Shown here piece after piece: positions 1 through 64,000 of a DNA stretch of 64,000 nucleotides. The stretch covers positions 47,244,001-47,308,000 of the forward strand of contig OX638161.1 in NCBI GenBank assembly GCA_951804945.1, in the 5' to 3' direction. This stretch comes from Podarcis cretensis. Taxonomy: Eukaryota. Both the position numbers and the translations under genes were made by a program. Positions within the stretch are counted from its first letter, which is position 1. The number at the start of each line of letters is the position of its first letter. The notes under the pieces are model-generated. The model had not been told where the DNA came from and did no database searches. It worked only from the letters and a program-made list of their open reading frames with translations.

Positions 1-779
1 AACAGGGGGAGCCACCCGAGATGCATATCCCTGGGCGCTCCCCAAGGGGTTACCGCTCGGGGGCGCGCTTTAGGCCCTAGCCTCCGTAGGTTTCGGACGA
101 GGCGTCGCCCCTCGGAGTCCTTTAACGAACTACCCTTCAAGCATTGGGGGAGGTGATGGCGTTCCTCCCCCCCAACCTCATCTGCATGATAATACCCCGG
201 CCAATGCCTACCGCCAAAACCGAGGGAGTTGTGACGATTTGCTACGAGGTAGGCGAAAAAACCAAGTGGCTCACAAAACCAGCCAATTAGCCAAATGGAA
301 AAACTCCTACCAGGCCCCTTGCGGCGACCAGCCGAAGCCCATAGCAAGGTCAGTGGCAAAACGTAAAGGGCGGGTGGGTGGGAAACTGCGTCGTCTCCAG
401 GGAAGAAAGGGGGTGAGCCAGGGGCTGCCCTGACCTTAAGTGGCCCTAGGAAGGCCCGCCCCTGCCGCCAGCCAATTGGCTGGCGCCACAGGGTATGCTA
501 ATTGGGTGAATCCCTGTCTCCTGCGAGGCTGACGCCAGCCTCGCAGAGTGTGGGCGGGGTCGTGATCCCACAACCCCCCCTCCTCCTGAAGGTCGGAAGG
601 GGCATTGTGTGGCTATTCCCTCCCCCCCACAGGTGGAATAAATGAAGACAACGGACACAGAGTTTTAGGTTAATGGGCGAAAAATGGCCACAACTTTATT
701 GATTACAGGAAAGAAGGGTATTGGCTTTAGGCATTGGCCCTAACCGACTATCCGGTCTGACCGGGAAGGGTTAAACACC

Positions 780-995
780 AACAGGGGGAGCCACCCGAGA
801 TGCATATCCCTGGGCGCTCCCCAAGGGGTTACCGCTCGGGGGCGCGCTTTAGGCCCTAGCCTCCGTAGGTTTCGGACGAGGCGTCGCCCCTCGGAGTCCT
901 TTAACGAACTACCCTTCAAGCATTGGGGGAGGTGATGGCGTTCCTCCCCCCCAACCTCATCTGCATGATAATACCCCGGCCAATGCCTACCGCCA
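780..995. repeat. Direct repeat identical to 1-216 (Ngaro split direct repeat, B1/B2)
   Basis: Base-by-base match of 780-995 with 1-216. The minus-strand AATAAAGTTGTGGCC near 690 is part of the same terminal block. Confidence 0.85.
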
Positions 996-1027
996 CCGAG
1001 CCGCAAGCCCGCTCGCCGCCAATACCC

Positions 1028-1898
1028 TCAGACCTGTAACCAATCCCTAACGCCTTGAAAATTATCTGCCAACCAAATAGCATTGCCAGCATCAGATAGA
1101 TGCACGCCATCCCAGTGATAAAGCATTTCCTTGTCAAACCGTATGCACGCCATCCCAGTGATAAAGCATTTCCTTGTCAAACCGTATGCATGGGTGCTGA
1201 ATGACCCGACCGCCCCATGCGGCCACTCTACGAGCCACCGTGCGCTCCACAATCCTCCTAGCTTTGTTCACAGCCACGGGTTTTTCTGCATCCCTTTCCA
1301 ACATCGCCTTTCCAGCAAAGATGACCAGATTATTGTAATGTTTTCATGGGATGCCCTCAACAATTCCAAGTCATTGATAATGTTCCATATCAAGTCCACC
1401 CCTTTCCTATACGCCAAGTCGTTCTCACTCAGCTGGATGACCATGGCACTGGGTGGGCCCTCAACGCCACTCCCACCCAGGGCTGCCACTCTACGCACCA
1501 CCGCCCAAAGCCAGGCTTTCCTAGCCCTGTTTATGGCTATCGGGCACCTGCAATCTCTCCAAACCCGCCTCTCCATCCACGAGGCCCCAAATAAACTAGT
1601 AGTGACGTTTGGGTAAGAGGCCTTAAGTTCCTCCAAGTCACTAAAGATATGCCACATCAAGTCGACTGCCTTTCTGTAAGCTAACACTTTTCGCCTAATT
1701 GGATATCTAAAGCATCTGGGGGCCCCTCCGCCGCCTCTCTGGCCCTAATAGCGGGGAACATTTTTTGGCCCAGCGCATTCTCCTTCGAGAGATCCAAGAT
1801 ATATTTATGTAGCTAAGGTGCGGCCCGAGACCGGAATTGATGGCGCGGACCCTGGCCCAATGCACCATGCTGTGCCCGATTATCCAGATGCGCGCCCT
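1028..1898 (-). pseudogene. SGNH/GDSL-type hydrolase ORF of the Ngaro element, frameshifted and internally duplicated
   Basis: Block I GHS (RIWIIGHSMVHWAR), block III-like QLGE/QLSENDL present twice, and block V DGVHLS. A 43-bp tandem duplication at 1100-1185 breaks the frame. Confidence 0.7.
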
Positions 1899-2054
1899 CG
1901 TAGCTCCTGCACCCTAGGTCCCCATTAGCGGCATGGTTTATATCCCAGTGGACGGTGCAGGGCCTATACTCCAAATATGCATCACAACGTCACCTGAAAG
2001 CAAAAGAAGGTAACAAAGCCAGGTCAGGTATACTGTGAACAATCACAAGGTCTT

Positions 2055-2899
2055 ATGAATATATCCTTTATATGCATCAGACTTCCCTTAATGCATCAGA
2101 CTTCCACTGCCCCCAAGTCCTTCATCCTTTCAGATGAAAGTCCCAAATGCACTGCTGTGGTGGCGGCCCCAATCCGAAAGGAGTTAACCGTGAATTTAGC
2201 TGAGGGTAAACCTCAGGCAGCAATCGCCCTTCGCATAACGTGCATGGACTGATGCCGTGCAAGGCCGGAGCCATCCCAATGTTCGAGGAATGGACCTGAG
2301 ACGGTTGGTCCCATGTACATGAATTGTTTAGTGTCCTTTACTGCTGATCGGTTTTGGAACATTGGACATGCAGGACTAAATTGGATCTGAACAAGGTCAG
2401 GTCTCTCAAACTACCTCGGGCAATGGAATCTGGTTGGCCCTTACAAACCACTTCGCCACTGCGCATAGCGCCAAAGGCAATGGAGTATGCAGCTGTAAAT
2501 AACTGGGCCTTGTCCTCGGACCAACAGATACTTCTTAATTTTCTTCCTTCTTGTTTTTTTTTATGGTTTATTATTATTATTATTATTATTATTTTACATT
2601 TATTTATTTATTTATGAATTAGCATAGAATGTCATAAGTTAAGGGCCTTCTACCATCACTTTTAGGAGGCTGCGGCCTGCGCCAGCCCCACAGTGCCCTT
2701 CACACTAAGAAGGCCACACCAGGGTCTCTGGATTAAACAACCTTACAGAAAAAAGAGATTGCCGCCTACTGGATGTTTAAGAGTCTTTGCTGCACGACCC
2801 AGCACTCTCCAATGTACCAAGTATTGCAGAGCTTCAGCCTTGGTAGGAGGCGTGTGAAGCTTAGGATTTTTTAATTTACCTTGAGGTGTGTCAAGCGTA

Positions 2900-2930
<31 letters not shown>

Positions 2931-3075
2931 TACTATTATTATTATTGTCATTATTATTATTATCATTATCATATTTTATTATTATTATTTTATAAGTTTG
3001 CCTTGAAACTCCATAAAGTCCACCCAAGCCCTTTTAAAAGATCTAAGCGTGGGCTTGGCTCCTGAAGCTAATACT
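2055..3075 (-). pseudogene. Tyrosine recombinase of the Ngaro/DIRS element, disrupted
   Basis: Segments RSFKRAWVDFMEF, EALQYLVHWRVLGRAAKTL, and SFRIGAAT...LGQWKSDA. Contains stop codons and is interrupted by (TTA)n microsatellites. Confidence 0.75.
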
Positions 3076-3502
3076 CCCTTCAGGACATCATGTTCCCAAG
3101 GCTCCAAAGGTGCTCCCGGAATGGCTGTGGCAATTCGCTGCACCTGTGCATCCGTGATGCCCTTGTTAACCCCAGGGGTAAATTTGTTAGAGAAGTAGAT
3201 GTTTATTTCTAAGCACTAAAGGTCAAAGGTCCGGGACAGGTTTGCCACTCTAGGAGTGCGATAATTGTTTAGACGGGACACTTCCCGAACTGATTCTTTG
3301 GTTTGGGGGGGGGGTTCCCCGAGTTAGGGGGTAATGAAATGAGGATCCTGAGGCCATAAGAGAAACTCTTTGCTGCCTCTATTTTAGGGTATCTATCGAG
3401 AAGGGTTCTAAGAGGTGAGGGCTCAACAGAAGAGAACATGCCAGTCAAGGGCCAAATTAATACCAGTTTCTGGCTGTTCTTTTTGGCGGGTCTGTGAGCT
3501 TT

Positions 3503-4140
3503 TCAAGACCCCTGATGGAAATGCCCCCTGCTGCCCGGAAAAGGCTGTTTACCTTTAAAACACGAAGACGCTGGGTGGTTACCTAGGCACTTCTCACATT
3601 CATGCACATACTTACAATTTGGCCCTTGGCACACACCCGTGTTGTACTCCCAGCAAACCTCATGGTGAGGGACTCGCTTGGCTTCAAATTTTCTGACTTT
3701 CCTTTTCCCACATAGGGACCCATATGCTCCATCCAGTAATTCTGGTCGCTCGGAACACAGCAGGTGGTGGGCAGCAGGAAGCTTTTCTGAATCGTCCTCG
3801 GCATCAGAAGGCTTACTTCTTTTGCTCTTCTTGGCCGAATGCTTCTTCTTACTTAGACTTCTTTCTCCCTTCCACAGCATTCCCTGTGGAATACTGGGAA
3901 AGTCTGGGGTATACTGAGAGGCAGAAAGGTTATAATTGTAAGCATGAGCCCTACCTCCCGAGGATCTGTCATTGGAAACCCAGGGACACGTAGACTGTAA
4001 TTATGTGTGAGGATGCATAAATGGATTGCTACCCGAATGTGGAACCCTAAATAAGGAGGCCAAAGTGCAAAGGAGCTCCTCACTATTTCGGAAGAGGCCG
4101 TAGTGACCATGGGCCTGAATTGTTGGTAAAAGGTTTCCAA
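3503..4140 (-). pseudogene. gag-like ORF fragments of the Ngaro/DIRS element
   Basis: C-terminal Cys/His knuckle (C-x5-C-x4-C-x3-H-x-C-x2-C-x3-H) in ORF 3503..3880. The upstream part is frameshifted. Confidence 0.6.
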
Positions 4141-7100
4141 AGCAGAGGAAACACTGACTAGGCCTGTGGGTTGCAGGGCACAGGAGGCTACCCTAACCCA
4201 TCTTGGACACAGGACTCACTGTTGAATCATTGGCTGCTCTCAGCACTGCTGCGGTGGCCGCGGAGGTACCAGGGCGGTCCACAACGTAGGTGGCGTATCC
4301 GGGATGCATTCTTGGGTGAGCGCAAGAGGTGCCGCTGCCACCTGGCCTGCGGGCCTATATTGCCTATAAAATGTCTAAGAGCATTGAAAAACTGTGCCAA
4401 AGTATGTGGGTTACTAGGCACTACTAAGGCCTGAGGCCCCTCTTGGTTCCCTTATGCCCCCCCCCCCGATACAGTAGGCATTACAAAGCCTGGGACCCCT
4501 CCTGGTTCCCTTGTGCCACCCCAGATATAGCGGCATTTTGAGCAGACATAGTTTGATACCCTTAATTAGCCTGGTTCAGTAAAATCAACGCCAACTAGCT
4601 TGGATTATATGGGTGAGGTGCGAGCAATATCACAGTAGTTCAGTATTGTCTGCACTGGTGAGTTTAAAGGAATCAAAGATGCCTAACTAATCTCCAACAA
4701 ATTGTATTTAGCTGCAAACAATATCACCGTAGCTCATTATTATCTGCACTGGATAGCAAACCAACATACCAGCCCACACCTCAAGCAATGTATTTAGAGG
4801 AATACTGAGTCTATAATAAACAGAAGAGCACCTTTGATAATGTCAGCAGCTATGCAGCAAGCTAGAGGTAGAATTATACATTGTAACCCAGCAATACAGC
4901 AGTGAAAGATGATAAGTTGACTTATGCAACAAACCTATAAGCAAAGCAAAGCTCCCAAAAGCCCTTAAGCACTATTATCAAAATCAACCAAATGATTTAA
5001 AATTGCCAGATTAAATATATACTTATAAACTAACTGATGAAATACCAGAAAGAGATGAACGTAAAAGAGGCATGAGCTATTTGCTTTAGATTCCCTATAA
5101 CCTGTATGCAAAGCTCGCAAGAGATTGCAGGCGAAGAAACCCTTTAATAAATCAAATGATGTAAAACCTGGATCTCTTTTCCTTATAACTATGAATTGAC
5201 TATACCAAATTATAAAATTAAAGCCTAGGCAGAGAGTAAATGACACAGCTCCACAGAGCACCGCAAGCTGAATGAAATAATTTGAATTCCAATACACTAT
5301 GCACTAATGCTTCAATTTGATTTAAATGTGTTTCCTAAATTCCCAGAATGAAATTCTCGAGAGTGTAAGTATAAACAAAAGCAGTCAAATTAATTAGAGG
5401 ATATTAATTCTAAGATTAGCCTAGCCAGAGACGCTGTAGCCAGCTCTATGCAAGCTTATGCACCAAGAGGAGGGGCTCCCTGCAGCCCCTTGCATGCTCA
5501 TATTTAAGCTAGGCTCTATTAATAGTTGCGCTATCATCCTTTGTTTATATAGCTTGTGTTTATTTCCTTTGTTTATATTGTTTATATTGCTTTTGAATTT
5601 AAAACCAAATAGAAAGTGAGGGGCACTCAAAAAGTAGATCCCACGTGGTTTTGCCTCTCCTAAAATGGCCACCGCCGCAAGGCCACGTGGGCAATCAAAA
5701 TGGCGGCCGTAATGCGTTCCCACTGCCTAGCGGCAAGGAACATGTGCGGAAACACTTAACGCTAGCCCTTTAACACTGAAAAATTCCACAACCGCAAGAG
5801 CAAAACCTGCAGGCATTCCCCACGTACCCCTTATGAACATTAATTATTTCCCTGGTTTTTTCGCCGCTGCATTTCAATTTCCCTGTTAGGGTACATTACC
5901 AAATGCTTTGTTCAGCTGTCTGACAGGTTTTATGAAGAAATAATAGTATTTAATGGATACTGAAATAGCTGATTTTTTCTATGTCACACACATATTTTTG
6001 ATTGTCATATAATGGATGCCCGTTTCTACTCAGGCCTTCATTGGACATTGGTAACTGTGATGGCTTCCTTCATTACTGTATTTGAATTTCTCATTTTATC
6101 AGTTGAAAAAACAAACCTATTTGTGTTTTATTACATGTGCTGTGGTTTCTTTCTCTTTCTTTATTCTGGGAGTGAATATGAGTGGGGATTTTGACTCAGT
6201 CCAGCAGTGTTCCTTTTCCCCTGCCATGCTCATCAACCTCTGTATGGCAGCTTTGGGAGTGCTGATCTTGGAGTGAAGTCTCATCAATATCCTGATGGAG
6301 CTAAGACTTCTCCCTGACCTAATAATTAGCTGCTTGATTGGTGTCTGGAGTCATGCATGGGCAAATTAGGGTCTGAGAATAAAGCTAAACATAGAGGTGT
6401 GTGGAGTATGGCTATTGGATCTGGGAAGCAGGGAGGTGACCTCTTCTACATGGGTTGTCCTACCCTTGACAGTACAGGTGCATCATCTGGTGCAGATATT
6501 CTGTCCTGTGATTTGAAACCTCTTGCCATATTTGGAGGCTACCTTTTTCTATGAAACTCATCCCGTACCCACTTACTTGGAGGTAATCAATAAACACAAG
6601 GAGACATGCTTCTTAGTAGACATGTATACCATTGTACTGGAAGTTAACAGGCCCTGGTCATAAGCTGCTGCACAGCAGGAGACCTGTCTAAATCACACAA
6701 CATTCACATTTTGTTGAGTTGGTTACCTTAACATGCTGATTGTTTAGCAGTACTGGCAAGAATTTTTTTCTACAGGGTTGTACTTGAATGAACCAACCTT
6801 AGAAAATGCATCTTGGTTACCAGGGGAGAATGAAGGGCAAATTATGGAAATTCCAAGAATTCCTTGAGAACAAAATGGACTCAAAGGAAGTCCACTGAAA
6901 AGTAGTGGGGAAGCAAAAACTCTAAAGGATTTCACAGATTCCCTCTGGTGCTGAAACAACTCATGTATCATTCACAGCTCTGACTTCATTTGTTGGCTGA
7001 AAACACTGACAGAAGCAACCAAGGAATCTCCTATTTTTTAAAAAAAAAAAATACAGGGAAGTGTAACTGAACATGCCATCTCTCTCTTTCTGGGACATAT

Positions 7101-7275
7101 TGCGGATTACTTTTTTTAAAATTAAAGTTCAGAATCTGGGGTCCTGGTCTGGGCTTCACTCAACATAAAACTGTTGCACTCAAATTCTCCAGTCGCATTC
7201 CTGAAGGGACCAGGTCCAATTATGATTTTAGAAAGTTTTCGTGCAAACGTGCCACTCAAAGTCCAGGATTTAATA

Positions 7276-7408
7276 AAGTAATTATCTCCCTCTGCAATTA
7301 TCCAGATCACAATCATTTGTTCAGCTAGACAGAGCTCTCAAGAGTTTCCTAAGAACATCAGAAAACACTCAACAACCCAGCATAGTAAGAGTATTAAATA
7401 TGCTCCTG
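7276..7408 (+). promoter_or_regulatory. Candidate V2R core promoter block (copies at 19297-19429, 31058-31192, 46373-46506, 58769-58901)
   Basis: About 130 bp of non-coding sequence, well conserved about 220-380 bp upstream of all five start codons. It contains TAATT, CTCTCAAGAG/TTCCTAAGRA and a TATA-like ATTAAATA. Function is inferred. Confidence 0.5.
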
Positions 7409-7626
7409 GGCCAGTGACATTTAGGAGTGCTGGGCACAGAGAGAGGGGGTGGTCATTATAATCCACAATATGATGATGGAGTTTTAATCATTTAAGCTCA
7501 TATTCACAGCATTTGTACACCTGCTGATGCTAAAGAGAAGGCTAAGTGTAACCTTGAAGACAGCTCTATTGAGACATGGAAGACAGGGTAAACTCTGCAT
7601 CTTCCAAACGAGAGTTTGAAGCTATC

Positions 7627-10600
7627 ATGGTGAGGCTCTTGATACTGCTGCTGCCTCACACAATGTGTGAAGTCAAGAGAATGAAGTGCCCTGCAGCTGA
7701 TCCAATCCTTGTGCCCCATGAATGGGGCCAAGAAGGGGACCTCTTCATTGGTGGGATTGTTACTCAGAGCACCTACGTTTTTAATGAAGTTTCATTCAAG
7801 GTACATCCTTCTCTGGAGCTGTTTGACATTCCACAGTAAGCAAGAATATTCCCTCCACCTCTATTTATTCTACGCATCACTGAATCAGCAAAGAACAATA
7901 ACAAATAGCTTTGCATGTGAGATTATATGTTCAAAGATAGTATATTTTGAAATATTTATTTATTTAAACAGAAACCCAATAACACCCCCCCAAAAAAGAA
8001 CCACATTTTAAAAGGGCATAGGATGTCAATCAAATAAAGCAAAGGGCATGTTAAAAATGAACGTTTTTGCCTGGTGCCTAAAAGTGTAAAAAGGAGACGT
8101 CAGGTGAACTTCCCTATGGAGAGAATTCCACAGACACAGAGCTACTGCAGAAATGGCCCGTTCTTGTGTTGCCACTCTCTGGACCTCTTGAGGAAGAGGC
8201 ACACGTAGAAGGGCCTCAGAAGACAATCTCAGGGTTTGGGTAGGTTCTTATGGAAAGAGGTGGTCCTTGAGGTATTGCAGTTTTTATGGGCTTTATAGGT
8301 CAAAATCAGCACTTTGAATTGGGCCCCCAAACTAATAGGTAGCCAGTTCAGTCGAACCCAGATTAGTGTAATAAACTCAAACCATCTTGTCTCGTGAGCA
8401 ACCCCCAACCTCATTGGTAGCCAGTGCAGTCAAACCCAGATTAGTTTAATAAGCTCAAACCATCTTGCTCTCATGAGCAACCCGGCTGCTGAATTCCAAA
8501 CCAGCTGAAGTTTCCAAACCGTCTTCAGAGGAAGCCCTGCATATAACACATTGTGGTAATCTAACTTTGAGGTTACCAGAGCATAGACAGCAGTACTTAG
8601 GCTATCCCTGTCCAGATACTGTAGGAGTGTAGCTGGGCCACCAGACAAAGCTGATGGTAGGCACTCAGGGCCACTGAGGCCGCCTGAGCCTTGAGTGACA
8701 GCAAAGGATCCAGGAGTCCCCTGAAGCTACGAACCTGCTCCTTCAGAGGAAGTGTAACACCATCAAGAGCAAGTGCTCTCCAACCCATCTGGTCTAGGGA
8801 ACCACCCACTAACAGTGCCTCTGCCTTATCTGGATAGAGCTTCAGTTTGTTGACTCTTATTCAGTCCATTACTGAGGCAAGACACTGGTCCAGAACATCC
8901 AGTGCCTCTCCTGCAGATGTAAAGGAGGAATACAGCTGAGTGTCGATAGCATACTGCTGACAATGTATTTCAACGCTCCGGATAATCCCACCCAATGATT
9001 TCACGTAGACCTTGAACAACGTAGGGGATAGGCTTGTGCCCTCAAAAACCCCACATTGAAGGTTCCACAGGGCTGAAAAGCATTCTCCAACTAACACGGT
9101 CTGGAATCGACCATCCAAGTAGGAAAGGAACCACCACAAAGTGCAGCCCCTACCCCTAGTTCAGACAGTCACCCCAGAAGGATAATAGGGTCAATGGTAT
9201 TGAAAGCTGCTGAGAGGTCAAGAAGAATTAACAGGGACATGTTTCCCTTGCCTCTTTCTCAACAGAGGTCATCATACAAGGCGACCAAAGCAGTTTCTGT
9301 GCCAAAACCATATGGATCCAGAAAATCTTTTTCTTCCCAAAGCAACTGGATCTGGTCTCCGACCATTTGTTTCAGAACCTTGCTCAGGAAAGGGATATTA
9401 GCAATTGGCTGGTAATTAGTTGGGTTTTCTGAATCCAGGAAAGTTTTCTGAAGGAGTAGCTTTGCCACTGCCTCCTTCAAACAGGCAGGGACCACCCTCT
9501 CTCATATAGAGGCACTGATCACCTCCCTGGCCCAACCAACTGCTCCCTCCCTGCTGGTATTTACCAGCCAAGAGGGGCAAGGGTTTAGAGTGCTAGTGGT
9601 CGCCCTGACTGATCTGATCACCTTGTTCACATCCTCAAGCCTTACCAACTGAAACTCATCCAAGACAACAGGACTAGAAGGAGAAGCAGCATGCTTGGTG
9701 AGGCAGAGCAAGAAAAATATTCTGCTGACAGTAGGTTCTTCCCTCCCTGCTTACTGAGATTGAGAGCAAGAAAATGGTGGAGAGGCAGGCATCTGTGCCA
9801 GACTGGTACCTCCGTAAGAAACAGTTAGCCCTCAAATCCCTTGTAAATCAAATAGAAGAAAATTATAAAATGTATATGTATATGTACATATATATTCAAA
9901 CTGATTTGAAACCCGAATGAACAGAGAGCTAAATAAAACCAACATATTGACCTAAGCATAGGGGACTCCTGCCACACCTTAAAGACATAACAATACTTTA
10001 TTTAGAAGCTTGTGTGGACCCCCATGATGTTCAGGAGATGAGTCTTCCTCAGTAGCAGAATTTCAGGTTTACAGGAATACATATAGATATATAAATGCAT
10101 GGTGCAGAAGTTCCATCAGAGGGAAAGGAAATGCCAAAAACCGCAGACCATGAAAGTAAAATAATTAATGTAAGGACATCAAATTACTCATTAGACTGTG
10201 AAATAAGTTTATTCTGCTAAGATGCTTAGAGTTGGAAGTGATGAGGGGAAAAAGCCAGAATCCAAGAAAAGAGCAGGTGTGTCAAAGAAACACTGCAAAC
10301 TGCAAATAACACTGCTCTCCTCGACCATAAGAATGATTTGGGCTGAATATGTTTTCAGGAATAGGACATAACAGTCTCATGCATGAAAATATCTTCCCTA
10401 TTAACAGCGTAACCACGAAGTTCTATCAGAATATCTTGGCCTTGGTGTTTGCCATAAAAGAGATCAATGACAATCCGAAGATCTTGCCCAATGTCACCCT
10501 TGGTTTTCACATCTATGACAGCTATTTTGATGGGAGAATGACCTATCGAACCACTCTGGACCTTCTCTTCAAACGGCAAAGATTTGTTCCCAACTACAAA

Positions 10601-13600
10601 TGTGACACTCAGAAAAACCTCATGGCTGTGATTGGAGGACTCAATTCTCACACTTCTATCCACATGGCAGATATCATAAGTCTCTACAGGATTCCACAGG
10701 TAGAATCAATGCATAGGGGAATATGGGGAAGTTTCCTTTACTATTCTTTTATTCAGAAGGAAAAGAGAAATATTAGTCTGAGATAGAAATAACCTGGAAA
10801 TTTCATTATTTCCCATAACTAGAAATTCCACCAGTTTCTCCTTCCTTCCTTCCTTCCTTCCTTCCTTCCTTTCTTTCTTTCTTTCTTTCTTTCTGATTAG
10901 AATTGTGCCTACAAATTTCTTAAGGAAATTTTCTGCTAAATTATCATTTTCTTTTAGCTCACCTATGGCTCATTTCCTTCAGAGGAGAGTCAATCAATGC
11001 AGAAGTCTTTTTATAGCATGGTCCCAAATGAAGACCTTCAATATGCAGGGATTATCTGGTTACTTCAGTATTTCAGATGGAAATGGGTGGGGCTCTTTGT
11101 TGAAAAAGATGACAGTGGAGAACATTTTTTGGCAATCCTGGAGCCATTGTTTTTCCAGAATGGAATTTGTTCAGCCTTCACAAAAAGAATCCCACTTCAA
11201 GCTCATATACAAGATATGGAAAAAACATTTGGTGAAATGGAAGATATTTATGAAGGTCTCACAGATGAAACGGCTAGTACACTTATTATCTATGGAGCTG
11301 AGGGTACAATTTCATGGCTGAAAACAGCAATCTTTATAATAAATAATAGAAATCAGCAAAATACATCATTTGGAAAGGTTTGGATCATGACAGCCCAGAT
11401 AGATTTTGTATCAGTTGGATATCAGAGAACCTGGAATTTCCAGCTGTTCCAAGGTGCCCTTTCCTTTACAATTCACTCAGAAGAACATCTACAGTTCAGC
11501 CACTTCCTTCAGAACATCCAAATGCACAGGACCAAAGCAGATGGCTTTTTGAAGGACTTCTGGGAGCAGGCATTTGACTGTTTCTATCCAGATCCTGGTA
11601 TGCCAGTCATGGATGATGGAACGTGTACTGGAGAGGAGAGGCTGGATAGTCTCCCTGCAGGTGTTTTTGAAATGCACATGACTGGGCAGAGCTACAGTAT
11701 CTATAATGCTGTCTATGCTGTAGCTCATTCATTGCATGCCATTTCTTCATCCAGATTCCCGCACAGAGCAGTGACTGTTGGTTACAGTGTTGGATCTCTG
11801 CAGTCCTGGCAGGTAATCTAAAACAGCCAAATATTCTCATGTCAATTGATCAATTATGAGAATCAACAGTTCTTTATACTGAGTGAGGCCTTTCAGTCAT
11901 CTGTTTTAGTACTGTGTACAGTAGGAATTTCCAAACTTGGGTCTCCAGGTGTTTTTAGACTACCATTCCCATCATCCCTGACTACTGTTCCTGCTAGCTA
12001 GAAATGATTGTTCTTTTTGTCCAAAAGCAGCTGGAGAACCAAGTTTGGAAAGCCCTGGGTGCTCCGACGGGTTCTGGCTTCCCAGGTTTAAGTGAAGATG
12101 AGATTCCCAGTGTTACCTGAAGATTCTGGCAATTGAATATGGGACCTATCAATGTCAATTCATGTCAATGGACTGATTAGCAGAAGCACAGGAAGTTGCT
12201 TTATGCTAAGTTAGGCCTCACATCCATCTGTTTCAGTGTTGTGTACTCTGTCTGGTTTGGGCTCTCCAGGGTTTCAGACAAGATGAGATTCCCAGTGTCA
12301 CTGGAAGATTATGGGCATTGAATCTGGGCCTTTCCATGAAAGGGAGATGCTCAACCAGGGAGCTGCTACCCTCTTTTCTCATATGTAAAAAACAGCTGCC
12401 AAATTATCCAGCATCTTAGTCACAGATACTCTTTTGCTGGTTTACATTTCATCTTGTAACTTGACCGTGGAATCTGTTTCAATTGGGAACCTCAAATAGT
12501 TTGATTCTTCTTTTTCTTTTTAAATAGATCAACTCATTTCTTCAAAGTGTTTCATTTAACAACTCAGCGGGAGAAACGGTCTCATTTAATGATAAGAGGG
12601 AAATGAGAGGAGGATTTGACATCATGAATCTGGTCACATTCCCAAACACGTCTTTCCAGAGAGTGAAAGTTGGATGGGTGGATCTCATTGATGGAGGTGA
12701 TAAAGAGTTAATCATCAATGAGGAGAAAATTCTATGGCACCAAAGTTTTAACCAGGTACTGATTGTAGTTATCAACCTGCAGAGAGTTTGCCTTGTTAGG
12801 TTATGATTAAAGATTGTCCTGTGGGTGGCATATCAAAAAGCAGTTCCACCCCCAACTCCTCTCATCTTTTTGTACAGGTGCTTCCCTTTTCTTTGTGCAA
12901 TGAAGCCTGCCACTCTGGTCATCAGAAGAAAGGGAAGGAAGGGGAAAAGTTTTGTTGCTATGATTTTGCTCCATGCCCAGAGGGGAAGATTTCAAACCAG
13001 ATTGGTAGGTAATACCCTTGCAGCCTAATAACCACATACAAAAACTGACACACAGACTGGGCTTGAGCTGGGCCAGTTTTATTTAGTGAACATAACAAGA
13101 TCAGCAGAGGAGGATAAATTCAAAAGGCAGAACTATCTTGACCCAGAACTGTAGCCATTGCATGACACACAGGGCTTTTCCCACGCAGAACCAGTGCTTT
13201 TTTTTGGGGGGGGGACACGGTGGGACACGTATCCCTAAACATTTTGTGTTGCCATGACTGAAGTATGGATGGACTTGTTCCCGGTGAGGGTAGTTTGGAG
13301 CGGCTGTGGTCGAGGCGATGGCGCTGCTGCTACTTCTCCTTCTTTTGCCGGTCAAGTAGACCCCTCCGCTGCCGCCACCATTCCCATCCTCTCAGCACCG
13401 CAGCTTCCTCGTGTCCCTTTTCTGGGGCTTGAGAGGGGGTTGGGGGTAGGAAGGGGGGAGGGGAGGGGAGCAGCGAAATGAGAGTACCCCTAAACATTCT
13501 TTTGAAAGAAAACACTGTCCAGAACTCAATGGAACTCAGTTCTCGTACCGCCCAGGTATACACCACTGCCATTCTAAAAGAATGAGGGAGGTGTTCAAGG

Positions 13601-15307
13601 TGAGTTGAAGTTGATTGAACCCTTGTCTCTGGTCTGTTTTGGAGCAGAGCCTGCTCTCCTTCAAAAATTATATCCTGGGGGGGGGGGGGGAGCCCTGATA
13701 GAGGCATCATACTTGGAGGAAACTCAAATCAAACTGAGGAACGGGAGAAGTAGGGGTGTGGCAACCCAGTGACAACCTATGCATACCCTGAAATTGACAG
13801 GAGCTATGTAAGAGAAAGCCTCAGGCCAGCATAGAAAGCATTTGCTACCCTACAATCTCTGGTCGCTTATTGATTTTGAAACCCTGCCTGATCCTGCTTT
13901 GCTTTGCAATTCTGCTAGCAGATTAATTGCTGCTTCACCAGAGGATGCAAGAGTCCTCAGGTATAAATCCTGCTACGATTGTGGGAGAGAGAATAACCAA
14001 AAGCCCCAGCAAAGGAGGGACATCCCTGATAGGTTGGACTGAACCTATTCTTTTTTTTTTTTTTTAAAGGGACTGCCAGGCTGCAATTTAAAGGGAGTAG
14101 ATAGATCCCTGCACAAATGAACAAGTGTCACAGGGGCTGGGAATCAAACCAAAAGGTTTGCTCCTTATATTGGGCCCTAAAGCAGCTGTCCCCTCTCATA
14201 TCACTTTTATATGCGACAATATGTTCACTGCTGGTTGGTGTGCTGTCTCTCATGGCCAATGTGTCCCAATGTGCCTCGGCAGCCAGTACTGCAGCGGCGG
14301 GACAGCCATAATGTACAATTTGTCACAATACAGGGTTCATTCAATGTTCTAGGTCACATGAATCAGAACTGGATTTCTATTTAAGCTTTTGTTTATGTTT
14401 CTCAGATATGGATGCATGTTCCTATTGCCCAGAAGATCAGTATCCAAACAAGGAGAGAAATGGATGCATCCCCAAAGTTATACATTTTTTGTCCTATAAA
14501 GAACCTTTAGGGATCACCTTAGCCTCGTTTAGTGGTTTATGTTCCCTGATTACTGTTTTGGTGCTGGCTATTTTTATCCAGCACAAAGATACCCCCATAG
14601 TCATAGCCAACAACCGAGAGCTCACCTACACTCTCCTGCTCTCCCTCCTGCTCTGCTTCCTCTCCTCTTTGCTTTTCCTCGGCCAACCTGGGAAAGTGAC
14701 CTGCCTTCTCCAACAACCTGCTTTTGGCATCATCTTCTCTGTTGCTGTTTCTTGTGTGTTGGCCAAGACCATCATTGTTTCTTTAGCATTCATAGCCACA
14801 AAGCCAGGATCTAAGATCAAGAAATGGGTGGGAAAGAGACTGGCCCATTCTATTGTTCTTTCAGCTTCCCTCATTCAAGTGGGTATCTGTACTCTGTGGC
14901 TGACAACGTCTCCCCCTTTCCCTGATCTAGACAGGAATTCAGTAGCTGAAGAAACCATTGTGCAATGTAACATTGGGTCTGTCACCATGTTCTATTGTGT
15001 TTTAGGCTACATGGGCCTCTTGGCTCTCACCAGCTTCATTGTGGCCTTCCTGGCCCGCAAGTTACCTGGCAGTTTTAATGAAGCCCAGTTCATCACCTTC
15101 AGTATGTTAGCATTTTGCAGTGTTTGGGTCTCTTTTGTTCCAACCTACCTGAGCACAAGAGGGAAACACATGGTGGCTGTGGAGATCTTCTCCATCTTGG
15201 CCTCCAGTGCTGGGTTACTGGCTTGTATCTTTTCCCCGAAATGCTACATCATTGTGCTGAGGCCTGAACTGAACAGCAGGGATCAATTAATACGAAGAAA
15301 GGATTAA
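7627..15307 (+). CDS. Vomeronasal type-2 receptor (V2R, class C GPCR), gene A, 6 exons, about 870 aa
   Basis: Exons 7627-7835, 10408-10699, 10958-11812, 12528-12755, 12878-13004, 14406-15307. All introns are GT-AG with compatible phases, and the CDS totals 2613 nt. Motifs: signal peptide [10 protein letters not shown]; Venus-flytrap motifs [25 protein letters not shown] and PNYKC; nine-cysteine domain; 7TM motifs [13 protein letters not shown], KLPx[23 protein letters not shown]. An in-frame upstream ATG at 7576 is an alternative start. Confidence 0.93.
7955..9676 (-). mobile_element. L2-clade LINE 3' fragment in intron 1 of gene A
   Basis: RT-like remnants [57 protein letters not shown] and LWNSL. 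TTTA-type tail at the left end. Confidence 0.85.
10842..10893. repeat. (CCTT)n(CTTT)n microsatellite
   Basis: Direct reading; intron 2 of gene A. Confidence 0.9.
11921..12058. mobile_element. Older copy of the same palindromic MITE family in intron 3 of gene A (partial copy at about 26210-26295 in gene B)
   Basis: TTTCCAAACTTGGGTCTCCAG...CTGGAGAACCAAGTTTGGAAA with the core CCCATCATCCCTGAC. Confidence 0.65.
13192..13517. mobile_element. hAT-type MITE in intron 5 of gene A (same family as 22606-22777)
   Basis: CAGTGCTTTT...AAAACACTG termini, shared internal CCCTAAACATT motif, and near-TSD CGCAGAAC/TCCAGAAC. Absent from genes B, C and E. Confidence 0.7.
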
Positions 15308-15989
15308 GCCATCTGTCTTCACTCGTCATACCCTAGGGTCTTTTGGAGAAGGCAGTTGGGAGAAAATACATGCATACAACATTAGTTATAGACATTCACT
15401 TTAAAGTTCTGACTGCATTTCTCTACAAAGTATAAGATGCATTTCAATTTGACATGTTCCACATGTATATTTTCGATTTCCACTCAGGCCTTCATTGGAC
15501 ATTGGTAGCTGTGATGGGTTCCTTCATTTCTGTATGAGAATTTCTCATTTTATCAGTTGAAAATAATAAATCTATTTCTGTTTTAATACATGTGCTGTGC
15601 TTTCTTTCTATTTCTTCTCCCTGGGAGTGTTTTTCAACAAAAAGATGTTGTGGTTGGATAAAACTGTCAGTATCATTTCTCTCAGTTTCTTGTTCTTTTG
15701 TAATTTAGAACTTTAATCCAGTTTTAATTTCCAAAGCAAATTGCAACATACTCCTATTTTTTTAAAAAAAAAAAAATCATCATGATTTTCCCCTGTGTTT
15801 TAGGGGTCATTTATCCTGATATATGAAATATTGGATATAAAATGTTTATAACGTATTTTCATGTTATTTCTGTAAATATATGCTTTTGTTGCACATTTCC
15901 CCCATGATTCTTTTTAAAATACGTAAATAGAAGTCTAACACAGAATGGGATAGGAAAACAAGAACCATTTAATTTTGGATTATTGAGTC

Positions 15990-18835
15990 GTTATGATTTT
16001 GTGCTGAGCTCCAGCTGCAGCCACCCCCTCACTCTGCTATGGTGCTGGGGACAGTAGCCTGATTTGTGGGCATCTTGTGCAGTTTGAAGGCACAATGTGC
16101 ATAATGCTGGGGTGGGGTGGGGACCACACCCAGGTTTTTTCCCTTGTGTGGCAGGCATTCGCCACCATTTTTGTTTGGATACTGGTACTTTGACAAAGCT
16201 ACGCCCACGGGCTGTTCTGTCGCCTGTGCAGCCTTTGAAACCTTCAGCACATTTGTAGAGTGGGCCATGAAGGTGACTTCTGTCTGTCCATACATCATGC
16301 ATTACCTCAATGATTATTTGATTATTGGTCCCCTGGCCCTGCGGCATGTGCACAAGTGTTAGCTGCATTTGTGCACCTTACTGAGGAATTTATCCCGCTT
16401 GCTGCAGAGAAAATGGAAGGCCCAGCAACCATTTTGTCTGACTTGGGTATTGAGTTGGGTTCCCGTCTACCTGAGGTGAAACTGGACACTTTGAAATATC
16501 TATTGTCTGCCATGATCGACGCTAAAAAGACTACACTGAGGCAAGTCCAATCTCTGCTTGGTCATCTCAATTTTGCTTGCAAAGTCATTGCCCAAGGGAG
16601 AGCCTTCTGTGTGCGTCTGGAGCTGCTCACCACTGGGGGGATTGCCTCAACATCACCATATCAGGGTGTCCCACAACATTAAGGAGGGTCTCAAGATCTG
16701 GTTGACTTTTCTTAGGGAATATAATGGAGTGTCATTTTGGCAGCAGCCACTCAACAGAAAAGATGAGCTGAAAGTGCACTCTGACACCTTCGGTCGCTTC
16801 AGCTTTGGAGTGTTCTACGGAGGCTTTGGTGTGCCCATCCTTGGTTGGTGGCCTGGCATTTGGCGGGCATTTGGCGGGAGCTAACCTTTCTTGAATTCTT
16901 TCCCATTCAAGCTGTCCTTCATTTATGGGCATAGCTGTCAACTTTTCCCTTTTTTAAAGAGAAATCCTATTTGAAATAAGGGAATTTCCTTTAAAAAAGG
17001 GGAACGTTGACAGCTATGCCTATGGAGCGAACAGTTTGAGAACACCAGGGTATGCTTTTGGTCTGATAACCAGGCAGTGTAAGAGTCATAGGCAAGTAAT
17101 CGAGTCATCCGGATGCTTTGCTTGTTCATGCTTGAATGCCTCATGGGTAACATTTCCTTCACGGCTCAGTTTGTCCCAGGCCTAAATGACGAAATAGCGG
17201 GGGCCTTATATCGTTTCCAGATGGAGCACTTTCAAGACCTCTCACGAGAGGCAGCTCAGCTTCCAGATGTCTTCCCAGGTGAGCTTTTGGAGATTGGACA
17301 AGAGAAATGACACAGGGAGTATTACATTCCCTAGCGCCTTCCAATAGGAGATCTTATTCTGGGGCATGGGCAGCATTTGAGGGGTTCTGATCCTGCTATG
17401 GCTTTGTTCCCAGACAGGCGGCTTCTGAAGCGGATGTATTGAAATACATTGTTTCCCTTAAGAGGAGAGGCCTGGCCACCAGAACCATGACACTCCATAT
17501 GGCAGCCATATCTTATTTTTGTCGCTTCCTCCAGCAACCACATCCTTGTAATACATTTCATGTTAAGAAGCTGATCGCTGGCTGGAGGCACTTACACACA
17601 CACACCAGCCAGATACTAGAAAACAGATCACATCTGACACCTTACAGCCAATATGGGGCAAGCTGCCTCCAGTTTGCTTGTTCAGGTACAAGGATCACCT
17701 ATTCCGTGCTGCCTACTCCATGGCTTTCTTTGTTGCCTTACATATTGGTGAATGCTCTGGCGGTAATGCTTCCTCCCCCTATTCGGGACTACGCATTGAT
17801 GACATAAGCTTCACTGGGCGTGACCTGGAACTTAGAATCTGTGCCTCTAAAACAGATCAATTGCAGAAGGGCACAAACTTAATGCTGGCCCCCTACCCAC
17901 TCAATGGCCCCTGCCCAGTGCGTGATACTCGTAGGTTCCTAAAAGTCCACCCTGGCTGCACAGGCCCTCTTTTCATTCATGCTACCGCCTATCCTCTGTC
18001 TCATCGCCAATTCACTGGAGTCCTGTGCAAGTCTATTCTGGCATGTGGGGGCAACCCACAATTTTCTGGAAACTCCTTTCGCATTGGAGTTGCAATTACC
18101 ATAGCTGTGTGGGGTTGGGACCCTGCATGCATTAAGGCAATGAGCCAATTGTGCTCTGCGGGTAAACAAGGCTACATCCCTACATCAGCTGTCATTTACC
18201 ATGTCCTTTTAATCCCTTGCTTTTCAAGTTCATGGGAGCCAGAAAAGGACAGATCAGCCATTTGATCCAGAGCATTACCCCCCCCCCCGCAATGTGTTGC
18301 ATTTTTCTTTGCAGGCTAACCCCACTTTTTCCATTCTAGGTTGTGATGTTTCTTTGGTCACACAATAGTTGCTGTTTCCCAGAGCTGGGAATGAATTCCC
18401 CTGCTCTGCAGGATTTGCCTTCCCCATAGCAACTGTCACAACTTTAGCAGTTTTAGGCCTTAGGTAGAATCAGTTGGAGGTGTGGCATGGTAGGAGACCT
18501 CTCATGCAGCGGTGGCATTAGCAGGGCCTAATTAGAGGGGTTTTATGCTCGGGATCAATGACCACGAGTGCTCGGTGTATGGTCAGATTCCCAGAATTGG
18601 GAAGGTGGGGGGCAAATTGCGTAAACTTACGTTCTACAGTGTCCCCCGTATCTCCTATTTACCCCTGTTTCCTTGGTTCCCAGTCAGGGGGCCAAGACCC
18701 AATGCCTAGGCCCAAGTATTCCTGCACCTGCAATTTAATAAAGTTTTGGCCTAATTTAATCCCATACCAAGCTGTGTTTGTGTCTGTTTACTTCTGGCCT
18801 GACTTCTGGGATAGGCAGTCTGTGACAGGGCTCCC
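15990..18835 (+). mobile_element. Second decayed DIRS/Ngaro-type YR retrotransposon (RT, RNase H, YR, 3' terminal repeat)
   Basis: RT: YFDKATPTGCSVACAAFETFST...HYLNDYL and LRQVQSLLGHLNFACKVI. RNase H: HSDTFGRFSFG, FWSDNQAV, FVPGLNDEIAGALYRFQ. YR: SKTDQ and SFRIGVA (17678-18265). The 3' end CCAATGCCTA...AATAAAGTTTTGGCC resembles the terminal block of the first element. Boundaries are approximate. Confidence 0.85.
16930..17018. mobile_element. Short palindromic MITE nested in the RNase H region of the DIRS element
   Basis: Inverted termini CATAGCTGTCAAC...GTTGACAGCTATG. It interrupts the reading AVLHLW|xEQFENTRVCFWSDN. The TSD is degenerate. Confidence 0.7.
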
Positions 18836-19655
18836 AACATGGAAATGCCTAGAACTATTAGAGAACAAGACAGAATCAAGGGAAGTCCACTGAAAGGTAG
18901 TGCAGAAACAAAAACTCTAAAAGTCTTCATAGATTCCCTCTGTCTGGTGTTGAAACAACACATGTGTCATTCCTAGCTCTGACTTCATTCATTGGTGGAA
19001 GACACTGACAGAAGCAGCCAAGGACACTCATATCTAAAATAACATAAAAATACAGAAAATTTCAGCTGAGCATGTCATCACTTTCTTTCTGGAAATATTT
19101 AGGATTACTTTTTAAAAATGAAAGTTCAGGATCTGGGGCCTTTCTCTGGGGTTCACTCAGCATAGAACTCTGCGCTCAAATTCCCCTGTCTCAGTACTGC
19201 AGGGACCAGAGGCAATTGGTTTTGTCCATTTGAAAAAAAAATAAGAATTTAAAAAGTTTTTGAGCAAAAGTGCCACTCAAACGCCAAGATATAATGAAGT
19301 AATTATCTCCCTCTGCAATGATCCAGATCACAATAATTTGTTCAGCTAGACAAAGCTCGCAGGAGTTTCCTAAGGACATCAGAAAACAGTCAACAACCCA
19401 GCATAGTAAGAGCATTAAATATGCTCCTGTGCTAGTGAGATGTAGGAGTGTTGAGCATAGAGGGGGGGGGTCATTATTGTCAACATTTTTATTATTATTA
19501 TAATGGAGTTTTAATAATTTAAGTTCATATTCACAGCATTTGTACACCTGCTGATGCTAAAAAGAAGGCTAAGTGCTACCTCCAAAACAGCTCAATCGAG
19601 ACAGGGGAGGTGTTTGGACAACTCTGCATCTTCCAAGAGAGAGCTTGAAGCTATT

Positions 19656-22600
19656 ATGCTGAGGCTCTTGATGCTGTTGCTGCTGCCTCACACAATGTGT
19701 GAAGGCAGGAGAATGAAGTGCCCTGCAGCTGATCCAATCTTTGTGCCCCATGAATGGGGTCAAGTAGGAGACCTCTTCATTGGTGGGATTGTAAGTCAGA
19801 CCACCTACCTTTTAAAAGACTTTTTATTCAAGGAACATCCTTCTCAGGAGCTGTTTGACATTCCACAGTAAGCAAGAATATCCCTCCCTCCCCTATTTAT
19901 TCTATGCTCCACTGAATCAGCAAATAACAACATGTGTTCTTTGCACGTTCAAAGAAATTCTATTTAGAAATATTTATTTATTGAATTTATATACCGACCT
20001 ATACCTGGACGTCTCAGGGTGGTTCACAGAACAAAATCAAAATATTAAACCACAATATATATAATCCAAATAAAAGCAACAACCCAATAACTCCCATTAA
20101 AAAAGACACCCACATTTTAAAAGGGCATTGGATATAAATCAAATCTACCAAAGGCATGTTTTTGCCTAGTGCCTAAAGGTGCATAATGAAGGCACCAGGC
20201 AAACTACCCTGGGGAGAGCATTCCACAGAAGAGGAGCCACTGCAGACAAGGCCCATTCTCGTGTTGCCACCTCCGGAGGAGGCACACGAAGAAGGGCCTC
20301 AGAAGATGATCTCACAGTCCTGGTAGGTTCATATGGAAAGAGGTGGTCCTTGAGGTTTTGCGGTCCTGAGTCATTTAGGGCTTTATAGGTGCAAACCAGC
20401 ACTTCAAATTTGAATTGGAAACTAATTGTTAGCCAGTGCAGTTGGACCAGCATTGGTGTAATATGCTCAAACCGTCCTGCTCCGGTGAGCAACTTGGCTG
20501 CTGAATTTTCCGAATTGTCTTCAGAGGCAGCCCTACGTATAACATATTGCAGTAATCTAGCCTTGAGGTTAGCAGAGCATAAACAACAGTAGTTAGGCTA
20601 TTTCCAGATAGGGGTGAAGCTGGGCCACCAGCCGAAGTTGATGGAAGGCAAATAGGATCATTGAGGCCACCTTAGCCTCGAGTGACAGCAAAGGGTCCAG
20701 GAATATCCCCAAACTATGAACTTGCTCCTTCAAAGGAAGTGTAACCCCATCAAGAACAGGTGATCTCCCACCCATCTGTTGTAGGGAACCACCCACTAAT
20801 AGTGCCTCTGTGGATTGAGCGTCAGTTTATTCGCTCTCCCCCAGTCCATTACCAAGGGAAGACACTGGTCCAACACATCTACTGCCTCTCCTGCAGTTGT
20901 AAAGAAGGAATACAGCTGAGTGTTATCAGCCTACTGCTCACAATGTACTCCAGATAACCTCACCCAGTGGTTTCATGTACATGTTAAACAACATGGGGGA
21001 TAGAATTGAGCCCTGTGGTCGCCCTGTATGATGTCTTCTGTCGAGAGAGAGGCAAGGAAAACACACACACACATATATATATCCCTGTATATCCTTTTTG
21101 ACCTCTCAGCGGCTTTCAATACCATCCACCATGACATCCTTCTGGAGTGACTCTCCAAACTAGGGGTGGGTGGCACCACTTTGCAGTAGTTCCAGTCCTA
21201 CCTGAATCAAAGCAGGAACAATCAAAGCAGTTTCTGTGCCAAAACCATAAAGGTAAAGGTAAAGGTACCCCTGCCCATACGGGCCAGTCTTGACAGACTC
21301 TGGGGTTGTGCGCCCATCTCACTTAAGAGGCCAGGGGCCAGCGCTGTCCGGAGACACTTCCGGGTCACGTGGCCAGCGTGACATCGCTGCTCTGGCGAGC
21401 CAGAGTCGCACACGGAAACGCCGTTTACCTTCCTGCTGGTAAGCGGTCCCTATTTATCTACTTGCACCCGGAGGTGCTTTCGAACTGCTAGGTTGGCAGG
21501 CGCTGGGACCGAGCAGCGGGAGCGCACCCCGCCGCAGGGATTCGAACCGCCGACCTTTCGATCGGCAAGTCCTAGGCGCTGAGGCTTTAACCCACAGCGC
21601 CACCTGCGCCCCATGTGCCAAAACCATATGGATCCAGAAAATCAGTTTCTTCCAAAAACACCTGGATCTGGTCTGCGACCACTTGCTCCAGAACCTTGCT
21701 CAGGAAAGGGAGATTAGCAACTGGCCGGTAGTTAGTTAGGTTTTCTGAATCAATGGAAGGTTTCTGAATAAGTGGTTTTACCACTGCCTACTCCAAACAG
21801 GGAGCATTGATCACCTCCCTGGCCAAACCAGTTGTTCCTTCCCTGAGGGTTTTTATCAGCCAAGAGGGGCAGGGTCCAAAAGCAGAAGTGTGCCCTGAGT
21901 GATCAAGTATCTTGTCCACATCCTCAAGCCTTACCAACAGAAGCTCATCCAACATAACAAGCCTAGACTGTGCTCTGGACATCCCATTAGATTCATCTGT
22001 TATAACAGCAGAGTCAAGGTTTTGGCAGTTGCAAGCAATTTTATCCTGAAAATGCTTTGCAAACAAGTCACAGTGAACTACCGTTGGTTCAATCACCTCC
22101 TTTGGGGCAGACTGTAAAAGGCCCTGTACAACCTAGGGGAGCTGTGCCAGACAACATAATGATATAGTTCAATAAAGGGCCAGTCCTCCTTCTGAACCGC
22201 TTTCTGAATATTCTGCATAATACTGAGGTTATAGACTATATTAAATTTTCTTTTTGGAAAGCAAACTCCATGTGAAGGAGAAGCAGCATGCTTGGTGAGG
22301 CAGAGCAAGAAAATATTTTGCTGACGATAGGTATCCCCCCTCCAATACTGAGATTGAGAGCAAGAAAATGGTGGAGAGGCAGGCATCTGTGCCAGACTGG
22401 CACCTCGGTAAGAAACAGTCCACCCTCAAATCTCTTGTTAATCAAATAGAAGAAAATTATATATGTAGAGCGCCACAACCACATAGTCACCTTTGACTGG
22501 ATTTAACCATCCAGGGGTCCTTTACCTTTTTACCTTTACTGTATATGTATATGCATATGCGTATAAGTATACATACATATGCATATACATATACGTATGT

Positions 22601-25600
22601 ATATGTAGTGCTGTTTTCTAAAAAAAAATGTTTAGGGTGTTCCCATTTTGACTCAAGAAAAATCACAATTTTATAGTTCAAATAGGGAAACATAAATACA
22701 GTAAATGAAAATGTACAAAGATTCACAAAATGTTTAGGGGTATGCATCCTCCTGTGTCCCCCCAGAAAAAAGCACTGTGTATATGCATATGTATATATGC
22801 AAACTGATCTGAAACGCAAGTGAACAGACAGCTAAATAAAACTAGCATATTGACAAAAGCATAGAGGACTCCTGCAACACCTTCAAGACTGAACAATACT
22901 CTATTCCATAAGCTTTCCTGGACCCCCATCATGTTCAGAATATGAGTATTCATCAGTACTATAGTTGCAGGTTTATAGGAACACATATAGATATATAAAT
23001 GCAGAGAGACATGGTGCAGGAGTGCCAACAGAGGGAAAGGAAATGCAGAAACTGCAGACAATGAAAATAACATAATTAATGTAAGGATACCAAATCACTC
23101 AAAAGACTGCGAAATAAATTCATTCTGCTAGGATGCTTAGAGTTGAAAGTGCAGAGGAGAAAAAGGTAGAACCCAGTCTCATTCATTAAAATATTCCCAC
23201 CATTATTATTATTAATAATAATACCTCAATACATATACAAAATGTTTGCATAATATTCCATATACATAATACTTGTAAATTTATATTTTTCATTTTATTA
23301 TGTATCAAAATTTAGTCATTTCTTACTTGCATTTTATCTTTCCCTATGTCATAACCCTGTGTCTTCCCTTCACCCATGTATGACTTCCTAATTTTTATAT
23401 TATAACTTTATTATTGTGGTTGTACTCTTATATGTTAATAATTTAAACATGCATTCTTGTATTTCTGTTTATATTAACTGTGTGACATCAATCTAACCAT
23501 GTATTCGTCTACACATTTCCATTCCTGTTTGAGATTTTGGTTACATTGCATTCTAATTGTTGCTGTCAATTTTGCTAATTCAATCAATTAGAAAAAAATT
23601 ACGTTGCCAATCTGGCACTGAGGGTACTTCTTCAGATTTCCAATTTTTGGCAACCAGTAACATAGTGGCAGCTGTTGCATATAGAAAAATTTTCTTCATG
23701 TCTTTGGGGATGTCATTTGTTATGATTTCTTGAAGGAATTCTTGTGGCTTTTTACCAATTGTTATTCTAAACATTCTTTTCAATTCCTCATGTAGATTTT
23801 CCCCAAAATTTTATCACATCTCCACCAGACGTGATACAAAGATCCTTCTGACACCTTACATCTCCAACACAACTTCGGTGGTAATTTATAAATTTTGGCA
23901 AGTTTTACAAGGGTTAAATACCACCTGTAAAACATCTTCATAATACAGTGGTACCTCAGGTTAAGTACTTAATTCGTTCCGGAGGTCTGTTCTTAACCTG
24001 AAACTGTTCTTAACCTGAAGCACCACTTTAGCTAATGGGGCCTCCTGCTGCCGCCATGCCGCAAGAGAACGATTTCTGTTCTCCTCATGAAGCAAAGTTC
24101 TTAACCTAAAGCACTATTTCTGGGTTAGCGGAGTCTGTAACCTGAAGTGTATGTAACTTGAAGTGTATGTAACCCGAGGCACCACTGTATTTTCTTTGAT
24201 AGTGTTACATGCAGTGAAATTAATATCTGATTTACATAGTTTTTTCCATAGGTCTAGTGGAATCATGTATCCAAAGTCTTGTCCCCACTTGATTATTTAT
24301 TACTTCGTTAATTTGTTCATCTTTGAGTTCCCAATCGAGATCCTTTTTGGAATTATTCAAGAGTTCTAGCTGGAATTTTGATTCTTCTTTTTGGAAACCA
24401 ATTTTATTATCAGAGTTAAATTTATCATATAATTGACGATATTGTAGCCAAGTGGTAGAAATCTGTCTAAGGTCTTCATAATCCCACCTCTCTTTTTATA
24501 TCTTCCCTAATGACAGTATAAAAACCAAGTTCTATCAGAACATCCTGGCCATTGTGTTTGCGATAAAAGAGATCAATGACAATTCAAAGATCTTGCCCAA
24601 TGTCACGCTTGGTTTCCACATCTATGACAGCTACTTCAATGCAAGAATGACCTATCGAACCATTTTGGACCTTCTCTTCAAATGGCAAAGATTTGTCCCC
24701 AACTACATATGTGACACTCAGAAAAACCTCATGGCTGTGATTGGGGGACTTACTTCTGACACTTCTATCCACATGGCAGATATCTTAAGTCTCTACAGGA
24801 TTCCACAGGTAGAATCAGTACATAGGGGAATATGGGGGAGTTTCCTTTGCCATAATTTTATTCAGAAACAAAAGAGAAATATTTGTGTGAGGTAGAAATA
24901 ACCTGGAAATCTCATTATTTCCACCTAACTAGAAATCCAGTCAGTATTTTTTTTTTTTAAAAAAAAACATTAATTCCAACTTGGACTACAAATTTCTTAA
25001 GGAAATGTTGTACCAAATTATCACTTTCTTTTAGGTCACCTATGGCTCATTTGCTTCAGAGGAGAGTCAATCAATGCAGAGGTCTTTTTATATCATGGTC
25101 CCAAATGAAGACCTTCAATATATAGGGATTATCCGGTTACTTCAGTACTTCAGATGGAAGTGGGTGGGGATATTTGTTGCCAAATATGACAGTGGAGAAC
25201 ATTTTTTGAAGATCCTGGAGCCATTGTTTAGCCAGAATGGAATCTGTTCAGCCTTCACAAAAACGATCCCACTTCAAGCTCGTATAGAAGATCTGGAAAA
25301 ACTATTTGGTGAAATTGAAAGTATTTATGAAGGTCTCACAGATGAAAAGGCTAGTACAGTTATCATCTATGGAACCGATGGGACAATATCATGGCTGAGA
25401 ATGGCTATCTTTATAATAAATAATAGAAATCAGATGGACACATCATTTGGAAAGGTCTGGATCATCACAGCCCAGATAGATTTTGTATCATTCGGATTTC
25501 AGAGAAAATGGGATTTTCAGCTGTTCCAAGGTGCCCTTTCCTTTACAATTCACTCAGAAGAACTTCTAGAGTTCAACCAATTCCTTCAGAACATCCAAAC

Positions 25601-28600
25601 ACACAGGAGCAAAGCAGATGGCTTTTGGAAGGACTTCTGGGAGCAGGCATTTGACTGTCTCTATCCTGATCCAGGTATGCCTGCCAACAATGATGGAACA
25701 TGTACTGGAGAGGAGAGGCTGGAAAGTCTCCCTGCAGGTTTTTTTGAAATGCACATGACTGGGCAGAGCTACGGTATCTATAATGCTGTCCATGCTGTAG
25801 CTCACACTTTGCATGCCATTTCCTCATCCAGATCCCCACACAGAACAGTGACCGTTGGTTACAGTGTTGGATTTCCATCTCTGCAGCCTTGGAAGGTAAT
25901 GTTGCAGAGCCAAATATTCTCATGTCAATGGATCTATTAGGAGAAAGAACACAGGAAGTTTCTTTTCCCAAGTTAGGCCTTTCAGTCATCTGTTTCAGTA
26001 TTGTGTACTCTTGTTGTTGTTGTTGTTTAGTCGTTTAGTCATGTCCGACTCTTTGTGACGCCACGGACCAGAGCACGCCAGGCACTTCTGTCTTCCACTG
26101 CCTCCCGCAGTTTGGTCAAACTCATGCTGGTAGCTTCGAGAACACCATTCAACCATCTCGACTTCTGTCATCCCCTTCTCCTTGTGCCCTCAATCTATTG
26201 TGTAGTCTAGACCTTTCTAAACTTGGGTCTCCAGCTGTTTTTGGACTTCCATTACCATCATCCCTGACCACTGGTCCTGCTAGCTAGGGATGATGTCAAT
26301 GGACTGATTAGCAGAAGGACAAGAAGTTGTTGTATGCTAAGTTAGGCCTCACATCCATCTGTTTCAGTGTTCTGTACTCTGTCTGGTTTGGGATGTCCAG
26401 GGTTTGAGACAATATGAGATTCCCAGTCTCACTGAAGATTCTGGGGATTGAATCTGGGCCTTTCCATGCAAGGAGATGCTCAACCAGTGAGCTGCTCCCC
26501 TTTACAGCTCCTCTTCTCATATTAAAAAAAAAAACAGATGATAAAGTATTCTGCATCTTAGTCATGGTTACACTCTTCCTGGTTTACATTTCACCATGTA
26601 ACTTGACCTTGTAATCTGTTCCACTTGGAACCTCAAATAGTTTGATTCTTCTTTTTCTTTTTAAATAGATCAACTCATTTCTTCAAGGTGTTTCCTTTAA
26701 CAACTCAGCTGGAGAAACGGTATCATTTAGTGATAACAGGGAAATGAGAGGAGGATTTGATATCATGAATCTGGTCACATTCCCAAACACGTCTTTCCAG
26801 AGAGTGAAAGTTGGATCGGTGGGTCTCAGTGATAGAGGAGATAAGGAGTTAATCCTCCATATGAACAAAATTCTATGGCACCAAAGTTTTAACCAGGTAT
26901 GGCTTGGAGTTACGAAACTGCACAGAGCTTGCAGGTATGACTAAAGTTACTAAATAACAGCAAGCATAGCAACAATGATGTCTAGTGCATTCAGAAATAT
27001 GATGCGAAATTGATATGCCAAATTTCCCTTTTTTCACTTTGAAATCAGTATTACCTTGAAAGTGCACTAAAAATAAAGCATAAGATTTTCCTGTGGGTGC
27101 CATGTAGGAAAGCACTTCTACCCCAAACTTTCCCATATTTTTGTACAGGTGCTTCCCTCTTCTTTGTGCAATGAACCCTGCCACTCTGGTCATCAGAAGA
27201 AAGGGAAGGAAGGGGAAAAGTTTTGTTGCTATGATTGTACTCCCTGCCCAGAGGGGAAGATTTCAAACCAGACTGGTAGGTAAAGCTCTTGCATCCTGAT
27301 GACCAAATAAAGAAACTGACACGCAGGGTGGGCTTGAGCTTGGCCACTTTTATTTAGTGAAAATAACAAGATCAGCAGACGAGGATAAATTCTAAAGGCA
27401 GAATTGTAACCATTGGGTGACACACAGGGCTTTTAAAAAGCCAGAACACACTGGAAATCAGTGCTGGTACCTCTCAGAGAATGAGGGAGCTGTTCATGGT
27501 GAGTTGAAGCTATTGATTCCTTCCCTAACTGGTCAGTTTTGGAGCAGAGCCTGTTCCCCTTCAATACATAAATCCTGAAACAAAGAAGCCCTGTGAGAGG
27601 CATCATCTTTGGAGGAAACTCAAAGCAAACTAAGGCATAGGAGGAATTAGGAGCATGGCAACCCAGTGATACGGGTCACCACGGGACGCGGTTGGCGCTG
27701 TGGGTTAAACCACAGAGCCTAGGACTTGCTGATCAGAAGGTTAGTGGTTCAAATCCCTGACACAGGATGAGATCCTGTTGCTCGGTCCCTGCTCCTGCCA
27801 ACCTAGCAGTTCGAAAGCTCATCAAAGTGCAAGTAGTGGGATGGTAAACGGCATTTCCGTGCGCTGCTCTAGTCATGCTGGCCAGATGACTCGGAAGCTG
27901 TACACCAGCTCCCTTGGCCAATAAAGCGAGATGAGCACCACAACCCCAGAGTCTGTCACGACTGGACCCAATGGTCAGGGGTCCCTTTACCTAACCCAGT
28001 GACAACCTAGGCATACCCTGAATTGACAGGAGCTATGAAAGGCAAAGCCTTAGGACAGCAAAGGAAAGCATTTGCTCTCATACAATCTCTGGTCACGTAT
28101 TGATTCTGAAACTCTGCCTGACCCTGTTTTGCTTTGCAATTGTGCTAGCAGATTAATTGCTGCTTCACCAGAGGATGCAAGAGTCCTCAGGTATCAATCC
28201 AGCTATGATTGTGGGAGTGAGAATAACCAAAAGCTCCAGCAAAGGAGAGAAAACTGTGATATGCTAGAATGTGGTTCTTCAAAAGATAGCTACTAGCAGG
28301 CTGCAAGTAAAAGGGAGCAGAGAGAGGCCCTTGCAGTAATAAAGAAGTGTTAGAAGGGCTGGGAATCAAATCAAAGATTTGTTCCTCATATAAGGCCCTA
28401 AAGCAGACCTCCCCATCTCATACCACTTTTAAATGTGGCAATATGTTCACTGCTGGTTGGTGTGCTGCCTCTCATTGCCAATGTGCCACTAATGTACCTC
28501 GGTAGCCAGTCCTGGAGTGGAACAGCCATAATGTACAATTTGTCACAATACATGGTTCATTCAATGGGCTAGGTCAGATGAATTGGTGCTGGATTTCTAT

Positions 28601-29527
28601 ATATACATTTCATTATTTTTCTCAGATATGGACGTATGTTTCAATTGCCCAGAAGATCAATATTCAAACAAGAAGAGAAATGGATGCATCCCCAAAGTTA
28701 TACATTTTCTGTCCTATAAAGAACCTTTAGGAATCACCTTAGCCACAGTTTGTGTCTTATGTTCTTTGATTACAGCTTTGGTGTTGGCTATTTTTATCCA
28801 GCACAAAGATACCCCCATAGTCATCGCCAACAACCGAGAGCTCACCTACACTCTCCTGGTCTCCCTCCTGTTCTGCTTCCTCTCCTCTTTGCTTTTTCTC
28901 GGCCAACCTGGGAAAGTGACCTGCCTTCTACAACAACCTGCTTTTGGCATCATCTTCTCCGTAGCTGTTTCTTGTGTGTTGGCCAAGACAATCATTGTTT
29001 CTTTAGCATTCATAGCCACAAAGCCAGGATCTAAGATGAAGAAATGGGTGGGAAAGAGATTGGCTCATTCCATTGTCCTTTCAGCTTCCCTCATTCAAGT
29101 TGTTATCTGTACTCTGTGGCTGATAATATCTCCCCCCTTCCCTGATCTAGACATGAAATCAGTAGCTGAAGAAACCATTGTGCAATGTAACGTTGGGTCT
29201 GTCACCATGTTCTATTGTGTTTTAGGCTACATGGGCCTCTTGGCCATTGCTAGTTTCATTGTGGCCTTCCTGGCCCGCAAGTTACCTGACAGTTTTAATG
29301 AAGCCCAGTTCATCACCTTCAGTATGTTAGCATTTTGCAGTGTTTGGGTCTGTTTTGTTCCAACCTACCTGAGCACAAGAGGGAAACACATGGTGGCTGT
29401 GGAGATCTTCTCCATCTTGGCCTCCAGTGCTGGGTTACTGGCTTGTATCTTTTCCCCAAAATGCTACATCATTGTGCTGAGGCCTGAACTGAACAACAGG
29501 AATCAATTAATACGAAGAAAGGATTAA
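19656..29527 (+). CDS. V2R gene B, 6 exons, about 873 aa
   Basis: Exons 19656-19867, 24517-24808, 25035-25895, 26669-26896, 27149-27275, 28626-29527 (212+292+861+228+127+902=2622 nt, open frame). GT-AG sites and V2R motifs as in gene A. Confidence 0.93.
19971..22150 (-). mobile_element. L2-clade LINE fragment in intron 1 of gene B (internal inversion, nested SINE)
   Basis: Same motifs and same intronic position as in genes A, C and D, but extends further 5' ([12 protein letters not shown]). Confidence 0.82.
21250..21613 (-). mobile_element. Sauria SINE, full length, young
   Basis: (AAGGTA)n = (ACCTTT)n tail, and a tRNA-like B box seen as GGATTCGAACC. 15-bp TSD TGTGCCAAAACCATA (21235-21249 and 21614-21628). 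Confidence 0.9.
22468..22538 (+). mobile_element. Sauria SINE 3' fragment
   Basis: GAGCGCCACAACC...CAGGGGTCCTTTACCTTTTTACCTTTAC tail. Confidence 0.65.
22606..22777. mobile_element. hAT-type MITE
   Basis: TAGTGCTGTTTT...AAAAAAGCACTG termini and a perfect 8-bp TSD TGTATATG. Confidence 0.75.
23178..24490 (-). mobile_element. L1-clade LINE, 3' end of ORF2 plus 3' UTR, in intron 1 of gene B
   Basis: Zinc knuckle [18 protein letters not shown] followed by ...[18 protein letters not shown]-rich 3' UTR. Absent from the other paralogues. Confidence 0.8.
23946..24187. mobile_element. Tc1/mariner (Tigger/pogo-like) MITE nested in the L1 fragment
   Basis: TIRs CAGTGGTACCTC...GAGGCACCACTG with a TA duplication on both sides. 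Confidence 0.85.
26012..26195 (-). mobile_element. Bov-B/RTE LINE 3' end in intron 3 of gene B
   Basis: (TTG)n tail followed by TTTAGTCGTTTAGTCATGTCCGACTCTTTGTGAC. 13-bp TSD TATTGTGTACTCT/TATTGTGTAGTCT. Confidence 0.8.
27670..27992 (+). mobile_element. Sauria SINE in intron 5 of gene B
   Basis: GGGACGCGG...GGCGCTGTGGGTTAAACC head, GGTTCAAATCC B box and CCCTTTACCT end. 10-bp TSD AACCCAGTGA. The empty site is at about 13763 in gene A. Confidence 0.88.
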
Positions 29528-31422
29528 GCCATCTGTCTTCGCTCATCATACCTTAACTGGTGTTGGAGAAGGCAGCTGAGAGAAAGTACATGCATACAAC
29601 ATTAGTTATAGACATTCATTTTGAAGTTATCATTACATTTTACTATAAAGTATAAGATGCATTTCAGTTTCCCTGTTAGGGTACATTACCAAATGCTTTG
29701 TTCAGCTGTCTGACAGGTTCTTTGATGAAATATTGGTATTTAAGGGATATTGAAATAGCTGAATATTTCTATGTCACACACGTATTTTTGATTGTCATAT
29801 AATGGACTCCCTTTTCTACTCAGGCCTTCATTGGACATTGGTAGCTGTGATGGCTTCCTTCATTACTGTATTTGAATTTCTCATTTTATCAGTTGAGAAA
29901 ACAAACCTATTTGTGTTTTATTACATGTGCTGTGGTTTCTTTCTCTTTCTTTATTCTGGGAGTGAATATGAGTTGGGATTTTGACTCAGTCCAGCGGTGT
30001 TCCTTTTCCCCCCACCATGCTCTTCAACATGTCAGTCAGTTTTGCGAGTGCTGATCTTGGGGTGAAGTCTCATCAATATCCTGATGGAGCTAAGACTTCT
30101 TCTCCCTGACCTAAGAATTAGCTGCTTGATTGGTGTCTGGAGTCATTCATGGGCAAATAAGGGTCTGAGAATAAAGCTAAACATAGAGGTGTGTGGAGTA
30201 TGGCTCTTGTATCTGGGAAGCAGGAAGGTGACCTCTTCTAGATGGGTTGTCCTACCCTTGACAGTACAGGTGCATCATCTGGTGCAGATATTCCAGACTG
30301 TGATTTGAAACCTCTTGCCATCTTTGGAGGCTGCCTTTTTCTATGAAACTCATCCTGTACCCACTTACTTGGGGGTAATCAATAAACACATGTGACATGC
30401 TTCTTAGTGGACATGTATGCCATAGTACTTGGAGTTAACAGGCTCTGGTCATTATCTGCTGCACAGCAGGAGTCCTGCCTAAATAACACTGCATTCACAT
30501 TTTGTTGAGTTGGTTACCTTAACATGCTGATTGTTTAGCAGTACTTGCAAGAAATTTCTTCTACAGGGTTGTACTCGAATGAACCAACCTTAGAAAGGTG
30601 CATAATGAGGGGAGAATGAGGGGCAAATTATGGAAATTCCTAGAATTCCTAGAGAACAAGATGGAATCAAAGGAAACCCACTGAAAGGTAGTCGGGAAGC
30701 AAAAACTCAAAAAGACTTCAAATATTCCCTCTGGTGCTGAAGCAACTCATGTATCATTCACAGCTCTGACTTCATTTGTTGGCTGAAAACACTGACAGAA
30801 GCAAACAAGGAAGCTCCTATCTTTTAAAAAAAAAATGCAGGGAAGTGTAACTGAACATGTCATCTATTTCTTTCTGGGACATATTGTGGATTACTTTTTT
30901 AAAACTAAAGTTCAGAATCTGGGGTCCTGGTCTGGGCTTCACTCAACATAAAACTGTTGCACTCAAATTCCCCAGTTGCATTCCTGAAGGGACCAGGTCC
31001 AACTATGATTTAGAAAGTTTTTGTGCAAATGTGCCACTCAAAGTCCAGGATCTAATAAAGTAATTATCTCCCTCTGCAATTATCTAGATCACAATCATTT
31101 GTTCAGCTAGACAGAGCTCTTAAGAGTTTCCTAAGGACATCCGAAAACACTCAACAATACTCAGCATAATAAGAGTATTAAATATGCTCCTGGGCCAGTG
31201 ACATGTAGGAGTGTTGGGCACAGAGAGAGGGGGAGGTCATTATAGCCAACATTATGATGGTTGTGATGATGATGATGGTTTTAATCATTTAAGCTCATAT
31301 TTACAGCATTTGTACACCTGCTGATGCTAAAATAAGGCTAAGTGTAACCTTCAAGACAGCTCTGTTGAGACATGGAAGACAGGTTAAACTCTACATCTTC
31401 CAAGAGAGAGTTTGAAGCTATC

Positions 31423-34400
31423 ATGGTGAGGCTCTTGATGCTGCTGCTGCTGCCTCACACAATGTGCGAAGTCAAGAGAATGAAGTGCCCTGCAGCTGAT
31501 CCAATCCTTGTGCCCCATGAATGGGGCCAAGCAGGGGACTTCTTCATTGGTGGGATTGTTACTCAGAGTACCTACATTTTTAATGAAGTTTCATTCGAGG
31601 TACATCCTTCTCTGGAGCTGTTTGACATTCCACAGTAAGCAAGAATATTCCCTTCACCACTATTTATTCTATGCATCACTGAATCAGCAATGGACAATAA
31701 CAAACAGCTTTGCATGTGAGATTATATGTTCAAAGATAGTATATTTTGAAATATTTATTTATTTAAACAGAAACCCAATAACACCCCCCCCAAAAAAAAG
31801 AACCACATTTTAAAAGGGCATAGGATGTCAATCAAATCAAGCAAAGGGCTTGTTAAAAATGAATGTTTTTGCCTGGTGCCTAAAGGCGTATAATGGAGGC
31901 GTCAGGCGAACTTCCCTAGGGAGAGAATTCCACAGAAGAGGAGCTACTGCAGAGAAGGGCAGTTCTTGTGTTGCCACCCTCTGGACCTCTTGAGGAAGAG
32001 GCACACGTAGAAGGGCCTCAGAAGACAATCTCAGGGTTCGGGTAGGTTCTTATGGAAAGAAGTGGTCCTTGAAGTATTGCAGTTTTTATGGGCTTTATAG
32101 GTCAAAATCAGCACTTTGAATCAGGCCCCCAACCTCATTGGTAGCCAGTTCAGTTGACCCCTGATCAGTGTAGTAAGCTCAAACCATCTTGCTCTGGTGA
32201 GCAACCTGGCTGCTGAATTCCAAACCAGCTGAAGTTTCCAAACCGTCTTCAGAGGAAGCCCTACATATAACACATTGTGGTAATCTAACTTTGAGGTTAC
32301 CAGAGCATAGACAGCAGTAGTTAGGCTATCCCTCTCCAGATACTGTAGGAGTGTAGCTGGGCCACCAGACAAAGCTGATGGTAGGCACTCAGGGCCACTG
32401 AGGCCGCCTGAGCCTTGAGTGACAGCAAAGGATCCAGGAGTCCCCCGAAGCTACGAACCTGCTCCTTCAGAGGAAGTGTAACCCCATCAAGAGCAAGTGC
32501 TCTCCAACCCATCTGGTCTAGGGAACCACCCACTAACAGTGCCTCTGCCTTATCTGGATAGAGCTTCAGTTTGTTGACTCTTATCCAGTCCATTACTGAG
32601 GCAAGACACTGGTCCAGAACATCCAGTGCCTCTCCTGCAGATGTAAAGGAGGAATACAGCTGAGTGTCGATAGCATACTGCTGACAATGTATTTCAACGC
32701 TCCGGATAATCCCACCCAATGATTTCATATAGACTTTGAAAAACGTAGGGGATAGGATTGTGCCCTGAAAACCCCCACATTGAAGGTTCCATGGGGCTGA
32801 AAAGCATTCTCCAAGTAACACTGTCCGGAATCGACCATCCAAGTAGGAATGGAACCACCACAAAGTGCAGACCCTACCCCTAGTTCAGACAGTCACCCCA
32901 GAAGGATACTAGGGTCAATGGTACTGAAAGCTGCTGAGAGGTCAAGAAGAATTAGCAGGGACATGTTTCCCTTGCCTCTTTCTCAACAGAGGTCATCATA
33001 CAAGGCGACCAAAGCAGTTTCTGTGCCAAAACCATATGGATCCAGAAAATCTTTTTCTTCCCAAAGCAACTGGATCTGGTCTGCAACCACTTGCACCAGA
33101 ACCTTGCTAAGGAAAGGGATATTAGCAATTGGCTGGTAATTAGTTGGGTTTTCTGAATCCAGGGAAGTTATTGAAGGAGTAGTTTTACCACTGCTTCCTT
33201 CAAACAAGCAGGGACCACCCTCTCTCATATAGAGGCACTGATCACTTCCCTGGCCCAACCAACTGTTCCCTCCGTGCTGGTTTTACTAGCCAAGAGGGGC
33301 AAGGGTTCAGAGCGCTGGTGGTCACCCTGACTGATCTGATCACCTTGTTCACATCCTCAAGCCTTACCAACTGAAACTCATCCAAGACAACAGGACTAGA
33401 AGGAGAAGCAGCATGCTTGGTGAGGCAGAGCAAGAAAAATATTCTGCTGACAGTAGGTTCTTCCCTCCCTGCTTACTGAGATTGAGAGCAAGAAAATGGG
33501 GGAGAGGCAGGCATCTGTGCCAGACTGGTACCTCCGTAAGAAACAGTCAACCCTCAAATCCCTTGTTAATCAAATAGAAGAAAATTATAAAATGTATATG
33601 TATATATATTCAAACTGATTTGAAACCCGACTGAACAGAGAGCTAAATAAAACCAATATATTAACATAAGCATAGGGGACTCCTGCCACACCTTAAAGAC
33701 ATAATAATACTTTATTTAGAAGCTTGTGTGGACCCCCATGATGTTCAGGAGATGAGTCTTCCTCAGTAGCAGAATTTCAGGTTTACAGGAATACATATAG
33801 ATATATAAATACAGAGAGGCATGGTGCAGAAGTTCCATCAGAGGGAAAGGAAATTGCCAAAAACCACAGACCATGAAAGTAAAATAATTAATGTAAGGAC
33901 ACCAAATTACTCATTAGACTGTGAAATATTTTTATTCTGCTAAGATGCTGAGAGTTGGAAGTGATGAGGGGGAAAAGCCAGAATCCAAAATAGAGCAGGT
34001 GTGTCAAAGAAACACTGCAAACTGCAAATAACACTGCTCTCCTCGACCATAAAAATGATTTGGCTGAATATGCTTTCAGGAATAGGACATAACAGTCTCA
34101 TGCATGAAAATATGTTCCCTATTGACAGTGTAACCACGAAGTTCTACCAGAACATCTTGGCCTTGGTGTTTGCGATAAAAGAGATCAATGACAATCCGAA
34201 GATCTTGCCTAATGTCACGCTTGGTTTCCACATCTATGACAGCTACTACGATGGGAGAATGACCTATCGAACCATTTTGGACCTTCTCTTCAAATGGCAA
34301 AGATTTGTCCCCAACTACAAATGTGACACTCAGAAAAACCTCATGGCTGTGATTGGGAGATTTACTTCTGACACTTCTATCCACATGGCAGATATATTAA

Positions 34401-34561
34401 GTCTCTACAGGATTCCACAGGTAGTATCAGTGCATAGGAGAATGTGAGGAAGATTCCTTTACTATTCTGTTAATCAGAAGCGAAAGAGAAATATTAGTGT
34501 GAGATAGAAATAACCTGGAAATTTCATTATTTCCCCATAACTAGAAATCCAGTCAGTATTA

Positions 34562-34603
<42 letters not shown>

Positions 34604-37600
34604 ACTAATTTGAACTTTGCCTACAAATTTCTTAAGGAAATGTTCTTCTAAGTTATCATTTTCTTTTAGCTCACCTATGGCTCATTTGCTTCAGGAGAGA
34701 GCCAATCAATGCAAAAGTCTTTTTATACCATGGTCCCAAATGAAGACCTTCAATATGCAGGGATTATCCAATTACTTCAGTACTTCAGATGGAAGTGGGT
34801 GGGGCTCTTTGTTGCCAAATATGACAGTGGAGAACATTTTTTGAAGATCCTGGAGCCATTGTTTAGCCGAAATGGAATCTGTTCAGCCTTCACAAAAAGA
34901 ATCCCACTTCAAGTTCGTATAGACGATACGGAAAAAATATCTGGTGAAATTGAAGGTATTTATGAAGGTCTCAGAGATGAAAAGGCCATTACACTTATCA
35001 TCTATGGAGATGATGGGGCAATTGCATGGCTGAGAATGGCTATCTTTATTATAGATAATAGAAATCAGACGGACACATCATTTCGGAAGGTCTGGATCAT
35101 GACAGCTCAGATAGATTTTGTATCATTTGGATTTCAGAGAAACATGGATTTTTGGCTATTTCAAGGTGCCCTTTCCTTTACAATTCACTCAGAAGAACTT
35201 CTAGAGTTCAACCACTTCCTTCAGAACATCCAAATACACAGGACCAAAGCAGATGGCTTTTTGAAGGACTTCTGGGAGCAGGCATTTGACTGTCTCTATC
35301 CTGATTCTGGTATGCTTGTCAAGGATGATGGAATGTGTACTGGAGAGGAGAGGCTGGAAAGTCTCCCTGCAGGTGTTTTTGAAATGCACATGACTGGGAA
35401 GAGCTACAGTATCTATAATGCTGCCTATGTTGTAGCTCATGCATTGCATGCCATTTTCTCATCCAGATCCCCACACAGAGCAGTGACCGTTGGCTACAGT
35501 GTTGGATTTCCATCTCTGCAGCCTTGGCAGGTAATGTTACAGAGCCAAATCTTTTTATTTCAATGGATTGATTAACTGAAGGACAGGAAGTTACTTTATA
35601 CTATGTTAGGCATCACATACACCTGTTTCAGTATTGTGTACACTGTCTGGGTTGGGCTGTCCAGGGTTTGAGACAATATGAAATTTCCAGCGTCACGTTG
35701 TGAAAAATGTGAATTTACAGTTATAATGTAGATGTATTATTATGTAAAGATTTCATATATGTATTGCAACATTAATATAAAGAGAGATAGAGAGAGATTA
35801 CCAGTGTCACCAAAGATTCTGGAGATAGGATCTGCACCCTTTCCATGCAAGGAGATGCTCAACCAGTGAGCTCCTACCCTTTACTGCCCCTCAACTGATA
35901 TGTGTAAAAAAAAAAAAAAGTTGGCAAAGTATTCTGCATCTTAGTTCTGGCAGACCCTCCAAGTGTCCCTATTTTCCAGGGATGTCCCTGATTTAGAAAA
36001 AAAACACCCCAATTTCTGATTTGATCCTGTCCCACTTTTCTTTAGAATGTCACTATTTTCATTGGTGAACTGTTGGAGAGTAGGTAGTTATTCAACCCCC
36101 AAACTGTCTGACGTCAATCATGTATAGGTAAGCTTTTTAAAATGTTGAATGTTTGATTATTATTTTTATATGTTGGAATCTGCCAGGCAACCCATTAAGA
36201 TATGCTGGGTAAATTGTAAAGTTATCATTATGGAATTGGATGACCCTATTTTCATTGTAGAAATGTTGGAGCATATGTCATGGTTACAGTCTTGCTGGTT
36301 TGCATTTCCTCTTGTGAATTGACCTTGGAATCCAGTTCAGTTGGGAACCTCAAATAATCTGATTCTTCTTTTTTAAAAACAACAACAGATCAACTCATTT
36401 CTTCAAGGTGTTTCATTTAATAACTCTGCTGGAGAAACAGTATCATTTAATGACAACAGGGAAGTGAAAGGAGGATTTGATATTATGAATTTGGTCCCAT
36501 TCGCAAACATGTCTTTCCAGAGAGTGAAAGTTGGATGGGTGGATCTCGATGATAGAGGAGAAAAAGAGTTAATCATCAATGAGAAGAAAATTCTATGGCA
36601 CCAAAGTTTTAACCAGGTAGAGTTTGTGGGAACCTCTTTGCAAAAAGAATGAATACTTTCTGCTGTTTCCTGTTCTGTCTAATATTACTTTGCAAGAAAG
36701 GGGACAAAAATTCTAGACTGCAAAAATATTTAAGAGTGCTTGGAGATCAGGAAGAAAGTCTTCCGTTTTTTGTTTTTTGTTTGCTGAATATTGAAGACTG
36801 ATTTTACCCCTTCTTTGACTTTTTTTCTTTCTATGATTGATGTAGATGAGATTTCAAGTGCTTCATCCCTTCTCAGTCACATTGATGGACTTCTTGGCTA
36901 GCTGTGGTGATCTGTCTAGTGTTTAAATGTATCTAACAAGACTTGCCAATGGCTTAAGGGTAAAACAGATTTTCCGAATGAATTTCAATTGCATTTTAGA
37001 CTCAGTTTTGACGTGGAAACTTGGTTGGTCATTCTGTGTGATTATCTGTTTTGGGAAAAAGACTGAGGAGCATGTCCATGTTAATTCTCTGTGATCTCAT
37101 CAGCTATTGATAGGATCAACCATGACAGCCTTCAGGATGTCCTCCTTAGATTGTTGTTTTTAGAGGGTGGTTTAGAGAAGTGTGCTTCTGCCCCATGGAG
37201 GCTCTTGTTTAGTGTTCTGCAGGCTATTGTTTTCTTCATCGTGTTGTTTTACATCTGTATGAACCTGCTCATTCATATGGAGATTTAGAGAGCATTGCCA
37301 GCAACATGTTGGGGACAAAAAGCTCTACTTGAGCAGATGCTGCGTGTGAGGTGCTGGATCAGTGGCTTGTTCTCTGGAATGGAGTATATGAGAGCTAATA
37401 AACAGAAGCGGAATCCAGACAGGACTAAGACTCTGTTAGTACCACCCAAGGAGGATAAATGGGAGGTGGCTTGGTCTTCTTGAGGCTTAAGTGGCCTTCT
37501 GTTGTGTACCATTTGGTAACCTCAAAGTTACGTTATTCCAATGTATTAAGGGTGGGGGGCTTTGACCATTCCGTGGTTAGCATGCTCACTGCAGCAAGAC

Positions 37601-40552
37601 TGTGTAAGCACCGAACACCAATCCTGACGTGACTAAAACAATACCAGTTACTTTCTGTATTCAGTTCAAAGTGCATGATTTGACAGAGGACTCCCTCTCC
37701 TCTCCCGTATGAATGGTCTCAGACCCTTCTTATGCCCTTTTCTATGTGGCCATTCTACAGGAGGTCCAAAGAGTGGGGCCATGATGCAAACCTGACATTC
37801 CAAATCCCTCTATTTCAACTTTGAAATCAATATTACCTTGAAAGTACACTGATAATGAAGTTACCTTCGCAGACAGGGCTAATATTGTTTTCAAAACGAC
37901 AAAAACAAAAGAAAGAAAAAGAACAGAACAGGAAAAGTGCTTTAAGGTGTAGTACGATATATAGGTGCAAAAATAATCTTTGCTGAAATACACTTTGCTG
38001 AAACATAATGTGTCTCTGTGGGTGACATATATGAATGCGATTCAACCCCCTATTCCTTTCTATAGGTGCTTCCCTTTTCTTTGTGCAATGAACCCTGCCA
38101 CTCTGGTCATCAGAAGAAAAGGAAGGAAGGGGGGAAGTTTTGTTGCTATGATTGTGCTCCATGCCCAGAGGGGAAGATCTCAAACCAGACGGGTAGGTAA
38201 AGCTTTTGCATCCTGATGAACAAAAAATGAGACAGATACACAGGCTGGGCTTGAGCTGGGCCACTTTTATTTAGTGAACATAACAAGATCAGGAGAGGAG
38301 GATAAATTCTAAAGGCAGAACTGTAGCCATTGGGTGACACAAAGGGCATTTTTTAAGACAGAACTCACCGGAGCTCAGTTCTGGCACCTCTCCAGTGGGC
38401 AACATTGGCATTCTAAGAGAATGAGGGAAGTGTTCATGGTGAGTTGAAGCTGACTGAACCCTTGCCTGACTGGTCAGTTGTGGAGCAGAGCCTGCTCCCC
38501 TTCAATACATAAATCCTGAAAGAAAGAAAAAGATCTCGGAGAGGCAAAATATTTGGAGGAAGCTCAAAACAAACTAAGGAATAGGGGGAATTAGGGGCGT
38601 AGCAATCTAATGATCACCCATGCATACTGTAATGGTTGTGAGGGGGTTAGTTGTGCGTAAATTGCCTTCAGTTTAGTTAGATTGTTTGCTCAACCATGTT
38701 TAGGATTGGAGCTCGCCCTCCGTGACCTGTTAGTCACTTGCAGAATCCGTCAGTGGGCGTTTCTTGAATCTCTTCCAGCATAAAAGCTGTTTGACCCCAA
38801 GTCTCCTCCTATGTTCCCTGCATGGAACGTGTCTGCGCAAATAAGGGGAAGGCAGGGGCGTGCCAGCGCTCTCTCCGCTAGTTTCGCTTGAAGGGTCTTG
38901 GAGCCCTGACACCGCTTCCTCCATCTCCCTCTCCTCTCTATTGGTGTCACGCTGAATACCTTCCCCCCTGCTGGTTCCCTCTCCGGCATCGCTCTGGAGC
39001 CCTGCCTCCGCTTCTCGTTCTGATGTCAGTTCCCTGACACATACCCTGAATTGACAAGAGCTATGAAAGGAAAAGCCTAAGGCCAGGAAAGGAAAGCATT
39101 TGCTACCCTACAATGTCTGGTCTCCTATTGATTTTGAAACCCTGCCTGATCCTGCTTTGCTTTGCAATATAGCTAGCAGTTTATTGCTGCTTCAGGAGCA
39201 GCAAGAGTCCTCAGGTATCATCCAGCTACGACTGTGGGAGGGAGAGAAACCAAAAGCCCCAGCAAAGGAGGAAAAACCCTGGTAGGCTGGAATGTGCTTC
39301 TTCAAAAGATAGGAACTAGCAGGCTAAAAGAGAAAGGGAGCAGAGAGAGGCCTTTGCACTAATGAACAAGCGTTACAGGGGCTGGGAATCAAATCAAAGA
39401 TTTGCTCCTCATATAAGGCCCTAAAGCAGACCTCCCCAACTCATACCACTTTAAATGCGACAATATGTTCACTGCTAGTTGGTGTGCTGTCTCTCATGGC
39501 CAATGCGCCACAAATGTGCCTTGGCAGCCAGTCCTGCTGTGGTGGAATAGCCATAATGTACAATTTGTCACAAATCATGGTTCATTCAATACGCTAGGTC
39601 AGATGAATCAAAACTGAATTTCTATTTAAGCTTTGCTTTATGTTTATCAGATATGGACGCATGTTTCATTTGCCCGGAAGATCAATATCCAAACACGAAG
39701 AGAAATGGATGCATCCCCAAAGTTATGCATTTTCTGTCCTATGAAGAACCTTTAGGGATCACTTTAGCCTCTCTTAGTGTCTTATGTTCCCTGATTACTG
39801 TTTTGGTGTTGGCTATTTTTATCCAGCACAAAGATACCCCCATAGTCATAGCCAACAACCGAGAGCTCACCTACACTCTCCTCGTCTCCCTTCTGCTCTG
39901 CTTCCTCTCCTCTTTCCTTTTTCTCGGCCAACCTTGGAAAGTGACATGTCTTCTCCAACAACCTGCTTTTGGCATCACCTTCTCTGTAGCTGTTTCTTGT
40001 GTGTTGGCAAAGACCATTATTGTTTTTCTAGCATTCATAGCCACAAAGCCAGGATCTAAGATGAAGAAATGGGTGGGAAAGAGATTGGCTCATTCTATTG
40101 TCCTTTCAGCTTCCCTCATTCAAGTGGGTATCTGTACTCTGTGGCTGACAACGTCTCCACCCTTCCCTGATCTAGACATGAAATCAGTAGCTGAAGAAAG
40201 CATTGTGCAATGTAATGTTGGGTCTGTCACCATGTTCTATTGTGTTTTAGGCTACATGGGCCTCTTGGCCCTCACCAGCTTCATTGTGGCCTTCCTGGCC
40301 CGCAAGTTACCTGACAGTTTTAATGAAGCCCAGTTCATCACTTTCAGTATGTTAGCATTTTGCAGTGTTTGGATCTCTTTTGTTCCAACCTACCTGAGCA
40401 CAAGAGGGAAATACATGGTGGCTGTAGAGATCTTCTCCATCTTGGCCTCCAGTGCTGGGTTACTGGGTTGTATCTTTTCCCCGAAATGCTACATCATGGT
40501 GCTGAGGCCTGAACTGAACAGCAGGGATCAATTAATACGAAGAAAGGATTAA
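31423..40552 (+). CDS. V2R gene C, 6 exons, about 873 aa
   Basis: Exons 31423-31634, 34129-34420, 34670-35530, 36389-36616, 38066-38192, 39651-40552 (2622 nt, open frame). GT-AG sites and V2R motifs present. Confidence 0.92.
31754..33397 (-). mobile_element. L2-clade LINE fragment in intron 1 of gene C
   Basis: Near-identical to the gene A copy, including the junction to AGAAGGAGAAGCAGCATG. Confidence 0.85.
34564..34601. repeat. (TTA)n microsatellite
   Basis: Direct reading; intron 2 of gene C. Confidence 0.9.
38628..39039 (-). mobile_element. Solo LTR of a related Gypsy family, in intron 5 of gene C
   Basis: Reverse complement begins TGTCAGGGAACTG and ends AACCATTACA, as in the 40867 element. 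Perfect 5-bp TSD CATAC (38623-38627 and 39040-39044). The empty site GCATACCCTGAA is present in genes A and B. Confidence 0.9.
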
Positions 40553-41352
40553 GCCATCTGTCTGGTCTCATCATACCCTAATGTCTGTTGGAGAAGGCAG
40601 TTGGGAGAAAATACATGCATACAACATTAGTTATAGACATTCTTATTGAAGTTATCACTACACGTCTCTTCAAAGTTTAAGTTGTATTTCAGTTTCCCTG
40701 TTAGGGTACATAAGCAAATACTTTCTTCAGTTGTCTGACATGTTGATGTGTTCCATGATGAAATATTGATCTTTAAGCTTAATTTCTTCTACATCACGTA
40801 AATATTTTTTTATTGTGATGTACTGGACTCTGTTTTCCACTCAGGCCTTCATTGGATATTGATAGCTGTCAGGGAACTGCCATCGGACCAGAGGGAGAGG
40901 GACGGCTCCAGAGGGATTCCGGAGAGCGTCCCGGGAGGGAGAGAAGCAGCCCATCTTCTGGGGAAGGAAATCAGCGTAGCACCAGTGGAGAAGGGGGGCA
41001 GATGGGGGAATTGGCGAGATGGCTCCATGACTCCTTGCCGGAGACCAGCGGGGAGAGCACGGGTCCTCCGCTGCCCACACCCTCCCTGCACAGAAGGCTT
41101 CCGCGCAGGGAGAGTAGGCAGAGACTAGGCGTCAAAGAGCTTCTTTGCTGGAAGAAGTTCAAGAAATGCCCACTGATGGATTCTTTCAGCGATTGAGACA
41201 GCCACGGGTGAGTGGCTGTCCGGAGAGAAAGGGTTCACCCAGGTACCCCAGCCAAGCATGGCGCCGACTTACACACGAGCAACCCCTAGAACCATTACAG
41301 CAATCTGTCAGTCCCTGAAGTTGCTTGTGTACAACCCCAGAAAGGCAGCACG

Positions 41353-41835
41353 ATGAGCCAAAGAGGGACAGCCGGAGAGACGGAGCAACCAGCTGCAATG
41401 CAGAGTCTGGTAGAGAGGAATCGAGACTTGGAGCAGCATGTAGCTATCCTGACGGCACGGCTGGACGAAAGATGGGCTCAGGATGCACAGGTCAGACCCA
41501 TACCCATTGCAAGGAACGTACCGTGGCTGGTACATAAGTTTGGTGGGAAGCCCCAAGATTACAATGCTTTCCGAACGGAAGTACAGTACGCTTTGGAACT
41601 GCAGAAAGATGACTTTGCTGATGACGTGGAGAGGGTGGCTTACATTGTGGGGCATCTGCAGGATGGGGCGCGCAAATGGATCAGGCCCCTGGTGGCAATG
41701 CAAAATGATGCCTTGAAGGACCTTAATAAATTCTTCCAGGCGATGGATGCGATGTACTCCAGTGAGGTAGAGCAAAGTGTGACTCGGCGGGAACTGATGG
41801 GGTGGAAGCAGGGGAGACTAATCAGCCCGGATTAA
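41353..41835 (+). pseudogene. Gypsy (sushi-like) gag, 3' truncated
   Basis: KFGGKPQDYNAFRTEVQYALELQKDDFADDVERVAYIVGHLQDGARKW. It ends at a deletion junction that removes the protease. Confidence 0.8.
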
Positions 41836-42189
41836 TCGTGGATTACAGAGCCTTGAACCTGGTCTCAGAACCCGTGACCTTCCAAATGCCCAGGATTGAC
41901 GACATGCTCAACCAGAGACAGATTTGATGTGCCCAGGAGTTCTCTAAGTTTTCCATTGAGATCAGATACGTGCCGGGAGAGGAAAATGTAAGAGCAGATG
42001 CTCTCTCCCGGAAACCAGAGTACATGGAAGGAGAGGGACCACCGGACATCCGGCACGTGTTTCCCGAAGACCGATGGGTGTGTGGGGGAGCGTTGGTTGG
42101 GAAATGAGAACTGGCAGGGCTTACTAGAGATGACGCGTTCGCTCAAGCAAAAACTCCGGGACGGAAGGGAAGACCATGGAGGGTTTGAG

Positions 42190-43430
42190 GAAAAGGAAGG
42201 GCTACTGTACTATAAGGGGGCACTGTATGTACCGGGGAAGACCTTGAGGGGGAAGGTATTGAAACAACTCCATGACAGCCCAACAGCTGGGCACTTTGGA
42301 CAGCACAAGACCATGCTGCTCGTCACCAGGCAGTTCTGGTGGCCAAAGGTGAGGGAAGACGTACGGGTATATGTACGGGGGTGCGACTGATGCCAGAGGG
42401 CAAAGGGGGAGAGGGCTGCCCCCGCAGGGTTACTGGAACCCTTACCTACACCTGGAAGGCCCTGGGAGGTGGTGTCCATTGATTTTATGACAGATTTGCC
42501 CAAGTCAAGGGGGAAGACAGCAGTCATGGTAGTAGTCGATCTACTGACAAAATGTGCCATTTCATAGCTTGCTCACATGCGGTGATGGCAGAGGAGACAG
42601 CCAGGTTGTTTGTGGATCACATTTTCAGGCTGCATGGGGCTCCCTCGAGGGTAATCTCGCATCGCGAGAAACAATTTACTTCCAGGTTCTGGAGGAAGCT
42701 CATGAGCTTGCTACAGGTCGAGGTAGGCTTCTCGACGGCAAGGCACCCAGAAACCAACGGACAAGCAGAAAGAGTGAACGGTATACTCCAGCAATACCTA
42801 CGCTGCTACGTCAGCGAGAGACAGAACGATTGGGTTGAGAAACTAGCGTTGGCTGAATTTGCGTACAATAACGCTGAACACGTGTCCACGGGAATGAGCC
42901 CATTCATGGCCAATTATGGGTGTCACCCCAGGGCCTTCCCGGGGAGGGGGGAGGAAGGATGGAGTGTACCCGCAGCTGAGCAGTTTGTAGAAGAAATGGA
43001 GGCCTTGCACCAGCAACTCCAGATGAACTTGGAGTGGGCCAAGGAAGTTTACAAGAGGCAGGCGGACAAGCACCGTCGGGAGGGGGAGGCCATACGGGTG
43101 AGAGACTGGCTGTGGTTGTCAACCCAAGGGTTACCCCTCGAGGGAGGGTGCAAGAAGTTGCAGCCGAGGCGGCTGGGGCCTTTTGAGGTAACACAGCAGG
43201 TGAACCTAGTGGCATTCAAACTCAAGTTGCCTGACAGCATGAAGATACATCCGGTGTTCCATAGGTCCCTACTTTCACCGTACAGGGAGGGGCGGGAATT
43301 TCCGGGGCGTGAGGGAGGAGTCACCACCCACCCGCTGGTAGAGGAGAGGGAACACAGCAACCACACCACGGAAATACTCGATTCAAGGTGGCGAAGTCGC
43401 CAGGTGGAGTACTTGGTGGGTCCCCGCTGA
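42190..43430 (+). pseudogene. Gypsy integrase with chromodomain remnant, disrupted
   Basis: HHCC zinc finger with an internal TGA, a frameshift near 42552, the catalytic core, RRLGPFEV...IHPVFHRSLL, and the start of a chromodomain. Confidence 0.85.
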
Positions 43431-44937
43431 ATCAATCAATGACTACTATCTGGTGGGGGAATTCCACGGTTTGTTCCCGGATAAGCCAAAACCACTAGCG
43501 AGATTCTCGGAGGAAGAATTTGGAACCACAGATGACGAAGAGGACTTTGTGGGTTTTCCTGCCTCCGAAGGGGAGGGAGGGGAGGTGTCAGAGGGAGAAG
43601 AATCAGACTGGGAGTTCCCCCTGCAGGAAGAGATATGAGCGGGTGGGAAGCTGGTTTCGAATCCTCAGAGGATGGTGACAGCTCCTTGAGGGGATTCCCC
43701 GCGTCGTCGGCTGAGGAAAGAGACAAGGTTGAATTGGAAAATCGCGTGGGGGGAAGGGAGTCCTGGGGAGGAGGTGGATGTCAGGAAACTGCCATCAGAG
43801 CCAGAGGGAGAGGAAGGGCTCCAGAGGGATTCCGGAGAGCGTCCTGGGAGGGAGAGAAGCAGCCCATCTTCTGGGGAAGGAAATCAGCGTAGCACCAGTG
43901 GAGAAGGGGGGCAGATGGGAGAATCGGCGAGGCGGTCCCATGACTCCTCGCCAGGAACCAGCGGGGAGAACATGGGTCCTCCGCTGCCCACACCCTCCCT
44001 GCGCAGAAGGCTTCCGCGCAGGGAGAGTAGGCGGAGACTAGGCGTCAAAGAGCTTCTTTGCTGGAAGAAGTTCAAGAAACGCCCACTGACGGATTCTGCC
44101 AGCGATTGAGACAACCACAGGTGAGTGGCTGTCCGGACAGAAAGGGTTCACCCAGGTACCCCAGCCAAGCATGGCGCCGACTTACGCACGAGCAACCCCT
44201 AGAACCATTACAAAGCTGTGATGGGTCCCTTCATTTCTGTATCAGAATTTCTCATTTTATTAGTTGAAAATAAAAAAAATCTATTTGTGTTTTGTTACAT
44301 GTGCTGTGGATTCTTTCTATTTCTTTACTCTGGAAGTTTTTCAACAAAGAGATGTTGTGGTTGAGTAAAACTGTCAGTATCATTTCTCTCAGTTTCTTGT
44401 TCTTTTGAACTTTAATCCATCTTTCATTTCCAAAGCAAATTGCTATATACTCATTTTTTTAAAAAACAAACAACCCAAGAACCCCTCATGATTAATTCCG
44501 TGTTTTAGTAGTCATTTCTCCTGATATACACTTTTCTCAATCCAATATTTCCTAATAGAATGGATTTTCATGTTATTTCTATAAATATATGCATTGGTTG
44601 CATATCTCCCCCAAAATGATTTATTGGAGAGCTGTGACACAAAGTACAAAGACGTTCCAATTTTCAATGATAGCTGTGTTTTGGCTTGCATATTGTGTCA
44701 AGAAAAGAGAATGTTAGTTTCTTCTTACAATGCAAAGAGAATCAAATTTCTCCACCACAAACAGCATGTCATGATTCTTTTTAATTAAGAAAATTATAGT
44801 GTAACCCAGAATTGGAAAGGAGAACCAGAACCATTTACTTGGGGTTATTTTCAGTTCATTCAGTCTATTTGATCTGGGGAAGATATTTGAGAGTATGTGA
44901 CCTATCACAAAAATCTTAGCCCTTTTCCTTATTGACT

Positions 44938-45094
44938 NNNNNNNNNNNNNNNNNNNNNNNNNNNNNNNNNNNNNNNNNNNNNNNNNNNNNNNNNNNNNNN
45001 NNNNNNNNNNNNNNNNNNNNNNNNNNNNNNNNNNNNNNNNNNNNNNNNNNNNNNNNNNNNNNNNNNNNNNNNNNNNNNNNNNNNNNNNNNNNNN
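44938..45094. other. Assembly gap (N run)
   Basis: Run of N. Confidence 0.99.
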
Positions 45095-46726
45095 TTACAG
45101 AACAATTTACCATGTTACAATTTATGTATGTACACTTCATGGAAAAAAAGAAAAAAGAAAAATATGACAACAAATAGAGAAGAAAAAACAGAAAAAAGAA
45201 AATGAAGAATAAAGATAAGAAAGAATAAAATAAACTTCCGATTGTTCTCAAAAAACTGAATCTCATTTGTTATTTTTTTGCACGGTATCATGTTGATGTC
45301 CACCATATTCATCAACCTCTGTAGGGCAGCTTTGGGAATGCTGATCTTTAGATTTGGAGTGAAATCTCATCAATATCCTGATGGAACCATGTCTTCTTCT
45401 CCCTGACGTAAGAATTAGCTGCTTGGTGGGTGTCTGGAGTCATTGATGAGCAAATTAGGGTCTGAGAATAAAGCTAAACATAGAGGTCTGTGGAGTCTTG
45501 GACCTGGGAAGCAGGAAGGTGACCTCTTCTAGATGGGCTGCCCTACCCATGACAGGACAGGTGTATCATCTAGTGCAGATATTCCAGACTGTGATTTGAA
45601 ACCTGTTGCCATCTTTGGAGGCTGCCTTCTTCTATGAAATTCATCCTGTACCCACATACTTGGTGGTAATCAATAAGCAAAGAGACATACTTCTTGGTAG
45701 ACATGTAAACGATTGTACAGGCCCTGGTCGTTAGCTTTTGCAGAGCAGGACACCTGCCTAAATCACACTGTGCATTCACAATTTGGGGAGTTGGTTACAT
45801 TAACACCCACCCATGCTGATTGTGTAGCAGTACTTGCAAGAAATATCTTCTATAGTTTTGAACTCAGATGAACCAACCTTAGGAAAGTACATCCTGGTTA
45901 CCATGGGCAAATGAACAGCAAATTATGGAAATATCAAGAACTACTAGAGAACAAGACAGAATCAAGGGAAGTCCACTGAAAGGTAGCGGGGAAACCAAAA
46001 CTTTAAAAGACTCCACAGATTTCTGTTGTCTGGGGTTGAAACAAATCACATTTGATTCACAGCCCTGACTTCATTCATTGGTTGAGAACGCTGACAAAAG
46101 CAACCAAGGATGCTCATATCTAAAAAAAGAATACAGAAAAGTGTAACTCAACATGTCATGGTTTCCTTCTGGGAGATATTGAGGATTACTTTTTAAAAAT
46201 TCAGAGTCTGGAGCCCTTGTCTGGGGTTCACTCACCATTGAACTTTTCACTCAATTTCCCCTGTCTGAGTCCTTCAGGGACCAGAGCCAACTTGTTATTC
46301 CATCTGGAAAAAATAAGTAAAAAAGGAAAAAGTTTTTGAGCAAAAGTGCTGCTCAAACTCCAAATTATAATGAAGTAATTATCTCCCTCTGCAATTATCT
46401 AGATCATAATAATTCGTTCAGCTAGACATAGCTCTCAAGTGTTTCCTAAGGACATCAGGAAACCGTCAACAACCCAGCATAGTAAGAGTATTAAATATGC
46501 TCCTGTGCCAGTCAGACATAGGAGTGTGGGGTATTGTGAGAGGGGGAGTCAACATTTGTTTTATGATTATAATGGAGTTTTAATCATTTAAGTTCATATT
46601 CAAAGCATTTGTACACCTGCTCGTGCTAAAAATAAGACTCACAGTGCATCCTCCAAGACGGTTGAGTTGAGACAGGGGATGTGTTTGGACAACTCTGCAT
46701 CTTCCAAGAGAGATTTTGAAGCTACC

Positions 46727-49700
46727 ATGGTGAGGTTCCTGATGCTGCTGCTGCTGCCTTACACAATGTGCGAAGTCAAGAGAATGAAGTGCCCTGCAGC
46801 TGATCCTATATTCGTGCCCCATGAATGGGGTCAAGCAGGGGACCTCTTCATTGGTGGAATTGTTACTCAGAGCACCTATGCTTTTAATGAAGTTTCATTC
46901 ACCGTACATCCTTCTCAGGAGCTGCGTGACATTCCATAGTAAGCAAGAATATTCCCTCTACCTCTATTTATTCTACGCTTCACTGAATCAGCAAAGAACA
47001 ATAAAAAACAGCTTTGCATGTGAGATTATATGTTCAAAGATATTATATTTAGAAATATTTATTTATTGATTGAATTTATATGCTGCCCTATATCCGGAGG
47101 TGCTTCACATATTAAAATCATGATATAAATCAACAATATATAGAATCAAAATAAAAACAACAACCCAAAAACTGCCCCCCAAAAGAACCATATTTTAAAG
47201 GGGTATAGGATGTCAATCAAATCAAGCAAAGGGCTTGTTAAAAATGAACGTTGTTGCCTGGTGCCTAAAGGCGTATAATGGAGGCATCAGGTGAACTTCC
47301 CTAGGGAGAGAATTCCACAGACACAGAGCTACTGCAGAGAAGGCCCGTTCTTGTGTTGCCACCCTCTGGATCTCTTGAGGAAAAGGCATATGAAGAAGGG
47401 CCTCAGAAGATGATCCTAGGGTCCGGGTAGGTTCCTATGGAAAGAGTTGGTCCTTGAGGTATTGCAGTCTTTTATAGGCTATATAGGTCAAAATCAGCAT
47501 TTTAAATTGGGTCCCCAAACTCATTGGTAGCCAGTGCAGCCAAACCCAGATCAGTGTAATAAGCTCAAACAATCTTGCTCTGGTGAGCAACCTGACCACT
47601 GAATTGTGAACCAGCTGAAGTTTGTGAATCATCTTCAGAGGAAGCCGTACATATAACACATTGCGGTAATCTAACTTTGAGGTTACCAGAGCATAGACAG
47701 CAGTTGTTAGGCTATCCCTGACCAGATACTGTAGGAGTGTAGCTGGGCCACCAGACAAAGCTGATGGTAGGCACTCAGGGCCACTGAGGCCGCCTGAGCC
47801 TTGAGTGACAGCAAAGGATCCAGGAGTCCCCCGAAGCTACGAACCTGCTCCTTCAGAGGAAGTGTAACCTCATCAAGAGCAAGTGCTCTCCAACCCATCT
47901 GGTCTAGGGAACGACCCACTAACAGTGCCTCTGTCTTATCTGGATAGAGCTTCAGTTTGTTGACTCTTATTCAGTCCATTACTGAGGCAAGACACTGGTC
48001 CAGAACATCCAGTGCCTCTCCTGCAGATGTAAAGTAGGAATACAGCTGAGTGTCTTCAGCATACTGCTGACAGTCTATTTCAAATCCCACCCAATGATTT
48101 CATGTAGACCTTGAAGGCATGTAGAGGATAGGATTGTGCCCTGAAAAACCCCACAATGAAGGTTCCATGGGGCTGAAAAGCATTCCCCAACTAACACCGT
48201 CTGGGAACGACCATCCAAGTAGGAATGAAACCACCACAAAGTGGTGCCCCCACCCCCTGTTCAGACAGTTGCTCCAGAAAGATACCAGGGTATCTTCCAT
48301 CTTATGAATTATACTACATATGATTTAATTTTGTTCTTATGTCACAAGGATTATTTTGAATGACACTAACAGGTCTATATTGGAAAGCTGCCATTTGTTC
48401 TTCTATTAACAATGACATCTAGCTGATATGTGACTGTTTCAATTAGTCCGTTATTAACTGGAGAGCCAGTGCAATGTATCTGTTAGCATGGAAAGCTGGG
48501 ACTGGACAAATCTGGAATATTCCATCAGCTCCAAATCAGATAACCAGGGGCAGAGAGGATGAATACTTGGATGCCCAGATTTGGGTGTCTTATAAATTTA
48601 TTGTTTTGTTTTTAATGTTAGTTTACATTCTAGCACAGGGTGAACTTGGGTCTGATCACCAAGTTGATTAAAACAAAACACAAAACACAATTGCAGGTTT
48701 GTCCTAGGAGATGAAAAGGTTAATTGTAGCATACACATCTAAACAGAGTGAACAATACTCTATTCCATTAGCTTGTGTGGACCCCCACCATGTTGAGAAT
48801 ATGAGTATTCAACAATAGTATAGTTTCAGGTTTATAGGAAAACATATAGATATATAAATGCAGAGAGGCATGGTGCAGGAGTGTCATCAGAGGGAAAGCA
48901 AATGTCAAAAACTGCAGACAATGAAAATGACATAATTAATGTAAGGGTGCCAAATTACTCATTAGACTGGGAAATAAGTTTATTCTGCTAGGATGCTTAG
49001 AGTTGAAAGTGCAGAGGAGAAAAAGCCAGAAACCAAGAAAAGAGCAGATGTGTCAAAGATACACTGTAGATTGCAAATAACACTGCTCTCCTGTAGTATA
49101 AAAAAGATCTGGGCTGAATATGTTTTATGAAAAGGAATAGGGCATACCAGTCTAATGCATCAAAATATCTTCCCTATTGACAGTGTAATCACAAAGTTCT
49201 ATCAGAGCATCTTGGCCTTGGTTTTCACCATACAAGAGATCAATGACAATCCGAAGATCTTGCCTAATGCCACACTTGGTTTCCACATCTATGACAGCTA
49301 CATCAATGAGAGAATGACCTATCGAACCACTTTGGACCTTCTCTTCAAATGGCAAAGATTTGTCCCAAACTACAAATGTGACACTCAGAAAAACCTCATG
49401 GCTGTGATTGAGGGACTTACTTCTGACACTTCTATCCACATGGCAGATATCTTAAGTCTCTACAGGATTCCACAGGTAGAATCAGTGCATAGGGGAATGT
49501 GGGGAAGATTCTTTTGCAATGCTTTTATTCAGAAGGAAAAGAGAAATATTAGTGTGAGATAGAAATAACCTGGAAGTTTCATTATTTCCCAATAACTAGA
49601 AATCCAACCAGAACTTTTTTAAATAAAAAAGTAATTCAAAGTTTGCCTACAAATTTCTTAAGGAAATGTTCTACTACGTTATCATTTTCTTTTAGCTCAC

Positions 49701-52700
49701 CTATGGTTCATTTGCTTCAGAGGAGAGTCAATCAATGCAGAAGTCTTTTTATACCATGGTCCCAAATGAAGACCTTCAATATGTAGGGGTTATCCAGTTA
49801 CTTCAGTACTTCAGATGGAAGTGGGTCGGGCTCTTTATTACCAAATATGACAGCGGAGAACATTTTTTGAAGATCCTGGAGCCATTGTTCTCCCAGAATG
49901 GAATCTGTTCAGCCTTTACAAAAAGAATCCCACTTCAAGTTGTTATAGAAGATCTGGAAAAAATATCTGGTGAAATTGAAGGTATTTATGAATGCCTCAC
50001 AGATGAAAACACCAGTACGGTTATAGTCTATGGAGATGATGGGACAATTGCATATGTGAAAACAGCTATACTTATAATAGATAACAGGAATAAGCAAAAC
50101 ACATCATTTGGGAAGGTCTGGATCATGACAGCTCAGATAGATTTTGTATCATTTGGATTGCTGAGAAACATGGATTTTCAAGGTTTGCAAGGTGCCCTTT
50201 CCTTTACAATTCACTCAGAAGAACTTCTAGAGTTCAACCAATTCCTTAACAATATCCAAACACACAGGACCAAAGCAGATGGTTTTTGGAAGGACTTCTG
50301 GGAGCAGGCATTTGACTGTCTCTATCCTGATCCAGGTATGCCTGTCAAGGATGATGGAACGTGTACTGGAGAGGAGAGGCTGGAAAGTCTCCCTGCAGGT
50401 GTTTTTGAAATGCACATGTCTGGGCAGAGCTACAGTATCTATAATGCTGTCTATGCTGTAGCTCACACTTTGCATGCCATTTCCTCATCCAGATCCCCAC
50501 AGAAAGCAGTGACCGTTGGTTACAGTGTTGGATTTCCATCTCTGCAGCCTTGGCAGGTAATGTTACAGAGACAAATAGTCTCATGTCAATGAACTGATTT
50601 ACAGAAGGAGGACAGGAAGTTGCCTTTTACAAAGTTAGGCCTCTTATTCATCTGTTTCAGCATTGTGTACACAGTCTGTGTTGGGATCTCCAGATTTTGA
50701 GACAAGGTGAGATTCCCAGTGTCACTGGAAGTTTCTGAGGATTGAATCTGGGCCCTTTCAATGTAAGGAAATGCTCAACCAGGGAGCTGCTACCCTTTAT
50801 GGCCCCTCTTCTCATATGTTAAAAAAAGAGCCGGCAAAGTATTCTGCATTTTAGTCATGGCAGACCCTCCAAGTGTCCCTATTTTCCAGGGATGTCCCTG
50901 ATTTAGAGAAGCTGTTCCTGTTTCTGATTTGATCCTAGAATGTCTCGCTTTTCCTTAGCATATCCCTATTTTCATTGGTGAAATGTTGGAGGGTATGGAA
51001 TTATTCAATCCCCAAGCCATCTGAAGTTAATCCTGTGTAGAGAAGCTTTTAAAATGTTTAATAATTCATTATGTTTCTATATATGTTGGAAACAGTCAGG
51101 AGTGCTAAATAGTAAAGTTATCATCATGGAATGGGATGTCCCTATATTCATAGGAGAAATGTTTGAGGGTATGTCATGGTTACAGTTTTGCTGGTTTATA
51201 TTTCATCTTGTAACAGTTCATTTTGTAACTTGTCCTTGGAATCTGTTTAAATTGGGAACCTCAAATAAACTGAGTCTTCTCTTTTAAAAACAACAACAGA
51301 TCAACTCATTTCTTCAAGGTGTTTCATTTAACAACTCAGCTGGAGAAACGGTATCATTTAATGATAAAAGGGAAATGAGAGGAGGATTTGACATCATGAA
51401 TCTGGTCACATTCCCAAACACGTCTTTCCAGAGAGTAAAAGTTGGATCGGTGGGTCTCAGTGATAGAGGAGATAAAGAGTTAATCATCAATGAGGACAAA
51501 ATTCTATGGCAACAAAGTTTTAACCAGGTAGAGAATGTGGGAACCTCTTTGCAAAAAACAGGGAATACTTTCTGCCATTTCTTGTTCTGTCTAATATTGC
51601 TTTGCATAAAGGATACAAATATTCTAGCCTACAAAAATATGTTAGAGTTCTTGGAGATCAGGAAGAAGGGCTTCCATTTATTTTTTTGCTGAATATTGAA
51701 GAATGATTTTGCCCCTTCAATGGCATTTTTTGTTTCTATGATTGATGCAGATGAGATTTCAAGTGCTTCATCTCTTCTCAGATACATTGATGGACTTCCT
51801 GGCTGGCTATGGTGATCTGTCTAGTATTTAAATGTATCTAACAGGACGTGCCAATGGCTTATGGATAAAACAGATTTTCCGAATCAATTTCAATTGCATT
51901 TTAGACTCTGTTTTGACATGGAAACTTGGTTGGTCATTCTGTGTGATTAGGGTTTTGGGAAAGAGATTGAGGAGCATGTCCATGTTAATTCTCTGTGATC
52001 TCATCAGCTAAGGAGCTAACCTCCTTAGATGGTTGTTTTCAGGGGGTGGTTTTGAGGAGTGTGGTTCTGTCCCATGGAGCTTCTTGTTTGGTGTTCTGCA
52101 GGCTATTGTTTTCTTTATCATGTTGTTGAGGATGTTTCACCCCTCCCATTTCAAGTATCTGCTGACAATGTTTCAGAAAGGAGGGGGCGGATTTAGCTCA
52201 TTGCTTCTTCTGCTCCAGCCTGACTTCAAAGGGAGTCTGAGTGTTATCTGTGTATAGATAAGGTCGCTGCTCAAGCAGCTGTAACACTCATGCAGTCCAG
52301 CGTCTCCGATTAGTCTTTAGTTAGTTTATGCAGTAGCTGTAGAGAATAAAAAAAGTGATAATTCAGAGCTGTTGTTCGTGTGGTTCATGCTCTGTTGTGC
52401 TCCGCTGACATTTGAAACTGAGATTGGTGCTCACAGCTCTAAGTTGTGAGTCCACAGCACTTTGACCTGCTCCCTGCAGAGGAAGGTCTCTGGGAGTGCT
52501 TTCCCAGCTTGCCTGGCCCAGTCGGGGCTGAAGAGCTTGAGCCCAGTCGTTGGCACTCAAAGGCTCAAAGGCGAAGCTGACAGTTGTTTTACATCTATAT
52601 GAACCTGCTCATTCATGTGGCGATTTGGAGTGCATTGCCAGCAACATGCTGGGGACAAAAAGCTCTACTTCAGCAGGTGCAGCAGATGAGGTGCTGGATC

Positions 52701-55700
52701 AATGTCTTATCTCTGGAATGGAGTGGATGAGAGCTAATAACAGAAGCTGAATCCCAACAGGACTAAAGCTCTATTAGTGCCATCCTAGACAAGAGAGATG
52801 GGAGGTTGCCTGGTCTGCTTGAGGCTTAAGTGGCCTTCTGTTGTGTACGATCTGGTAACCTCAAAGCTGCGTTATTTTACTGTATTAAGGATGGGAGGCT
52901 TTGATGATTCAGTGGTTAGGATGCTTACTGCGGCAAAATTGTGTCAGCACATAGCACCAATCCTGACCTGACTACACCAGATATGAATTACTTTCTGCGT
53001 TCAGTTCAAAGTGCATGATTTGGCAGAGGGGCCCAATGTCTCCCCCATATGAATTGTCTCAGACCCTGCAGTCATCTCTGACGCCCTTTTCTATGCGGCC
53101 ATTCCACAGAAGGTCCAAAGAGTGGGGCCATGATGCAAACCTGACATTCCAAATCCCTCTATTCCAACTTTGAAATCAATATCACATTGAAAGTACACTG
53201 ATAGGAAAGTTACCTTCACAAACAGGGCTGAAATTTAGCAAATATTGCTAAAATATTATGTGTTTTCTTTGAAAATTAAAAACCTCAAAACAAATGAACA
53301 GAAAAGGTCCTTTAAGCCATAAAACAATAGGTGCATAAATAATGCTATATGTGTATAGGTGCATAAATAATGCTATATGTGTATAGGTGCATAAATAATG
53401 CTAATACACGTTGCTGAAGCATAATGTGACTCTGCGGGTGACAAATATGAAAGCTCTTTCACCCTGAACTCCCCTCACATTTTTGTACAGGTGCTTCCCT
53501 TTTCTTTGTGCAATGAACCCTGCCACTCTGGTTATCAGAAGAAAAGGAAGGAAGGGGAAAAGTTTTGTTGCTATGATTGTGCTCCATGCCCAGAAGGGAA
53601 GATTTCAAACCAGACAGGTAAGTAAAACTTTTGCATCCTGATGACCAAACAAAGAGACTGACACACAGGCTGGTCTTGAGCTGAGTCAATTAATTCAGGG
53701 AATACAACAAGATCAGCACAGGGTAAAAGCTAAAGGTAAAGGACCCCTGACAGTTAAGTCCAGTTGCAAATGACTCTGGGGTTGTGGCACTCATCTTGCT
53801 TTATAATGCTGTTTACCTTTCCGCCAGAGTGGTATTAGCATTCAAAGGGGAAAATAACTTAAACTACAAGAGTAGCCACTGAGTGACACACCCCTGCCTG
53901 TTAAAAATTGAGGCCACACCTTAGAGGAGAGAGGGTCAGTGGCTGATGTGGCCCAATTCTGAATGAGTGTATACCAAAAAGAACCTGCTCCAAGTTGAAA
54001 TACTGGAGCAAGATCTTGGTGGCAAGCTGAAATTGAAAATTCAAAAGGGAGAAGAATGATCATGAATAAATAAGTATCCCTGATTGAGAGCCTCTAAAGC
54101 ATAGGAATCTGCGAAGAGTTTGTACAGAGCAGAACTCCACCATGAGATACTGAGAAAAACAGATGGTTGAACCCTTGCCTCTCTGGTCAATTGTGGAGCA
54201 ACATAGCTGAGGGCAATGTCCTGCAACAAATGTGAATCCTGAAACTAAAAAAGCCTGATGAGAAGCATCATTTTCAGAGGAAGCTACCATTTCACTGATC
54301 CTGGTGCAGATGTAAAAACAACAACAACAACAGCAACAACACGGTAAGTGCTGTAGCATGAAGCTATGCGGCTTCATAGGATCTTATGCACAAAGCTTCC
54401 CACTGATGACAGAGACCCTTGAGTAGGTCAGGAGAAATTGACAGCCTGCATTTGGGGGCAATAGGAGCCTCCCTGGCCAAGCCCTCTAGCATCCTGTGAA
54501 TCCTGGAATCCGAAGGTGAATCAAGAAAACCCTTGGATCTGGCCAAAAAGGAAATGCCCGACTCTTTTACACATATGGTGTTCACTAAGAGTCTCCTATT
54601 CTTGCAGCAAACACAAATCTCCAGCAGGTAATCCACTGGAATGGGCCAAGAGTGTAGGTAACCCCATGAAACCTCTGGCTGAGTCCTGGCACTGGACAAC
54701 TGGCAGCAGAAGCAGTCCTTCTGGTTCCGAGATAAAGCATCAACAGCACTGTTGTCAATGCCTGAAGTGTGTCATGCCGTTAAAGGAATATCAGAGGCAC
54801 TGACCCACAAGACACATGGCTTGTGAAAATTATTAACGACCTGCCTGTGTTTATCACACCAAAATGAGACCTACATTGGTGTTGGTGCTGACCTGTAAAG
54901 CCCTAAATGGCCCCGGCCCTGTATGCCTGAAGGACATCTCCACCCTCATTGTTCAGCCCCAACACTGTGGTCCAGCTCCTAGGGCCTTCTGGCGGTTCCC
55001 TCACTGTGAGAAATCAGATTGCAGAGAACCAGGCAGAGGATATTCTCAGTAGTGGCACTGACTCTGTGGAACACCTGTCAAGCAGATGAGTAACTATATA
55101 ACCTTTAGAAGACATCTGAAGACAGCACTGTACAGGGAAGCTTTTTAAGGATTAATATTTTATTATGTTTTTATATATGTTGGGAACTGCCCAAAGTGGC
55201 TAGGCATGGTATAAAATTATAGTAGTAGTAGTAGTCGTAGTAGTCTAGACTGTGACCAGGAAGTGGGTATGGGATACTGCACCAGCTGTCACCAAAACAG
55301 ACACCAAAATCCTAATATCATGATGCATCTGAGCAAATCTGAAGCCCATCCTCAAGGAGGCGGTTGACCCTCCAAAAAGACAGACCATTAAACTTCAGAA
55401 GGAATGATGACCAGACTGCCAACTCCACACACAACTCATGGGTTACATGGGAAAGGCAAATTTGGCAAATCTGCCTAAGATATGCATACCTAGTGATTCA
55501 ACAAGAAAAATTCAAAAGGCCAGCAAGTTCTTATAGCGACATGCCTTCAAGGGGCTACTCACCAAAACAAAAAGGCAAGCACAACTCATGGGTGCCCACT
55601 TAACTTTCCCAGAGGTGTCTCCATCAATTACCAGCGGCGCCTCAGTTGTGGTTGTCACCAAAGCAAACCTCTGTCAGAATGGTCCTCAGTCACCATTACT

Positions 55701-57113
55701 GAAACAAACACTGGGCCTTCTGTTGCTGCTGCTGCCAGATAGAAAGGGGCCCATGGCTCTGTGTACTGGGCTGGTCTCCTGCACAGGCACTGGGAATAGT
55801 CCTCGCCCCAGCCACGTTGTGGTCAAGTGTGCTCCTGCAAAAATGCAACCAATCCCTGGCTACTTTCAGTGTAAGGGGAAACCCTTCTACACCCAGGTAG
55901 GCTGCAGATGGAGGACCCCTCCAAAGAGCTTCTGTTGGAGAAGAGGGCAGCTGGGTGCTGGGTGCCCCTTATATAGGGCCCTAAATGCAGCCCTGCCCAT
56001 CTCATGCCACTTTAAAATGCACCAGTATGTGCACTGCTGGTTCATGTGCTATCCTTCATGGCTAATGTGCCACAAATCTGCCTCAGCAGCCAGTACTGCT
56101 GGGAAATGATGGTGGAACAGCCATAATGTACAATTCACCAGAAGTCTTTGTGTGCTAGGTCAGATGAGTTGGTGCTGGATTTCTAGTAATGATTTTCTTT
56201 ACATTTCTCAGATATGGATGCATGTTTCAATTGCCCAGAAGGTCAGTATCCAAACAAGAAGAGAAATGGATGCATCCCCAAAGTTATGCATTTTCTGTCC
56301 TATGAAGAACCTTTAGGGGTCACTTTAGCCTCTCTTAGTGTCTTATGTTCCCTGATTACTGTTTTGGTGCTGGCTATTTTTATCCAGCACAAAGATACCC
56401 CCATAGTCATAGCCAACAACCGAGAGCTCACCTACACTCTCCTGGTCTCCCTCCTGCTCTGCTTCCTCTCCTCTTTGCTTTTCCTCGGCCAACCTGGGAA
56501 AGTGACCTGCCTTCTCCAACAACCTGCTTTTGGCCTCATCTTCTCTGTTGCTGTTTCTTGTGTGTTGGCCAAGACCATCATTGTTTTTCTAGCGTTCATA
56601 GCCACAAAGCCAGGATCTAAGATGAAGAAATGGGTGGGAAAGAGACTGGCTCATTCTATTGTCCTTTCAGCTTCCCTCATTCAAGTGGGTATCTGTACTC
56701 TGTGGCTGACAACGTCTCCACCCTTCCCTGATCTAGACATGAAATCAGTAGCTGAAGAAACCATTGTGCAATGTAATGTTGGGTCTGTCACCATGTTCTA
56801 TTGTGTTTTAGGCTACATGGGCCTCTTGGCTCTCACCAGCTTCATTGTGGCCTTCCTGGCCCGCAAGTTACCTGACAGTTTTAATGAAGCCCAGTTCATC
56901 ACCTTCAGTATGTTAGCATTTTGCAGTGTTTGGATCTCTTTTGTTCCCACCTACCTGAGCACAAGAGGGAAACACATGGTGGCTGTGGAGATCTTCTCCA
57001 TCTTGGCCTCCAGTGCTGGGTTACTGGGTTGTATCTTTTCCCCAAAATGCTACATCATGGTGCTGAGGCCTGAACTGAACAGCAGGGATCAATTAATACG
57101 AAGAAAGCATTAA
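46727..57113 (+). CDS. V2R gene D, 6 exons, about 873 aa
   Basis: Exons 46727-46938, 49184-49475, 49696-50556, 51300-51527, 53491-53617, 56212-57113 (2622 nt). The exon 1/2 split codon is TA|T (Tyr), so the TAG seen in the ORF track is not in the spliced mRNA. Confidence 0.92.
47058..48290 (-). mobile_element. L2-clade LINE fragment in intron 1 of gene D
   Basis: A/C-like L2 copy at the same position, shorter at its 5' side. Confidence 0.82.
50861..51173. mobile_element. MITE in intron 3 of gene D (same insertion at 35951-36277 in gene C)
   Basis: CAGACCCTCCAA...TTTGAGGGTATG termini with TCATGG duplicated. The empty site TTAGTCATGGTTAC is in genes B and E. Confidence 0.7.
52127..52582 (+). 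mobile_element. Probable solo LTR in intron 4 of gene D
   Basis: 456-bp insertion absent from the homologous intron of gene C. TG...CA ends, 5-bp TSD GTTGT and an internal AATAAA. Confidence 0.65.
53327..53403. repeat. 28-bp tandem repeat, about 2.7 copies
   Basis: ATAGGTGCATAAATAATGCTATATGTGT repeated. Confidence 0.85.
53722..53835 (-). mobile_element. Sauria SINE 3' fragment, decayed
   Basis: AAAGGTAAAGGACCCCTGAC...GACTCTGGGGTTGTGGCACTCATC matches the 3' ends of the other copies. Confidence 0.65.
54364..54700 (-). mobile_element. Third DIRS/Ngaro tyrosine-recombinase fragment, in intron 5 of gene D
   Basis: [32 protein letters not shown]...[26 protein letters not shown] resembles the N-terminal part of the YR at 17439-17700. 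Confidence 0.6.
54876..55240 (+). mobile_element. L2-like LINE 3' end in intron 5 of gene D
   Basis: [19 protein letters not shown]...[10 protein letters not shown]-like segment followed by a (TAG)n tail. Confidence 0.65.
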
Positions 57114-58010
57114 GCCATCTATCTTCACTCGTCAAAGCATTTTTCATTTAAAAAAAAAAATATTTGAGATGTTTTACACTCAAGAAGATTGGATAAATTT
57201 TATGAAATCAATAAACAAGTGCCCTAACATGTCTTGGAGAAAGTAGCTGGGCAGAGATACATTCATAGAATATTAGTCATAGTTATTCAATTTTAAATTA
57301 TTACAAAGCCTGTCCAGAAAATTTTCCTTGCGTTTTAATTTCCCTATTAGTTCTTATCACCACATGCTTGCTTCAGGTGTCTACGAAGAGGATTTGCTCC
57401 ATGACTGAATCTTTGTATTGAAATGCTGCAGATCAGGCTGAATTTCTCTAAATTGCATGCATATTGTTGATTGCAATTTGAAAGTCGCCCCTTTCCATTC
57501 AGGTATTCATTGAGTGTTAGTACTTGATCTGGTTTCCTATGCGGTTTTATGAGTTGATTTTTTAAAAAAAGAAAATATGATTGTGTTTTATTACATGTGC
57601 TTTGGTTTGAAATGTTCTGTTTCTCCACCCTGGAAGTGTCTTTGCAATAAATAGGAGTTGTGCGTGGTTGAATCTGTGAGATTCACTTCTATTTTTTTTC
57701 AAGTTCAGAGTCTGGGGTTCTGCCTGAGAATGTCACTGAAGGCTTTTGTGGGTGCCACATCAGCTGTGGTATCCTGGTGAGCCACCCACACATTATACCA
57801 TGGAGAAACTCTCGAAACATTGGGTATAAAATTATTAACTGACTGAGGTGTCAACTTGGATAAAATATTGGGGTGGGAAAGGTAAGCCCTGCCCCACATA
57901 ATCACATGGCATGGCACACACAGAGCTTCTGAATGGCAATGCCCATCAACTGAGGGGGCAGCCCAAACAACACAATTTTATTGTAGGTGGGGGGGGGGGC
58001 TGAAGGGACC

Positions 58011-58539
58011 NNNNNNNNNNNNNNNNNNNNNNNNNNNNNNNNNNNNNNNNNNNNNNNNNNNNNNNNNNNNNNNNNNNNNNNNNNNNNNNNNNNNNNNNNN
58101 NNNNNNNNNNNNNNNNNNNNNNNNNNNNNNNNNNNNNNNNNNNNNNNNNNNNNNNNNNNNNNNNNNNNNNNNNNNNNNNNNNNNNNNNNNNNNNNNNNNN
58201 NNNNNNNNNNNNNNNNNNNNNNNNNNNNNNNNNNNNNNNNNNNNNNNNNNNNNNNNNNNNNNNNNNNNNNNNNNNNNNNNNNNNNNNNNNNNNNNNNNNN
58301 NNNNNNNNNNNNNNNNNNNNNNNNNNNNNNNNNNNNNNNNNNNNNNNNNNNNNNNNNNNNNNNNNNNNNNNNNNNNNNNNNNNNNNNNNNNNNNNNNNNN
58401 NNNNNNNNNNNNNNNNNNNNNNNNNNNNNNNNNNNNNNNNNNNNNNNNNNNNNNNNNNNNNNNNNNNNNNNNNNNNNNNNNNNNNNNNNNNNNNNNNNNN
58501 NNNNNNNNNNNNNNNNNNNNNNNNNNNNNNNNNNNNNNN
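58011..58539. other. Assembly gap (N run)
   Basis: Run of N. Confidence 0.99.
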
Positions 58540-59149
58540 CTTTAAGACTATGGAATCATTTGGGGATATGGCATTTGTTTCTGTCCTCTGGCAAGATGAT
58601 GGCTGAACTTTAGGGTACCACTTTCTGTCTGGTGATTTCTCACCATTGAACTCTGCACTCAAATTCCCCTGAATCAGACCTTCAAGGAGCAGATTCAACC
58701 TGCTTTTCCTATCTGAATTGTTAAAAATACATTTCTGATCAAAAGTGCCAAAAGTCCAAGATCCAATGAAGTAATTTTCTCCCTCTGCAATTATCCAGAT
58801 CACAATAATTTGTTCAGCTAGACAGAACTCTCAGGAGTTTCCTAAGAACACCAGGAAACAGTCAACAACCCAGCATAGTAAGAGCATTAAATATGCTCCT
58901 GTGCCAGTGAGATTCAGGTGTGTTGCATAGTGTGTGTGCAAGGTTTTACTGATTTTGTTACTGTCAACACTTCTTTTTCATTTTCATTGAGTTTTAGTAA
59001 TAATTTAAGTTCATATTCAAAGTATTTCTATGTCTGCTGATGTTATAAAGAAAGCTAAAAGTGCAACCACCGACACAGCCAAAGTCAGAAGGGGGAGTTA
59101 TTTGGACACAGAGGAACCAGCAACTTCTGAGAGAGGCTTTGAAGCTACC

Positions 59150-59625
59150 ATGGTGAGGCTCTTGCTGCTGCTGCTGCTGCCTCACACAATGTGCAAAGGC
59201 AGGACAATGAAGTGCCTTGCCGTTGATCCAATCCCTGTGCCTCACGAATGGTACCAGGCAGGTGACCTCCTCATTGGTGGGATTGCTTCTCACATCACTT
59301 ACTATTTTAAGGAATTATTATTCAAGGAACATCCTTCTCAGGACCTGTTTGACACCCCACAGTAAGCAATAATATGCCCCACAACCAAAGGGATATAAAC
59401 CAATCCTATATTATCAGAAAAGAGAAAATGTGTTGATATGAACAATGGGCACATTAACAGTACAGGGCCTCAGCCTACAGGATGGTACCAAAGTCAGTGA
59501 GTTTAAGCAAATGAAACTCTTCTGGACATTCATTCCTCCAATCTCTGTAACTGCATCCTTTCATTCTTACCAAATCCGCCAAAGAAGTCATAAACATTAC
59601 ACTTCAGCTTTGTTAATCTAAGCGA

Positions 59626-59681
<56 letters not shown>

Positions 59682-62600
59682 CATTTGAGAAGAGAGCTAA
59701 TTAAAAACAATGTAATTATAAAAGCATAGAAGATTCCTGTGACACCAAAAACAGTTAATGAAAGGTTGTATTGGTTAGATCAGTGTTTCCCAACCTTGTG
59801 CCTCCAGCTGTTTTTGGACTACAATTCCCATCATCCCTTGCCACTGGTCTTGCTAGTCAGGGATGATGGGAGTTGTAGTTCAAAAACAGCTGGAGGCACA
59901 AGGTTGGGAAACACTGGGTTAGATGGTTTTCTTTTTTTGCTTCTTATTTTTTTAATGTATTATGTGATGTTATGTTCTATTTTTAAGTTATGAACTTCCC
60001 TTAGATCTATACTAAATTAATAAATAAAAATGAATTATTATTATTATCATACATAACTGAGACCTTCTGTCACCATCAACAGGCAAAGTTTTATTCAGTG
60101 ATATAGTTTCAGATATAAAGAAATAAATACGGATATATAAATGCAGAGAGGCATGGTGCAGAACTTCCATCAAAGGGAAATGAAATGCCAAAATCTGCAG
60201 GCAATGTAAATCACATAATTAATGTAAAGATACCAAATCACTCATTAGACTGTGAAATAAGTTCATTCTGCTAGGGTGCTTTGTACTGAAAGTGCAGAGG
60301 AAAACCAAGAGAAGAGAGGTGTGTCAAAGATACACTGCAGATCACAAATACAATTGCTCTTCTCTATCATAACTCAGATTTTGGCTGAATGTGTTTTTTT
60401 GAATAGGAAGAGGACATAACTGTCTCATGCATTAAAGTATTTTCCCCTCCCTTTTTATACCTTCCCTATTAACAGTATAACCCCAAAGTTCTATCAGAAT
60501 ATCCTGGCCTTGGTGTTTGCCATAAAAGAGATCAATGACAATCCAAAGATCTTGCCCAATGTCACCCTTGGTTTCCACATCTATGACAGCTATTCTGATG
60601 CAAGAATGACCTATCGAAGCACTTTGGACCTTCTCTTCAAACAGCAAAGATTTGTCCCCAACTACAAATGTGACACTCAGAAAAACCTCATGGCTGTGAT
60701 TGGGGGACTTACGTCTGACACTTCTATCCAAATGGCAGATATCTTAAGTCTCTACAGGGCTCCACAGGTAGAATCAGTGCATAGGGGAGTGTGGGGAAGT
60801 TGAATCTGACATTCTTTCATTCAGAAGGAGAAGAGAAATATTAGTGTAACTAAAAAATATTGAGCCAGGATTTTTCTTCCATAACTATTTCAAGTTCCAC
60901 CTTCAACTATCTTTAGGAAATGTTCTGCTAAATTATCATTTTCTTTTAGCTCACCTATGGCTCATTTGCTTCAGAGGAGATTCAATCAAGGCAGACAACT
61001 TCTTTTTATAGCATGGTCCCAAAGGAAATCCACCAATATGTAGGGATTATCCACTTTCTTCAGTACTTCAGATGGATATGGGTTGGGCTCTTTGTTTCGA
61101 ATAATAATAGTGGAGAACATTTTTTGAGGACCCTGGAGCTATTGTTTTCCAACAATGGGATCTGTTCAGCCTTCACAAAAAGAATCTCACTTCAAGCTCA
61201 TATGGATAATATGGTAGGAATGTATGATATAATGGGAAGTATTTATCAAGGTCTCACAGATGAAAAGGCCACTGCAGTTATATTCTATGGAGACTATGGG
61301 GCAATTTCATGGCTGAGAACTGTTTTACTTTTCCAAGATAATGGAGGTAATCAAAGCACATCATTTGGGAAGGTCTGGATCATGACAGCCCAGATAGATT
61401 TCCTATCAACCGGACTTCAGAGAAACTGGGATTTTCAAGGGTTGCAAGGTGCCCTTTCCTTTACAATTCACTCAAAAGAGCTTCTACAGTTCAACCATTT
61501 CCTTCAGAACATCCAAACACACTGGACCAAAGCAGATGGCTTTTGGAAGGACTTCTGGGAGCAGGCATTTGACTGTTTTTTTCCTGATCCTGATATGCCA
61601 GTCACGGATGATGGAACGTGTACTGGAGAGGAGAGGCTGGAAAGTCTCCCGGCAGGTCTTTTTGAAATGCACATGACTGGGCAGAGCTACAGTATCTATA
61701 ATGCTGCTTGTGCTGTAGCTCATGCATTGCATGCCTTTTCCTCATCCAGATCCCTGCACAGAACAGTGACCGCTGGTTACAGTGTTGGAATAACATCTCT
61801 GCAGCCTTGGCAGGTAATGTTGCAGAGCCAAATTTTCTCATGTCTATGAACTGATTAACAGGAGTAGAACAGGAAATTGCTTTATACAAAATTAGGCCTG
61901 TCATCTATCTGTTTCAGCATTGTGTACACTGACAGGCTTGGGCATTCCAGGGTTTGAGACAAGATGAAATTTCCGAGTGTTACCGGAAGATTCTGGGGAT
62001 TGAATCTGGGCCCTTTCCATGTAAGGAGCTGCTCCACCAGGGAGCTGCTACCCTTTACTGCCCCTCTTCTTATACGTAAAAAACCAACCCAACAAACAGA
62101 AAAAGATTCTGCATCTTAGTCATGGTTACTCTCTTGCTGGTTTACATTTCATCTTATAACTTGACCTTGGAGTCTGTTTCACTTGGGAACCTCAAATAGA
62201 TTCTTCTTCTTCTTTTTAAATAGATCAACTCATTTCTTCAAGGTGTTTCATTTAACAACTCAGCTGGAGAAACGGTATCATTTAATGATAACAGGGAAAT
62301 GAGAGGAGGATTTGATATCATGAATCTGGTCACATTCCCAAACACATCTTTCCAGAGAGTAAAAGTTGGATCGGTGGGTCTCAGTGATAGAGGAGATAAG
62401 GAGTTAATCCTCCATATGGACAAAATTCTATGGCACCAAAGTTTTAACCAGGTATGGGTTGGAGTTACCAAACTGCAGAGAGCTTGCAGTTATGACGAAA
62501 GTTACTAAATAACAACAAGCATAGCAAGAACAAGAATGATGTCTAGTGCATTCAGAAATATGATGCGAAATTGATATGCCAAATCTCCCTTTTTCCACTT

Positions 62601-64000
62601 TGAAATCAGTATTACCTTGAAAGTGCACTAAAAATAAAGCATAAGATTGTCCTATGGGTGCCATGTTGGAAAGCACTCCTACCACCAACTTTCCCATATT
62701 TTTGTACAGGTGCTTCCCTTTTCTTTGTGCAATGAACCCTGCCACTCTGGTCATCAGAAGAAAAGGAAGGAAGGGGGGAAGTTTTGTTGCTATGATTGTG
62801 CTCCATGCCCAGAGGGGAAGATTTCAAACCAGACGGGTAGGTAAAGCTCTTGCACCCTGATGACCAAACAAAGAAACTGACACACAGGCTGGTCTTCAGC
62901 TAGGCCACTTTTATTTATTGAACATAGCAAGATCAGGAGAGGAGGATAGATTCAAAAGGCAGAACTGTAGCCATTGGGTGACACACAGGCCTTTTTTAAA
63001 GCCAGAACTCACCAGAACTCAGTTCTGATACCTCTCAGGTGGGCACCATTGCCATTCTAAGGGAATGAGGGAGGTGTTCACGGTGAATTGAAACTAATGG
63101 TCAGTTATGGAGCAAAGCCCACTTCCCTAAGCAAACTAAGGAATAGGGAAATTAGGGGCATAGCAACCCAGTGGCAGCCTAAATTAACAGGAGCTATGAA
63201 AGGAAAAGTTTCAGGCCAGCAAAGGGAAGCATTTGCTCTCCTACAATCTCTGGTCTTCTATTGAATTTGAACCCCTGGCTGACCCGGCGTTGCTTTGCAA
63301 TCGTGTTAGAAGTTTAATTGCTGCTTCAACAGAGGAAACAAGGGTCCTCAGGTATAAATCCAACTATGATTGTGGGAGGAAGAAAAATTAAAAGCCCAAG
63401 CAAAGGAGGTGAAGCCCTGATAGGCTAGACTGCGCCTCTTCAAAGATAGCAACTGGTAGGCTGCAAGCGAAAGTGAGCAGAGAGAGCCCCCTGCACAAAT
63501 GAACAAGCCTTAAAGGGGCTGTGCACCAAACCAAAAGGTTTGCTCCTTATGTAGAACCCCAAAGCAGACCTCCACATCTCATGCCACTTTTAAATGCTAC
63601 AGTATGTTTACTGCTGGTTGGTGTGCTGTCTCTCGTGGCCAATGTGCCACAAATGTGCCTCGGCAGCCTGTCCTGTGGTGGAACAGCCATAATGTACAAT
63701 TCGTCACAATACATGGTTCATTCAATGGGGTGGTCAAATGAATTGGAACTGAATTTCTAGCTAAGCTTTTCTTTTTGTTTCTCAGATATCGACACATGTT
63801 TCAATTGCCCAGAAGGTCAGTATCCAAACAAGAAGAGAAATGGATGCATCCCCAAAGTTATACATTTTTTGTCCTATGAAGAACCTTTAGGGGTCACTTT
63901 AGCCTCTCTTAGTGTCTTATGTTCTTTGATTACTGCTTTGGTCTTGGCTATTTTTATCCAGCACAAAGATACCCCCATAGTCATAGCCAACAACCGAGAG
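59150..64000 (+). CDS. V2R gene E, truncated by the window edge within exon 6
   Basis: Exons 59150-59361, 60476-60767, 60950-61813, 62224-62451, 62710-62836, 63786->64000. Open through [10 protein letters not shown]. This is the most divergent copy in exons 1 and 3. Confidence 0.9.
59626..59678. repeat. (GT)n(GA)n microsatellite
   Basis: Direct reading. Confidence 0.9.
59781..59916. mobile_element. Palindromic hAT MITE in intron 1 of gene E
   Basis: Long TIRs CAGTGTTTCCCAACCTTGTGCCTCCAGCTGTTTTTG and a perfect 8-bp TSD GGTTAGAT. Confidence 0.88.

Follow-up and report, generated by a model that had tools for sequence, protein, structure and literature searches.

The reading frame that crosses the 3' LTR of a Gypsy element of the lizard Podarcis cretensis encodes the C-terminus of the pol polyprotein (integrase) in a clade of Tf1/sushi-type chromoviruses. 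A single frame leads from the chromodomain across an acidic linker and the polypurine tract and through the whole of U3. The integrase continues across its own terminal repeat, about 200 residues beyond its usual end. The last 38 codons are a selected peptide under purifying selection and the first 54 LTR codons are a near-neutral spacer, because two independent sets of dN/dS values separate these two parts. Upstream of the LTR lie two acidic repeats that, as judged from their residues, appear to have the anatomy of a LEDGF/HRP2-binding motif: a helix-anchor Phe, an acidic Ser/Thr linker and FxGF.

The element and its pol frame in the 3' LTR

In the window, that is, the whole 64-kb stretch of DNA analysed, a Gypsy element that has lost part of its interior occupies 40867-44212, and a sister family is represented by a solo LTR on the minus strand (38628-39039). 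The features are as follows.

38628..39039, minus strand: solo LTR of the sister family B, with the same frame and a perfect 5-bp target-site duplication
40867..41299, plus strand: 5' LTR (TG...CA) of the internally deleted Gypsy chromovirus copy (family A), from alignment
41172..41182, plus strand: self-primer site in the 5' LTR, the putative RNA 5' end (R start), from complementarity to the primer-binding site
41290..41835, plus strand: gag remnant (PF16297 and PF03732, both under cut-off; blastn against L155)
41302..41312, plus strand: primer-binding site of the Tf1/sushi self-priming type, 2 nt 3' of the 5' LTR, from the duplex survey
41992..43430, plus strand: integrase with zinc finger, core and SH3/GPF domain (PF17921, 6.6e-19; PF24626, 1.9e-17; PF00665 under cut-off)
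43350..43480, plus strand, ends approximate: chromodomain of type II, without the first and third aromatic-cage residues (PF00385, 1.7e-10 in the copy L093)
43501..43557, plus strand: FxGF motif 1 with helix-anchor Phe, acidic Thr linker and D-E-E-D-F-V-G-F, a candidate LEDGF/HRP2-binding motif
43644..43697, plus strand: FxGF motif 2, with Leu at the first Phe of FxGF in the window copy
43765..43778, plus strand: polypurine tract, translated in frame as a Gly-rich stretch in intact copies
43779..44212, plus strand: 3' LTR, from alignment
43780..44109, plus strand: LTR-coded end of pol, 109 aa, passing from a weakly constrained spacer through a Ser/Pro stretch to a basic motif
43990..44084, plus strand: Arg-rich stretch ending in hydrophobic-Leu-x-Trp, overlapping the putative core-promoter zone
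44085..44095, plus strand: self-primer sequence in the 3' LTR, within the last codons of the frame

This copy is decayed. About 2.3 kb directly 3' of the gag remnant, comprising the end of gag, protease, RT and most of RNase H, are gone (blastn against L155), and the integrase is interrupted by stops and frameshifts. The self-primer of its 5' LTR pairs with the primer-binding site through a duplex that includes two G-U pairs. The element lies about 300 nt past a 7tm_3 exon (PF00003; window 39557-40552) of a vomeronasal-type receptor gene, and the solo LTR lies about 500 nt upstream of this exon. This arrangement lies in a roughly 15-kb tandem duplication (window 30000-52000).

The first look at the genome gave 2926 candidates for one LTR, 3035 for the other and 6827 for the terminal peptide; 40, 40 and 150 of these, respectively, were scored. 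Most of the 30 LTR loci taken for each of families A and B were solo LTRs with 5-bp duplications; such duplications flanked 21 of 30 family-A and at least 23 of 30 family-B LTR matches. The characters of a Ty3/Gypsy chromovirus were found, namely TG..CA LTRs, a 5-bp target-site duplication, RT-RH-IN order and a chromodomain at the C-terminus of integrase. A chromodomain search and 60 fetched stretches added families D, E, F, G and H and the more distant family C.

The frame at 43780-44109 encodes 109 aa followed by a stop, and the solo LTR is also open in the same phase, as the reading made from the sequence alone had described. Alignment reproduced the 21-nt in-frame gap between the two LTRs, and the last 24 codons again differed by 7 silent and 2 conservative changes. 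Among loci chosen by DNA likeness only, 28 of 30 copies in family A and 23 of 30 in family B had an open pol frame over the first 99 LTR codons. The other two sense frames were open in only 2 and 1 (A) and 0 and 1 (B) of the 30 loci each; therefore, the LTR frame is more than chance. The distance from LTR start to stop in six families was 331, 310, 304, 304, 307 and 304 nt, all in one phase. In contrast, the gaps between LTR families after the stop are of 1-3 nt. The parts beyond the stop had been said to barely align; they are alignable, with a mean between-family p-distance of 0.41.

The frame is also open toward the chromodomain. In 14 of 29 family-A 3' ends it ran uninterrupted from the chromodomain to the terminal motif, by way of the acidic linker, polypurine tract and LTR, which upholds the proposal that an acidic repeated segment links the chromodomain to the LTR frame across the polypurine tract; 18 of the 29 were in this frame if stops were allowed. 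Family B showed the same read-through. Family D includes young copies (LTR pairs 98-100% identical) whose pol frames reach 1334 aa, with the stop 304-310 nt inside the 3' LTR, and the pol frames of family H are of 1563 aa. Read-through from the chromodomain across the polypurine tract into U3, which the sequence-only reading had wished to see in intact copies, was thus present in families A, B and D. In all families with the junction seen, the LTR begins at the identical codon position. Three deletions are found in the window copy alone: 35 nt of the chromodomain near 43416, which 29 of 29 sister 3' ends keep, a single nucleotide around 43614-43620, and 1-3 nt from the G-run around 43740-43752. 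What had been taken for two compensating 1-nt frameshifts are therefore lesions private to this copy, from its own decay after insertion.

Podarcis predicted proteins already include the tail under generic names. The named relatives with a tail are P. muralis and P. lilfordi records only, plus P0166 and P0186; this does not imply that the tail is absent from other squamates, since transposon proteins are poorly annotated. One P. muralis model of a phospholipid-transporting ATPase (P0001) ends in the last 46 residues of the LTR frame, by exonisation or mis-annotation. Two chromovirus pols of Labeo rohita (P0029, P0034) continue past a Gly-rich, purine-tract-like stretch after the chromodomain. 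Family-A LTRs have a strong splice-donor-like CAG/GTGAGT right after the stop (44117-44126 and the matching place of the 5' LTR), which the family-B LTR does not have. Four presumed-RNA sequencing runs gave only short contigs on the copy L098 and were uninformative on start, strand and level.

Pfam contained no family for the LTR frame or the linker, the ESM Atlas gave nothing for the tail (its residues 1-140 gave chromodomain clusters only), and the PDB profile search with the U3 end gave a single chance match. The AlphaFold2 model of the tail was confident for the chromodomain only, with one short helix at the Leu-Leu-Cys-Trp region, and shows the tail as disordered.

For the measurement of selection, 27 natural copies were picked for an open frame ending in Cys-Trp and a stop, so it is this choice that makes the frames free of stops and the Cys-Trp invariant. 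Net dN/dS (minus the within-family divergence, 60 bootstraps) was calculated for 24 of the 27 copies, representing six families, with L161, L194 and L197 left out. The value was 0.16 for the chromodomain and 0.30 [0.23-0.42] for the whole LTR part, in which the first 54 codons gave 0.56 and the last 38, the basic end in U3, gave 0.17 [0.10-0.35] at a dS of 1.07. The 20 Arg-rich codons upstream of the promoter zone gave 0.27 [0.13-0.59] at a dS of 0.96. For the acidic repeats, the values were 0.10 [0.06-0.27] in FxGF motif 1, 0.17 [0.07-0.32] in motif 2 and 0.36 in the spacer between them. In 10 copies, the distances of the basic end at the three codon positions were 0.286/0.118/0.401, pN/pS was the lowest among the six frames, and 2dlnL against omega = 1 was 66 (kappa gridded). 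The independent set of 30 A and 30 B LTR loci, chosen by DNA likeness, gave 0.30 overall, 1.21 for the first 54 codons and 0.16 for the last 38. An integrase tail in U3 under purifying selection, in a layout like that of plant CRM elements, had been proposed from the sequence and is borne out by the read-through together with the value of 0.17; the dN/dS of the whole U3 frame and the single phase of the six family lengths agree with it.

A sequence 2 nt 3' of the 5' LTR pairs perfectly, over 10-11 nt, with an LTR-internal site in 13 of 19 elements, with 8 different co-varying sequences. The feature of the Tf1/sushi group, a self-priming primer-binding site complementary to an LTR site, was thereby found in these 13 of 19 elements; self-priming is described for that group in the available part of PMC6317226. 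The position of the self-primer places the putative RNA start at 44085 in terms of the 3' LTR; therefore, the frame would span U3 and end 25 nt into R, in line with a stop about 25 nt beyond the start of the self-primer site. Only 7-10 codons separate the primer start from the stop of pol in families A, B, D, E and H, so these codons would serve protein, promoter zone and primer simultaneously. The last 8 codons contain the self-priming site, and dS there is 0.41 against about 1 elsewhere. The conservation of the last 24 codons at the protein level, stressed by the sequence-only reading, therefore stands as far as purifying selection on the last 38 codons goes (0.17), while a part of it, in the last 8 codons, is constraint at the DNA level. 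The Leu-Leu-Cys-Trp codons lie about 23-32 nt upstream of the self-primer and, in families B, D and H, fall on an AT-rich TATA-like hexamer; in family A this hexamer is altered silently and Leu-Leu is kept. The Trp of the terminal stretch is common to families A, B, D, E, F and H and to the relative P0186.

Acidic FxGF repeats and the chromodomain cage

Each acidic repeat consists of hydrophobic-x-Glu-x-Phe, a linker of Thr/Ser and Asp/Glu, and Phe-x-Gly-Phe. According to PMC9987994, of which a part was available, a TIM combines a helix anchor, an acidic Ser/Thr linker of 8-16 aa phosphorylated by CK2, and FxGF; FxGF is described there as present in all known LEDGF and HRP2 TIM partners, and JPO2 and IWS1 as carrying tandem TIMs. 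The linkers of the lizard repeats are of 9-10 aa, acidic and rich in Ser/Thr, and fit this range. In both repeats, 27 of 27 copies have the anchor Phe and the F, G and F of FxGF, each encoded by synonymous codons; these residues had no part in the pattern by which the 27 copies had been selected. Upstream of the anchor Phe stands Phe, Trp or Leu. In the model of the free tail, made without a partner, no helix was predicted at the anchors (pLDDT about 45-60).

The motif is used by PogZ, JPO2, IWS1 and JIL-1 (excerpts of PMC7835958 and bioRxiv 10.1101/624023), and its published consensus is D/ExExFxGF (PMC8022399, in part). For motif 1, this strict form fits 12 of 27 copies plus that of the window (43534-43557) and fails in 15 of 27; for motif 2, it fits 0 of 27. 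The exceptions to FxGF itself are P. muralis pols P0002-4, with Leu or Met at the first Phe of motif 1, the second repeat of family G, which reads FLDF, and motif 2 of the window copy. Families E and H have one motif each, and the linker of H is Ser/Thr-rich and barely acidic.

A looser search pattern, tuned after the motif had been seen, occurred once in 0.3-0.6% and twice in 0 of 20000 shuffles of six linkers. It was found in 5 of 44 retrieved proteins, all of them pols of the lizard clade, in 6 of 150 profile matches, all of them relatives of the clade, and once in the six frames of the window. The distant relative P0186 carries it and ends in Leu-Leu-Cys-Trp. Profiles of the motif gave only 4 and 3 PDB sequences at E<=10 out of 177635. 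The LEDGF-JPO2 fusion 5yi9 was among them both times, aligned on its motif, at E values of 3.9 and 1.9, which are not significant, and an unrelated Numb peptide scored higher. The likeness to that SFRGF peptide of Numb was dropped because its upstream basic residue is absent from the lizard motifs. The adaptor-ear acidic-Phe, FFAT and eIF4E-binding motifs were also dropped, as their key positions are not those of the repeats. The predicted complex of the lizard LEDGF IBD (P0048, residues 398-490) with motif 1 (36 aa of L093) scored 0.25 against a mark of 0.34, in a single-sequence prediction with no folded controls by a tool unproven on peptides. The host genome contains the IBD exons of LEDGF and HRP2, and the LEDGF exon is 96% identical to Podarcis PSIP1.

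The chromodomain next to the repeats has lost its cage. In alignment with HP1, family A has Asn/Trp/Glu where HP1 has Tyr/Trp/Tyr; it is not a type I (methyl-lysine cage) chromodomain, and cage loss of this kind is the type II pattern in the available part of PMC3059260. The cage of B, D, E, F and P0186 is as in family A, family H is without Trp too, and family C keeps all three residues (Y-W-Y). In the integrase-only tree (31 rows, midpoint root; five intended rows including family G dropped for want of an open stretch), A, B, D, E, F and H formed a clade with support of 100/98 and C was placed as its sister with 88/88. This tree contained no named V-clade reference elements, and family C is likely, from these integrase sequences, the sister of the FxGF clade. 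Family C keeps the cage and has no FxGF. Loss of the cage and gain of FxGF would then coincide, as a single evolutionary contrast of one clade with one sister.

Family H is very young. Its chromodomain has lost the Trp, it carries a single FxGF motif, and its LTR encodes roughly 200 aa (the start being judged from PPT-TGTCAGG). In family C, with its intact Y-W-Y chromodomain, pol also crosses into the 3' LTR, in the same phase and for 355 nt, and its frame ends in an Arg-rich stretch with RRSARL, which we take to resemble the HMGN nucleosome-binding core. Over its last 28 codons, net pN was 0.006 against a pS of 0.13 (14 copies); a PDB profile search with this end gave no match.

Insertion sites and explanations of the tail

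Copies were found on all large contigs, with a partial bias to both chromosome ends. The part of the genome within 3 Mb of an end should receive 7.6% of copies, and contained 10 of 31 family-H elements, 12 of 39 family-A 3' ends, 23 of 100 mixed B/D/E/F/G elements and 4 of 42 family-C elements; all these lists are top-scoring matches, and the family labels of the chromodomain list were only partly checked by translation. Elements of the FxGF clade with internal sequence accounted for 45 of 170 against 4 of 42 for family C (Fisher p 0.023). Lists made up mostly of solo LTRs were not enriched at 3 Mb (A 1 of 39, B 3 of 37); of a further 150 family-A LTR matches, 13 lay inside this limit (p 0.07) and 43 inside one of 10 Mb (p 0.001). 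Copies with internal sequence, in other words, cluster near both ends, and mostly solo LTRs do so little or not at all. The sampled chromosome ends were mostly richer in GC and CpG. GC and CpG in the 10-kb flanks did not differ between H, C and arbitrary sites (20 of each; p 0.29-0.99), and no consistent bias between small and large chromosomes was seen. The insertion-site evidence is thus mixed; the end bias is suggestive of targeting at best, and could reflect that full-length copies are retained there.

As a candidate for targeting, the two acidic FxGF repeats that precede the LTR, which the sequence-only reading had noticed without recognising them, are better characterised than the basic U3 end that it favoured. 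We see an even chance that the tail is a disordered docking strip that tethers integrase to H3K36me-marked chromatin via LEDGF/HRP2 through its two FxGF motifs, convergently with lentiviruses. For this, the tail would stay on the mature integrase, casein kinase 2 would phosphorylate the acidic Ser/Thr linkers, and the FxGF motifs would bind LEDGF/HRP2, whose PWWP domain reads H3K36me2/3. Such binding could bias insertion to transcribed chromatin and replace the disabled chromodomain. The Arg-rich/Leu-x-Trp end in U3 would probably act in nuclear import or as a second chromatin or DNA contact. The first half of the LTR-coded part is a spacer, open only so that the end gets translated. The wider proposal falls slightly short of an even chance in our judgement: the clade would have disabled its methyl-reading chromodomain and independently captured LEDGF/HRP2 by copying the host FxGF docking motif in tandem, as the first mobile element with a TIM as integration tether, with a second docking helix coded in the LTR on top of promoter and self-primer.

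The tail may instead be a real, selected integrase extension whose FxGF motifs bind another partner. This could come from the host (another TFIIS-N-terminal-domain (TND) protein, a histone chaperone or a Pol II/III factor) or be part of the element itself (Gag, the chromodomain or the basic end). We consider this reading unlikely, though a serious competitor, since motifs built on acidic residues and Phe are generic, motif 2 does not conform to the LEDGF consensus, and the acidic repeats and the basic end could pair intramolecularly. The available part of PMC9987994 counts at least 15 human TND proteins, but describes the FxGF role as unique to LEDGF and HRP2 among them, and 27 of 27 copies keep the Gly that separates the Phe residues. 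It is rather improbable that the motifs bind LEDGF/HRP2 for protein stability, nuclear retention or transcription of the element and not for the choice of site. Flank composition without a signal and near-uniform solo LTRs would fit such a role, and the fly JIL-1 is stabilised by an FxGF-LEDGF-domain contact (bioRxiv 10.1101/624023, in part); however, the motifs stand at the integrase C-terminus, where MLV (BET) and CRM (CR motif) bear targeting modules, and they adjoin a chromodomain without a cage.

That the LTR-coded part is a mere nuclear localisation signal or passive read-through, conserved only through promoter and self-primer DNA, is very improbable, and the passive version is already largely refuted by the dN/dS results. 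The near-neutral first 54 LTR codons (0.56 in six families; 1.21 for A vs B), the self-primer in the last codons (dS 0.41) and the position of Leu-Leu-Cys-Trp on the TATA-like hexamer in families B, D and H would agree with it. Against this, the Arg-rich codons upstream of the promoter zone give 0.27 at a dS of 0.96, family A changed its hexamer silently while retaining Leu-Leu, and this explanation is silent on the FxGF repeats, which lie outside the LTR. An accessory protein similar to nef or sag, made separately from spliced or LTR-initiated RNA, had also been offered as a candidate and hardly deserves credence, as the frame is continuous with pol in every family examined, the LTR start has no start codon, and the putative transcription start falls at the end of the frame. 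The frame kept in solo LTRs and the Podarcis gene model P0001, which ends in the LTR-frame peptide, are the points in its favour.

If the docking of integrase to LEDGF/HRP2 is true, it would give a testable answer to how chromoviruses without a cage pick their sites, with family C, which keeps the cage and lacks FxGF, as a control built into the genome. The clade is numerous, with about 3000 LTR candidates at first look in either of families A and B, and partly young, so its targeting would shape these lizard genomes.

Comparison with known systems

A pol that extends beyond the start of the 3' LTR has a precedent in plant CRM elements (PMC3059260, PMC3605345, both available in part), and the new point would be the paired FxGF repeats. 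As in the lizard clade, the integrase frame of CRM group A enters the 3' LTR and has a putative targeting module there (the same two sources and PMC6317226, in part). In CRM, the CR motif replaces the chromodomain and the copies are centromeric, whereas the lizard clade keeps a cage-less chromodomain and its copies are dispersed. The lizard clade also differs in its two FxGF motifs before the LTR and in its self-primer, against the tRNA-Met primer-binding site of CRM. The LTR frame, where CRM has its CR motif, gave no Pfam match.

The V-clade of Tf1/sushi elements (Sushi-ichi, Amn-ichi/ni/san; PMC6317226, in part) shares with the lizard clade the chromodomain integrase, the self-priming primer-binding site, the LTR start TGTCA.. 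and a vertebrate host. In the excerpts of PMC3601003, Sushi LTRs are described without a coding frame. The retrieved pols of fish and other chromoviruses, unlike those of the lizard clade, had no tail of 200-400 aa and no FxGF repeats, and some Labeo proteins pass a purine-rich stretch. Our literature searches, which covered open papers, found no vertebrate or lizard Gypsy element with a selected integrase tail spanning the LTR, and no link of a retrotransposon with LEDGF or FxGF.

The cellular TIM/IBM ligands JPO2, IWS1, MLL1, PogZ and JIL-1 resemble the lizard motifs in their anchor Phe, acidic Ser/Thr linker, FxGF, tandem arrangement and disorder (PMC9987994, PMC8022399, bioRxiv 10.1101/624023, each in part). 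These ligands are host proteins with measured binding, whereas the lizard motifs belong to a mobile element, are known from sequence and agree with the consensus partly.

HIV integrase grips the IBD via folded domains and not through an FxGF peptide. If the proposal for the lizard tail is true, a retrotransposon would have reached the lentiviral reader via a short linear motif of the host, which would be a clear convergence. The viral-mimicry section in the available text of PMC9987994 names lentiviral integrases only and no transposon case. In the lentiviral integrase-LEDGF and MLV integrase-BET systems, a chromatin reader steers insertion (PMC9987994, PMC8149907, in part), as would be the case for the lizard tail. 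MLV also uses a flexible C-terminal tail of integrase, like the lizard clade, but with another reader, BET (PMC8149907, in part).
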